Assembly (NCBI RefSeq): GCF_018977255.1
Contig: NW_024704762.1
Span: 7,874,001 to 7,938,000 of the forward strand
DNA length: 64,000 bases
Source of the DNA: Callorhinchus milii
Lineage: Eukaryota
Direction: 5' to 3'
Each line of letters starts with the position of its first letter. The first letter of the stretch is position 1. Made by a program: the position numbers and the translations under genes. A model generated the notes under the pieces. It searched no databases. It had not been told where the DNA came from and saw only the letters and a list, made by a program, of their open reading frames with translations. Below are positions 1 to 64,000 of the stretch, one piece after another.

Positions 1-579
1 TGTATTTCGCAGCCCATTTGGAATTTGAGGTTGGGATCGGGGACAAACTGCAGACCATTTTATTCTTGTCTCTCCTTGCTTCGGGCTCATTGGGTGGGAG
101 GCGCAGAGAGTTAGCTTTATTTTGTCACATTGAGAGTCGAGTGATGAATTCAGCCTCCGTTCAGTTACCAGAACTCCTTTGTTTCCATTTATACTTACCT
201 CTCAGAGTATAGCAGACAATGATCTGGGTGTCAATACTGAACAGCCTGTAATTATACTCTGCGAATCCTATTGTACATGATCACATGTATTAACTTTGTA
301 ATGTATTTTTTCTTGGCCAATTTTTTCCTGTCCTCTCCCAAAGGGTCTGAGGCTTGGGACAGACTGATGGATCTTTGGGCCAAGTGGCTATTCTTCATGT
401 GTGAGCCTGGAGACTGCAGGGAGTGGGGAGGAGACAACACAGTCAAGACCATATCTGACCATTCTTCCATCATTATATCGAGCTGTTTCTTCAATGAATT
501 CAGCATCCTGCCTTCAACAGCCTGGTGGGATATTAGAGAAAAAACCACAACCGCCTTAGTTATGTTAAATAAATAAAGA

Positions 580-758
580 GGTCACTCAATCCACGACTGT
601 TTGTGGGACGCTGCTGTGCACAATCGGCTTCTGCGTTTCGCCCACAAAATATACAGTCAATTCATTTTACAGTATATTCTGTAAAGCGCTTTGAAACGTC
701 TCAAAGACGTGATAAGGCGCTATATGAAATGTAAGGATTATTATTATTATTATTATTA
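580..758 (+). mobile_element. Deu-domain SINE, 3' part
   Basis: GTTTGTGGGACGCTGCTGTGCACAATCGGC core, AAGCGCTTTGAAACGTCTC...GGCGCTATAT tail and (ATT)n. Confidence 0.8.
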
Positions 759-1349
759 GTTACGACCAATCTACTGGGCTTATAAAAAGGGTCCACACAT
801 TCTTGGTTGGTTGACGCTGTGAGTGTTTTTTGCACTGTATCTGTGAAGGAATCACAGATTCCACCAGGAGATATGGGACGGGCCCTCGGGGTCCAGACTT
901 AAACAAATGGATAAAACAGGTCTCCCTTTGTCCCTGAAACTGTCTATGCTGTTGACATTCCAGTCAGGTATGATGCTCACTAATGATCCTCACACTTCTG
1001 GCACAGATGCATTTTATTTTGCATTTGGCCGCTAATGAATCTTTCTCTCCCAACAGCTGAGCCCATCTCCAGTCTCCCACCCAGCGCTCGGCCCGAGACT
1101 TGGGGGCCTCCGCCGCTGCCTTTAAACTCAGTTTGACAGGCTGACACCCACCGGAGAGTAACCCTTTCACCGCCAAACTTCCCTCCCTTCGCAGATTTCA
1201 GGGCCACTTACAGACTCTGCTTCGTAATGAAGACTCACCAACCAGCCAGCCAGCCAGCCAGCCAACTAACAGGAGCTAAAGGGGGATAACACCATCCGTT
1301 TTCTCCGTTTAGATAAGACTCAGACCCGGAGGACAGTCCTATGAAAAAA

Positions 1350-1545
1350 ATTGTGATCTCTCAATCCACGGCTGTTTGTGGGACACTGCCGGGGGCAATT
1401 GGCTGCCATGTTTCGCCCACAAAAATACACTGTCAATCCACTTCACAGTATATCCTGTGAAAGTGCTTTGAGACGTCTCAATGATGTGATAAGACGTTGT
1501 ATCAAATAGCGTCTTAACAAGAATTATTATTATTATTATTATTCT
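1350..1545 (+). mobile_element. Deu-domain SINE, 3' part
   Basis: Same core and tail as the other copies, ending in (ATT)n. Confidence 0.75.
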
Positions 1546-2954
1546 ATCTCCTGGTATGATTCCTTGGTATATTTTCTGCCTTGGCATATTTGAAAGTAAT
1601 GTTTTGGGTTCACTTTTTCAATTCCGTGCACATGTGGAACTCTCTTAATTATGGTGATGGGTTTCCCCTTGAGTCAGACACCCGGCTGATCACAATAACA
1701 ATCTGTTTAGCAGCTTGTACACCTCGATAAGGTCCTCCCTGAGATATCTCTTTCCAAGGCTGAGGAGCTTGTTGTCTTTATAACACTGGGCATCATTCTC
1801 CCCACTGTTGTGGTCCTCCCCAGTGCCTCCAGCCTTCCTTCTCAAACTTTCTCCCCTTACCCAGAACTTACAGAGCGAGAAGCGGGTCTGCGGATATGAG
1901 CGGCAGCCTCAGCCTTTCAATACGCTCTTATCTGAGCGCAGTTTCACATGAATTTCAGAATAATTAGTCAACCTCTGATCTCTATCCCTTCGGGCTTAAT
2001 TGGGTCTGTCAGCAAATGGATTACAGGAGCGAGACAGAAATCATTGAAACAATGCTGAGACTCCAAGCACCAGGACTGCAGAATATTAAGCAGCCGCAGA
2101 TGTTGGTGGCGGTTGTGCTGTTGAGGGTTAGGCCGATGAGTGAATGGGTTTGTCTGGAGGCATTTGGGGTTAGGTGGTATTTTGAAGCATAAGTGATGGA
2201 GGAATTAAGTTCTGTGCATGTTACTGTTCAACTGCCCCCTCCCCATCCTCTGTCCTCCACGCAACCCTCCCCCCAGCCCATCCTTGCTACTGATGCTGCA
2301 TGGAGTCTCACTTAAGGCCACACGTGCTGTGTTGAATGTGTGTTGGAGTCGAAAAAGGCCATTTTAATCTATTCCCAGCACGGTTCCTCAGCTCCAAGCC
2401 ATCAACCATTGCTACTCAGGTCAATGCTTCAGTACAAGACACTCAGCACTGCTTCAGTTAGCACTAGAGTGAGGTGGGGGGGAAATGTACGCGGTCACCA
2501 TGGTATGACCCATCGCGCTCCCTCCCTACCCGGTTGTAAAACCTGACTCCGCAAAATATGCCCCTCATCCCCTCCTCGCAGTGGGGGCAGTGTTTTATCT
2601 GCAGCCGCTTGGTGTGATCTCTATTTCTTTCAGTAGGTCTGCGATCCAGATCACTGCTTCTCTGAAAAGGGATGCTGTTACTGCAGTAATTTATTGAGAG
2701 GCTGACAAGGGTCCAGTTAGGGGCAATCTCTACCCACGTTCTCGTGGCTCATGGCACAAAATGGGGGGGCAGGTGGAGTGAGGAGAGGGAGGGGGTGAGG
2801 GAGAAGAGGTGGGGAAGAGGGATAATTTCTTCTTTAAAAATTGGTTGTTAAAATCCGCAAATTACTCAACGATACTTGGTAAAAACTAAGAGCAAAGCCC
2901 ATCATGTGTAAGTTAATAATAATAATAATAATCCTTGCGTTTGATATAGAGCCT

Positions 2955-2993
<39 letters not shown>

Positions 2994-3297
2994 CCTTGCA
3001 TTTGATATAGCGCTTTTCACGTCGGGAGGACGTCCCAAAGCGCTTCACAGAATATACTGTAAAGTGAGTTGACTGTATATTTGTGGGCGAACGCGGCAGC
3101 CAATTGCGCACAGCAATGTCCCACAAACAGTCGTAGATTGAAAATGACCAATTTATTATTGTTTTGTTTTGGAGGGATTATTATTAGGCTCTGTGTGGAG
3201 TAAGGAAACTTGCCCAAGGTTTCGCCCTCTGCCTGGATTTGAACTCAGGTCTCTCACTTGCAAAGCGAGTGCTCTAACCACTGAGCTACAGGACTCC
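2955..3297 (-). mobile_element. Full-length tRNA-derived Deu-domain SINE with L2-like tail
   Basis: Head GGAGTCCTGTAGCTCAGTGGTTAGAGCAC (A box), GAGTTCAAATCC (B box), Deu core TGCTGTGCGCAATTGGCTGCCGCGTT, tail ...AGCGCTATATCAAATGCAAGG(ATT)n. Confidence 0.85.
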
Positions 3298-5179
3298 ACA
3301 TCACACCTTATCACATCTTCGCGGCGTCTCAAAGCGCTTCACAGAATATACTGTAAAGCGAATTGACTGTATATATTTTGGGCGAAAGTTAGTGAAGCTA
3401 CGTGATATTGTGGCATTTTAACCGTATCCCTGATGGTGATTTGTGCCTATTATTTTCAGCGCGGCTGAATCATTGCATCTGAAATGTTTCTTTTCTCTCT
3501 CTCTCTCTCTCTCTCTGCCTCGCTTTTTTGTGAAATTAAAAGATAAATGATTAATTAGCGGCCGGGACTAGATATCGAGGATATGTTGCGGGAGATGAAT
3601 TTGCTCTCTGGAAACATTTTGCCTTTGTTTCTCCAAATCAATTTGGCAAGATCAAATCTCGCTTAAAATCCACGGTTTTAAATTAGTGTTTGGCCTCGCA
3701 GCAATTTAAAATCACATCTCTCCCTTTCTCTCACTTGCAACGGAGCCATTAATCAGATCGCTGGAGGGTGGGGGAGGGCGGGCGGGGGGGGGGGGGATGG
3801 TGGAGGGAAGAGCCAGAAAAAAAAATGGTTTTAAATATGACTTGGTGCAATATCTGATCAGCTGACAGTGAACAAAGCAAAATGCTGCTGGCCATTGCTA
3901 CCCTCTGACCCTGCTCCGTTGCTGGAGGGAATGAGCATGCTCAAAGCGGGCTGTCGCCAAATCTCCATTTGTACTGGAGTATTTCTGAAGGACACGTGGA
4001 GTTTTGGATCCACTCAAAGAAGTTTGGAGTTGAAAAACTTATGTGGCCCATTGAGCCGTGGTACAATCCATACAACTACCTCTGCATCGACCTCCACCCC
4101 CCTATTCTATTCCCCATCCCCTGCACGCACATACACTACTCCTCCACTCCCCATTCCACTCATTGGATCGTGTGCTTCAATGTTCCCTGTTCTCTCTCTT
4201 GCTCTCTCTTTCTGAGAGAGGGGAAGAGCACGGTTGGGGGTGGGGGCATGGGGGGGGGAGAAAGGAAAGGGGTAAGAGATAATCCACGGAAAGAAAGCAG
4301 GTGAAAAAGGAAGATTTGCTCTTGTTCGTATAAATAGATGTGAAGGTCTCATTAAACATGCACATGGTAAATACGGATACAGAATGAGACATTTTAATGG
4401 GGATGGGGAATAGTTAATATTATTAGTATTATTATTATACTATTTTGGTGACAACAGCCCACAGAGCTAAAGCTGTGAATTATCCTTTGTTCCTCTTGTG
4501 CTCTGGCTGCTGGTGTGTTTGCCGCCATGATGGTTGAAGGCACATTACTTTGCCTTAAACAAGATCAGAAATGAGCAAATGAAGTGCCGCTCCAATCTCA
4601 TTTGCAAAAAAAAAAGGTGATTCAATTCCCCCGAGAGAAAGAGAGAGAGAGATAGCAGTTTTCTTCAGGAACGAGAGTCAATTCTGAGAGGTGAATGCTT
4701 CATGTCTGTCAGGAACAGGTGGGAGTGAGGGCTGCTTTTATTAAATCTAAATAGCATCTAGTATAAGCTGTCTCTCGCAGGCAGATCGTCAGGTTCGCAG
4801 GACCAAAGATGCGTGATAATAATCCTTTCCGGCTTTTGCAAAATTGCCAGTATCTCATTCTGAGAGCAGTGTTGAAAGGTTGATTATGGGTTGGTTTATG
4901 GTCCTGAATGCAAAGATTTGAACGTAATACGACTGGGAAATACACATACACACATATATATATTAGGCAGCATTTGAGAATATGACCTACACCTTCAACA
5001 TTAAAGTCTTTAAGTCTTTATCAGCCTCTTTAATTCTCTCCCACCTCTTCTCCTCTCGCTCTTTCACTCCGTCTCTTTTGTCCCCTTCTCTCTGTAGCAG
5101 AATTGCCTCTGATCATAGAGTGATACGGTCACTACATGGAAACAAGCCATTTAGTCCATCCCAGCTAGTCTAAATTTTG

Positions 5180-5340
5180 AGGAGGATAGATTTTTGTTAG
5201 CTAAGGGTATCAAGAGATATGGGGAAAAGGTGGGTAATTGGAGTTGAGGTACAGATCAGCCATGATCTAAGAGAATGCTGGAATAGGCTCGAGGGGCTGA
5301 ATGGCATTCTCCTGTTCCTATATTCCGATGTCCTATGTTC
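5180..5340 (+). mobile_element. CR1 LINE 3' end fragment (similar copies at ~50315-50440 and ~54395-54520)
   Basis: Shared GAGGTACAGATCAGCCATGATCT...GAGGGGCTGAATGGC...CCTGTTCCTAT terminus. Confidence 0.65.
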
Positions 5341-6409
5341 ATTGGAAGAATGCGATGGGAAGCATTAGTGAGAGTTTGGGAGGTGGGTGGTTTGGTGACT
5401 TCTGTAGCATGCGCTTGAAATTACATGGCGCAATCCTATCTGTCTTAACTGGACTTAAACTGCTTGCTTTCCACTAGATTGCCTTGAGACACAGAAGTGC
5501 TCTGGGTTCAAACTCCCAGTGGATTCATTCAGTCCTTCACCCTCTCAAGGTCAATAATAATACAGTATTTGGAAAATATTCTGCAGGGAAGAATCATGGG
5601 GATTCCAAGATGTCAATAATTCTATAATGGAAGCATCAGTATTCGAATCATTCAATCCTGTTCAATACTGTATACTATTATGAACGAGGCATTAAATGCT
5701 ACTTGTAACCATGTTCAGTAGATGCTATGCAAGATACTGCACAGTCTGCTATTGAATGCCTCGCCAAATATCTGTCCAAATTCTCTTTTGAATTTGCTGC
5801 TGTAATCTGCCTCCCTGGGAAATCCACTCCATACACCCACAGCTCCACGAGTGAAGTAATTCAGTCTGAACTGAATTCCCTCGCCCATTTCTGAGCTTCA
5901 GTCTGTGCTCCCTTGTACAACGTTTTTTTTCGACCAGACGAAAGATACGATCAGGGAACCTTCCCACGGATAAGAACAGATTGAGATTGTCTTGCCCAGC
6001 GAGAGTAGTTCTGCTCGTAATTTTAAACAAGACCTTGGCCATTTCCTCTCCCTTTCCTCAGTCCAGAGACCGACAGACACCTGTAATAGTAATCGGAACT
6101 GTGACTGCAAAGTTTCGGATTATTCCCAACTTATAATAGTTTTCTTGGGATAGAAGAGGTTGGTTTTGCCTCTGAATAGACAGAGAACTTTACTGACACA
6201 CACACACACACACGAGTGTTACTAATGAGTCTTGATATTTACAAATAATGTCCCGCAATTAGATACAGGTTTGTGTTACCAAAAACGCGGACACACAACC
6301 TGAATGAGCTACGTTTAAAATCTCGAATTCCTCATCTCTCTTCTCCCCCGGCATCTGGTTCTGTTGCATCTCACGAGCCACAGCCCTAACCCCCCCCCCA
6401 ACCCACCCA

Positions 6410-6815
6410 TATAATCCTTGCATTTGATATAGTGCCTTATCATATTGTTGAGACGTCTCAAAGCGCTTCACAGAATATACTGTGTGTATTTTGTGGGTGA
6501 AACGCAGCAGCCAATTGCACACAGCAGTGTCGCACAAACAGTCGTGGATTGAGTGACCACATTTTCCTTGTTAGATTCCTCAGCGAAAGGATGATCGCTC
6601 CCGTAGGCGCTATGGGAATATACAAAACATCAGTAACAACATTCCTAGTGGCCAGACAGCCCTTTGCTTCCTGCTGGGGGCGAAAGCAATTTAGATAATA
6701 ATAAATAATAATAATCCTTGCATTTGATATAGCGCTTTCACATCTTCTCGACATCTCAAAGCACTTCACAGAATAGACTGTAAAGTGAATTGACTGTATA
6801 TTTGTGGGTAAAATA
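6410..6815 (-). mobile_element. Two Deu-SINE 3' fragments
   Basis: AATCCTTGCATTTGATATAG...AAAGCGCTTCACAGAATA occurs twice. Confidence 0.75.
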
Positions 6816-7009
6816 TAGATGTGACCTTGGCTTGGTTGCCCGGAGCAAGAATCGCTGCCAGGCTAAACTAGACCTTTAGAAACTTTGCATTCACAGTTCT
6901 GACTCCTATCTGACAGGAGTCTGTCTGTCTCCGGACTGGGGAGAGGGAGCACAGTTACCAAGGTAGTGTTCAAAATTACAAGGAGTTTTGATGAGGTAAA
7001 TACAGTGAT

Positions 7010-7445
7010 AACAATCCTTGCATTTGATATAGTGTCTAATCATGTAGTCAAAACATCTCAAGGACTTCAGAGGATTTACTGTTTAGTGTCATGACCGTGT
7101 ATTTTTGTTGGTGAACACAGCAGCCAATTTGCATACAGCAACGCCCCACAAACAGCCACAAAGTGATTGACCAATTTTAACTGGGGGATTGTTGGCCAGG
7201 ACACCGGGAAAAACTCCCTTCTCTTTCCAAATAGTCCAACTGAATGGCAGAAACGGAACCTCGGATTAATCTTTTATGTGTAGGATGCCACCTCCAACAA
7301 TGCAGTGCTCCCAGTGTATTATTATTATTTTTGCACTTAAGTGTCAGCCTAGACGATGTGAGTTCAAAGCCCTGACGAGAGACTTGAACCTATAACCTTC
7401 TGACTCAGAGGCAAGAGTAGCACCAACGGAGCCACGCTGACACCT
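7010..7445 (-). mobile_element. Older AmnSINE/SacSINE-like Deu SINE (related copies ~9185-9450 +, ~11425-11600 +, ~58800-59100 +, ~60130-60400 -, ~61540-61790 +)
   Basis: Motifs CTCTTGCCTCTGAGTCAGAAGGTT..GGTTCAAG, GATGAGACGTTAAACCGAGG and CTCCCGGTGTCCTGGCCAA, plus the Deu core. Confidence 0.6.
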
Positions 7446-8659
7446 AAATAGGGACAATTTATTTCTATTGCTTGGTGAGTTAGTAGCTAAAGGGTTGAAG
7501 ATCAGAACCAAAAACTAAGGGAGAGGTTGTAGAGAATCTTTTTATACAGTGGGTTCTGAGGATATAGAACACATGTTTCTAATCTACATTTCAAGCTGCT
7601 TTAAATTGCTATTCGTGTGACAGTGATTTCTTCTTAATTAGACCTGACCCTGTGACCTGAGCTAAGGGTCCTTCTCGATCGTGCCTTTCTCTCCGCGAGT
7701 CCAGTGATAGACTGAGCTCCCATCTCGCCCGAGGCTCCTCTTTGGCAGACTGAAGTCCAATTTGCCAAATCTACAGCATAGATTTATCTTCATCCTTAAA
7801 GATTTCTACCAGCTCACTTCCTTGTGTTGTGTGTAATTCTTGTTGAGCGCTTGAGCTGGACACCTTTGAGTCCAGTTTGCCGGCCTGTGGCTTTGTTCTG
7901 ACAGCTTAAGAACAAAAGGCAACTTCAGGCTTAGTCTCTGGAGACACTCCATGTCTCAGAGCCAAGTGTGGAATGTCAGAACTATTGGGCGCAGGTGGCA
8001 GAGAGATCGCGCTGGGAGACAGGCTTCCCAATATAACATGATGTAACGCGAGAGGGGATGTGGCCTGCTGTTCACATCCTAACCGTGCCAATTCCCAGTT
8101 TTAAATAATCCCTGCATTTGACACAGCGCCTATACCGTCGAAACATCTCAAAGTGCTTCACGTGTCATTACCCTAATTAAGCATAGTGACAGTGCGTAGT
8201 CGCAGTGTATGTTTTGCAGGCAATCAATGCGTAGCAAGGTCCCAAATCAGTCATTGAATCGTTTATCTTAATGTTGGATTGCTGACCAGGACACCGGGAG
8301 AAACTCCCTTCTCTTTTTCAATGGAGTCACAGAATCTTTAACTAGCCGTTATGACACCCAGCTGACCAAAAATAAATCTGTTTTATCGGGAAGAACCAAA
8401 TGAATAGCGAGTACACTGTGCATCATTTCATCCAGTTGCTGTTTCTTCCCTTGTTCACCATGTTTAAGATGGTTTGAGAGAGTCACACTCTCTTTGGTTT
8501 ATCTGATCACTGTCTGGTTGCCAGTTGTTCAGTATGGGACCTTGACCCAATTGACACTTTTCCAGGTGTTTGAAATGAGCCTTTTACACTAACCACATTG
8601 GTTTGTTGCCCTGATTTGTACCGAATAACCTTGAGTGTCCTTATGCTCCTGTTCTTATA

Positions 8660-8785
8660 GGAAATAATATCTCAGGATAGAATATATAGTTTGGGACACG
8701 ACATGTCACGCGGCTGCCAGGATGGTGGAAAGTGAACCAGACAGACCTTGGTCTTCTTTCACCTAGCAAATTCCTATATTCTGAT
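8660..8785 (+). mobile_element. CR1-like LINE 3' terminal fragment (further copies ~33445-33570 and ~43738-43852)
   Basis: Three dispersed copies of ATATCTCAGGATA..ATATAGTTTGGGACA...CAGGATGGTGGAAGGTGAACTGGATGGACCTTGGTCTTCTTT..CTAGCAA.TTCCTAT. Confidence 0.6.
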
Positions 8786-10049
8786 GAGTGGCGTTTTCCC
8801 TAATTCTCTTCCCTCTTTCCGCCCACCATATCCCAGAGCAAGATCAACGACCCACAAGGTCTTTCATATTCCATCTGTAAAAGGGTCAAAAAGATAACAG
8901 CATTCCCCCTTCCTGCCCATTTGTACATGGTGTAAGTCACTGTAGTGGTAATGGCAGGACATTTTACATGTTACAGTGATACCACCTGCTGGTCATTTCC
9001 TTATAGCACCATTTCTTCTGGCCATAATGAGATGCAAACGTCATGAAAATATTTCAACAGTTGGCCTTAAAAACCTCTCCTTGACAACAGTACTTCTCCC
9101 CTGGCAGTGGGTAAAGCACTGAAGGTTTTGAATCTCATTCAGTGCTGAGTTCACTGATCTGAGCTGGGGTGACAGTCTGGCTCAGGAACTCACACTCTTG
9201 CCTCTGAAATTGTGGGTTCAAGCCCCACGTTGGGACTTTGAGCTCGCAGTCTTGGCTAAGGCTCCAGCACAGTGCTGGGGGTGCGCTGCATTGTCAGAGA
9301 CGGCATTCTTCGTCTGAGACGTTAAACCGAGGTCCCATCGGTACCTGTTCAGATGGACAATAAAGATCCCATGCCACCCCCCCAGATAAAATTGGACAAT
9401 TATTTCATAGTTGTTTGTGGGACATTGCTTGGTGCAAATCGGATGCTGCATTCAATCGTACTCTCAGCCACTATGACCCGAATCTCAGGAACTCCTTCCC
9501 ACGATCCCTCCGTCTTGTCCCCTCTCTGTGTGTCTTCAAGTCACACCCATAGACTTTCCTCCCCGATTGTGCTTGTGGTCACCTTCCCCACCCTCTCTTC
9601 CAGCTTGGCATCAAGCTCTCCGCTGTTACAAAACAGCGCTATCTGTGTGAACATCAACAATAATCCTTGCGTTTGATATAGCGCCTTATCACGTTGTTCG
9701 AAACGTCTCACAGAATATACTGCGAATTGAGTGAATTGAATGTGAACAACAATAACAACAACAGCAGCAGCTTTCCACATCGGGTGTGTGTGTGTGTGGG
9801 GTGGGGGGGGGGTTGGGGAACGGACATCCCAAGTCACATATAAATGCAAGTTGTGGTTGTTGTGTCACTTATGAAACACACAGTCACCACACTCGACATT
9901 AATTCCCGCAAAGCGTTTGGAGATTTTTTTTTAAAAAAAAGGACGGGATGTGGCGTTACATTACATATCATACGTTGCATTGGAGATATATATATAATGC
10001 ATATATTGTATATCACACACTACAGCCCAGTTCTCATAAAGCCCTTTGC

Positions 10050-10360
10050 AAGTTGGAGGGCGGCACTCAGTTCAGGCGCTGCGCGGCTGATTGATTGACA
10101 GCGAAACCAGGGGCAACCGTGGCCGGGCCGCCAATCCCGTTTGCGGCGCCTGGCCAAAGTGTCGTGAAGTCAGTGGGGCCGGGCCTGCCAGCGGTGTCGC
10201 AAAGCGGGAGCGACGGTCGGGTTTCGCCGCCTGGCGTTGCGATGGCGACTTCGGCGCTGTGCGGGGGGACAATGAGCAGGTGCGGCGGCGGCGGCGGCGG
10301 GGCGGCCCCGGGGTGGGATGGCGGAGCGGGAGAGGCCGGGGATGAGCGGCCTAGACCTGA
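10050..10360 (+). promoter_or_regulatory. CpG island promoter and exon 1 of NR2C2AP
   Basis: CpG-dense stretch with CCAAT at 10131-10135 and (GGC)n. It contains the ATG at 10242. Confidence 0.75.
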
Positions 10361-12695
10361 CACTTAGCTTCTGTAGCCTCAGGATATGGGGGGGCGGGGA
10401 GGGGGGGGCGGGGGGGGGGAGGGGAGAGAGACTGATGTCAGGGCCAGTTGGGAATCAGCCAGAAAATGGCTCTTTTGGGGATTAAAATGTTTTTTCACAA
10501 ACTCCCAATCTTCTTCTTCCCAAACTTGGGTTGGATGTTTGTCCGGGGGGTGGGGGTGAGGTGGGGGGTGGGAGGCCAGGGGTTGGGGGTTGGTGGGGTG
10601 GGGGAGGGGAGGTCAGGGGTTGGGGGTCTGCACCTACCCATTGGGGTTGGCGGTTGGGGGGGTTGGGGGTCTGCACCTACCCATTGGGGTTGGCGGTTGG
10701 GGGGGGGGGGGGGGAGTGGGTCGGACACCATCCCCAGCTTTCAGCCACCGCGCCCCAAAACTCGGGAACTCTCTCCCTCCCCCCCCCCCCCCCCCCCCCC
10801 CCCGATCCCTCCGCCTTGCCCCCGTCTTCCCCTGTCGGGTCTGAAGACCTTCCCCTTTGACCGTAGCTGAAGGTCACCTCCCCCACCACCTCCGGTTCGG
10901 CTTCGTGCTCCTCCGCTCGAGCGCTCCGGCACACTACCCCGGGGTGAGGGCCGCGAGATACATGCTTGTTGTTGTTGTTGTTGTCGTCTATGTGTGTGGA
11001 CATGAAAGTATTTTACCACCGAAAGCAGAATAAGTGAAGGTTGGATGGGTGGATGAGGTGACGATGAACTGCAGATCTCTTGGTGGATAAAGCCCAAAGA
11101 ATCGGGAGATACCCAGGCTCCTGGGTATAGGCACCCCATCGACCTGCAATCTCCCAGGGAGGGTCGCTGGTTCACCCATAGACTGTGTGGCCCGCAAGGC
11201 CCTGACTTTCATTTGTCTCCTGATTCAGGGTGAGCTCGGTCCTCAATCGAGATGTGAAGCAGTTTGGGAAGAAGTTTCTCTTTGACCGTAATGAGGAGAC
11301 CTGCTGGAACTCGGACCAGGTATTGTGAAGCGTGGAAGGAGGTAGAGGTCTCCTGTAGACCGGAACAGTGTGGCTTTAGTTATAAGGAATGACTGGATGA
11401 CTTTGGTGTCAGCTTGACTCAATGGGTAGGACTCCCGCCTCTGGTTCAATAGGTTGTGAGATCAAGCCCCACGTTGTGATACATAATCTAGATTGACAGT
11501 CAAGCTCATTACTGGTGAGGAGATGTCGGTATTGTCAGAGGTGACATCCTTCAGATGAGACACTAAACTGAGGTCCGATCTACTTTCCTAGTTAATATTT
11601 CTCCCTCATCCGAAATTCACTGGTAAATGAAGTACTATGATGAGTTTTTTTGTATAATAATAATTATCCTTGCATTTTATATCAGGACATCTTGAACAGC
11701 TTCACAGGATATACTGTAAAGTGGAATATTTTGTGGGTAAATGCCAACATTCCTTTCATCTTGGTTGCTGTGCCAGATTAGTTGCTATGTTTGTCTGCAT
11801 AACAGACACTCATCATGTGAAGTGGTTTTAAGGCATGATGAGGCACAGCGTGAAGTCCTGGCATTGTTCTATTTGGTATTTTTATTTTAGCTTTTTATCA
11901 TCACTGCACTGTGCACAATCTGTCTCTCTCTGTCTCAGGGCTCCTGCCAGTGGGTGCTGCTCGAATTCCCTCAGCCCGTCAAAGTAACCGAACTCCACAT
12001 CCAGTTCCAGGGCGGCTTCGCTGGAAGATTGTGCAGACTCGAAGGTGAGTTACCTGTATTAACATCCATTCCTCCCTTCCCCTTTGTCTTCTCTTCCACC
12101 TTCCACCTTACCTCTCTGTCCTCCATCTAGTGACATTCACAAATGTGCACTTAATAATAACGATCCTTGCATTTGTTATCTTGCCTTATCATGGATCGGA
12201 CATGTTTGCTCATCACACTTTTCCTCTTTGGACAGAAATTCAGCAGTTGCTTCTATCGCTGTGACCTTTCTGATATTTTGCCTGTTTCCCGATGGCTCAG
12301 TCTGCATGTCTTGTCTCCTAGGAAATGAGAATGGAGGTGATCTGGCAAAGATAACTGAAATCTACCCTGAGGACACCAACCGACTACAGATATCCTTCTG
12401 AGTTGGGGTGGCCGTGTTTTATGTAGTGAGAATGGGGTTGTGGTCAGTAATATTTTATATAATGATCCGAGTCTAGTAGACTAGATGACTGGTGAAGAGA
12501 CCCATTAGCATAGACTTGATGGGTGAGTGTCTGTAACATTTCCACAGTCTTTGTCCTTGACATGTAACTCACTGCTTCACCATCACTGAAGAGCCAAGAG
12601 TTGCAAAACTGAAGCTCGTCTTTGAGAACAGCTCAGACTTCTTTGGCCGGATTGTTATTTACCACCTCGATGTCCTTGGTGAAAAATTGCTTTAA
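10242..12695 (+). CDS. NR2C2AP: Nuclear receptor 2C2-associated protein (TRA16), 5 coding exons, 141 aa
   Basis: Exons 10242-10279, 11229-11319, 11939-12044, 12322-12389 and 12573-12695 join in frame (426 nt): MATSALCGGTMSRVSSVLNRDVKQFGKKFLFDRNEETCWNSDQGSCQWVLLEFPQPVKVTELHIQFQGGFAGRLCRLEG...YPEDTNRLQCFTI...FENSSDFFGRIVIYHLDVLGEKLL*. This matches vertebrate NR2C2AP as recalled. Introns 1-3 are GT-AG; intron 4 is AT-AC. Confidence 0.95.
12390..12572 (+). other. U12-type (minor spliceosome) AT-AC intron of NR2C2AP
   Basis: 5' ATATCCTT at 12390, branch consensus TCCTTGAC at 12554-12561, terminal AC at 12571-12572. Removing it restores the frame and the homology. Confidence 0.92.
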
Positions 12696-14153
12696 GACCC
12701 CAAGCAGACTGTTCTGAACATTCCACCTGAACACGCAGACAGGACCTTGGTTTAATGTCTCATCTAAAGGATGGCACCTTTGCCAGTGGAGCATTGGACT
12801 GGAGTGCAGTTAAGCTCTTTGATGCTGTGAGCAAAGGGTACAACATGGTTGAATCCACGATGCACAAAATCTCCAGCGATTGAATCACTGGCAGTAAATT
12901 TCATGTCATTAAATGCATTGCCAGACTATTGCAAAACCTCCCCACAAATTCACAGCATCTACGGAGACGAGCAGCTACAGATCATTTATTTTTATATGTT
13001 TTTCAAAGCAGAAAGTCAAATATTTTTCTTCCTCATTGTTTCCATGACCACTTGTGAACAAGGGCTTGAGTATGTTGAAAATTCAGAATGCAATCAATTC
13101 ACATTATGACCCAGACGTGCACTGAGCTGTACTTGGATTAAGGTGGGCCTTGGGAACGTCTTCCTGACATGAAAGGCGCTATATAAATGCAAGTTGTTGT
13201 ATATTTGCTGCCTTGAAGAAGCTGACCCATGTTGGCTCCTGTCTGCCTTCAAAACTCTCTTAAAAACATCTCTGATTGTGCCTTTAATCGACACCCACAA
13301 ATTCCCCCCCTCTTTGCTGCTCAGTGACACCCAACAATATGAGACATTCATCCTATATGAAAGGTGATAGATACAGGCAAGTTCTCATACTGCTCCAAGC
13401 ACACACATTCATTTTGAAGTGAGGGAGCTATTATAATGAACTCTGGCTTGCTTTACATTAACAGGGGGAGTGGATCCCATAACATCCAGGGCAGACGAAG
13501 TGTAAATTAATGATTTGATCAACAAAGGAATGATGATCTGGAAATAAAGTTCACTGGTTCATAGCACTTTAGACACAAGAGGTTGCCTTTGTGCCACTTG
13601 CCGAACCAGTCAATGGGAGACGCATCGATTCAGTGTTGTTAAATCCCATGATTTCTACGGCTGCAGAATCGATCAAGATTTTCGATCGAGCAATAGGATT
13701 CTTGGGAAGTAAGGCTTTTAAGAGATACGAGGAGAAACCAGGGGAATGAGATTAAAAGATCTGCCGTGATCAAATAAATTGATGGAACTGACTCGAAGGA
13801 CTGCAGGTAAATAACCTATTGGGAAAATCTACTGAAAAAGGATTCTGCTTCACTGTAAACACAGGAATAAATAAGTGGGCAAATGGAAACTTTTGGTGTC
13901 CGGCTTATGAGTTATGTTTAGCCATTTCCATGTAGGAGAACAATCTCCTACATCTGCTACAATCACTTCACTGATCAATACCCATACTCAATTTCCCATT
14001 CAGGATGTCTTGTCAGAAATGCCTAAATGATAATGGTGTGTCCTTGGCTATATCACAATATAAGGTTGAAATCTGTTAGTTTCTTTTTTTACAGTGTAAT
14101 CCTTAGGTTTTTGCTTCAAGGTATCTTCCTGCTGTGAAGACCAGGTAAGAAGT

Positions 14154-17100
14154 CTAGGCTGAAAGCCTGCCTGTAGATTTAGTTCCCGGCTCTGCTGAAG
14201 CCTGGGGGCGATTGTCCCGCTCCCCCTCACTCACTCGGTTACTCTGAAGCAGTTTCAAGACATGGTTTTCAATGGCTTGTTGGACTGAAACACAGAACGA
14301 AAACGAATTTCACAGCAATTCGCACAAGCGAGAGCGAGTGTGTTTAAAAAAGAGAGAAATCAGGCAAATCATGACTTTGAAACAAGACTATTTTCTCATG
14401 TCAAAAATAATAATATTCCTTGCATTTGATACAGTGCCTTATCATGTCTTCTAGACATCTCAAAGCGCTTCACAGAATATACTGTAAAGTGAATTGACTA
14501 TATGTTGTGGGCGAAATGTGGCAGCCAATTCGTTGCTGTGCACATGAGGCTGCCACACACATTATACCTCACAGCAACTCGTGGTATCGATAGTCTTGAG
14601 TTGTTCCAATGTGATAAGGCGCTTGATCAAATGCTCGTATTTACTGCAATAAGAATTAATGTTTTGTGCATAAAAATATGTTTATAACGGTGCTGCCGTT
14701 GGAGGGAGATTCCTGACAATGAAGTTGATTGTTTTTTTTCAAAAATAAATAAGTATTGAAACTTCTCTGTTGCTGCCTCGAGCATCAAGACATCTGCCCT
14801 GTCAACTCAATTTAACACATCCCGATAAGGCATTGCTCCTAAATAACCTCTAACAAAGTCATTAGATTTTTTTTCCCCCCACACACAGCTTTGTTGGGAT
14901 TGTTGGAATGCGGAACATTTTAAGCATAATAATAATAATCCTTGCATTTGATATAGCGCTTTACACATCTTCTAGATGTCTCAAAGCGCTTCACAGAATA
15001 TACTGTAAAGTGAATTGACTGTCTGTTGGTGAAACGTGGCTGGCAATTGTGCACAGCAGTGTCCCACAAACAGTGACCAAAATATTATTGGTTTTTTTTT
15101 TTGAGGATTATCCCTGGAAAAGCGATCCACCAATCGACTAACAACCGGGTTTCTATTTACTGTTAGGTAAACAAAGGTGTGTAGAATAAGGAAACTTGCC
15201 CAACATTTTGCCCTGCCGGGAATAGAACCCAGGTCTCTCATTTCTGAGGCGAGTGCTCTAACCACTGAGCTATAGGACTCCAGCACAAGTACTTTTAGAA
15301 AGGGAACTGGGTAAATACTACCTTTGTCATAATGTAATCATAATCCTTGCATTTGATTTTGTGCTTTTCTTGTCTGGGGAGGAAGGGGATTGGGGAGTTG
15401 TTGCAATGTATACAAAAAAAACACATGAAACTTCAGTGCAAAGGCTTGCCTCTTTTGAAACCCAGAGCAACGGCTAAATCCATAGGGCTGTATCCAGAAT
15501 CCGCCTCCATCGTCAGGTCTGCACCTTTAGCTGCCAGAGAGAGGGGTGGGGAGAGAATCAGGCCTGAGCATGCAAGTAAAGCAAAAGGTACAATTATATT
15601 TTATGATGATATCTGTGTCCTGTAGGAACCCTCAGTCCATTAAGAATAAAGTCCCCAAGAGCTCAAGTCAATTCAGTGAGAGCAAACAAAACCTGAGGGA
15701 AACTGCGTGGGCTTTGGGTCAAACCATTGTCCTTTTACCTCAAGTATCTACCATTAAATCCAGTCCAGAAATGAAAGTGAGAGAATTCACTTTCTTTTAA
15801 TGAACAACATTTTTTATTCTCAGCCAAAGCGTGCTGTCAAGGGCTGCCCACTGAATCAAACCTAACTGGGTTTGCCTTAATACAAAAAAGTCATGATAAC
15901 TATTCTATTATCTAAAAAAAATCTGAATTTCTTTAAGACTTATTAGACATTGTAATGGTATCATTACGTTTTGGTCACCCTGTATTCACCCTGACACCAG
16001 ACTTACCCAGCAGAGTCTCCACACACTTCACGTGGTTTCCCCGAGCAGCGTAGAGTAACGGCGTTCCTCCATTCTGGAAAAATACAGGAAAATATATCAC
16101 TTGCACATTCAGTTTAAGAGCTTCCATTAAAAATACTGTCCAACCACCGATACCAATTGGAAAGAGAAGGTAGTTTGTCCTGCTATCCTGGCTGCAATCC
16201 TTCAGGTAAATTGGTTATCTACTTCATATCTGTTGGCTGAAACTTGCTGTGGGCAAAGTGCCTGCCACATTTGCTGACAAATATACAGTTACTACACTTA
16301 ACCGTAAATACTTGTGAAGGAAGCGCTTTGACTGTACTGTGCGAGGATATGAACTGTATCTGAGGATTGTAAAGTATACAAACAGGCAGTACGAGGTAAG
16401 CAGGAGTTTTCCTTTGACCGTACCCAGTCGTAGATGTTTACGTCGACTCCGTGATCGAGGAGCAGAACAATGATGTCCGTGTAGCCCCTGACGCTGGCCA
16501 GTGCCAGAGCGCTCTCCCTTTCTTTCCCCAGGATGTGTGGATCTGCCCCCTGCAACAACATGAGAGCGGCCAGCGTGAGGCTTCAGGCCCTGGAACAGTT
16601 CCATTTACACAACACGTGGTTTATATTGTGTGGGACACAATTATACATCCAAGATTCCCTCCGTGCATTGTCCCCTACTAACCCCCCGTCACCGATCGCC
16701 CACGCTGACCCACCTCCCAGTGATCATGCTTATGGTCACCTCCCCCTTTCCTCTTCTCCTGGCTCGGGGTCAGACTCCGCTCCTGTTAAGTGCTCTGGGA
16801 CACTACCCTGCGAAGTGGGCTATATAAATGCAAGTAGTAGTTGTCGTGTTAGCCAGCAGCGGCTCTGACCTTGCATTCTGCCTGTGGCACTGGCTACCCA
16901 TGAAAGGGGAATGCCACGGTGTCCTTTAGTTTTAAAATTAAATTGATATAAATTCATTCATAGTAAAATTTGCAGGATATAAACTCTCCCAGTTGCTAAG
17001 TTATCTACATTATCTTTGCTTCGTTTTTTTTTTAAGCAGCTAAAATAATCTGAAGCTTCCTCCCCCCCATGGATATTTGACAGGACCTACCAGTCAGTGC

Positions 17101-18573
17101 AAGGCCTTACCCCACCACCCCTGCCTCCTTCTTAACTGTGACCCAGAGAAAGGTCTTGGCTTATGTTTGCTCAGCCTCACCTTTTCCAGTGCATACTTCA
17201 CCACCGCGATCTCTCCAAATGCCGCTGCCCACATCAGGGGTGTGAAGCCCCATTCGTCCTGCAGATCGATCAAGAAATCCCCTGAAAATGGAAGAACATG
17301 TCACACCACGGTGAAGATACAGAAAGATCATCAGCAACTCCACCCCCCCATCATTCCCAACACTCGTACGCTCCCAACCCTCTCCTCGGAGCACTTGTTA
17401 CCCTCCTGCCTTGAGACGAGGGGGGGGGAAGAGAGGGGCAAGCTGGGAAGTGCCAGTGACCTCTCTCTCAGAACTAGCAATTAAGACTGCTCTCTGCTCC
17501 TCACCTTGCTGAAGGTACTTCATCAATTGATTTAGGTCCCCCTGAGCAGCCAGCTGGTGAATGGAGAGAGCTGTAAACAAAAGCAACAGAAAAGCCTTGG
17601 TCAGAAGAGGGAAATAACGCACATTCCCAATATTCTTGATATTCGCAAACTGGATTCATTACGTTAATTGCATGAAATTTAAAGCTTGCAAAATTGAACT
17701 TGTTCCTTCCCACGACTTCCAGACTGTGCAGCCGTCCTACTCACTGTCTAGGTTTGCGGGGAGAGCTGAGATCTCGTTCCCCCTCTGTCTGTTCGTCAGA
17801 GTGGTTGAGTACTTGTGCTGGGCGCTGGACTTTGTGGGGAAGGAGAATGGGAAGTTGTAGACGGAATCTGAAAGAGACAAAGCGAGGGCACTGAAATCAG
17901 CGGCTGGTCGTGTTAGCAAACAATCTTTCTTTGCGTCTTCGATCCAGTGATGGTCTGTAGAGTGTCCGTAACAACCTGTCAATGGAAACTCAACAGTGTA
18001 GCTTATCCAATGTAAATGGGTCCACCTTTCACCTTCAACCACACTCCACGTTGGGGGTTCCTTAAATAGTAGAAACTAAATAGCATCAAGTTGCAGTTAA
18101 TATACTGCTAGTTACTTTCAAATGGCCTCCTCGTATGGTTGTGCTCTACTTGTCTGAATTTGAAGGCAGCTTTAAATGTTAATAACAATACTTGCATTCA
18201 GTACAGCACCTTATCACGTCGGAAGGACGTCTCAAAGCGCGTCACAGTTAATACTTTTAGTGATTTTACAGAACTTACCTTTGGATGATACAGCAACAGC
18301 TTCCGAGTTAGAGGTTGTTTGGTCCTGATCTTGGTCCTTGACGATGGGACAGCTTTCAGTATTAACTGTGATTATCTGCTGCATATCATCGTTGATCTCA
18401 AGCGTTGCATATTTTATCTTTATGATGTTGGGCAACCTTGCAGCCTCTCGAGTGCCTTGGTCTCCATTATTCACAGGCGGCCGTTCGTCACGTTGATCTG
18501 TCCCAGAAGCGCTCTCTGTCATACATGCGGTTCCCCCCACAAGTCTCTTCCCATCCTGCTCGTTTTTGTTCAT
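14154..18573 (-). CDS. RFXANK: DNA-binding protein RFXANK (ankyrin-repeat subunit of the RFX complex, MHC class II regulator), 8 coding exons, ~329 aa
   Basis: Exons 18573-18279, 17867-17745, 17570-17505, 17281-17181, 16549-16424, 16073-16007, 15530-15450 and 14284-14154 are phase-consistent (990 nt). They encode [109 protein letters not shown] and [12 protein letters not shown]. The gene lies tail-to-tail with NR2C2AP, as in human. The N-terminal exon and start codon are less certain. Confidence 0.92.
14925..15281 (-). mobile_element. Full-length Deu tRNA-SINE in the last RFXANK intron
   Basis: GGAGTCCTATAGCTCAGTGGTTAGAGCAC head, B box, Deu core and (ATT)n tail. Confidence 0.85.
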
Positions 18574-19842
18574 TTTTCCCAGGACTCTGCTGAAACACTA
18601 TCAGGGCAGTTTATATGTACGGTATCTATGTATTTGTTTCCGGTGATTTTTTTTTCACTTTACCAAGGCAAAGGATGTTGCTGAGGCTGGTGTTTTTCTA
18701 CAATTACTTCCAAGCAGTCCTAGGTCATGTATACAACAACAACAACTTGCCCTTCATGCGGGGCAGTGCTTTGGGTTAGATCCTGACTGAGCTCTCCATC
18801 TCTCTCCCTCTCTCAACTTTACATCTTAATCCTCTGCCCAACCTCTGACACGTGCTGTAAAAAGCGTTTGCTATACTGTACATGGTTATCAGGGAATGAT
18901 TTGACAATTTTGTGTCGTCTCCTACCCGAGAGCTGTTGTGGTTCCAGCCTAGACAGTGAGCGTTGCCCAGAAATTTAACTGATTCTGATCTTATCCTCAC
19001 TCACATGATAGCCAGAGAAGCAGGATCTCAGAATAACAAAACCAGAATGTTTTCGCCCTTTCCTAATCCAGTGGCATCAAGGACAACTGTAGCCCTGGCC
19101 ACTGTCCTGCCTTTGCTGAGATCTGCTAACTCAGGAAAGACTTTCTCTGTATGACTAAGCTAATAATAATCCTTGAACTTTACCCAGTGCCTTATCACTT
19201 CAATTGAGACGTCTCAAAGCACGTCACAGAATATACTGTATAGTTTGTGGGCAAAACAAAACGCTACCTGCTTACTGCCAGCTTTTGAAACTGAAGTGGA
19301 TCTCTGAGCAGCGGATCAGATTTTTTTATGGAAACATTCCATAAATATGGAAACAAATCAATTAATCCCAGAAGTGAAAATACCCAAATCTCCAATGGCT
19401 ATATATTAACCATAACTCTATATTAGCATAACATCGTTGTAGCTATAATGTACGTTTTCGAACAATTGTTTTTAGTTTCACATTTGTGCAAATTGGAAAC
19501 AGGAAGAGATTCCCCCAATCACAACTGACATCTCAGACCATCACTGTAGAATCCTATCAATTGTCTTGATCCTATTCCACACCCCAAACACCAGACTTTT
19601 ACTTCCTACAGGAACAACAACAAAATTACATTTATAGAGCACCTTTCACGTCGGGAGACCGTCCCAAGGTGCTGGTGTTTGGACCCTTACAACAGTATTA
19701 TTATTATTTACCCCCCCACCCAAAAAAAAAGCACAAAGCATGCACAATACCTTGTAATACTGTGGATTTTATGCAAATCGAATCCGGAAGGGTATGGCAT
19801 AAATGCAACACCCACCAAAAAAAAGACTCTTTACATGTTCAG

Positions 19843-20040
19843 GTACACACACACACACAATTACACACCTACACACACACAATTACACACTTACACAATT
19901 ACACACACACAATTACACACCTTGACACACACACACACAATTACACACCTACACACACAATTACACACAGACACAATTACACACACACACACACGATTAC
20001 ACACCTTGACACACACACACAATTACACACACACACAATG
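19843..20040. repeat. Compound (AC)n / ACAATTACAC tandem repeat
   Basis: Recurrent ACACACACAATTACACAC units, read directly from the sequence. Confidence 0.9.
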
Positions 20041-20189
20041 ACACCCCCACAGGGAGAGACACCGCTTCTGCCCTCTGGCAAAAGTGAAAGTAATTTGCCA
20101 ACAACAATATCCCACAATGCAATTGAGTAGATGTTTAAATGTGTGCATTTTATTGCGGGGAAAAATCTTCCATCGCAGGGGTTTGTCTG

Positions 20190-21270
20190 TACCTTCCGCC
20201 TGTCCACTGGAGAGAGGGGGAAGCCATTGCTCCGCTCCCTCTGCAAACACTTAATAAAGAGCACTAAAAGGGGCAGAACCTCTCCCCCCCCCCCTCCTCC
20301 GCGCCTGGTTTGCGCGGCCCACCTAACTCGGGTGCTTCCGGTAGCGATTGGCAGCCCCAGGGGCCAATCGGGGCGGCGCATTCCACTCCACGGCCCAATC
20401 AGCTCTGAGCGGAGGCGGGACTAACTGCAATCAAGTTAGGTGGAGCTGTTGCATCTACATCCGGTGAATTAACATCCGCCCCCCCACCGACCGACCGACC
20501 CCGCCGCCTCCCGCCTCCCTCTCCCGCTACCATCGATTGTCGTAGCCTTTTTTAAAACGTGTTTCAGCGGCCTGTGAGTTGAGGGGAAAGGGGGCGCGGG
20601 GTTTAGTCGCGATTAACCGCCTCGCCAGCCTGAGCCTGGCGCATGCGCGCTCGCCTGCAAATCAGGCGCAACCAACCGGGAGAGGGGGAGGGAGATGGAG
20701 CGGAAGGTCAGAAACCCGTCACCAACTCTGATTCGATTTATCCCTTTTCGATTCCAACCCTCTCAATAAGAGACGACAACGCACTGTTGTTTGTGGGCGC
20801 ACTTCTGCGGGTTGCGTCGAAACGCTCTTCATTGTAACAGATGCAGCATTTTCCGTCCCCTCGATTGCCAATGGTTGAGCTCGGGGCGGGGGGGAGGGGT
20901 GTTTATCAGGGAGTGGGGAGGCGGGTTCACAGGTTCTGAATGACTGACAACCGGGGCAGCCAATAGGAAGGGAGCAGAGTGGGCGTGGCCTGATTGCTGG
21001 ATTGTGATTGGCCTGAATGCGAGAAGGGGCGTTCCCGTTGGCGGAAAGCTCTGGGCGTTGCAATTGGAGGAGCGGTGGCGGGAGGGGCGGGGTTTGTTTG
21101 AACGAAACGCGGGTACAGCTGTGGCGACGACGCAGCCGCTGTGCAGAGGGTCGACTTTGGTGGTGGGGTCAGTGTCTGCGGTTGTGTCGGGGTCGGGGTC
21201 GGGGGGTAATGGAAGCCGAGAGACTGGCCCGCAACCTTCACCACGCCGTGGAGGAGGAAGAAGCCGAGTA
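20190..21270. promoter_or_regulatory. Bidirectional CpG-island promoter region, RFXANK (-) / ANKLE1 (+)
   Basis: CpG-rich, with several CCAAT/ATTGG boxes (~20346, 20363, 20394, 20868, 20960, 21007, 21062), ETS CTTCCGG (~20335), NRF1-like GCGCATGCGC (~20639) and GC boxes. A minus-strand donor at ~20192 suggests a non-coding RFXANK exon 1. Confidence 0.75.
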
Positions 21271-24200
21271 AGTGATCCTCCGGAGCTTTTGATCATAGGG
21301 GTGTACAGCACCGAAAGAGGCCATTCGGCCCATGGTGTCTGTGCCGCTCTTTGAAAAAGAGCTTCCAATTCAACCCCACTCCCCCCGCGCTCTCCCCATA
21401 GCCCCGATCAACCCCACTCCCCCCGCGCTCTCCCCATAGCCCCGATCAACCCCACTCCCCCCGCGCTCTCCCCACAGCCCCGATCAACCCCACTCCCCCC
21501 GCGCTCTCCCCATAGCCCCGATCAACCCCACTCCCCCGCGCTCTCCCCATAGCCCCGATCAACCCCACTCCCCCCGCGCTCTCCCCATAGCCCCGATCAA
21601 CCCCACTCTCTCCCCACAGCCCTGATCAACCCCACTCCCCCACTCTCTCCCCATAGCCCCGATCAACCCCATTCTCTCCCCACAGCCCTGATCAACCCCA
21701 CTCCCCCGTTCTCTCCCCATAGCCCTGCAAACTCGTCCTCCCCAAATAATTATCTACTTCTCTCTTGAAAGTTGTTATCGAATCGGCTTCCACCAGCCTT
21801 TCAGGCAACGCATTCCAGATCCCAACAACTCGCTGTGTGAAAACATTTCTCCTCACCTTCCCTCTGTTTTCTTTTAACAACTATTTTAAATCGTTGCCCT
21901 CGGGTTAGCGACCCACCCGCCAGTGGAAATAGTTTCTTCTTGTTCACCCTATTGAATCCCTCATAATTTTGAAAGCTTCTATTAAGTCTCCTCTTAATCT
22001 TCTCTGCTTCAACGACAATAATCCTAGCTTCGCTCGCTTCTCCTGATAAATGAAGTCCCTCATTCCTGGTAAATCTCCTTTGCACCCTCTCCAATGCTTT
22101 GACATCCTTCCTTAAATGTGGTGCCCAGAACTGAGCAGTCTCCAGCTGAGCCCTAACCAGTGTTTTATATAAAGGTTCATCATAACTTCCTGACTTTTGT
22201 ATTCTATGCCCCTGTTTATAAAGCCTAGTATCCTGTATGCTTTTTTAACAGCTTTATCTACCTTTTTCAGCGCCTTGGAAGGTCCTCCTGACGTGAAAGT
22301 AATCTTGTTGTTGTTGTTGTCCTGCCACCTTCAAAGATTTACTTATATGAGCCCCCAGGTCTCTCTGTTCCTTCACCCCCTTTAAGATTCTAACATCAGT
22401 TTATATTGGAGGACGTCCCAAGGCGCAGGACAATCAGTGTTTTGGACCTGAGCTGGGGTTTGCCATCGGGGCGGGCGGGGGGGAAAGGAGAGTGACCAAA
22501 GGCACGGTTGAAGAGGAGGGTCTTGAGACTGGTCTTGGAGGGGGCGAGACAGTGGGACTGCAGGATGGAGTTCCAGAGGGTGGAAGCAGAGTGGCTGAAG
22601 GTCCGCCTGCCAATGGTGGGGTGGGTGAGGGGGGGACATGAAGCAGGCTGGAGCCCGCTGAGCAGAGATAGCGGGCAGGTTGGTAGCGCTATCATATTGA
22701 AAGCTATATCTGCTGTCCGTGTAGTAATTGATTTTGTAGGCAAATACAACAGCTAATGCTGTGGATGACTTAATTTGGTGGTGGGGGTGGCGGGGGAATT
22801 GATGGCTAGGACACTGGGAGAAACTGATAGGCTACCATTCTGTTTCTGAATGATGCTGTGTAATATTTCATCTCCACTTTAAGGAGCGGATGAGACCTCA
22901 ATTCAACATCTTGATCTGAAGGACGACACAATATTGAATACAAGGAATATTATTATTTACCTCGGTGACCTGCACCAAAGCAGTGTTCCCCCAGTTCTGC
23001 ATTGGAGTGTCAGACGAGCCTATTTATTTAAGCCTAACTGTTAATCAATACAGGGTTTATCCAGAGAGGAAACGTTCTGTTTGAGTCAAGTTCTCCAAAG
23101 CATCTTTTTTATTTTGTGAATTTGAAGAGATTGCTAGAAAAAGATTGTGTGAATGCAATTGCGATTTCTTTTTTGTGTGAATCTCACTGGCTCAGCCAGT
23201 AAATGGATCGCTCATGACATTGAGATATATGGAACAGGTCAATAAAAAATCTGTGCTGGTTTTCAACTTGGAATGACAGTATAGTAATAATAATAATAAT
23301 AATCCTTGCATTTGATATAGCGCTTTTCACGTCTTCGAGATGTCTCAAAGCGCTTCACAGAATATACCGTAAAGTGAATTGACTGTATATTTGTGGGCGA
23401 AACTCGGCAGCCAATTGCGCTCAGCAGTGTTCCCACAAACAGTCATGGATTGAAAATGACCAATTTTATTATTGTTTTGGTTTGGAGGAATTATTATTAG
23501 GTGTGTAGAGTAAGGAAACTTGCCCGAGATTTTGCCCTGCCTGGAATTGAACCCAGGTGGCTCGCTTGCAAGTCAAGTGCTCTAACCACTGAGCTACAGG
23601 ACTCCGAATACAATTTATCTCTGTATAGTGGGTCAATTTGGCTTTCACACAATTCCCCCCACCCCCACGGCATTCGTCCACGACGCTAACACATGACTGA
23701 CCGCTCAAACAGAACCGTTGGGTGTTTGGTGCCTGTGGAATTCAACCCAACCTTCAGGCAAAGAGCGAAGACTGTTTTCTTAAAATAAAGAGAAAACCAT
23801 GCGATTTATACAAGATTCATATTTTTGCCTTGGAGTGTTTGCAAAATAGAGTGCTCCTTGTTTGGTGTTATTTTTGGTGGGTTGGGGGTGGGGGCAGGAA
23901 TGCCATTTGTCTAAGTCGTGTATAGAATTAATTTTGAGTGATTTGTTGTGGAAGAATTTAGAATTACGTATTTGCCACGAAAAAAGCCCACCCTGAAATC
24001 ATCATGCTGTAGCTTTGGAATGCAAGTGCTTCTTTGGTTTTGTTGAAATGTTTTCTACAATCTTGATACATTTTCTTTTGAACCCAAGAAACTTGAGCTG
24101 AAGGGTCTGTCTGTAGTGCAGGTTCACCGAAGTTAATAATAATATTCCTTGTATTCAATATTGGGCCTTATCACATGAAAGTGCCTCACAGAATATACTG

Positions 24201-26292
24201 TAAAGTGAATTGACTGAATATTTTGTTGGCAAAATATCAGGTTGGTTGGAAGGGGTTAATGGTCTCCCTTCTGCACGAACCAATGTTACATCCTCTGTGT
24301 TTGTCCGACTGATAAACTTTAGTCACTCATTTCATGGCTAATTGTGGGTCATTACTGTGTGCAAATTGGCTGCCACGCTTGCCTGCATTTATACATTTCA
24401 CAGTAAAATCCTGTCAAGTGCTTTGAGATGCCTCAGCGATATGATAAGGCACTGCATCAAATGTAAAGATTATTATGATTTAAGTAGGACTATTTGGGCT
24501 TTGGCACACTTGTCAACACCTCCCAGGTCTCCCGGATGAGCTCAGGTGCAAGAAAGGGTTAAATTCCTAATGTTTTTCCACCTCTCGCCCTTTCCCCAGA
24601 TCTGTGGAGCGATGGTTACGGAAGAATGCAGACCCCAATCTGGTGTTACCAGAGGGTCTCGCAGCTGTGCATTTGGCATCCGTGAAGGACACAGAAGGTG
24701 GGCTCAAATGCTTGAAACTGATCCTTCAACACCAAGGAGATCCTAACCTCGGGTGAGCAACAGCTCCTTGTCCCCAGAGTTGCCTTCGTTTGGTTTATGC
24801 AGACAAATTGTAGGGACGCGCTACATATATATGTGTGTGTGTGTCTCCCGTGTCTGTGTTTATAACACAAACGTCTCGTTGGTTTGCATAGAACGGTGGA
24901 GGATCTCACCCCACTCCACATAGCTGCCTCCTGGGGCTGTCTTAAGAGTTTAAAGTTGTTGCTCAGATATGGAGGGGATCCGAGCCTCCAAGACCAGGTA
25001 GGGGTTCCTGCGCAGGCGCTGGGTAGCTTCGAGGTTGAACGTAACGCCGACGACAACTTGTATCAGACATGCACCTTTCACGCCAAAATAGAAGTCCCAA
25101 AGCACGTACATACTGTGAAGTGAATTTTTATATTGGCAAAGGCAGCAACAACCCATTAAAGGACGTTGCCCACAATTCGCCCACAAAATTTACAGTCAAT
25201 TCACTTTACAGTATATTCTGTGAAGCGCTTTGAGACGTCTCGATTCATAATAAGGCGCTGTATCAAATGCAAGGATGATTATTATTATTCTTGAAGCACC
25301 TTGAGCCGTTTCGACCGTTTGATGAGGCGCTGTATCGAATGCAAGGGTTATTATTAATAATGAGATGAGCGGCCAGCTGACTTGAAATTGGGGGGGAATT
25401 GGGTTATTTCTGAGTGTTGGACTGATGCCTTTTTGTGCTTCACGTTGCACCTAGGATGGAATGAAACCGGAAGATTTGGCTGAAGAACAAAAAAACATGA
25501 AATGTGTTCGGATTCTCAAGGAATATCGACAGCTCAGCCTGAACCAGGAGCCTCTGGATGTCTCCCCAAAGCACCAATATGGTCAGTCGGAGCTTTTTTC
25601 CTTTACAAAGGCACAGATCCATTGGCTTCTGTGTCAGCCTTGACAGTTCATTCAACCGCAGGAGACTTTAGCCCCAATCATGTCTTTACCCGGCGACAAC
25701 AACGACAACTTGCATTCATATCGTGCCCCTCACGCGGGGAAGCATCCCAGTGTGGGCGTGGACCTGCCCCTTACTGGAAGGTGGGGTTCGGTCTGGGTGA
25801 CGGTCAAGAAGGAAGCGAGATCTCTGGTTTTCGCTCGGGTTACTGCGACCCACCGGGGCCCCGATTACCGCCCCGACCGGGATTCAACTGAACCCAGTCG
25901 TTTCGGGGGCAGCGAGCGTAAGCGATCGGGATCCTCCTCAAATTCTGGGGACATTCAGCCAAACCGGATCCCAGCCTCGAAAGCGCTCGACTCTTTAGCC
26001 TTTGGCGATGAATTACTGCTCCACAAAAGAATAATTTCAATCCGCGAAAGAAAAAAAAAAAAAAATCTTTTGTGGGTTTGAATAGCTTTTCGAGGCACTC
26101 GACTCAACTCTTTCGGGTGCGGCAGCGAGTGAGTGGCAATGCCTGAGGTCGGCCACTGGGGGGCGCCACGGGATCTGTATTGAATCACAGTGCTGAGCTG
26201 CAGTGCCCTCTCCCCCCTCGTACAGCGCCACCCAGTGGCTGCTCTGGGCAACTGCAACCCCCTCCGCTGGTTATGATCCCCCCCTCACGTTT

Positions 26293-26323
<31 letters not shown>

Positions 26324-29300
26324 CGCATTGGTTATAGAGCGCTTTTCACGTCGGGAGGACGTCCCAAAGCGCTTCACAGAACACACTGTAAAGTGAACTG
26401 ACTGTATGTATTTGTGGGCGAAGGCGGCGGCCGATTGCGCACAGCGATGTCCCACAGACAGTCGTGGGTTGAAAACGGCCGATTTATTACTGTTTTGGGG
26501 TGCGGGGGGGGGGGGGGGGAGGAGGGGTTATTATTAGGGCTCCGTGTGCGGAGTGAGGAAACTCGCCCGAGGGTTCGGCCCTGACCCGCCGGGGATTGAA
26601 CGAACGAACCCGGGTCTCTCGCTCAAAAAAGCGAGTGCTCTAACCCCTGAGAGAGCTGCGGGACTCCACGGACCCCCTCTCTCCTCTCTCTCTCTCTCTC
26701 TCGTCGTCGGGGGTCTTCCCCGCGAGACGCCTGGAAGCGCTTCAGGGGGCGCGTTACCGCCAAGCGGATCGCCGCGGGCGTCGTGCGGGGGGGTGGGGGG
26801 CAGCGGGGGGGGGGGCGTTGCGAGTGCTCAGACGGAGCCCCGCGTTTCGCCCCCACGGAGTGTGCGGCCGGCGGTGGGGGACGCCCCGGGCCTGAGAAGC
26901 GCTTGGAAACGCCCCGAAGACGTGACGTGGGGCTGTTATCCCCCAATGCAGTTATTATTATTATTATTATTACTACTATGATTACTACTATTATTATTAC
27001 TACCACCAGTGGCAGCTTCACCACCACCACCACCACCAGTGGACGGGCGGCCGCGCTTCTTCACCGATCCAACCGAGAGCCTCGCAGTTTCCCCGCCGCC
27101 CCGGAGCAACGGGGGAGGCGGCACCGTCAGCAGCAGCGGCGGCGCCTCGGGAGAGACCCGGTCTACAGGACCGCGAGCCCCGGGACCGGACGGCCAGACT
27201 CACACTGACGACCGCGGGACACTGCCCGACACCAGCACCGGTACCGGCACCGCCCGGTGTGACTCCCCCGAAGACCGGGCTTCTCTGAGTGGACTTTCGG
27301 CGGCGGCGGCCGAGGACCGGACACCGGGGCCGCTCCGGCCTGACCCGCGCGCCGCCGCAAACGGCCGCCTGTCCGAACCGGTGGACGCGTCTCTGCTCCT
27401 CTTCGACGACGAAGGCGACGGCGCGGCCAACGGCCGGGACTCCCCCCCGAGCGGCGACGGCGACTCGGACAGCAGCTCCGAGCTGTACGCCAGCGCGGTC
27501 GAGGGCCTCAATGTCAGCCCGGACCCAGGCCCCGCCGCGGGGCGAGAGGGGACCCCGGGCCGAGGCGGCGGCGGCTCCGGCCTCGCGGTGCTCCTGAGGA
27601 AGGCGACGTCGGACCCGAAGAGGAGAGAGAGTGAGTTCGAGCCGTCGCCGCCGTCGCCCGTCTCCTCCTCCGCCTCCGCCGTCACCCCGCGCTCCGGCCG
27701 CCGCGATTCGTCCCTGTTCGACCGGCCCGTGCCCGCCCCGGCGAGGGTCCGGCGGGTCCGCAGCCCCCCAAGGGCGGGGGAGGGAGGGAGACCCGTCGTC
27801 CCCTGCCGCCGCCACCACTCCTGGGACGGCCGAGGGAGCGACGAGGGGGTGGACGGAACGCCGCTCTCCCGCTCCTCCTCGTCGGGGCTCGAGGAGAGTT
27901 ACCCGGACACGGTCCCGGTCGGGGCCGCGGTGGCGGCTGAAGCGCTCGAGGGTCACCGGGTGACTGTCCGGAGCCCCCGCGGGGGTCCGGGCGGAGACGA
28001 CCGGTGGGACGACGACACGTGGCTCACGGAAATCGGTGGCGACGAAGACGGCGGCGGCGGCTCCCGGTGCCCCGCGCTGCCCGACCCCGAGGGCTGCCCG
28101 GTGCCGGTGGACCGTCCCCCGGGGCAGGAGGCGGGGGGGCGGGGGTCGAGCGGCCGATCGCCTCCCGCCGACCTCCTGTCCAACAGCCGCCTCCGCCTCC
28201 GGCTCCGGGACCTCGGGGCAGACCCGGGGCCCGTCACCCGCCTCACCAGGAACGTCTACCTCCGGCGCCTCAACCGGTTGGTCGCGGAGCCTCGGGCCCC
28301 GCGGCGGCGGCCTCCAAAAGCGGGTACGTCAATGGGGGCTTCACACCCCTCACTCACACTCACTCACTCACACCCCTCACTCACACTCACTCACTCACAC
28401 CCCACACTCACACTCACTCACTCACACCCCCACTCACACACTCACTCACTCACCACTCACACTCTCACACCCCCCACTCACTCACTCACACCCCCCACTC
28501 ACACTCACTCATACACACTCACACTCACTCACACTCACTCACTCACACCCCCCACTCACTCACACTCACACCCCTCACACTCACTCACACCCCCCACTCA
28601 CACTCACTCACTCACCCCCCATTCACACTCACTCACACTCACACCCCCCACACTCACTCACACTCCCCCACTCACACTCACTCACTCACACCCCACACTC
28701 ACACTCCACACACACTTACACACTCGCACACAACTTTCTTTGGACGACAGGCCCAAGATGCTGTTGGTTGGTCCTATTTGATTCGGCTCAAGATACTTAC
28801 CGGTGGTTTGCGGTGGGAGATATCACAGCCCAATCCTCTCCCCCGGGGACACCTCTCAGCCTTTTTGGGGTGGGCAGTGGTTGGGGGGGGCAGTGGTGGG
28901 GGAAAGGAGAATTCTCAACGTAACTATTCCTGAGTAACTAAAATGACTCGTTTCGCCGCAGAGTTCAGCGCTGAGCTTTGTCGGAGTCTTGAGACCTTCG
29001 TGATCCCGGATTGCAGACAGGATGAGCTGATACTGTCCCAGCAGTTTGATCAGCCAGACCAGATTCGCCGGTGGAGAGGGGGCCTTGTCAAATCCAGCTT
29101 CAACTACCTGCTGCTCGACCCCAGGTCCTTGTGGCTGCCTTGTCCCGTTCAGCTATCCCGTGTGTGTCCCCCCAACCTCCACAATGTTGCCCGTCTCCAT
29201 CACTAACTCTCCCTTCGGGCCACCAAGACCCTTGTCCAAGCTTTCATCACGTCCAGACTTGACTACACTAACTCCCTGCTCGCCGGACTTTCTAACTCTT

Positions 29301-30952
29301 CCCTCCACAGGCTGCGGATTATTCAGAACTCTGCAGCCCGTGTCCTTTCCTGAACCAGGCTCCGTGACCTGACCACCCCCAGCCCCACCCTCACCCTCAC
29401 CCGGCTCCACAGCCTCTCGAACCTCTGCTGTTCTCTCGCATTTACTTTTTATTTGAGAAAGAAACTGAAGCTGTAAATTCAGTTTCATGTTGTTAAAGCG
29501 GTGTCGATTTGAGCAGGAGGTATGTTGTGTTTCACGTCCTCCCGATGTGAAAGGCGCTCTATAAATGGAATCTTGTTGTTGTTGTTGTTATGGATTGATT
29601 GATTGATTGATGGATGGATTGATGGATTGATTTTTTNCCCCAGAGTGACTATGAACCTCCCGGCTCGGTCTCACGCACTGAGCGACGATGACTGTTTCCG
29701 CATTTTTGTCAACGCCATCTTCTACGTGGGGAAGGGCAAGCGCTCTCGGCCGTACAGCCATCTCAACGAAGCTCAGAAGCATTTTAACAACGTGCGAGCA
29801 CAGGTACGGAGTCATGAAATTCCACCTGCTCTTAGCCTGTCGGAGGAGTATGAAGTTCCCTTCAGAACGCTGGCTGTTTTTGCAAACTATGACATTCTGC
29901 TCCTCAGTTTCCCAAATTGGGTTCCCCTTTTCTCCCCCCGACCCCTCCCGCCCACCCGCCCACATATGGCGAGTGAACTGGACAGAGAGTGACATCAACA
30001 CACTTTTTGTCTTGGGGTTGAGCTGGTCAGCAACTCAATGACAAAACTGGGGCTTTTGTAGGATAAGGTCAAAAGTTCCTTATATGTTTGCTTAAAATCC
30101 TCTCTTTTTCTCTCCTTGTTTGCTTTCTTTCTTTCTCTCCTTGCTTGCTTGCTTTCTCTCCTTCCTTGCTTTCTTCCTTGCTTTCTTTTTGTCTCTCTCT
30201 CTCTCGCTCCCTCCCCCTCTCTCCTCTACAGGTGAACAGTAAGTTACAGAGGATTATGGATATCTGGGCAGATGGCCTGGGAGTCATCTCTCTGCACTGT
30301 TTCCAGAATGTAATTGCTGTCGAGGCCTTTACCCGGGAGGCCTGCATGGTCGACGCACTGGGTAAGTCACCTATTTCTTTATCACTCCCCCACTCCCCCC
30401 CCCCCCCACACACACACACACACACAGTGCAAGTCCATGTGGTTCAATGGCTGACTTTGGTGTAAATTTTAACGTGGGAATGAAAAGCACAACTTGGGTC
30501 CAATGTGTGTGAGAAATACAAACGGCCTTTAGATTTGTTGGTGGGGGGGAGGGGGTGCAAAGCAAGAGAATAGGACTAAAGGGGCAGCTAACAAGGACTC
30601 GATGGGCCAGTCCTGTATTGTACATTTCTATGTCCCCATGGAGTTCCAGCCATGGAAGCCATTCAGCCCCTCGAGCCTGTTCTGTCATTCTATGCGATCA
30701 TGGCCGATCCGTACTTCGACTCCAATTACCCATGATTTTTTGCTGCTGTCCTGGTTTATAAACCTCTCCTCCTCCTCGCAAACCACACTAGGGTTACCGA
30801 AGCTGACAAACCAGAAGAGGGGCGATTACTACGGCACTGTGGCCACGTGGACTATGAAACGCAGGCGGCAGCTGGGGGTGCACCTCATACGCCAGGCCTC
30901 CCTCATCTTCCTGGCTGAGGGCGAAAGGCAGCTCCGACCCGCGGACATCTAG
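21209..30952 (+). CDS. ANKLE1: Ankyrin repeat and LEM domain-containing protein 1 (GIY-YIG endonuclease, LEM-3 ortholog), ~9 coding exons
   Basis: Exons 21209-21267, 24600-24752, 24892-24997, 25455-25581, ~27010-28323 (acceptor uncertain; 27016, 27040 and 27088 are also in phase), 28962-29124, 29644-29803, 30232-30361 and 30792-30952. Ankyrin repeats ([18 protein letters not shown]; [13 protein letters not shown]), LEM motif ([32 protein letters not shown]), GIY-YIG part ([11 protein letters not shown]...[15 protein letters not shown]...[14 protein letters not shown]...[11 protein letters not shown]). Confidence 0.93.
21296..22265 (-). mobile_element. 5'-truncated CR1 LINE (ORF2 C-terminus plus 3' UTR) in ANKLE1 intron 1
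   Basis: Degenerate ORF2 peptides [10 protein letters not shown] and [37 protein letters not shown] are typical of the CR1 C-terminus. Confidence 0.85.
21370..21728. repeat. Minisatellite, ~10 units of 29-38 bp (TCAACCCCACTCCCCCCGCGCTCTCCCCATAGCCCCGA)
   Basis: Direct tandem units with no unique spacers. Confidence 0.92.
22395..22680 (-). mobile_element. L2 LINE 3' fragment
   Basis: [18 protein letters not shown]...[13 protein letters not shown] is an L2 ORF2 C-terminal motif, followed by the L2 tail. Confidence 0.7.
23283..23605 (-). mobile_element. Full-length Deu tRNA-SINE
   Basis: A/B box head, Deu core and (ATT)n tail. Confidence 0.85.
26293..26667 (-). mobile_element. Full-length Deu tRNA-SINE with strongly GC-shifted sequence
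   Basis: Colinear with the copies at 2955-3297 and 36285-36596, but with many A/T->G/C changes. Confidence 0.85.
28340..28730. repeat. (CACT/CACACT/CACCCC) low-complexity tandem repeat in an ANKLE1 intron
   Basis: Read directly from the sequence. It produces the spurious His/Thr-rich tail of ORF 27009-28781. Confidence 0.9.
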
Positions 30953-33900
30953 GCAGGAGAGCGGGAGACGTCAACAGGGCTACTTTGTAAAGAGGCCTTT
31001 GTGTGTGTGTGTGTGGGTGAGTGGGTGGATGGGTGAGTGTGTGTGTGTATGGGTGAGTGTGTGTGTGTATGGGTGAGCGTGTGAGTGAGTGTGAGTGCGA
31101 GTGAGCTCAGCCTCGGGACGACCTCCCAACGTGAAAGGCGCCATCTGAATGAAATTTTGTATGGTATTTTGTATTATGTATTGTAAGCGCTCTGGGATGC
31201 TGCCCTGCATGAAGGGCGCGATATAAATGCAATTGGTTGTTGTGTGGAAAATATTTTGGAGCCCCTCCTCCTCTCCCCGAGGAAATGTTTTTAATCTCTT
31301 TCCCCCCCCCCCCCCCAACCCCCAAAAAATTATTTTAATTGACTCCAGTTTCTCTCAGTCTTCTGGCAGGACGAGAGGCTCACAAGCCTCTGCGGTTGCA
31401 GTTCTTTTATCTGCCATAAGACGCAGTGTGTGTGTGTGGGTGAGCAGCTGCTAACCTGTTTGAACTAAGGGAGTAATTGACTCCATGACACCACACACAC
31501 ACACACGCACATTTTTTTTAAAAAATTGTATCAACAAAGCTTAATTTTAAGTTCCCTATTTTAACTTTAAGTGTCGGGGCACTAGTGGTCTGCGAAGGGG
31601 AATCGTAGACTCCAGTGAGTGCAGGGCTGAGAGATTATCAGCCCAGCTAAAACCCTGATCTATCGCCAACGCTTTAGACCATCTGTCCATCTTGTATTCT
31701 CAGTGAATTGGCGGACAGGAACTTTCTTTCTTCCCTCCCCGCCCCTCCCCACCCCCTTGATTTTATCAGTGCTGAGCCAATTCAAACGTTTTTAAAATCT
31801 TAATATTTATCTTTTTTTTATGAACCCATCCCCACTCTCATCTGAGCCAGTGAGCCACCAACTGAGCCATTGAAATCCCCTTCCTGGGAGATGCCTATTC
31901 ACTTATTGATTATTATTATTATTATTGGTTCCTTTATTTGGAATCGTTGTTATTTTTTCAGTCCTCGTTTGTTCAGTTGCTTCTGGGCTCTTTTTTTTAT
32001 GCAGACTGCTCTCCTCAGTGAGCCCACCATCTCCACTCACTGACACGGACTCTGTCTACAACGCATATCATTCGAAAAATAATAATGATCCTTGTATTTG
32101 GTATAGCGCCTTGTCGAGATGTCTCAAGCCCCTGGGATGTCTTCCTGATGTGAAAGACGCTATCATAAAAGCAATTTGTATTTTTTGTGTGTTTTTTTTA
32201 AAAAGTAATTTTTCCATAAAATCGTCAAAGAGTCTAAAATCATTGCACTGTTTATCCATATCTTTATTGTGATCGGTGCCTTGGGACGTCCTCCCGACGT
32301 GAAAGGTGCCATGTGACTGCAAGTTGTTGTTGTTGCGATGCAATGTAAGTAGCTGGTACCTCTCTCAGAGGCGAGAGAGAGATCTTTAAAGTCTTTAAAG
32401 CCACTTCACTGATCAAGTTTACAATAGGAGGCCATTTGGCCCATTGTGCCTAAGCTGCTATTAGCTCTCACTAAAGCTATTTACTTTAATCCATTGACCT
32501 ATTCCTCCGCCCCACCCCGTACTCTCTGATATTTTTTCTGCTCCCTTTTTGGAATACTGTTATGGTTTCTGTTTCAACGACGATTTGTAGTGAGACATTT
32601 CACACTCTAAAATTCCTTCGACTCTCCCCTTTCTTCTTCCCAGTCTTCAATTCATAGAATCATGGAATTATGCAGCACAGAAGGAGGCCATTCTCTGCCT
32701 CTCTTTGAAAAGAGCTTCCAATTGAGTGAATGTGCGCACTCATTAATCTCGCTCCCTATTTGCTGTTTACTGAAGTTTTATTCAATTACCTCCCTTTATC
32801 TTCACCTCCCTCCCAACCTTCTCTGCACCAGGGTAACAACACCAAACCTCCCATCTCTGCTGTCATCTTTGTGAATGTTTGGGTTCCAGGCCTTGGGACG
32901 TTCTCCCGACGTGAAAGGCGTTGCACAAATGTAATTTTGTTGTTGTTGTTTACTGGGCATTCAGTTGCCGTGACCAAAATAGAACTGCAGCAGTCTCAGT
33001 TACACACTGAATGCCAGCCTCGTATAGGAGCTCAAATTGCTGTTGTGAGGTTTGCACCGCAGTTTGACCCACACGTTTCCCCATGCTTCAGCAAACCAGA
33101 CCGACACAAAGAAACAGTCATCTGATTTTTAATAAGCAATTTTGTACCGTACACGTTAGATAACTATATATAACGTACACTTTATATTGGTTCTTGTGAA
33201 ATTCTTACATCGACATTTCTCACTGAAACGTACAGCAATTATTTTAGGTGTTACACAGAGCTTTGTCAAGCTCGTAAAAATATATATATATCTTATACGT
33301 ATGTGTTTGTGTGTGTCTGTATGTACATTATTATGTTTTGTAAATATATTGTGGTGATTGATTCTGCACCGAGTGAAATAAATAGAATATTTGCTGCTTC
33401 ACTATTTGCTCTCTGTCTGACAGTGGGGTAGGTAGGTCTTTGTTGGAATATCTTGAGATACAGTATATAGTTTGGGACATGACGTGTGCATGCGACTGAC
33501 AGGATGGTGGAAGGTGAACTGGATGGACCTTGGTCTTCTTTCATCTAGCAATTCCTATATTCTTATGAATAATTCGGAGGGTTTGAGGTGTTAAGAGTTG
33601 CCCTGGGCTGGGAAGAGAGAGAGTTTAAAAAACACTCCCTAAATGACCTATCACTGGGAGAATCTGAGGCCTGAAATTCCATCAACTTAAACTGCAGGAC
33701 AATTTTGTCTCAAAAAAGATAAGAAACGCAGAATTGGGGGAAAATCTTATATTCCTGAATTTGCATGGTTCTTAAGGTGGGTGACTCCAGCAAAATTTCA
33801 GGCTGGATTTAGGGGAAAGGATGGGTTTGGGGGAGTTGTCGCCCCCCTGGAAGAGTTTCTGCGCCACCCCCCCTCCTTGGGCACAAGTCAGCATCTCAGG

Positions 33901-36068
33901 GACAAAAGGAGGGAGGAAAAGGTATATTTTTCTAAAGTACGAGAATGTGTATTTCAGTTTAATTATAGTTGCGTGACATTTTGGGCGGGCAGGGGAAGTC
34001 TATGGAGTTGAATCTTTGGGAGTGAAGATGTATTGACTTCGGAGTCTGTAAACCCTCCTTTAATTAATTCTTGGAGTCGCTATTACGGGGGATAACTGAG
34101 TCAGGATAAGTGTGCGATGCACACACTTGTGTCAGATCTAGTGCTGAATTGGCTTTACGGGGTAGCATTCCCACTGCTGTTACAAGCACACGTCTCAGTT
34201 GTCTGTCGAGCTGGACTCCGTCTATCTACAGCCCTTACTTACCGCTCTCCTTGTGTGATTCACTTAAAAAAATAAATAAATATCCTTTTGTTTTTCTTTC
34301 CGAAAGGAAAACTTAAAAATATATATTTCAAAACGTTGAGAGAGAAACGGGATGGGGACACACCGTCTGTTGAGTCCTGATCCCTGTCTTACCTGATCAG
34401 GAAATCGGAATAGGTCACTCACAAACATACACATGTACACAACACAACACACTGGAATAGGATTCCCAGGTTCCACAAGCCAAAATGCTTGTGATTGAGG
34501 ATTAATAGAAATAGCACAGCAAATTTTACTGATACGAACAGATAGTGAATTACAGTGAGTTACAGACTGGATTCTTATTGAGAGGTTCAGGTGGATAATA
34601 ATAAGCGCTCCAAGACACTGCCCTGTGTTAAGGGCGCTATATAAATGCAAGTTGTTTTGTAATATACAGAATGACTGGTCCACGGGAATGAGTTACAGGC
34701 TGCAATATGTTTGTTTTTGGCTGCCCTGTAATTGTAGTGAATGGAATGAATATTGGTCTGTAACAGAATGACACCAAGTTTGTCAAATCACAATTATATC
34801 TATTATGTACAGCTGCACTTTTATATATGATATAACCATTATATATTATCCGATAATACAGTTGGGTATAGAGTACTGTGTGGGGGTGAATTTGTGACTC
34901 AGGATTGGCTCAGGTTGATACCAGCGTGTGTCTACCCCACTGCGGATTCTGTGCAAAAGTTTAGTCTTTTACGTAGTGAAGAGCTTTGCGATGTTACCCT
35001 GTGTGAAGGGCGCTGTGTAAACACAAGTTGCTGTTGAGACGTCCTCCTGACATGAAAGGTGCTACGTTAAGCATAAATTGGCGTCAACCCTTCCCCTGGC
35101 TGATTGAAGCTTGTTTGTGATCGACAGCACTCGGCTGAGATAAGATTACCCTCTTTTTTTTTTCTGTTTTATATTCATTGTCCAGCGTGCAAAATAAATC
35201 CACGGCTTTCGTTCCCGGCAATGTGTTTTCTCTCCCTGTCTATTCCTTGCTTCTCTGTGCATTTCCGTGCCATGTCAAGCGCAACCATTACCTGCAGAGC
35301 CTTTGACTCAGGGTTTATAACAGGACGGTACTGGACATTGATTGTTAACTGACTGATCGGTCGGTCGGTCGGTCGAGCTGGTGAACACTGCGGTGGCGGT
35401 GAGGAAGCTGCTTTAAGTGTTAATTCAGATGTGCCCTTTCCTTCCCTTACAAAGAGTCTCAGCATAATAAACGCTCCCCCAAGTACCAGCTCTCTCTCAA
35501 TCCAATCCACAAATAGTCTCACCTTGCTCCATTTGCCCCAGAGAGCCTCCTGTGCCTATGTCCCTAAGAAGGGGTTGAAGACCTTGCCTAGAGCATGTTC
35601 TAAAAGCCCTCTCCACCCTCACTGATAGAATTAGACGGTGACTTATTACAATAAACGTTTACTACGCCTCTCTCCCTCGCTTTTTTAAAAAAAAACACCT
35701 AAATTGATAAGAAATCACCTTTTTTTTTAGCTGCCGTTTTATCAAAATGTACATTTTACACATTTCCGCTCTTTTTGCCAGACACCCGAGGCCTGTTTCG
35801 AGACCCCCGAGGACCCGGCTAATCCTCTCGCACACCTCACTCGCGTGGCGGTGTCGTTAATCCCTGCACCTCTCTTACAGCCCTCACGTAGTTCAGAATA
35901 TCTCCACGAATGGAACGGAACGAACGAACGAATAACCTCTGTCAACTGTGAATAAAATCCCTTTCTCTACACGTTGGATCTGGGAAAATTTCTACCGTCA
36001 ACCCTTAGTGTCTCTCTTTTCTTTTCCCCCCCCTTTCTAAAGTTTTTTTTTCCCCCCACCCCAGCTCT

Positions 36069-39000
36069 TTACTTGTTTTCCGCAGCTTCTTCCATCTCTG
36101 GCTCAGTCTCTGACTTCTGACTGGTGCTCATGTCAGGCTCCCACAGCAGGAACTCATGTAAGAGTGTGTTGACAGTCTCCGGACACTCCATCATCACCAT
36201 GTGACTGCCCTCCTCGATGACTTTCAAAAATGCGATCAGTAAGATCTAACGAGGCAAACAAAGCTGAAATCAGCGGTGTGGAGTTAATAATAATAATAAC
36301 AATAATCCTTGCATTTGATATAGCGTTTTTCACGTCGGGAGGACGTCCCAAAGCGCTTCACAGAACACACTGTAAAGTGAATTGACTGTATATTTGTGGG
36401 CGAACGCGGCAGCCAATTGCGCACAGCAATGTCCCACAAACAGTCGTAGATTGAAAATGACCAATTTATTATTGTTTTTGGTTTTGGAGGGATTATTATT
36501 AGGCTCTGTGTGGAGTAAGGAAACTTGCCCAAGGTTTCGCTCTGTCTGGAATTGAACTCAGGTCTCTCACTTGCAAAGCGAGTGCTCTAACCACTGCCGT
36601 AGTGTACTGGTTAGAGCACCCCTCGCAAGCGAGAGGACCAGGGTTCGATTCCCGGGCAGGTCAGGGCGAAAGCTTAAGTTTACTTACTCCTCACACACGC
36701 CAATGTTTACCCAGCAATAAGTAGGAACCCGGGTTGTTAGCCGATTGGTGCATCGCTTTTCTGGGGGTAATGATCCCTATAATAATAAGTTTATTAAAAA
36801 ATAATAATTATATATTTTAATACCAAATAATAATAATCGGGTCACTCAATCCATGACTGTCTATGGGACGCTGCTGTGTGCAATTGGCTGCCACGTTTCG
36901 TCCATAAAATATACAGTCAACTCACTTTACAGTATATTCTGTGAAGCGCTTTGAGACGTCTCGAAGACATGATAAGGCGTTATATCAAATGGACTATTAA
37001 TATTATTATTATGCATGAGCTTCTTCCCCTTGCGAGTGGGCAGGGTGGGGGTGGAGATGGGAAGTGGTTGTATGAAGAGGGATTCTCCACACTTCCAGGT
37101 CACTAACTTCGCTGAGTCGAGCGGTCAAACAGTGAACGTCTGATGGCAAAGATGTTTCTCTTACCTCTGCCATGCGTTGGTCTTCATCGATGGGAACAAA
37201 CTTGTCGTGCATCCCGTGCACCAACAGGACAGGAACGGTCAGCTCAGCGTGATACACCTCGTCTCCCTCCGGCCAGTACTGACCATTCATCATCGCCCTC
37301 AGCACGAACGACGAGACATTGAAGGCGTTCCCTTCCTTCATGAGCTGCTTCTCTTTGGCACCTTGATGCGCAAATCCCGCTCTGAAAGAAAAGTGGGGAG
37401 AGACCGCTTTAGAGCAGCGGTAGCCAACACGTGGCCCGCGGGCCGGATGTGGCCCACGGGACCAGCCATGAAGAAGCAGCCCTTCCAGAACATCCGCACG
37501 AGTCTAGGTAAGTCCGTGTTCGATCGGTCGTGTATTTTCAGTTTTTTTTCTTGATTTGATTTGTGGCGTAAATCAAGAGATATTCAAATCAAGAAAATTC
37601 AACCATAAAGGTTGGCCACCACTGGCTTAGAGCAAGGGGGGGAATAATAATTGTAGATGCAGCCTCCCCACATAGATGGTGTCTGTTTTTCTTCTCCAAA
37701 ATCCCTTCCTATTATTCCTTTTCTCCCAACCTCAAACTCCTCTTAAAACCACCTCCTCTCTCTCTCTCTCTCTCTCTCTTGGCGATGTATTTGGTCATGA
37801 CCCTCAAAATCTTCCTCTCCTCCCCAATTTGGCGCTCGCTCTTGCCTGTACAACAAACCCTTCGATCCATTCAGTCTACATACCAGTGGTGGTGTTACTG
37901 TATAAACGTTATTGTCGGTACGAATGGTTTGGGTCTAAGCTCATAGACTGGTAAATGTAGGAAAAGGGGGAAATCTGGAACACAAGAGGAGCACAGGTTA
38001 TTATAATAATAATCCTTTACATTTGATACAGTCGGGAGGACATCTCAAAAACACTTCGCAGGATTTACTGCAAAGCGTAGTGACTGGTATCTCGCAGGCA
38101 CTAGTTGTACGTGTGTGAAATGAGACGGTTATAGCGAATGCAACCGGCGTCAGCTTAATCTTCCCCCAAACAACTTACTTAAGGAAACTCCAGAGGAGGC
38201 AGGGGGAGAGGCAATGCAAGACACACGAGGGCAGGTTGAAGATGGAGCAGAGACTGGGTTCCAGGGCAGTTGGCCCCCCTCCATTTATCATCACCAGTTT
38301 GTGCACCTGATCAGGGAACTCGTGTGCTAGGAACGTGCAGAAGGAAACCCTGGGGAAAGGAAAACAGAAAGCGGCTCAAACCCGGGTCTCCCAGAGGAGA
38401 AACGTACATTAACTCGTCGTTTTCCGGGGGTAATAATTCCTTCCTAAAAAAAATAATAACAATAATAATTTGGTCACTCAATCCACGGCTGTTTGTAGGA
38501 CGCTGCTGTGCGCAATTGGCTGCCGCGTTTCGCCCACGAAAAACATACAGTCGATTCACTTTACGGTATATTCTGTGAAGCGCTTTGAGACGTGATAAGG
38601 CACTATATCAAATGCAAGGATTATTTTTATTAGGAACTCACAGAGGCCAGCAAGGCTGGGTCTGTAGGCGTCTGTGAATTCAACGGTCAACAAGAAAGAG
38701 GGAGCGCACGGTACTTTGCCCGTAATTATAATAGTAATCATCCTTGCATTTGATACACCACCTTATTGTGTCTTCGAGATGTCTCAAAGCGCTTTACAGG
38801 ATACACTGTAAAGTGAATTGACTGTGTATTTTTGTGGGTGAAACAGCAGCAGCAGCCGATTGCCAATAAGTGACCAAATTTATTGCATACATTGTAAAGC
38901 GGATTGATTGTCTTTGGAACGTCCTCCCGACGTGCCATGAGAGGCGCTAAAGAAATATAATCTGCTGTTGTATCTTGTGGGCGAAAAAAAAATAGCACAG

Positions 39001-39743
39001 ATCCCGTACCCGTAAGAGTGTCCGATGAGAATGTTCCGTTTCTTCCCGTATCTCTTGAAGATGGCCTTCATGTCCTCCGCCAGGGCGTAGAAGGTGTAAG
39101 CGGCCCCGATGCGGGGGCCGGAGCTGGAGCCGTGACCCGCCAAGTCGGGGGCCACCACCTCATAGCCCAGCTTGGCGAAGAAGCCCAGCTGCTCCTTCCA
39201 GATGTCCAGCGAGCCCCCCACCCCGTGGATGAAGAAGAGAGTCACGTCAGAGTGGGTGCCCTTGCAGCTGGTGATGCGCTTCTTGCAGTCGATGACCACC
39301 GTCTTCTTGGGCTTGCGTTTGCGTCGTTTGCCGGACGGTTGTTCGGGGGGGTTGGCGCTGCCGTTGCCGTTGCCATTGCCGTTGGCCTGGCCCGAGGTTT
39401 CGGACAGCTCGATCTCCACTGTGCTGCCTGGCTCCGTGTTGCCGTTCTGGCAATGCAGGATCTCGGAGCGGATGACGTCGCCAAGATTCTCGATCACCAG
39501 CTGCCCATTGCGGTAGACGGATATTTTACGCTTACAATGCACCGAGCCTTTGCCCGGAAGAGAGGGCTGGGGCTCCACCGAGGTCTGGGCACCGGCGATG
39601 TGCTTGACACGCAACACCCGCCCGGGTTTCACCTCCACATAGTCAAAGCCGTCACTGGTCTCCACACTGTCGATAGGCCCCACCACGTTCAATGTCCGCC
39701 CTGTGATGCAGCACATTATCCCGTCGGTGATGCTGGTCAGCAT
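36069..39743 (-). CDS. ABHD8: Alpha/beta hydrolase domain-containing protein 8, 4 coding exons, 432 aa
   Basis: Exons 39743-39010, 38349-38179, 37381-37165 and 36245-36069 are in phase (1299 nt). They encode [15 protein letters not shown]..., [25 protein letters not shown], the nucleophile elbow [14 protein letters not shown] and [21 protein letters not shown]. The gene lies tail-to-tail with ANKLE1, as in human. Confidence 0.95.
36285..36596 (-). mobile_element. Deu tRNA-SINE, left arm of a head-to-head pair
   Basis: Near-identical to the 2955-3297 copy, with the first few head bases missing. Confidence 0.85.
36597..37010 (+). mobile_element. Deu tRNA-SINE (different subfamily), right arm of a head-to-head pair
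   Basis: TAGTGTACTGGTTAGAGCAC head, GGTTCGATTCCC B box, Deu core and tail. Confidence 0.8.
38420..38880. mobile_element. Two Deu-SINE 3' halves in tail-to-tail orientation (ABHD8 intron)
   Basis: + copy ~38420-38630 and - copy ~38725-38880. Confidence 0.75.
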
Positions 39744-39834
39744 CTTGATGCCTGGAGAGAGAGAGAGAGAGGGAGAGAGATGGGAGAGAGATAGTAGCAG
39801 GTATGAGAAGCTTCAGGACTCCTTGAAAAAATAA

Positions 39835-40015
39835 TAATAATAATAATTTGGTTACTCAATCCCCGAGTATTTGTGGGACTCCGCTGTGCACAATTGGCTG
39901 CCGCGTTTCGCCCACAAACTATACAGTCAATTCACTTTACAGTATATCCTGTAAAGCACTTTGAGACGTCTCGAAGGCACGATAAGGCGCTATATCAAAT
40001 GCACTGGATTATTAT
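39835..40015 (+). mobile_element. Deu-SINE 3' part
   Basis: Deu core and tail. Confidence 0.75.
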
Positions 40016-42394
40016 TGTAAAACCTGAAGACTAATTTTAAAGAATCATCATTCTAAAATCGTTCAGCAACTCGCCTGACGTGAAAATCCAGGAACTCGGA
40101 TTATTATTAACTTTATTTCTCAAAGAATACAAGAAATTAATTCATCTAGGTTGGGGGAGGGGGGGAGGGGGAAATCTTTGTAAATGGACACTCCCTCATC
40201 CAAACTGAGGTCAGGCATGTGTCTGACTGTCGATGTGTGTGTGTGTTGTTCCTGTTGACATTCCTTTCTCAGGCTCCCATTAGGTAAACAGCCAGTGCAT
40301 TGAGGACCTGTGGACCTGGACTTCAAAGCCACAGTCTTCAAGAGAGCAGGACTGAAAATGTGCATCAAAGGTTACCACAGAAACTCCATTTAACGAAGGA
40401 TTATGTTCCATTAAAGGCAGTGGATCTTATTTAATACAGATGGTTCTGCAGGCGTGACACCACTTGGCATCATCTCAGGCGACTTCTGGTCTGCCCAGAG
40501 CCTAGAATTGGAGACTCCATCTCTCACTGATCACTGATGAGCCTCAGCACAGATACCTCAGCGAACTGGGAATCCAAGCTTTGATTCAGAATTCATCTGC
40601 TCTCACTGTACATGCAGCAAGACTTAAATTATTTATGTCAGCTCTTTCAGAAACTCAGTGAGTCAGCAAGAAGATTCTTCCCCCAGCCCCCTCACTCTCT
40701 CTCTCTCTCACTGTATAGATTTATCCTCTTTGGCATCTCCCCTGAAGGCAACAACTGATGGACAAAGGCAGTCCTTCCCTCAACCCCTTCCTGATTCCCA
40801 CCCCCACCCCTTTCCTCAGCTACTTAGTCCAAGGGTCAAGTCTATTCTGGGCCGTCAGTTCAATTGAGTGGGGATGGAGTGATCACAACTCCATCCAATT
40901 CCAAACTCCAACCCCTTCTGCCAATTGGGCCCATTGCTCTACAATTTTATTTCATTCTTAACACAAGGCCATGGATCTGCTCGTTTATCCAGTGAGTGGC
41001 TGAGCCATCCATAGACTGGCAAAGTACTGGAGTTCTGTCTGTGGTGCTGTGCTAAGCTTTCCTTAGCAACTGGGCTACAATTAGCCTCAGTTACTCCTGT
41101 ATGAGGGAGATTCAGTGTATCCTGTGAAGCACTTTGAGATGTCTCGACGACACGATAAGGCGCTTTATCAAATGCAAGTATTATTATTATTCTCTCTTGA
41201 GGTTCAGTGTGTGATTGTGAAGCCTCACATGCCAACGGCCAGCTATGCAACAACAACAACAACAAAATTACATTTATAGAGCCCCTTTCACGTCGGGAGG
41301 ACGTCCCAAAGCGTTGAAAGATCACTACAGCGCTGCAAGACAATGGAGTATTTTGAGTCAGTGTACAGTTGTGTAAATCAACGTGCAGCTGTGTAGATCT
41401 GTGCACAATCACGTAAATCAGTGTGCTGCAGTTTTACAAATCTGTGCAGGAGGCCATATTTAGTTGTGTGAGACACTGTGTTTGTGTAAGTCAGTCTTCA
41501 GTTGTGCAAATTGGTGTGAGCCGAGACAGAGGCACTCAACACATGCTGATTGCCGGCTGCAAATGCTTCAATCACTTTTTCCAACCTCACAAGAGTAAGC
41601 ATTTACAGAGTATTCTCTGCGGTTTCCAATGCACGTACACAACAGGATCTGAGCAGGGTTGCTGAAGTATTTATACACAGAGCCCTGTGACTCTCTCCTA
41701 CTTGAATATCCTTGTGAAGTGACAAATCTGTGAGTTCACAATTGCCTCTAAACACAGTTTATATAAAATATTGAGATGGAACCATACCAATTGGCAGCTG
41801 ATTCCTACTGAGTCGGACACTGAACTTCAACATACCATTCTGAGGTCCATACCTCTCTACTTCCTTGTTGCTACTGTTCTCCAAATCACCTGTCCTCCAC
41901 AACCCTCCCCCTCTCTGCTTATTCTCACTGTGCTGAAATCAAGGCTCATCACACGGTTTCCTTCTCTGTCTCATTGTCTTGCCAGGATCTCAAAACCCTG
42001 GAGCTCATCCATTATCTGAGTGATCCTATGTCCTACAGCTTTTCAAGCCCCAATCTCCACATTTTCTCAACTCTGCTCCCCAACTGATCGTATCTTCTCT
42101 CTGAAGCTCTTTGCTACCCTGCACTGAGGGCTTTGACTGTTCAGCTCACTGGGTTTGCTCAGTCAAATCAAAAAACCACACACACCCTGGACTTTTTAAC
42201 GCTGTCACAGAGATATCAATATCAGTCATCACACTGCCAATATCTCAATGCCTAAATTCAGACTCGATGGGTTTAATGTGCAGGGATAGCTGTGCCATAA
42301 TAAAACTCATGGCTAAAGTTGTGATGAGATTGCAAATGATAAACATTAAGAAGTTCGCTCTGATCTGGATTCTCTTCCAGCCTCCACACTAATA

Positions 42395-43252
42395 ACACTA
42401 ATAATAATAATCCTTGCATTTGATGTAGGCCTTACCATGTCGTTGAGACATCTCAAAGCGCTTCACAGAACATATTGTAAAGTGAATTAATTGACTGTGT
42501 ATTGGTGGGTGAAACACGGCAGATAATTGCATACAGCAGTGTCCCACAAACAGTCATGGATTGGGTGACCAGGAGAGTGGGACTGGATTAGGGTTACATG
42601 TAACATGTGGGGTTCTGACCCCATCTTTGTAAAGTGTCCCGAGATGTTATATGAAGGGCTCTATATAAATGCATGTTGTTGTTATTAATTGGTGGCTGGG
42701 TTCACAGGACAAAACAGCACTAAACTGTTCATCAAACTGGTAGGTTTGTCAGAGAGAGCAGAGATGGCTATACTGTAGTGGAAAGGATTCCATTGGCATT
42801 CTGAGGTTAGCATTGAGATGCATTGTTGATGGGGAAAGACCAGAGGAAGCTTTCTCCGGTCTCTAACCTGAACTGGCTGGAAAGTGGTTGTGGGTTAAAC
42901 TAAATAGGAAAAAAAAATCAATTGGTTAATAATTAATTTGCCTTTAGAGATGCCAAGCCGAAATGTTAGGCAAGTTTCCTTACTCCACAGGCCTCTAGCT
43001 GTAAGTAGGAACCCAGTTGTTAGTTGATTGGCAGATCGCTTTTCCGGGGGTAATGATCCCTTTCAAAAAAAAATTAAAATAAATGATAATAATTTGTCAC
43101 TCAATCCAATGGGACACTTCTGTGCACAATTGGCTGCCACGTTTCACCCACAAAATATGCAGTCAATTCACTTTCTAGTCTATCCTGTGAAGTGCTTTGA
43201 GACGTTGTGAAGATGTGATAAGGCGCTATATCAAATGCAAGGATTATTATTA
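42395..43252. mobile_element. Deu-SINE copies (- at ~42395-42570; + at ~42955-43252)
   Basis: Core and tail motifs as in the other copies. Confidence 0.7.
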
Positions 43253-44557
43253 AGCCTTTTGAGGTGTAGACTGTAAATTACATTTCCACTGAGAAAATCT
43301 GCAATCTTTGTAGGTGCGGAAAGGCAAAGCGATATTGGTAAAATAAATGGTGTTTGGGATAATAGTGTTGGGGATATTACAGTGTGGTGTGATCAGTGGT
43401 ACACACTGCTATTAAGAGAATAACAGCTCTACAAATTCTCTCGTTAAAAGAGGCTGGTAGTAACTACATTGTAAAACAAACGTGTTTCCTAAGCACCGTC
43501 TTAAGCGATAAAAGGTTCTTATTTGCGTTTGAAAATCGAATCGCATAATTGTTTTATATGGGGGTGTGGGGGAGGAGAGAGATTTTGCAAGGATGAAGCA
43601 TTCTGCAAGTTGCCAACATTATTCACGGGCTAACAACATCGAAATCAACTGACTTGGATATAGCTTCCGCTAACATCTGGCTCAATCCCTATTCGGTTGC
43701 ACTGCTAATGTCATATATTACAAATTAGATTTCTGTTAGGGAATAATATCTCAGGATACAATATATAGTTTGGGACATGACACGATACTGCCAGGATGGT
43801 GGAAGGCGAACTGGATGGACCTTGGTCTTCTTTAGCCTAGCAAATTCTTATGTACAGTATAACTAACGTCTAGTTATCTGTGTCGATTTCAGCACCAGGG
43901 ATACAGGACAGCGGGGATAACCTGAACCCACAAAAAGGCAATTAAACCCATTCCCCATTCCCCTTTCTTTTGAAACGCTAACCCTCTTTTGCACATTACA
44001 ATGTAACCTTCTCCCACTCAGGTTACCAGTATTTATTCCGAATCGTTCTCTGGGATTTTATGATATTTCCCTTCACGTTGTTTTCCAACTGCAGGTATTT
44101 TAATAATCCCCAGAGATTTGCTCCAGCGAGCTTTACCCTTTAAATCTCAGACACACACACACACACACAGGCGATAATAAACCCGCATAAGCCAATAAAT
44201 ACATGTAAACAACTGCAGGTCCACGTCAATTGCAATGCATTTGATGAATATTATATGTATCTTGTACAAAACATACACACACACACACACTGTAAATAAA
44301 TCATAAATCGTTAGCTGATTAAAAAAAAGTCCCCAAATATATGCATTACTGCTCTCCATCTGCATCATAAGCGTTATTTTCAGTCTTTTCCAAATGAAAA
44401 TGAAATGCAATTGCATGTACTTCGAAATGCAACCGGCAAACGAACAGAACAGAGCAAAAAAAAAACGTTTCATCGATGCAGAGAGAGAGGGCTCAATTAA
44501 ATACTGTACTGGACATGCAAAGGAGAATTGAACAATTTTCAAAGAAATCTCTCTTAC

Positions 44558-45090
44558 CTCATTTATTGTTTTTTTTTTAGTTTTTTTTAAAAAAAAACCA
44601 GAAAATGCACCGTTCCTCGGAATTGCAAACGCACGGGTATTTTTTTTTGATGTATATATGTGTGTGTGAGATACAAATAAATTGGAAAATCTTGCAAAAC
44701 AAAAAAAAGACTGGATTTATTTGATTTGACTTTTATTTTCAACCCCTCCACCACCACCACCACTACACACACACACACACACACAGCCCTTTGCTTTCTG
44801 TTTTTACATGTTGTCAGCCAGGATTGCAGTTGTATGCGTGTGTGTGTATGTGTGTGGATCTGTAACCCCTTCTCCCTGTCTCCCTCCCCCTGTTTTGATG
44901 TCTGGTCGCAAGATGTCTCTGTCCTTCAAATCCAACGAGTGAGTCTGAACAGCACGTCCAAAGCCCGCCCCCCGCTCTGATTGACAGGCGCCTCGGCCAA
45001 TCAGCTCGGCCATCCGGCTGCCCATCAACCCAATCCAGCCAATCGCCTCCGACTCCGAGGGCGGGACCTTGCCCCTGGGTCCCTCAAGAT
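44558..45090 (-). promoter_or_regulatory. Probable ABHD8 promoter and non-coding first exon
   Basis: GC boxes (GCCCGCCCC ~44962, GGGCGGG ~45058) and three CCAAT boxes (~44996-45043). Minus-strand donor GAG|GTAAGA at 44558/44557; matching acceptor at 39752, just before the ATG. Confidence 0.55.
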
Positions 45091-46409
45091 GCGTCAAATT
45101 GCACCTTGTTCAGACTCCAGCTCAATCTACCTGTTTGCTTACACCATCCCTGCCCCTGACCGAGCCCTGTAGGTCAACAGGTTGACAGGCGTGTCTTGCA
45201 TTCCGCCTGTCGACGGGGTATCTTACAGTCGTTCACCTGCCTGTGCTCCCAAGAGTCCTGGTTCTCTTTTTTTTCCCCATTGCATTCATTTATGCACCTG
45301 TCCCACCTCCACCACAACAACAAATTACATTTGTATCCCACCTTTCATGTCAGGAGGACGTCCCAAAGCGCTGGACAGTCAGGGATCTGCACCCGAGCTG
45401 GTGGTTGAGATCAGGGGGTGGGGTGGGTGGGTGGGGAGATGGTGGTTGTGGCAGGTAGGGGTAAGAGGGTGACCGAAGTTACGGTCGAAAATGGGGGTCT
45501 TGAGATGGGTCTTGAAGGACCAAGGTCTAATCTGCACGGATCGATGAATATATACAATGGTATGTATTGACTGGCTGGCTGTTTGTGGGATATGACTGTG
45601 AACAAATTGGCTTCTGTGTTTTGTTTAGGAAATACACAGTCACTAAACTTCACAGTAAAATCCAGTGAAGCGCTTTGAGAGGTCTTACTGATGTGAAAGA
45701 CAGAATAACAAATTTAAAGGTTATTATTATTTTTGAAACACTTTGAGCCATCTCGATGACGTGATATCAAATGCAAGGATTATTATCATTATGTTATTAT
45801 TATAACAATGTATTGCGTACCTATGAATCTAGTGAGGTATATGTCTTATGACTAACACTCATCTGTCTACCTCTGCCTACCTCTCGCTATCTCTTTATTT
45901 TTGTCTGTGGATAAATGTTGACTTTTGTGTGTTTCTGGATTGCTCTACCTATCCTTCCATGCATGAGTTGTTCACTCAGTGTAAAATTGTATTCCCCAGG
46001 GAACAGAATTCTGCTTTACAGCGAGCTGAAAAACAAAGCCACTTGCCAACACGGACAAAGCATTATCATTGCAGGAAACAAAACCACTACGAATGTTTTT
46101 TTTTCCAGACTTGCTCTGTTAGAATCCAAACACCTATGAAACAATATTCACTGGCTAACTCAGTGGCAAAATGCACATTGTGGTGAATTAGTGATTTATA
46201 CAAGTCAAGAAAGCCACAGATTCAATTTTCATAATAATAAATAAATAAATAATTATTTATGCTGAGTTTGTTTATTTCAACCAGGATTGCAGTATACTGG
46301 GAAGATTGGGGAGGGAACTACAGTTATTCTCAGCAACTCTGGGGTAAATTGAGCAGGATTTCTGCACTTCATCACTGTCCAGTAAGACCCTCTCCCATAC
46401 ACATACACA

Positions 46410-47345
46410 AAACAAAATTACATTTGTATAGCACCTTTCATGTCAGGAGGATGGCCCAAGGTGCTGGACAGTCTGTGTTTCAGACTCAAGCTGGGAGTTG
46501 GGATTGGGGAGGGTGGAGGGCAGGGGGTGAATCAGGGTGATCAAAAGCAGTTGAAGATGAGGGTCTTGAATGGGTTTTGGAGGAGGCAAGGGAGGGGGTG
46601 AGGGTGGGGGCAGAGTGGCTGAAGGCCCGCCCTCCAATGGTGGGGCAAGTGAGGCAGGGGACATGAAGCAGGCTGTTGCCCATTGCGTGGGGGGAGGGAT
46701 GGTAAGGGGTTAGGAGGTTCCAAAGGTAGGGGGGAGCAAGGCCATGTCGCGGAGGTGGGGGAAGGCAGAGCGGGTCATGGCACAGATGTGGGGTAGAAAG
46801 GATAGTTGAGAGTCAAACAAGATGCCAAGTTTCCGGTCTGGCTTAGCAAGGTGGAGTTTGCATCCATGGATGGTGATGCTGTCAGCACCTGAGATATGGA
46901 GGCGCTAACGGGAGCCAATCAGGAGGGCCTCAGTCCGGTTGATGTTCAACTGAAGAAAATTAGCTCTCATCCAGGACTTGATGTCTGACAGACATTCTGT
47001 TAGCGCAGCAGCAGTCCTAGAGTCAACGGTGGAGGCAGAGATGTACAGTTGGGTCTCATCTGCATACATGTGGAAGTTGACCCTTCGTCTGCAGATGATG
47101 GCACCAGGAGGGAGAATATAGATATTGAAGAGGAGGGGACCAAGAACAGAGCGCTGAGAAATCCCACACAAGACAATATGGGAGCTAGAGGAGAAACCGT
47201 TTATGAGATGAAGTGGAGGCAGTGTGAGAGGTACGATCTGAATCATTCAAGGACAGAACCGTGAAGGTTGAGGTGAGAAAAGAAGCGGTGGATGAGGATA
47301 GAGTGGTCAACGGTGTCAAAAGCAGTAGAGAAGTCAAGGAGGATG
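46410..47345 (-). mobile_element. Degenerate L2-clade LINE fragment with reverse-transcriptase motifs
   Basis: GISQRSVLGPLLFNIYILP...FHMYADETQLYIS...CLSDIKSWMRANFLQLNINRTEALLIG (QGSVLGP and YADD-like motifs). L2 3' tail at ~46410-46470; internally deleted. Confidence 0.85.
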
Positions 47346-48199
47346 AGGAGGCAGAGGCAGCCCTGGTTGCAGATGGACACACAAACACACACACACCTTT
47401 GTCCATCCCCTTGAAACTACAGATGAGTAAACAAATCAATTCTGGGCACTTGGGAATGTATTGCACCAACAGTGCATGCTAAAAAAAACTATATCCATCA
47501 GGTGTCAATCAGACAACACCTTGCATTCGATATAGCATCTTATCCTACTGAAACATCTCAAAACACTTCAGAGCTTTCTGTAAGACTTAGTATTTTTGAG
47601 CCAAACTTAGCAGCCAATTGGACCACAGCCATAAAATGAATGACCCCTTTTTTTGTTTTCTGGGGAGATTGTTTTGTCTAGGACAGCAGAGGATTCTCTT
47701 CTCTTTTCAAGTAGTAACATCACACTGAACAGGAATATGAGAAATGAGGAGCCAATTCATTTGAAAATTTGGGTGTAAATTTAGATAAGGTGAGGAATAC
47801 AGTTGAGGTTAACCACGAGAAAGATTTCATACACTTTTGAAATGGTGGCAATGCCGATCTGAAACTGGAAATCCATTGTAAAGAAAACCTCAACGATCAG
47901 ACTTTTTTTTTCTTTTTTTTTTAAAAAAACTGTCTCTGCTTTATTTTCAGACAAAGCAGCATAATCTGATTTCATCTGGGTTTTCATATAAATGTATAGA
48001 TTCACATATATATATATATGATCTGACAGGTAATAGAGAGATCTTATAGATGAATAGAATTATGCCATGCAGTTTGCAAACAACAGGATTTCTCAAGTGG
48101 ATCTCGTTTTCAACGAAACATCCAATCAGCCTCATACGTGTCCAGTTGTAAAGTGAATATTGATTATGATGTTTATGAACAGGTATCAGAGTGGCAGCA

Positions 48200-48560
48200 A
48201 AGGCTGTGAACTACAACTCCCAGAATGCACCGGGCGGGACGCATGCGCGTCGTCCAAAGCGACGCGTCGGTAAGGCGGCGTTTGATTGGTTGAGGGCGGG
48301 GCGGGACTGTAGCAGCGACCAATGGGACGGCGGGATACGAGAGGACGCGGCGTTGGGCTGCAAGATGGCGGCGGTCTGCAGGTACCCAAGTCAATGAGGG
48401 GCCGGTGGCGCCCATCCGGACGTCTCAAAGCGCTTCCCCGGGTCAGGCTGCCAAGTGTAGTGACTGTGTCATTTGTGGGTGGAAGGCGGCAGCCAATGGC
48501 GCCCAAACGGGTCGCGGGTTGGAAGTGACCGGATTTTATTCGGGTGCCGGTGTCGGCCCG
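48200..48560 (+). promoter_or_regulatory. MRPL34 CpG-island promoter
   Basis: ZNF143-type motif ACTACAACTCCCAGAATGCAC at 48210-48230, NRF1-like GCATGCGC ~48241, ATTGG/CCAAT, Sp1 GGGCGGGGCGGG, and YY1 motif CAAGATGGCGGC overlapping the ATG. Confidence 0.8.
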
Positions 48561-49458
48561 GATCCCCCATCCCCCCCCACACACACCCCCCCCCGACCCC
48601 ATCCCCCCCCACACACACACACCCCCCCGACCCCATTCCCCACCCACACACACTCCCCCGACCCCCCCCACCCACACCCCCCCCCCCCCCCCCCCCCCCC
48701 ACACACACCCACCCCATCCCCCCCCAAACACTCCTCCCCGACCCCATCCCTACCACACACACACACACCCCCGACCCCACACACTCACACACACACACAC
48801 CCCCCACCCCGACCCCACACACACACACACACCCCTCCGGCTCAGCGTTAAGCTCTCCACTGTTAAGCGCTCCGCTCCGTAACTCTCACCCGTGTGCAGG
48901 AAATATAACCGCGAGTTTTTGTTAGTGGGACGTTGCGAGTGCCAATTGGCCGTCGCGTCCGCCTACGAAACACGCAGTCACTACCTTTCACAGTAAGTCG
49001 CTGTGACGCAGTTTGAGGTGTTTCGACGTTGTAGCCGCTGTCAACAACGCGAGCAATTTTATTATGATTGTTATTACTATACACAGAGGTAAAAAAATCA
49101 AGCTTTAAAACTCCCGATTCCTTTCTGTAGGTACCTGCTGACCCGACCTCCAGCCCCTGCCTCATCCTTCAGCTCCAGCCTGCGGGCCGTGTGCGGCTCC
49201 GCTCTATTCCGCCCATCGGTTGCCTCCCGCGCCGACCTGCCCACCTCGGCCGGCCTCCTCCAGCGTCTGACCGGCCAGCTCTCCCCCTGGTTCCCACAGC
49301 AGCAGCAGGTGAGGACCAGGAAGCGCGGCACAGAATACCAGCCCAAGAACATCAAACGCAAGCGCACGCACGGGTGGATGAAGCGGATCAGCACCCGGGG
49401 TGGCATCGAGGTCATACTCCGGAGAATGTTGAAGGGACGCAACTCATTGACACACTGA
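48365..49458 (+). CDS. MRPL34: Mitochondrial ribosomal protein bL34m, 2 exons, 114 aa
   Basis: Exon 48365-48381 (MAAVC R|) plus 49131-49458. An N-terminal targeting-like peptide is followed by the L34 signature [44 protein letters not shown]. Confidence 0.95.
48565..48835. repeat. C-rich/(CA) tandem repeat (CCCCGACCCCA...CACACACAC) in the MRPL34 intron
   Basis: Read directly from the sequence. Confidence 0.85.
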
Positions 49459-52009
49459 GGGGCAGGTGGATCACCATGTGTTCATGGACGTTTATTGAAT
49501 GGGAAAAGGCTGGAGAAGGCGACCATCTGCCTCTTGTATTGAACTATTTAGACCTGATTGACTATTTGTATTGTATACATATAAACAATAACTGAATGAA
49601 GTGTTGTGTGTGTTGCTTGTTGCAGTGAGTGTTATTTATTACTTGTAACTAACTATACATTTGCCAGAAGGTTACAGGTTTGAAACCCGGTCTGGGCTGT
49701 GTCGGCTGTTCTCAGTTTGTGGGTCATAGTTGGCCTCAGTGGTCCTGGATTGTGGAGGGAAAACATCAGACCATAAAGAGCCCTTTCACTCTGGATCTCA
49801 ATTCTTTTGTGTCTCAGGAGAAAAGCAAATGGGACAAACTCCGGTATAAACACAGGCCTCAGGTATATTTCCAGTACGTTCATGTTGTCTGATTCAAGAG
49901 CCTCAGCTCACAGAGGGCGGCTTCTCTGATGAGCAAGGTAGATGAGTGTTTGTTCCCAGTGAGGCACAATCAGGCCTGTTTACATCTTTCAGCTATGTTC
50001 TCTGTACCTACTTCACTTACATTTAGTTTATGTTTATTTATCCTTTTTTCAACATCCCCAGTAAACTTCAAATATTTCCCGTTCCTCTGTGCTATGTTCT
50101 CTTTACCTACTTTGCTTATGTTTATGTTTACAATTACCCTTTTCTCAACATCCTCAGTAAACTCTAAATATTTTTATATTTCTTAATAATTACATTGTTG
50201 CTCCTGCTGGAAGATAGTGTTGGGCAAGGGATTTAAGGCCTCTGTCTCTCCCCATTTGGTCGAATACTATCCTCTGATAATTACTATGAAGGCCCACACC
50301 TAAATGATGCCCAGGTATTTGTTAGGTTGGGGTATCGAGGGATACGTTACAAGGGTGAGTAATTGGATTTGAGGTACAGATCAGCCATGATCTTATCGAA
50401 TGGTGAAACAGGCTGGAGGGGCTGAATGGCCTACTCTATGTTTCTCTAAATATAACTTGGGCAAGATACCAGAGGGCACCTGTGGAATTGTTCCTTACAG
50501 TAGAGGGAGAGAAAGCTGACAAAAACAAAAGAGTAAGGACATTGGAAGAGCACTGAAGCAATGCTAGAAGTTTTTGGCTGGCTGGCTGGTTGGTGACCTT
50601 TATTATCCTTGCTGTGTACAGCGGTGAATGACTTTCCAGAGTGTTGCTATCCCAAATTAATACCCTCCAGCTTGCCATGTGCCATTAGAGAAAGACAAGG
50701 TAAGCATCAGTCAAATCATAGTGCTGCTGGGAAAGAGCCAAGACACACCTAGTCCATTAATTCTTCCTTGTGGAGGAAAGACTGCAGTATCTTTCTAAGA
50801 GAATCCAAGTGCAGAGAATTTGACTCGGTGAATAAATCTGTCCAAAAAAAAACATCAACTTGAGTGCTGTGTGTTTCATGGACCATGGATAATAATAATT
50901 CTTGCAAAGTAGTGACTGTTTATATAAAGAGATGTGACAGCCAGTTTGAGCATAAGATTCACCCAAATGACCAATTTATCTTGGGAGGATTCTTGATAAG
51001 CTCCTTTCTCTTTAGAAATTGTTTCATGGAGTTTAACACCTGCCAATTAGGACCTCGATTTCATGTCTCCCGAAGATTAGTACCATCAACAATGCAACCT
51101 GAGTACTGGACTGAGGTTGAAGTCCCAATGGAAACTGCAACCTTCCAGGGCTGTGTGACTTAGTCTGGTTCTACACCAGCTGAGCCACTGGGGTGAGTTC
51201 ATATGGATGTTTGTACAAATTGACAAAGACAGAGCTTTGATATTATAACCCCACAAATATGAGGTCAAAGTTTCAGCGTTCCTTTCCTTATCAGTGGTGG
51301 TTAATTAAGGAATGGATTGCGTTTAGGAATGCGGCAAATTGACTGACTCCTCTATTTATCTTTCCCTTCAAATAAACCCGGGCAGAAATGATGTGAGTCT
51401 TTGACTCAAGAAACAGATTGGAAGACATTGTTCCCAAACCGTCCTGAGAAAACGCCATTGATCGTGGGTTGGTGTCGCTGCACAGAGCTGACCACCTTTC
51501 AGCCCCAGCCTTTTCCTTGTCACTGATAAAAGAGCAGACAGATTCCTGCAGTGCTGTGAACGTGTCTCTTTCAGACGGATTGCAAAGGCCGTCAATCACC
51601 AAAAACTGCTGGCGGGTTGCTGTTTTGATCTCTTGCGTTCTGTAGCCACCAAATAACGTGATGGTAGTTTTGTGCGTGGAATCAAAGAAGGTTTAAAACC
51701 CAGATTCCCTCTGCAACTGTCCACTCTAATCTAAATACCCTCCATTTTTTTTATATGAGATGTTAAACCGAGGTCCCATCGTACTGTTCAGTGGATGTTG
51801 AAGATCCGGTGACACTATTCAGGAAGCAGTTTCTCCTGGTGTCCTGGCTATTGGTCATTCTCCTTGGCTGCCTCGGAATAGCTGAGTTCGGTATCCCTAG
51901 TCTAGGGTGGGAAGGAGATGGAATCTTCACCAGGAAATTGGTGGATAATGACTCTTTCATTTTCATTCACCCAATTTCATTGTTGAACACAGTGAATTTA
52001 TTTTCAAGC

Positions 52010-52312
52010 CAAACAGTGAGGTCTCGGGTTCGATTACCGTGCAGGGCGAAACCTCAGGCAAGTTTTCTTGCTCCACACGCCTCTGTTTACCTTGCAGTAA
52101 GTAGGATTGCAGTTGCTTTAGTCGATTGGCGGATTGTTCTCCGGAGGTAGTAATCCCTCAATCCCCTACTTTGTGGAACGCTGCTGTTCGCAATTGGCTG
52201 CCACGTTTTGACCACAAATACGGTCAATCCACTTTCCAATATATTCTGTGAAACGCTTTGAGATATCTCAACGACTTGCTAAGGCGCTATATCAAATGCA
52301 AGGATTATTATT
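52010..52312 (+). mobile_element. Deu tRNA-SINE
   Basis: GGGTTCGATT B box, Deu core and tail. Confidence 0.75.
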
Positions 52313-52763
52313 TTATTTAATTCCCTTTGAAATGGCCCCCAGTTGACCCTGTCTCAGAAGCTACCCCTTGGCAACTCATTCCATATTCTGCTAAACCTCT
52401 GTAAGAATTCCTTCCCTCCCCCACCCCCACACTCCTGGTTATAATCTTAAAATCCATGCCCTTATATCCTGAGATCAACAGAAATACATAGTTCATAATT
52501 TACCCTCTCAAACCCCTTAATTATCTTTTTTTTTAAAAAAAACACTTATCTGATCGTGTAAGAGAAGGGGACTGGAAAAACGGGGGAAGATGCCTTTTGC
52601 GGGCAAGCAATGTGTTATTGTCTGAGTGACAGATAGGGGAGTAAACTTGCCCTGGACAGCTGAAGGGGAAGGTGATAGGAGTGTACTTCCTGGTAGCAAA
52701 GCTGAGCTCCTCTGGCTCCCAACTTGTGTGTGTGTGTGTGTGGTGTGTGTCTGGAGTCTAGAG

Positions 52764-55123
52764 ATGGAAGATCAGGAAATGCAACTCAAAGTGAAGAAGG
52801 GTGAGACCACAGCAGAGAATGTGAAAGGGAATAGTATTGGGATAAGTGCAGGAAGGGCAGGGCATTGGGTAGAGAGCTCCTCCAGCCAGGCAACTGGCCT
52901 CCTACTTTGTGCCTTAATTCGGAATGCGAGCTGTCTGAGACCCATGCAGAGAGAGAGCAGAGAGAGCAGAGAGAGAGCTGCAGTTGTCTCGGTTTAAATG
53001 CAATCCGCACAAGCTTTAGCGCTGCATTTGTGGCACAGAGCTCGACTTCCCTCTACTGAGTTCTCTTGTCTTTTTATTTAATTCCCAGGGAAATTGTACG
53101 TTTCATTGTGAATCCCAACTCTCCCTCTCCCCCCTCTCCCCCCTCTCCACCACCACTCCCCCTCTCCCCCCCTCCCACCACCACTCCCTCTCCCCCCCCC
53201 ACCACCACTCCCCCTCTCCCCCACACCACCACTCCCCCTCTCCCCCCCCCACCACCACTCCCCCTCTCCCCCCCCCCACCACCACTCCCCCTCTCCCCCC
53301 CCACCACCACTCCCCCTCTCCCCCCCCACCACCACTCCCCCTCTCCCCCCCACCACCACTCCCCCTCTCCCCCCCCCCCACCACCACTCCCCCTCTCCCC
53401 CCCACCACCACTCCCCTCTCCCCCCCCACCACCACTCCCCCTCTCCCCCCCCCACCACCACTCCCCTTCCCTTTCAGTCAGTTGCGATTTTTGGAAGGTG
53501 CGATCTTGTATCCGTGTTTCTAAATGCATTTTTTGTGTGTGTATATGGTAGATCCTGTCCAGATAGGACTCCAGCAAATGCTGTACATTCAATGGGCTGT
53601 AGGTGGGATGTTAATAGTGTGTATGGGTGTGGTGGGGGTTGTGGGGGTGGGGGCGTGGAGGGGAAGAGAGGAGAAGATGATGAGGGAGGGGGGTGGGCAG
53701 TAAAACTTCCAGTTAAATTGGAGCTATTTTTTTTTCCTTGATTGCACTAAAATCAAGCGGGCCTTCCGCCCTCTGGAACTCCATCCTGCGGTCCCTCTGT
53801 CTCGCCCCCTCCCTCCCTCACCACCTTCCAAGACCCACCTCAAGACCCTCCTCTTCGACCGTGCTTTCGATCTCCCTGCTTCCCCCCCCCCCACCGTCCG
53901 CCCTCCTTCACCCCGACCCTCAGCTCGGGTCCGTAACTCTGTCTGCCCAGTGCCTTGGGACGTCCTCCTGACGTGAAAGGCGCCGTACAAACGCGATTTT
54001 GTTGTTGTTGTTGTTGTTGTGAAAGATCGTTTAAAAAAAACTTGTTTGTTTGTGAACCGCTCGTTGCCTCTTTCCCACCCCACGACCCCCCACGAGTATT
54101 ACCACACAGTCACTACGCTTCACGGGGCGCTATATAAATAATGTGGCGCAAGTTGTTGTCGTCGCTGTCGTCGTCGTCGTTGTTGTTGTCGTCGTCGTCG
54201 TGAACTCCTGCCTTTCCTATTGGCTCCAGTTACAGACCGCTTCATGGAGAGCCTGTACTTCCTCGCCAACGAGCCCTCTGTCGCCCTCTACAGGCTACAG
54301 GAGCACGTGCGCCGCTCGCTCCCCGAGCTGGTGCAACACAAGGTCAGAGGGGTTGGGTGGGTGGGTGGGTGGTGGGGGGGGGCAGGTGTTGGGTGGGATA
54401 TGGATAAGGGACATGAGGCAAAGGCGGGTAGTTGGAGTTGAGTTACAGATTAGCCATGATCTGATAGAATGGCGGAACGGCTTGAGGGGCTGAATGGCCT
54501 CCTCCTGTTCCTATGTTTCTTGTGGGGGGTTTGATGGGATTGGTCGCTTCTGTATTGCCTTCCCTCCTCACTCCCCTCCCCTTCCCTCATTTCCCCCCAC
54601 TTCCCCCAACCCCATGGGCAAATCTATTGCTCACACTCAGGGGAAGTAATGGGGTTGAGACTCAAGGGCATTGAGGATAAATTGGTGAGGTAGGGGAACG
54701 CGCACACTTACCGTCAGTGAAATAAAACCGCCGCTGAATTGGGTGTGGAGCCAGCTGTGACTGACTGATCCCTGGTTTCTTTCTCCTCTGCACAGACAGA
54801 CATGCAGGAGGTGGAGGAACAAGGTCAGGGAGCTATCTACACAGTGGAGTATGCCTGCAGGTGAGAGCACACAGTTTTTATTTCTAATTGTACCCTCTCT
54901 TTCCTCTCCCCACACTCTCCCCCATTCCGCCCCCCCCCCCACCCAGCTCAGAGTGCAACGGTGATTGTCAAAGGGTTAATTCCTCCTCTTTCTCTCTCTC
55001 TCTCTCCCTCCGGAGTGCGGTCAAGGGAATGTCCAACAGCGGTGTCCACTTCAGAAGCATTGAGGGTCTCCTGAGACAAACAATCAGCATCAAGGAGCAG
55101 CTGTCCTCATTGCAGGGCCGCAG
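52764..55123 (+). CDS. BORCS8: BLOC-1-related complex subunit 8 (MEF2BNB), conserved exons 1-4; terminal exon(s) uncertain
   Basis: Exons 52764-52800, 54230-54342, 54796-54860 and 55016-55123 give MEDQEMQLKVKKVTDRFMESLYFLANEPSVALYRLQEHVRRSLPELVQHKTDMQEVEEQGQGAIYTVEYACSAVKGMSNSGVHFRSIEGLLRQTISIKEQLSSLQGR, which matches BORCS8. Confidence 0.93.
53120..53470. repeat. ~21-23 bp minisatellite (CCACCACCACTCCCCCTCTCCCCCC) in BORCS8 intron 1
   Basis: Roughly 15 tandem units, read directly from the sequence. Confidence 0.9.
53745..54020 (+). mobile_element. L2 3' fragment with (TTG)n tail
   Basis: CTCTGGAACTCC...CTCAAGACCCTCCTCTTCGACCGTGCTTT...GTGCCTTGGGACGTCCTCCTGACGTGAAAGGCGC(TTG)n. Confidence 0.7.
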
Positions 55124-55974
55124 GTAACGGACCCACCACAAAGTGTCACCCCTCTCCCTCCCTCCCTTTTCCCCCCTCCCCTTTCGCCCTCCCCTAGGCA
55201 CCCCATGTCAATCACCCTCTCCCCTGCTTTATCATCATTGCGCTTGTCATCTCATGAGGGGGCAGATCATTAAACACAGCAGCACGGGGTGGTGTGGTGG
55301 GGCGGGGGGGGGGAGAGGGAGGCTGGACTGAGTTTGGGACGACCCCGCCACCACACACCGTTTTTTTACCCCCAGCCCTGGCCAAAGATACGTGTGTGTG
55401 AACCTCTCCAATCCTTTCTGTTGAGGCTCTCACATGAACATTGGCCACTTGTGCTTGAGATACAAGAGGGCGTCTATGGAAAACCCCTCCCCGCTTCCCC
55501 CACAGTTTGAGCCAGTACAGAGGGAAAGGGGATGAATTTGGGGAGCGGATAGGGGTGGGGGGTAAACCAGCTGGCGGCTTGGAGTTGCTGCATTTGATGA
55601 GCCCCTGAGGGGCGCTAGTTAATTTGTGTGTGTTTATATTTTTCTGTTTTATACTTGCTGGTGCAGTTTATACCCCTGTGAGTACTGAGTGTGCATTCCA
55701 CCTGATCCACCTGACTCTGTCACTACCAGTTCTCCCCAGTCAGCTACACCCCGGCTTAGTTACAGAGGAAAGCATCTCCAGGTTAGCTCCACCATGGGTT
55801 AGTTACACAGGATTACTGTGGTCAAATACTGCCCTACTTGAGCTCCAGCAATGACTATCCAAACCTTAAGAACCAAACTCAGCCGTGAGCTCGTTCTGCT
55901 AATTTACACTTCACGGCAATTTGTTACCCTCCTAATCCCATTTCTTGTCTTTTCCCCTTGTCCCTTTGATTCAC

Positions 55975-56280
55975 TATAAATAATAACAATCCTTGCATTT
56001 GATACAGCGCCTTATCACGCTGTTGAGACGTCTCAAAGCGCCTCACACGATACACTGTAAAGTGGAGTGACTGTGTATTTGTGGGCGAAACATGGCAGTC
56101 AATTGTGCACTGCGGTGTCCCAGAAACAGTCATGGATTTGGTGACCAAATTATTATATTTTTTTTTGAAGGGATTATTACACCTGGAAAAGCAATATGCC
56201 AATGGACTAACAACCGGGGTTCCTACTTACTGCTGGGTAAAACAGAGGGGTGGGAAATAAGGAAACTTGCCTCAGGTTTT
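55975..56280 (-). mobile_element. Deu-SINE
   Basis: Tail, Deu core and AAGGAAACTTGCC segment. Confidence 0.75.
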
Positions 56281-56430
56281 GGCTCATTGTGACACTCCCA
56301 TGCCTCTAGCCGTTCGTTGTGCCAATTCCCCCACTCAGTACTCACATCCCCCCCCACCCCACGCTTCTCCTTTGTTTGATTTCTGTTGCCTTCGCTGCAT
56401 GCAGCTCAGTGACGTGAGTGTCTGTTACAG

Positions 56431-57417
56431 TTCCATTGTTACACAGGCTCCTCCTGATCCTTCCTCCTCCTCCTCCTCCTTCTCCTCTTCTTCCCGAGTG
56501 CAGACACAAGGGCATGCCCCTTTCATTCCAGGTTAGTGATGCTCAAGTCAAGTGGGCGGCTGAGGGGAGAGTTGGCGGGGAAAGTTCGAATTTGAGCCGC
56601 TGGCTTTTGAGGTCTACATTAATGGCCATCAACACAGTTAAATGTTGACAAATGAACAGTAATGCGAATCAGGGCAATGTGTGTTGCGTCTTTCTTGGTC
56701 CCATGTCGCTCTGGGTCTGTTCACTGGCAAAACTATAATCACTGGGGGAGGGAGTGGATTTGGTGGGTTTTGGGGTAGTTGATGGAACTCTCTCTCTCTC
56801 TGACCTGCCCTAAACCTCAAATCAATCATCAATCACAGGGACAGAGAGAGAGAGAGACATTGTTCCACAATGCACACTCTTGGAGCCTCCATATTGGAGG
56901 AAATGAATGATGATGATAAAAGGCAATTGGAAACGGATGGGGAGCGGGGAGAGGGAGGGGATGTCAGAACACAATCACCAGTATGTTTGGAAGAGAATGT
57001 TCCTTGGCCAAAATGGGAGGAAAGTAGAAAGATCATAATGTAAAGCTCCCACAACACTGCTACCCAGCAGATCACAGACCTTTCTGTGTTTGTGTACAAT
57101 CCGTGTTGACCTCTTCTCTCTCCCCCCAATTTAAGGCCCATTCCCTCTTCCCTTTCCTCCATCCTTTAGAATATTCTTCTGCATCACTTTCTGTTGTGAG
57201 AATCGTTGAGTGTTGGGCAGGTGGTAGGTGGGTTGGTGGGTGGGTGGTGGGAGTGGGGAGGAAGGCACAGGTGGGGGGTGGGTAAGTGATGATACAGAGG
57301 AGAAAATTTAAACCTTGTCATTGTCGGGGAGTTTGGTCTCCCTGTACAAACGTAACTTTCTGGTTACTCCGGAATTTTATCTCTGCCGCAGGAAGTGATG
57401 CAAAAGGAACGCCCTAA
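56431..57417 (+). CDS. BORCS8: Candidate terminal coding exons of BORCS8 (56431-56531 Ser/Pro-rich; 57392-57417 ending in TAA)
   Basis: Canonical splice sites (ttacag|, CAG|GTTAGT, ccgcag|) and compatible phases give SSIVTQAPPDPSSSS...FIPGSDAKGTP*. Stops at 56534-56536, or via the 56405 acceptor, are also possible. Homology support is weak. Confidence 0.45.
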
Positions 57418-58425
57418 GTGAGGGGCTAAAGAGGGCATCGGCCCCTGTCTACAGAGACCAGGTGAGCAACAGGAAAGCGGTTTTATTTCCTTTCCTCTTC
57501 ATCCCAACACCTGGCATCTACACCTGAGAGCCCGACTGAGATGGGAGGAAATGGGAGGTTCCAGGTTCTTTCACCATCTGTACAGTATTTGGACCTGGAA
57601 TACTGTGTGCAGTTGTGCTGTCACCCGGTGGCATCACAGGGTTACTGCTTCATCTTCTGATTACACAAAGAAAGTCAAGACAACTTGTGCTTTCGTGTCC
57701 GAGAATGTCTCAAAGTGCTTTCTAGAGTCTGGGTGGGAGATATGGAGGGAGGGAGAGAGGGAGGGAAGGGCCTCGGCAAGGGATCGAAGCATAGGCACGT
57801 AGAGAGAGGGAGGGAGGTCCAGATTGGGGGCAAAGTGACTGCAATGCTCATGCATTGATGGTTTGTGGGGTGGGAGGTGGGGGGGAGGTGATGGCGGTAG
57901 ATAAGAAACAGGTTGGTGGGAGGTGGAGGAGGATGTGGTGGAGTAAGGCGAGCGGATCACAGAGGTGAAGTGGGATGGCGGTTAAGGCCGGGAAGATATA
58001 GTCTTACCCATTTGGGTTACTAGCTGAACCAATATCTTTTTTTTAATGCTTCCTCAGTGTTGGGTGGTGCATCCAGTGAACCACAGACGTGTCCCACGAC
58101 ATGAACAAAGAGATTCTGATGTGATAAGCTCCTCAAGCTCAGCACCCTCCTGAAGGTTGGCCTCAGCATCCCCTGGGTTACACACAGGGCTGCCGTGTTT
58201 GACGTCTGAAAAAGTTTTTATTTTTCTCGAGACAACACGCCTCTCGAAAAGGATAAGAGCTCTTCAAATCGCTTCCCTGACCCTGACCTCCCACATCTAC
58301 AAGCAACCCTGGTCGCGCACCAAACACCCCTTTTTAATAGTCGTTTCTCTCATTAAAATGAATGTTGCGCTGGTGTATGTCACCCTGTGTAGTTGGAGGA
58401 TGTACATACTTAATGTTTTCACATG

Positions 58426-58460
<35 letters not shown>

Positions 58461-61400
58461 GCGCGCGCGTGCGGTACACACATCTTCCGGACGGGTAAAG
58501 CGGGAATTCAGCCTAATTGCCCCCATTCGCCAGCTCAGGGGCCTTGATGGCCAGTTGCTGTCGCAGCTGAGATTGGATGAGACAGAAGCTTATAAACAAG
58601 GTGCTGTGGTACAGTTTTCAGAACAATCACTGTTGTTAGCCTCAGAGAGAGGCCTTACTTGCTCAGCAGATGCATTTCTCTCTCTCTCTCCTGGGTGCTG
58701 ATGTATCTGATTTGACTCTAGCTTCCTGTTACTTTTACTCGCAGTAATAAATGCAGTCAAGACAGAAAATTGGTGATGTGTTGGTTTTCATTGTATTTTT
58801 CCTTCCCGAGTAGCCGTGCGCCACACTGTCGGGGGTGCCGTCCTTCACGTGAGATGTTAAACCGAGCTCCTGTCTGCCTGTTCAGGTGGACGTTAAGGAT
58901 TCCTTGGCACTGCTCAAAAAGAGAAGGGAGATTCTCTCTCCCGGTGTCCTGACCGACAATCCCACAGATAGAATTGGTCACTCATTTCATGTCTGTTTAT
59001 GGGATATTAGCAAATTAGCTGCCGCAGTTGTCTACAAATACACAGTCAGCTGCACCTCACAGTAAAATCCTGTGAAGCTCTTTGAGACGTCTCAACAAGG
59101 ATTATTATCTTTGTGTTAATAAAGAAAAGGCGCAGGACACGTTGCTTCCAATTGAAGGATAATTTAAATACAAAAAATGTGAAATTCAAATCTGAGATTT
59201 TTGGTCTGTTTTAAAATCTCCCGATCATATGTAAAGCTCCCCCCTTGCTTCCAGTCGGTTGTATGCAGTGACCCACATATGGGTTTCTTTGCAGTCACGA
59301 TCCCATCCTTTAAATTTCCCAGCGTTTCCATAGTGACGGGGATTAGTGTGACTCACTCACTGCGGAAGTTAATCCCAAATCGAGGGAGAAATATAATTAA
59401 CCCTTTCAGGAGCAAATTGGGACAACACAATGCAGCGCTTTCAAGGTGAGTTGGAGGCAATTAGTTTGCTCTCAACCACTGTCGTTTCCCATCAGTTAAA
59501 AACAACACCGGATTTCCACCAATGCAGATGTGTGAATGGGACTATATCAAATACAAGGATCATTATTACAGACATTAAGACGAGCTCGCTACTGCCTGTT
59601 CAGGCAAATATTAAAGGTCCCATGACACTTATTTGAAAAGAGGTGGGAGTTTCTCCCAGTGTCCTGTCCGACAATCCCTCCTAGTTGCGATGATCAATCA
59701 CTATGGCTTTTTGTGTTCAATTTGGCTGCTGCATTTTTGGCATAACAACTAGAGTCACTCCACTTTTGAGAAGCTTTGACAGTTAAAGACTCTGTATCAA
59801 GTGCAAGTATCATTCTTACTTACAAATGTTTTATATATTTCAATTCAGCGTCACTCAGCCAAACAGACCAGAGATCACAGTTCCACGTCTTGTATGAGTT
59901 ATTGATCTCAGCCAAGGTCAGGGCTTCAGTTACACAAAGAGCAAAATGGGAGAGAATCCTAGCTCCTGTGTGTGCTATTCAGAGACTCCATTGCTTGGGA
60001 CAGTAATAACCTTGATATGGGACAGTGGACATCTTTTAAGAGTAGCAGCTGTTTCCCCACCTGGTGGAGAAGAGATGCCAATTCAGCCAGTAGTAAATTA
60101 AGATTCTGGGTCTTTGAAGTCCATTAATAATAATAATAATAATCTTTGCATTTGATATAACGTCTTACCATGACATTGAGACATCTCAAAGCGCTTCACA
60201 GGAATATAGGGTAAAGGGGTTTTGACTGTGTATTTTGTGGGCAATGCCCCCAAAACAGCCATGGAGTAAGTGACCAATTTTACTTGGGGGATTGTTGACC
60301 AGGACACCGGGAGAAAGACGCCTTCCGTTTTCGAATAGTGCCACGGGTTCTTCAACATCCACCTAAACGGGCACTCGGGGCCTCAGTTTAATGTCTTATC
60401 CAAATGATAGGATTAAATCAATGTTGTATCAAGGTTAAAACTCATCAACCTGGTTAAGTGGTCAATGTTGGAATACCATTAAGTACCGCAAGAGGGAGCA
60501 GGTCACCAAGAAAACACAAAGAGCTTCCTGCAATTACAGACAAAAGGGCTCCAGACTTCCAGAACTTGAACCCGTGACCCTCTTTCTGACCTAAGAGAGA
60601 GCGAGAGAGAGAGAGAGAGCGAAAGAGAGAGATATTAATTGCAGTTGTCAATGTGCTTCATTGTGTTAAGAAGGTGATTGGAAGTGGATAGTGATGGTGA
60701 ATCCTGTTTGGAGATGTTTCATTGTGGTATTGTACTGTATCAAATGCAAGGATTATTGTACAGTATTGTCAAGGTAGATAGTGGGAGACTCTTCTGCTAG
60801 AGGGATCCAAGTCAGGGGAGCATAACCTCAAAGTTAGAGCTGAACCATTGAAAATGAGATCAGAAAGCAGATCTTTACTCAGAGGAGTTGGAAGATGTGG
60901 AGTGCATTGCTTCAGAAGGGTGAAGAGGCAGAATGGATGTCAGATGCTTAAAATGGAGTTTGATAGAAAACTTGGGAAGTGAGGGTAAGGAGAAAAGTTG
61001 GGAACATGGGATTAAAGGATCTGCCGTGGTCCAGTAAACTGGTGGAATAGGCTGGATGGGACCAATGGTCACCTCCTGATCCTGTGTAAGCAATGGATCC
61101 ACAGGGGACAGATGCCCCTGGTGAGACACAGCATCGCTAGTCTTCAATCAGACCTGTCCTTTTGCAACAGAAAAACCACATGGTTTATTTTTGGCCGAAC
61201 AGGTTTTAACTTCTCCCTGTCAAAGAAACGAGAAAAAGCAGAACTAGCCGAGACCCCAGGCCTCTGGTTTCCAGCCCCAGAGAGAGGTGTGGAACTGCGG
61301 ATCACAGCTCTTCTACCCCCCAGGCTACCGTCTCTTCCGACAGCTGGGCAAACGGTTCCAGCCTCTCCCGTGACCTCCCAACTTTGCCTAGAGGCAGTTG

Positions 61401-62519
61401 TATGTGTGTACGCTAGGGGCCGTGTGGTCTGTAGTGTATTGGGAACCCATCCTGTGGTCTTTGGGAAAAGTGGGTTCAAATTCAGCTCGGAACTAATAAG
61501 AGTCTTGGTGTTAGTTTGGCTCAGTTGCTCGTGCTCTCGCCTCTAAGTCAACAGGTTAAAGTCAGGACTCTGAGCACATGGGCGAGGCTACAAGACACTC
61601 CATTGCAGCATTGTCAGAGGTGCTGAACTTCAGGTGAGATATTACATTGAGGTTCTACTTGCCAATGGATGTTGAGACATCTCAAAGATGGGATAAGGCG
61701 CTATATCGAATGCAAGGATTATTATTGTTAAAGATCCTGTGATGTAGCTCAAGGAGAGACAATGTTCTCCTATTCTCCTATATCAAAGGGAATATCCCCT
61801 TTTTCTTTTTCTCTGCTGGCTGGGAAGATTACGAGATTGGTGGCTGACTTTCTCCACAATACCCACCCAAACATCTTTCATTATAACATTGAGCTGTTTC
61901 TTAAATAAACCCAGTGCCACAGCCTCCACACCCTTCCTGGTAACCTGCTCCTGCTGATTCCTGTTGTGTGTGTATTTATATATAAAAACACTTCCTAGTG
62001 TCCGCCCTTAGCAACCGTTGAATCTGTGACCTCTTGTACTGTTAGGGCCTAATGTTGATGGCAGAACCCTTATATCTGACAGTAAAAGTTTCTGAGAGAC
62101 TGAATCAAAGTTGTATTTACACAATGTAATCCAATGCTCTGGTCTCTTCAACCACCCTTCCTGGTAACCTGTTGCAGTCGTTAATTATCCTCTGAGTAAA
62201 GAGATACTTCCTGGAGCCTGTTCTGAAATTGCCCTTTGTAACCTTACCACTATGTGTGGGTGTGTTGTTGTTCTGTCTTGGAGCATCCAGAGGTATTGTT
62301 AGGAGTTTATTTTCTCAATCCTCTAGAAGGTACTGAGAGATCAGAAGTGAGACGTCACTTTTCAAGACTGAAGAGCTCAGCTGATCATAGCTCATTCCTC
62401 TGACACAGGGGCCCATTCCCGGCTGCATTTATTTATGTATTTATTTATACATATGCCTAGCTCGCCACTCCTTATACCCTTTCCATTGGAGTGACGAGTT
62501 ATTAGGAGTTCACTGTAGT

Positions 62520-63250
62520 TCTTATATGTAATCCTCACGCTCATGTTCAAATCGCTTCACTCTCTGGCACCTCCCTCCCTCTCCGACCTCTTCACTCCCT
62601 AATCCATCACCCGGTGCCTCCGTTCGACTGGCTCCGGCCTCCTTCTCGTCTCTTGCACCGTCCGCCCCACCATCGGAGGTCGCGCTTTCAGCCACTACGT
62701 CCCAAAATTCTGGAACGCTCTCCCTCAATCCCTCTGCCTTGCCCCCCCTCTCCCCTTTTTCAAGTCCCGCCTGAAGACTTTCCTCTTCGACCGTGCTTAC
62801 AGCCGTTTCCCCCACCCACCCCCACCCAGCTCGGAGTCAGGCTCCGCCACTGTTAAGCGCTCTGAGATGCTACCCTGTGTGGAGGGCGCTATATAAGTGC
62901 AAGTTGTTGTTGTTGTAATCAGTGGCTATTGGCTGCCGACCATATCAGACTCCAGTCTCACAACAACAACAAATTACATTTACACAGCGCCTTTCACATC
63001 AGGAGGATGTAGCAGGACACTGGACAGTCAGGATCTGCACCCGAGTTGGTGATTGGGATCAGGAGAGGTGGAGGGCGGTGGAGGGTAGGGTGAGGAGGGT
63101 GACCGAAGGCACGGTCGAAGAGGAGATTCTTGAGACGGATCTTGAAGGAGGCAAGGTGGGGGAACGAGGCAAAGGGACTGTGGGATGGAGTTCCAGAGGG
63201 TGGGGGCAGAGATGCTGAAGGCTCGACCACCGATGGTGGGACGGGCGAGT
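62520..63250. mobile_element. Two L2 3' fragments in tail-to-tail inverted orientation
   Basis: + copy ~62520-62915 ending in (TTG)n; - copy ~62960-63250 starting with (CAA)n. Confidence 0.7.
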
Positions 63251-63559
63251 TGGGGTCTTCTTTCCCCAACGCAGCTGCTGGTTTTGAGGTTTCTATACTA
63301 TATTTCGGAAACCAGAAAATAAATAGTGGAATAGAGTAAATGAACAGAAAAAAAGTAAATAAACATCCCCCTCCTCCCAAACAACCTCCAGGATTCAGCC
63401 TCTTTCGTTGTTGCACTTCCCAAAGTCCTTCCGACCTTGCAAGTTTATTCCGTAAAACCTTCACAGAGAAATGTATCTGTACAGATGTGCACATGTTGTG
63501 TGCAGTGCAAAGACTGCAGTCGGTTACATAAGGGAACGATCAATGTGATAAGTCTATTA

Positions 63560-64000
63560 TTAGGAGCAGGCTGTACACATGCCTAAGATAGATTGGCTGC
63601 CTTTGCGACGCTGGAGTGCAAAGTTCTACTCGGAATCCGAGTGTGGTCTTGCGTCCGAGGCCCCTCTCTCTCTCACAGGGGTCCGGAGTATGGTTTCCGA
63701 GGGTGGGATTTGCTGCCTGAGATGATAAGTCTTTTCCTCAAAAGAGATACATTGGGTTCGCACCGCACTCAGGCAGGAATGCTATTTCTGTCAGACGTTG
63801 CTACACCGCAGTTGCGATATAAAAAGATTCAGCCGGTACCGAAAGGAGAAGTAGTGTAGAAGGGGCTTCTTCTGCAAGGTCTTGGCGAATGCTAGTTAAC
63901 CCCGTGAGATCCGAAACACTTGTTTGTGCTGCAGCTTTGCATACGCAGTATGGCTCTGCACACTGACCTCCGGCCGCAGGTACCCCACTTCGCGTTGAGG
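63560..64000. promoter_or_regulatory. Rising CpG density at the window edge; possible start of the next gene's promoter or first exon
   Basis: CpG enrichment and a donor-like CGCAG|GTACC at 63979/63980. The identity cannot be seen in the window (MEF2B would be expected from human synteny). Confidence 0.3.

What the first reader, a model, noticed from the sequence alone, without database searches (positions are those of the whole stretch)
25680..28330. Localised AT->GC substitution hotspot (candidate GC-biased gene conversion) recorded by SINEs and extending into the ANKLE1 linker exon
Seen: by manual alignment, the SINE at 26293-26667 differs from its near-identical sister copies (2955-3297, 36285-36596) by roughly 20 substitutions that are almost all weak->strong. 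Examples: GGCAGCCAATT->GGCGGCCGATT, CAAACA->CAGACA, GTAGAT->GTGGGT, AAATGACCAA->AAACGGCCGA, GTAAGG->GTGAGG, CTACAGG->CTGCGGG. A second SINE remnant (~26820-26990) is even more GC-converted. The adjacent 1.3-kb exon is extremely GC/CpG-rich and encodes a Gly/Ala/Arg/Pro/Ser-loaded linker, while flanking exons have ordinary composition. Non-CpG changes and agreement of the two sister copies argue against simple CpG preservation. Inference: an intragenic recombination hotspot has reshaped the protein composition and created an orphan CpG island.
Basis: partly seen in the sequence, partly recalled or inferred. Interest (0 to 1): 0.7.

Follow-up and report, generated by a model that had tools for sequence, protein, structure and literature searches.

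The report
GC-rewritten ANKLE1 exon in elephant shark
In the elephant shark's ANKLE1 gene, a roughly 3-kb stretch has had many A/T letters replaced by G/C in its repeat copies, and the large exon inside it encodes an unusually Gly/Ala/Arg/Pro-rich linker, likely because biased DNA repair at a long-lived recombination hotspot overrode weak selection, a process known from dogs, birds and gerbils.

Summary
Observation confirmed, and larger than reported. The window is Callorhinchus milii ANKLE1. Against 29 copies of its own sub-lineage, the SINE at 26311-26669 has 32 A/T->G/C, 4 G/C->A/T and 1 GC-neutral change; sibling means are 3.1, 5.2 and 2.4 (p=3e-9). No GC-rich subfamily explains it. Two older remnants nearer the exon have about half their A/T sites replaced. 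The spliced 1314-bp exon has GC3 0.85, close to the SINE's equilibrium GC of 0.87. Its linker is the most GARP-rich of 113 orthologs, while the domains are ordinary. The same shift occurs at CpG islands across the genome, and this scan has noted it before on other contigs. Best reading (0.7): GC-biased gene conversion at a stable, CpG-island-type hotspot. Recombination and methylation were not measured. A tiny polymorphism sample shows no GC skew, and 'the hotspot created the island' is shown only for the intronic edge. In passing: this genome holds several PRDM9-like copies with an SSXRD motif, so PRDM9 loss cannot be assumed. Known process, new lineage, striking protein effect.

The parts
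26311..26669 (-). Young SINE copy (tRNA-like head by eye, (AAT)n tail; sub-lineage with a 3-bp insertion), rewritten A/T->G/C
   Evidence: 32 W->S, 4 S->W, 1 GC-neutral against 29 siblings; 15 of 18 young-subfamily diagnostics
26700..26800 (-).
   Evidence: 25/43 W->S, 2/38 S->W; score 47.5 against shuffle maximum 39
26815..26970 (+). Older SINE tail remnant in the opposite orientation, heavily GC-shifted
   Evidence: 27/59 W->S, 3/52 S->W; score 61.5 against shuffle maximum 44.5
25690..25800 (-). Older SINE tail remnant at the upstream shoulder
   Evidence: 16/45 W->S, 4/37 S->W; alignment weak beyond the first 50 bases
25285..25360 (+). SINE tail in intron 3 with a mild shift; outer edge of the zone
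   Evidence: 8/35 W->S, 4/27 S->W
26152..26239 (.). Convergent pair of CTCF-like core motifs (26152-26166 +, 26225-26239 -) at the upstream edge of the island; motif recalled, binding untested
   Evidence: 3 matches in intron 4 against a mean of 0.037 in 1000 local shuffles; 3 in the whole window, which 9 of 100 shuffles reach
26351..28450 (.). Intragenic CpG island by sequence criteria, 5-7 kb downstream of the ANKLE1 promoter island
   Evidence: GC 0.71, CpG o/e 1.05 over 26401-28330
27010..28323 (+). ANKLE1 exon 5: shortened disordered linker plus LEM domain
   Evidence: Spliced contigs; GC1/2/3 0.75/0.68/0.85, LEM part GC3 0.97; linker GARP 0.477
21209..30952 (+). ANKLE1 coding span, 9 exons: 21209-21267, 24600-24752, 24892-24997, 25455-25581, 27010-28323, 28962-29124, 29644-29803, 30232-30361, 30792-30952
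   Evidence: Open frame after joining; exons 2-9 covered by one spliced contig; exon 1 from sequence and protein P0002 only

Best explanation
A roughly 3-kb zone of ANKLE1 (about 25250-28330) shows a strong one-way A/T->G/C substitution bias in its repeats and a matching GC-rich exon, likely produced by GC-biased gene conversion at a long-lived recombination hotspot sitting on a likely unmethylated intragenic CpG island. Shown: W->S changes run about 10 times the sibling mean, while S->W and GC-neutral changes are not raised; both strands, transitions and transversions are affected; young and old repeats are affected; exon third positions sit near the equilibrium the SINE predicts; the linker, but not the domains outside the exon, has moved to GC-rich codons. 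Inferred: germline hypomethylation, meiotic breaks here, mismatch repair favouring G/C, and a population-scaled strength B of about 10 or more if the copy is of average sibling age. Also inferred: new CpGs persist, widen the island into the intron and may reinforce the hotspot, and the weakly constrained linker absorbs the resulting amino-acid changes.
For: Class-specific acceleration: W->S 32 vs mean 3.1; S->W 4 vs 5.2; GC-neutral 1 vs 2.4; transversions 6 vs 0.8; A>G 16, T>C 10 (strand test p=0.24). Non-CpG changes alone p=0.001 (L166 included). Equilibrium GC 0.87 against exon GC3 0.85. Local: bins 26001-27000 have 36/175 W->S and 4/120 S->W; 29001-30000 have 7/87 and 14/112. One SINE copy beside a promoter elsewhere is changed at 27/73 W sites in its near 140 bases and 4/94 beyond (L142), which no subfamily can explain. 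Equilibrium GC is 0.57 within 200 bp of CpG-dense patches (18 fragments) against 0.40 far away (766); 9 of 12 GC-shifted copies against 5 of 59 controls have such a patch nearby. Linker GARP is the highest of 113 orthologs, 6.2 SD above the value its own domains predict. Polarised replacements: 19 towards GC-richer codons and 3 away in exon 5, against 7 and 18 elsewhere, p=9e-5. Long exons as such are not GC-extreme: BRCA2 GC3 0.30, APC 0.39-0.43, APC2-like on the same contig 0.60, BRCA1 0.60. Same signature at dog CpG islands (PMC4350167, passages).
Against: No recombination or methylation data. Polymorphism shows no G/C skew: by hand from the listed rows, the G/C allele is 23 of 44 observations at 8 exon SNPs and 16 of 35 at 7 SNPs in 25576-26135; these are unpolarised, few, linked, and 118 rows were not shown. 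CpG retention in the copy is weak evidence alone (0 of 26 sites lost against a mean of 1.6). Several young copies near CpG islands are barely shifted, so an island is not sufficient. CpG-creating sites change faster (16/45 vs 16/117), and GC-shifted copies share changes more than background rates predict (217 vs 91+-11); query selection explains part of that, but not demonstrably all. Linker alignments are uncertain, and the ortholog set (120 best of 737) is mostly fishes; an unnamed 542-aa ortholog has an equally GARP-rich short linker, with GC-shifted domains too. PRDM9 appears present with SSXRD. A single-locus GC* is imprecise (bioRxiv 2023.11.17.567540, Discussion).
Confidence: 0.7

Rival explanations
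1. Selection for GC and CpG maintains and widens a functional intragenic island (hidden promoter, enhancer or insulator); recombination plays no large part.
For: A convergent CTCF-like pair sits at the island's edge; CpG-creating changes are enriched; selection gives the same W->S fixation pattern.
Against: Half of the changes are non-CpG and include transversions inside repeat sequence. No CCAAT, NRF1-like or YY1-like motif lies in the 3 kb around the copy (motifs recalled). No alternative start is seen in RNA-like contigs, though contigs cannot show starts. It would need strong selection on most A/T sites of a SINE.
Confidence: 0.08
2. A local mutation or repair bias in open, unmethylated germline DNA raises A/T->G/C mutation without biased fixation.
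For: The bias follows CpG islands; no G/C frequency skew in the small SNP sample; excess at CpG-creating sites and shared changes among copies.
Against: Loss of methylation removes CpG decay but does not raise W->S tenfold (established knowledge). No strand bias, so not RNA editing of the SINE or transcription-coupled damage; not enriched at WA/TW sites (11/83 vs 21/79), so not a polymerase-eta pattern.
Confidence: 0.1
3. Successive PRDM9-directed hotspots happened to hit this place; the island is a by-product.
For: PRDM9-like copies with SSXRD, PR/SET and variable zinc-finger arrays are in the genome.
Against: Young SINE, old remnants and exon are all shifted, which needs long persistence; the three highest W->S bins in the window are all CpG islands. 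Baker et al. found no testis expression of the gene (PMC5519329, passages).
Confidence: 0.08
4. The copy belongs to a GC-rich SINE subfamily, or took GC variants from other copies by ectopic conversion; the exon is simply a low-complexity linker.
For: GC-shifted copies share a 3-bp insertion and several changes with the focal copy.
Against: That insertion marks 1637 pattern matches, and the 29 examined are A/T at these sites. The best full-length match to the copy is 82-84% (only 40 of 5262 candidates were scored). Within-copy gradient at L142; older remnants of other subfamilies are shifted too.
Confidence: 0.04

Closest known systems
gBGC at CpG islands of dogs after PRDM9 loss (Berglund et al., PMC4350167; passages read)
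   Same: Raised W->S substitution and equilibrium GC at CpG islands; islands grow through GC gain.
   Different: Here read from SINE copies, without a recombination map; the island is intragenic and covers a coding exon; PRDM9 does not look lost.
PRDM9-independent hotspots coexisting with PRDM9 in placental mammals (Joseph et al., bioRxiv 2023.11.17.567540; abstract and Discussion read)
   Same: gBGC signal at hypomethylated islands in species that keep PRDM9.
   Different: A cartilaginous fish, outside the amniotes studied there; single-locus strength is high; methylation not measured here.
Runaway GC evolution in gerbils (Pracana et al., PMC7403616; abstract read)
   Same: GC-skewed substitution strong enough to change proteins.
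   Different: Gerbil regions are megabase-scale with all mutation classes raised; here about 3 kb with only W->S raised.
Hotspots of biased substitution in human exons (Berglund, Pollard, Webster 2009; seen only as a reference title, content recalled)
   Same: Single exons with clusters of W->S amino-acid changes.
   Different: Those are short episodes in a PRDM9 landscape (recalled); this zone looks long-lived and near equilibrium.

Membership tests
gBGC substitution hotspot | W->S excess over S->W against a matched neutral background | tested here: met
   32:4 against 90:151 in 29 siblings, p=3e-9
gBGC substitution hotspot | GC-neutral changes not accelerated | tested here: met
   1 against a mean of 2.4
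gBGC substitution hotspot | Both strands, transitions and transversions, non-CpG sites | tested here: met
   A>G 16, T>C 10, T>G 5, A>C 1; non-CpG p=0.001
gBGC substitution hotspot | Non-coding and coding sites shifted alike | tested here: met
   SINE GC* 0.87; exon GC3 0.85; exon polarised at protein level only
gBGC substitution hotspot | Derived-allele frequency skew towards G/C | tested here: inconclusive
   23/44 and 16/35 G/C observations, unpolarised, linked, from contigs
gBGC substitution hotspot | Raised recombination at the site | not testable with these tools
   No map or raw population reads
CpG-island ('default') hotspot, dog/bird type | Bias tied to CpG islands genome-wide | tested here: met
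CpG-island ('default') hotspot, dog/bird type | Germline hypomethylation | tested here: inconclusive
   CpG o/e 1.05; 0 of 26 CpG sites lost against a mean of 1.6; indirect
CpG-island ('default') hotspot, dog/bird type | Long-lived position | tested here: inconclusive
   Young copy, older remnants and exon are all shifted; no sister species
CpG-island ('default') hotspot, dog/bird type | PRDM9 lost or disabled (dog and bird case only) | tested here: not met
   PRDM9-like exons on 9 contigs, SSXRD on 8 of 9; KRAB-SSXRD-SET-ZF in order on C969; function and expression untested
GC-rich SINE subfamily | Many copies sharing the GC changes by descent | tested here: not met
Orphan CpG island | CpG island away from an annotated start site | tested here: met
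   26351-28450, 5-7 kb from exon 1; a hidden start is not excluded
Orphan CpG island | Unmethylated and H3K4me3-marked in some tissue | not testable with these tools
   A liver methylome exists (PMC5437953, passages); locus data not seen
Gerbil-type high-GC region | Megabase clusters with all mutation classes raised | tested here: not met
   About 3 kb; the 264-kb neighbourhood has GC* 0.45

The most novel reading that the evidence does not exclude
Elephant shark keeps an amplified, apparently complete PRDM9 family yet recombines so strongly at unmethylated islands that a self-reinforcing hotspot has formed inside a coding exon. GC gain builds CpG, CpG keeps the DNA unmethylated and recombining, the island spreads over intronic SINEs up to a CTCF pair, and the exon has been both recoded and cut to about 40% of its ancestral length, losing a motif kept in most fishes.
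Probability: 0.2. Interest if true: 0.65.

Novelty: new member of a known kind. Interest (0 to 1): 0.42.

Why it matters
It extends CpG-island-linked GC fixation bias to a cartilaginous fish often used as a slowly evolving reference genome, and shows it strong enough to recode a protein region. Such exons can mislead selection scans and phylogenies. The very abundant young SINE works as a built-in neutral probe, so the bias can be mapped genome-wide without a sister genome. With the PRDM9-like copies seen here, the species becomes a test of whether PRDM9-directed and island-directed recombination coexist outside bony vertebrates.

Tried and rejected
GC-rich subfamily: rejected. The shared 3-bp insertion looked like support until its sub-lineage proved A/T-rich; partial hits of 89-94% over the first 180 bases were not fetched. 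RNA editing, transcription-coupled and polymerase-eta patterns: rejected by strand and context counts. Assembly artefact: rejected for the exon; the SINE itself was not separately confirmed, because repeat contigs swamp it. Long-exon effect: not supported by BRCA2, APC, APC2-like and BRCA1 (4 genes only). CTCF as driver: CpG-poor CTCF-like sites elsewhere show no shift within 300 bp (GC* 0.43, 14 fragments). The pattern was written to include the two local sites, so their presence among 84 matches is circular; a stricter pattern with an upstream motif found 1 match. The gradient inside the focal copy (4/54 vs 28/108, p=0.006) is not used as proof, because other shifted copies also change less in their first 100 bases. 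Allele-frequency skew: inconclusive. No holocephalan ortholog of the linker was found, so no DNA-level polarisation of the exon. No Rfam match in 25500-29000. No listed run is on record as RNA; spliced joints identify the contigs as transcripts. Insertion-biased conversion was considered (9 insertions, 0 deletions in the copy) but the comparison set was chosen by similarity to the copy. Supplements of Baker 2017 and Cavassim 2022 were not opened and may list PRDM9 copies.
Full report
Setting. The translated exon matches only ANKLE1 of Callorhinchus milii, at 100%. The window lies at 7.87-7.94 Mb of a 10.7-Mb contig, C21. ANKLE1 runs on + from 21209 to 30952 in nine coding exons that join to an open frame. 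One spliced contig covers exons 2-9. The database model P0002 uses a longer first exon and a different exon-6 start than the spliced contigs show. The exon in question, 27010-28323, is matched by DNA contigs of three further samples with 0-1 differences.

The SINE. A mixture model of 897 fragments from 1.06 Mb chosen by position gave subfamily consensuses of 45-49% GC and placed the copy in the youngest group. Of 61 young near-full copies it has 22 W->S changes; the next has 4. Copies retrieved with it shared a 3-bp insertion and several GC changes, which could have meant a GC-rich lineage. A pattern for that insertion matched 1637 places, and the first 30 by position are A/T at those sites. 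Against 29 of them (L166 dropped as misaligned) the copy has 32 of 162 W sites changed, 4 of 140 S sites and 1 GC-neutral change; sibling means are 3.1, 5.2 and 2.4 (p=3e-9). So it is not older or more mutated in general; only W->S is about tenfold up. Both strands and transversions take part, and WA/TW contexts are not favoured. Equilibrium GC is 0.87 against 0.34. CpG-creating sites are hit more often (16/45 vs 16/117). The literature differs on whether gBGC is stronger at CpG sites (no: PMC4510005, abstract; yes: bioRxiv 2020.09.25.313411, abstract); persistence of new CpGs in unmethylated DNA would also do it (inference).

Extent. Older remnants between the copy and the exon have 25/43 and 27/59 W sites replaced, and upstream remnants 16/45 and 8/35. 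A repeat pile-up over the window gives 36/175 W->S against 4/120 S->W at 26001-27000, and 7/87 against 14/112 at 29001-30000. The zone is therefore about 25250-28330; its downstream end is bracketed only between 28330 and 29150. The CpG island runs 26351-28450. A convergent CTCF-like pair lies at its upstream edge, but CpG-poor sites of that kind elsewhere show no shift.

The exon and protein. GC1/2/3 are 0.75/0.68/0.85, and the conserved LEM part has GC3 0.97. The linker is collinear with that of sharks and coelacanth but about 400 residues instead of 950-1120. It lacks an EYLYTD block found in 112 of 120 hits and absent from the window. Its GARP share, 0.477, is the highest of 113 orthologs and 6.2 SD above the value its own domains predict. 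Replacements polarised with sharks and bony vertebrates go 19 up and 3 down in codon GC inside the exon, and 7 and 18 outside; linker alignment is uncertain. Four other long exons are not extreme. Against uniqueness: skate and alligator linkers are also raised (0.39, 0.41), an unnamed short ortholog reaches 0.476 with shifted domains, and ABHD8 nearby has GC3 0.83.

Genome-wide context. The other two W->S peaks in the window are promoter islands at about 10100 and 48300. At L142 one SINE is rewritten only in the 140 bases nearest a promoter. Equilibrium GC rises from 0.40 to 0.57 near CpG-dense patches, and is higher on small contigs (0.44-0.45) than on the largest (0.33-0.34). Earlier notes of this scan report the same at other promoters of this genome; they are leads, not support.

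PRDM9. Baker et al. list the elephant shark gene as KRAB-SET, slowly evolving and not expressed in testis data (PMC5519329, passages); Cavassim et al. count it as complete (PMC8892340, passages). In this genome SSXRD and PR/SET hits fall on the same small contigs. The SET exon is closest to solved PRDM9 (74 bits against 43 for PRDM11), SSXRD passes the Pfam cut-off and KRAB is weak. Nine contigs carry the SET exons and 8 of 9 the SSXRD; C969 has KRAB, SSXRD, SET and 8 fingers in order, though two SET-exon motifs were not found there. Arrays of 4-8 fingers are 91-93% alike in DNA, with 38-65% of amino-acid diversity at positions -1, 3 and 6 (own rough measure). Several arrays are frameshifted, and copies may be haplotypes or assembly redundancy. 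PRDM9 loss therefore cannot be invoked. Coexistence of both hotspot kinds is common in mammals.

Mechanism and limits. Shown: local, class-specific, strand-symmetric W->S excess; its link to CpG islands; the exon's composition. Inferred: hypomethylation, recombination and biased repair. Against: G/C alleles are 23 of 44 and 16 of 35 observations in the listed SNP rows, with no skew, though unpolarised and linked. Whether island or hotspot came first is open, except that the SINE-derived edge is new (14 to 29 CpG).

Novelty. The process is known from dogs, many mammals and gerbils. A search for 'gc-biased gene conversion' with 'elephant shark' listed 8 papers, none on this by title or abstract start (listing only); 'ctcf' with gBGC, PRDM9 and hypomethylated gave 0. 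Verdict: new member of a known kind, interest 0.42.

Noticed in passing
G000 contigs C668, C969, C936, C1362, C1143, C737, C1226, C1096, C1419 (L277-L301): Multi-copy PRDM9-like family with an SSXRD motif, SET exons closest to PRDM9 and differing zinc-finger arrays; KRAB, SSXRD, SET and fingers in order on C969, and a further KRAB downstream of the fingers on C1143 and C737. This differs from the KRAB-SET description in Baker 2017. True copy number and expression unknown.
   Followed up: partly
window 48380-48560 and 48920-49064: SINE remnants in the first intron of an MRPL34-like gene, just after its promoter island; the first is GC-shifted (25/73 W->S, 2/63 S->W).
   Followed up: yes
window 10001-11000: Promoter-type CpG island (NR2C2AP-like gene, name recalled from a peptide) with a W->S excess in nearby repeat (8/40 against 1/56).
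   Followed up: partly
window 26152-26239; L245:4702-4784: Convergent CTCF-like pair 73 bp apart; a similar convergent pair 68 bp apart lies on C29.
   Followed up: partly
window 27010-28323: The linker has lost about 60% of its length, including an LSPGGRP...EYLYTD...YDW block kept in 112 of 120 hits; function of the block unknown.
   Followed up: partly
window 27010-27270: Cluster of 8 SNPs, a 6-bp insertion and a likely poly-proline length variant in the first 260 bases of the exon, against 2 SNPs in the remaining 1050.
   Followed up: no
L142:3982-4555: One SINE copy rewritten only on the side facing a promoter, a clean internal control.
   Followed up: yes
L205, L196-L198 (C4:71.02-71.05 Mb): BRCA2 repeat exons occur twice about 18 kb apart, one set in shorter open frames: tandem duplicate or assembly redundancy.
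   Followed up: no
L001-L030: GC-shifted SINE copies share W->S changes more than background rates predict (217 vs 91+-11) and show more insertions than deletions; selection by the query confounds both.
   Followed up: partly
P0041, P0096, P0095, P0108, P0126: ANKLE1 linkers of thorny skate, crocodilians, a python and an unnamed species are also GARP-rich; this exon may drift to GC repeatedly.
   Followed up: partly
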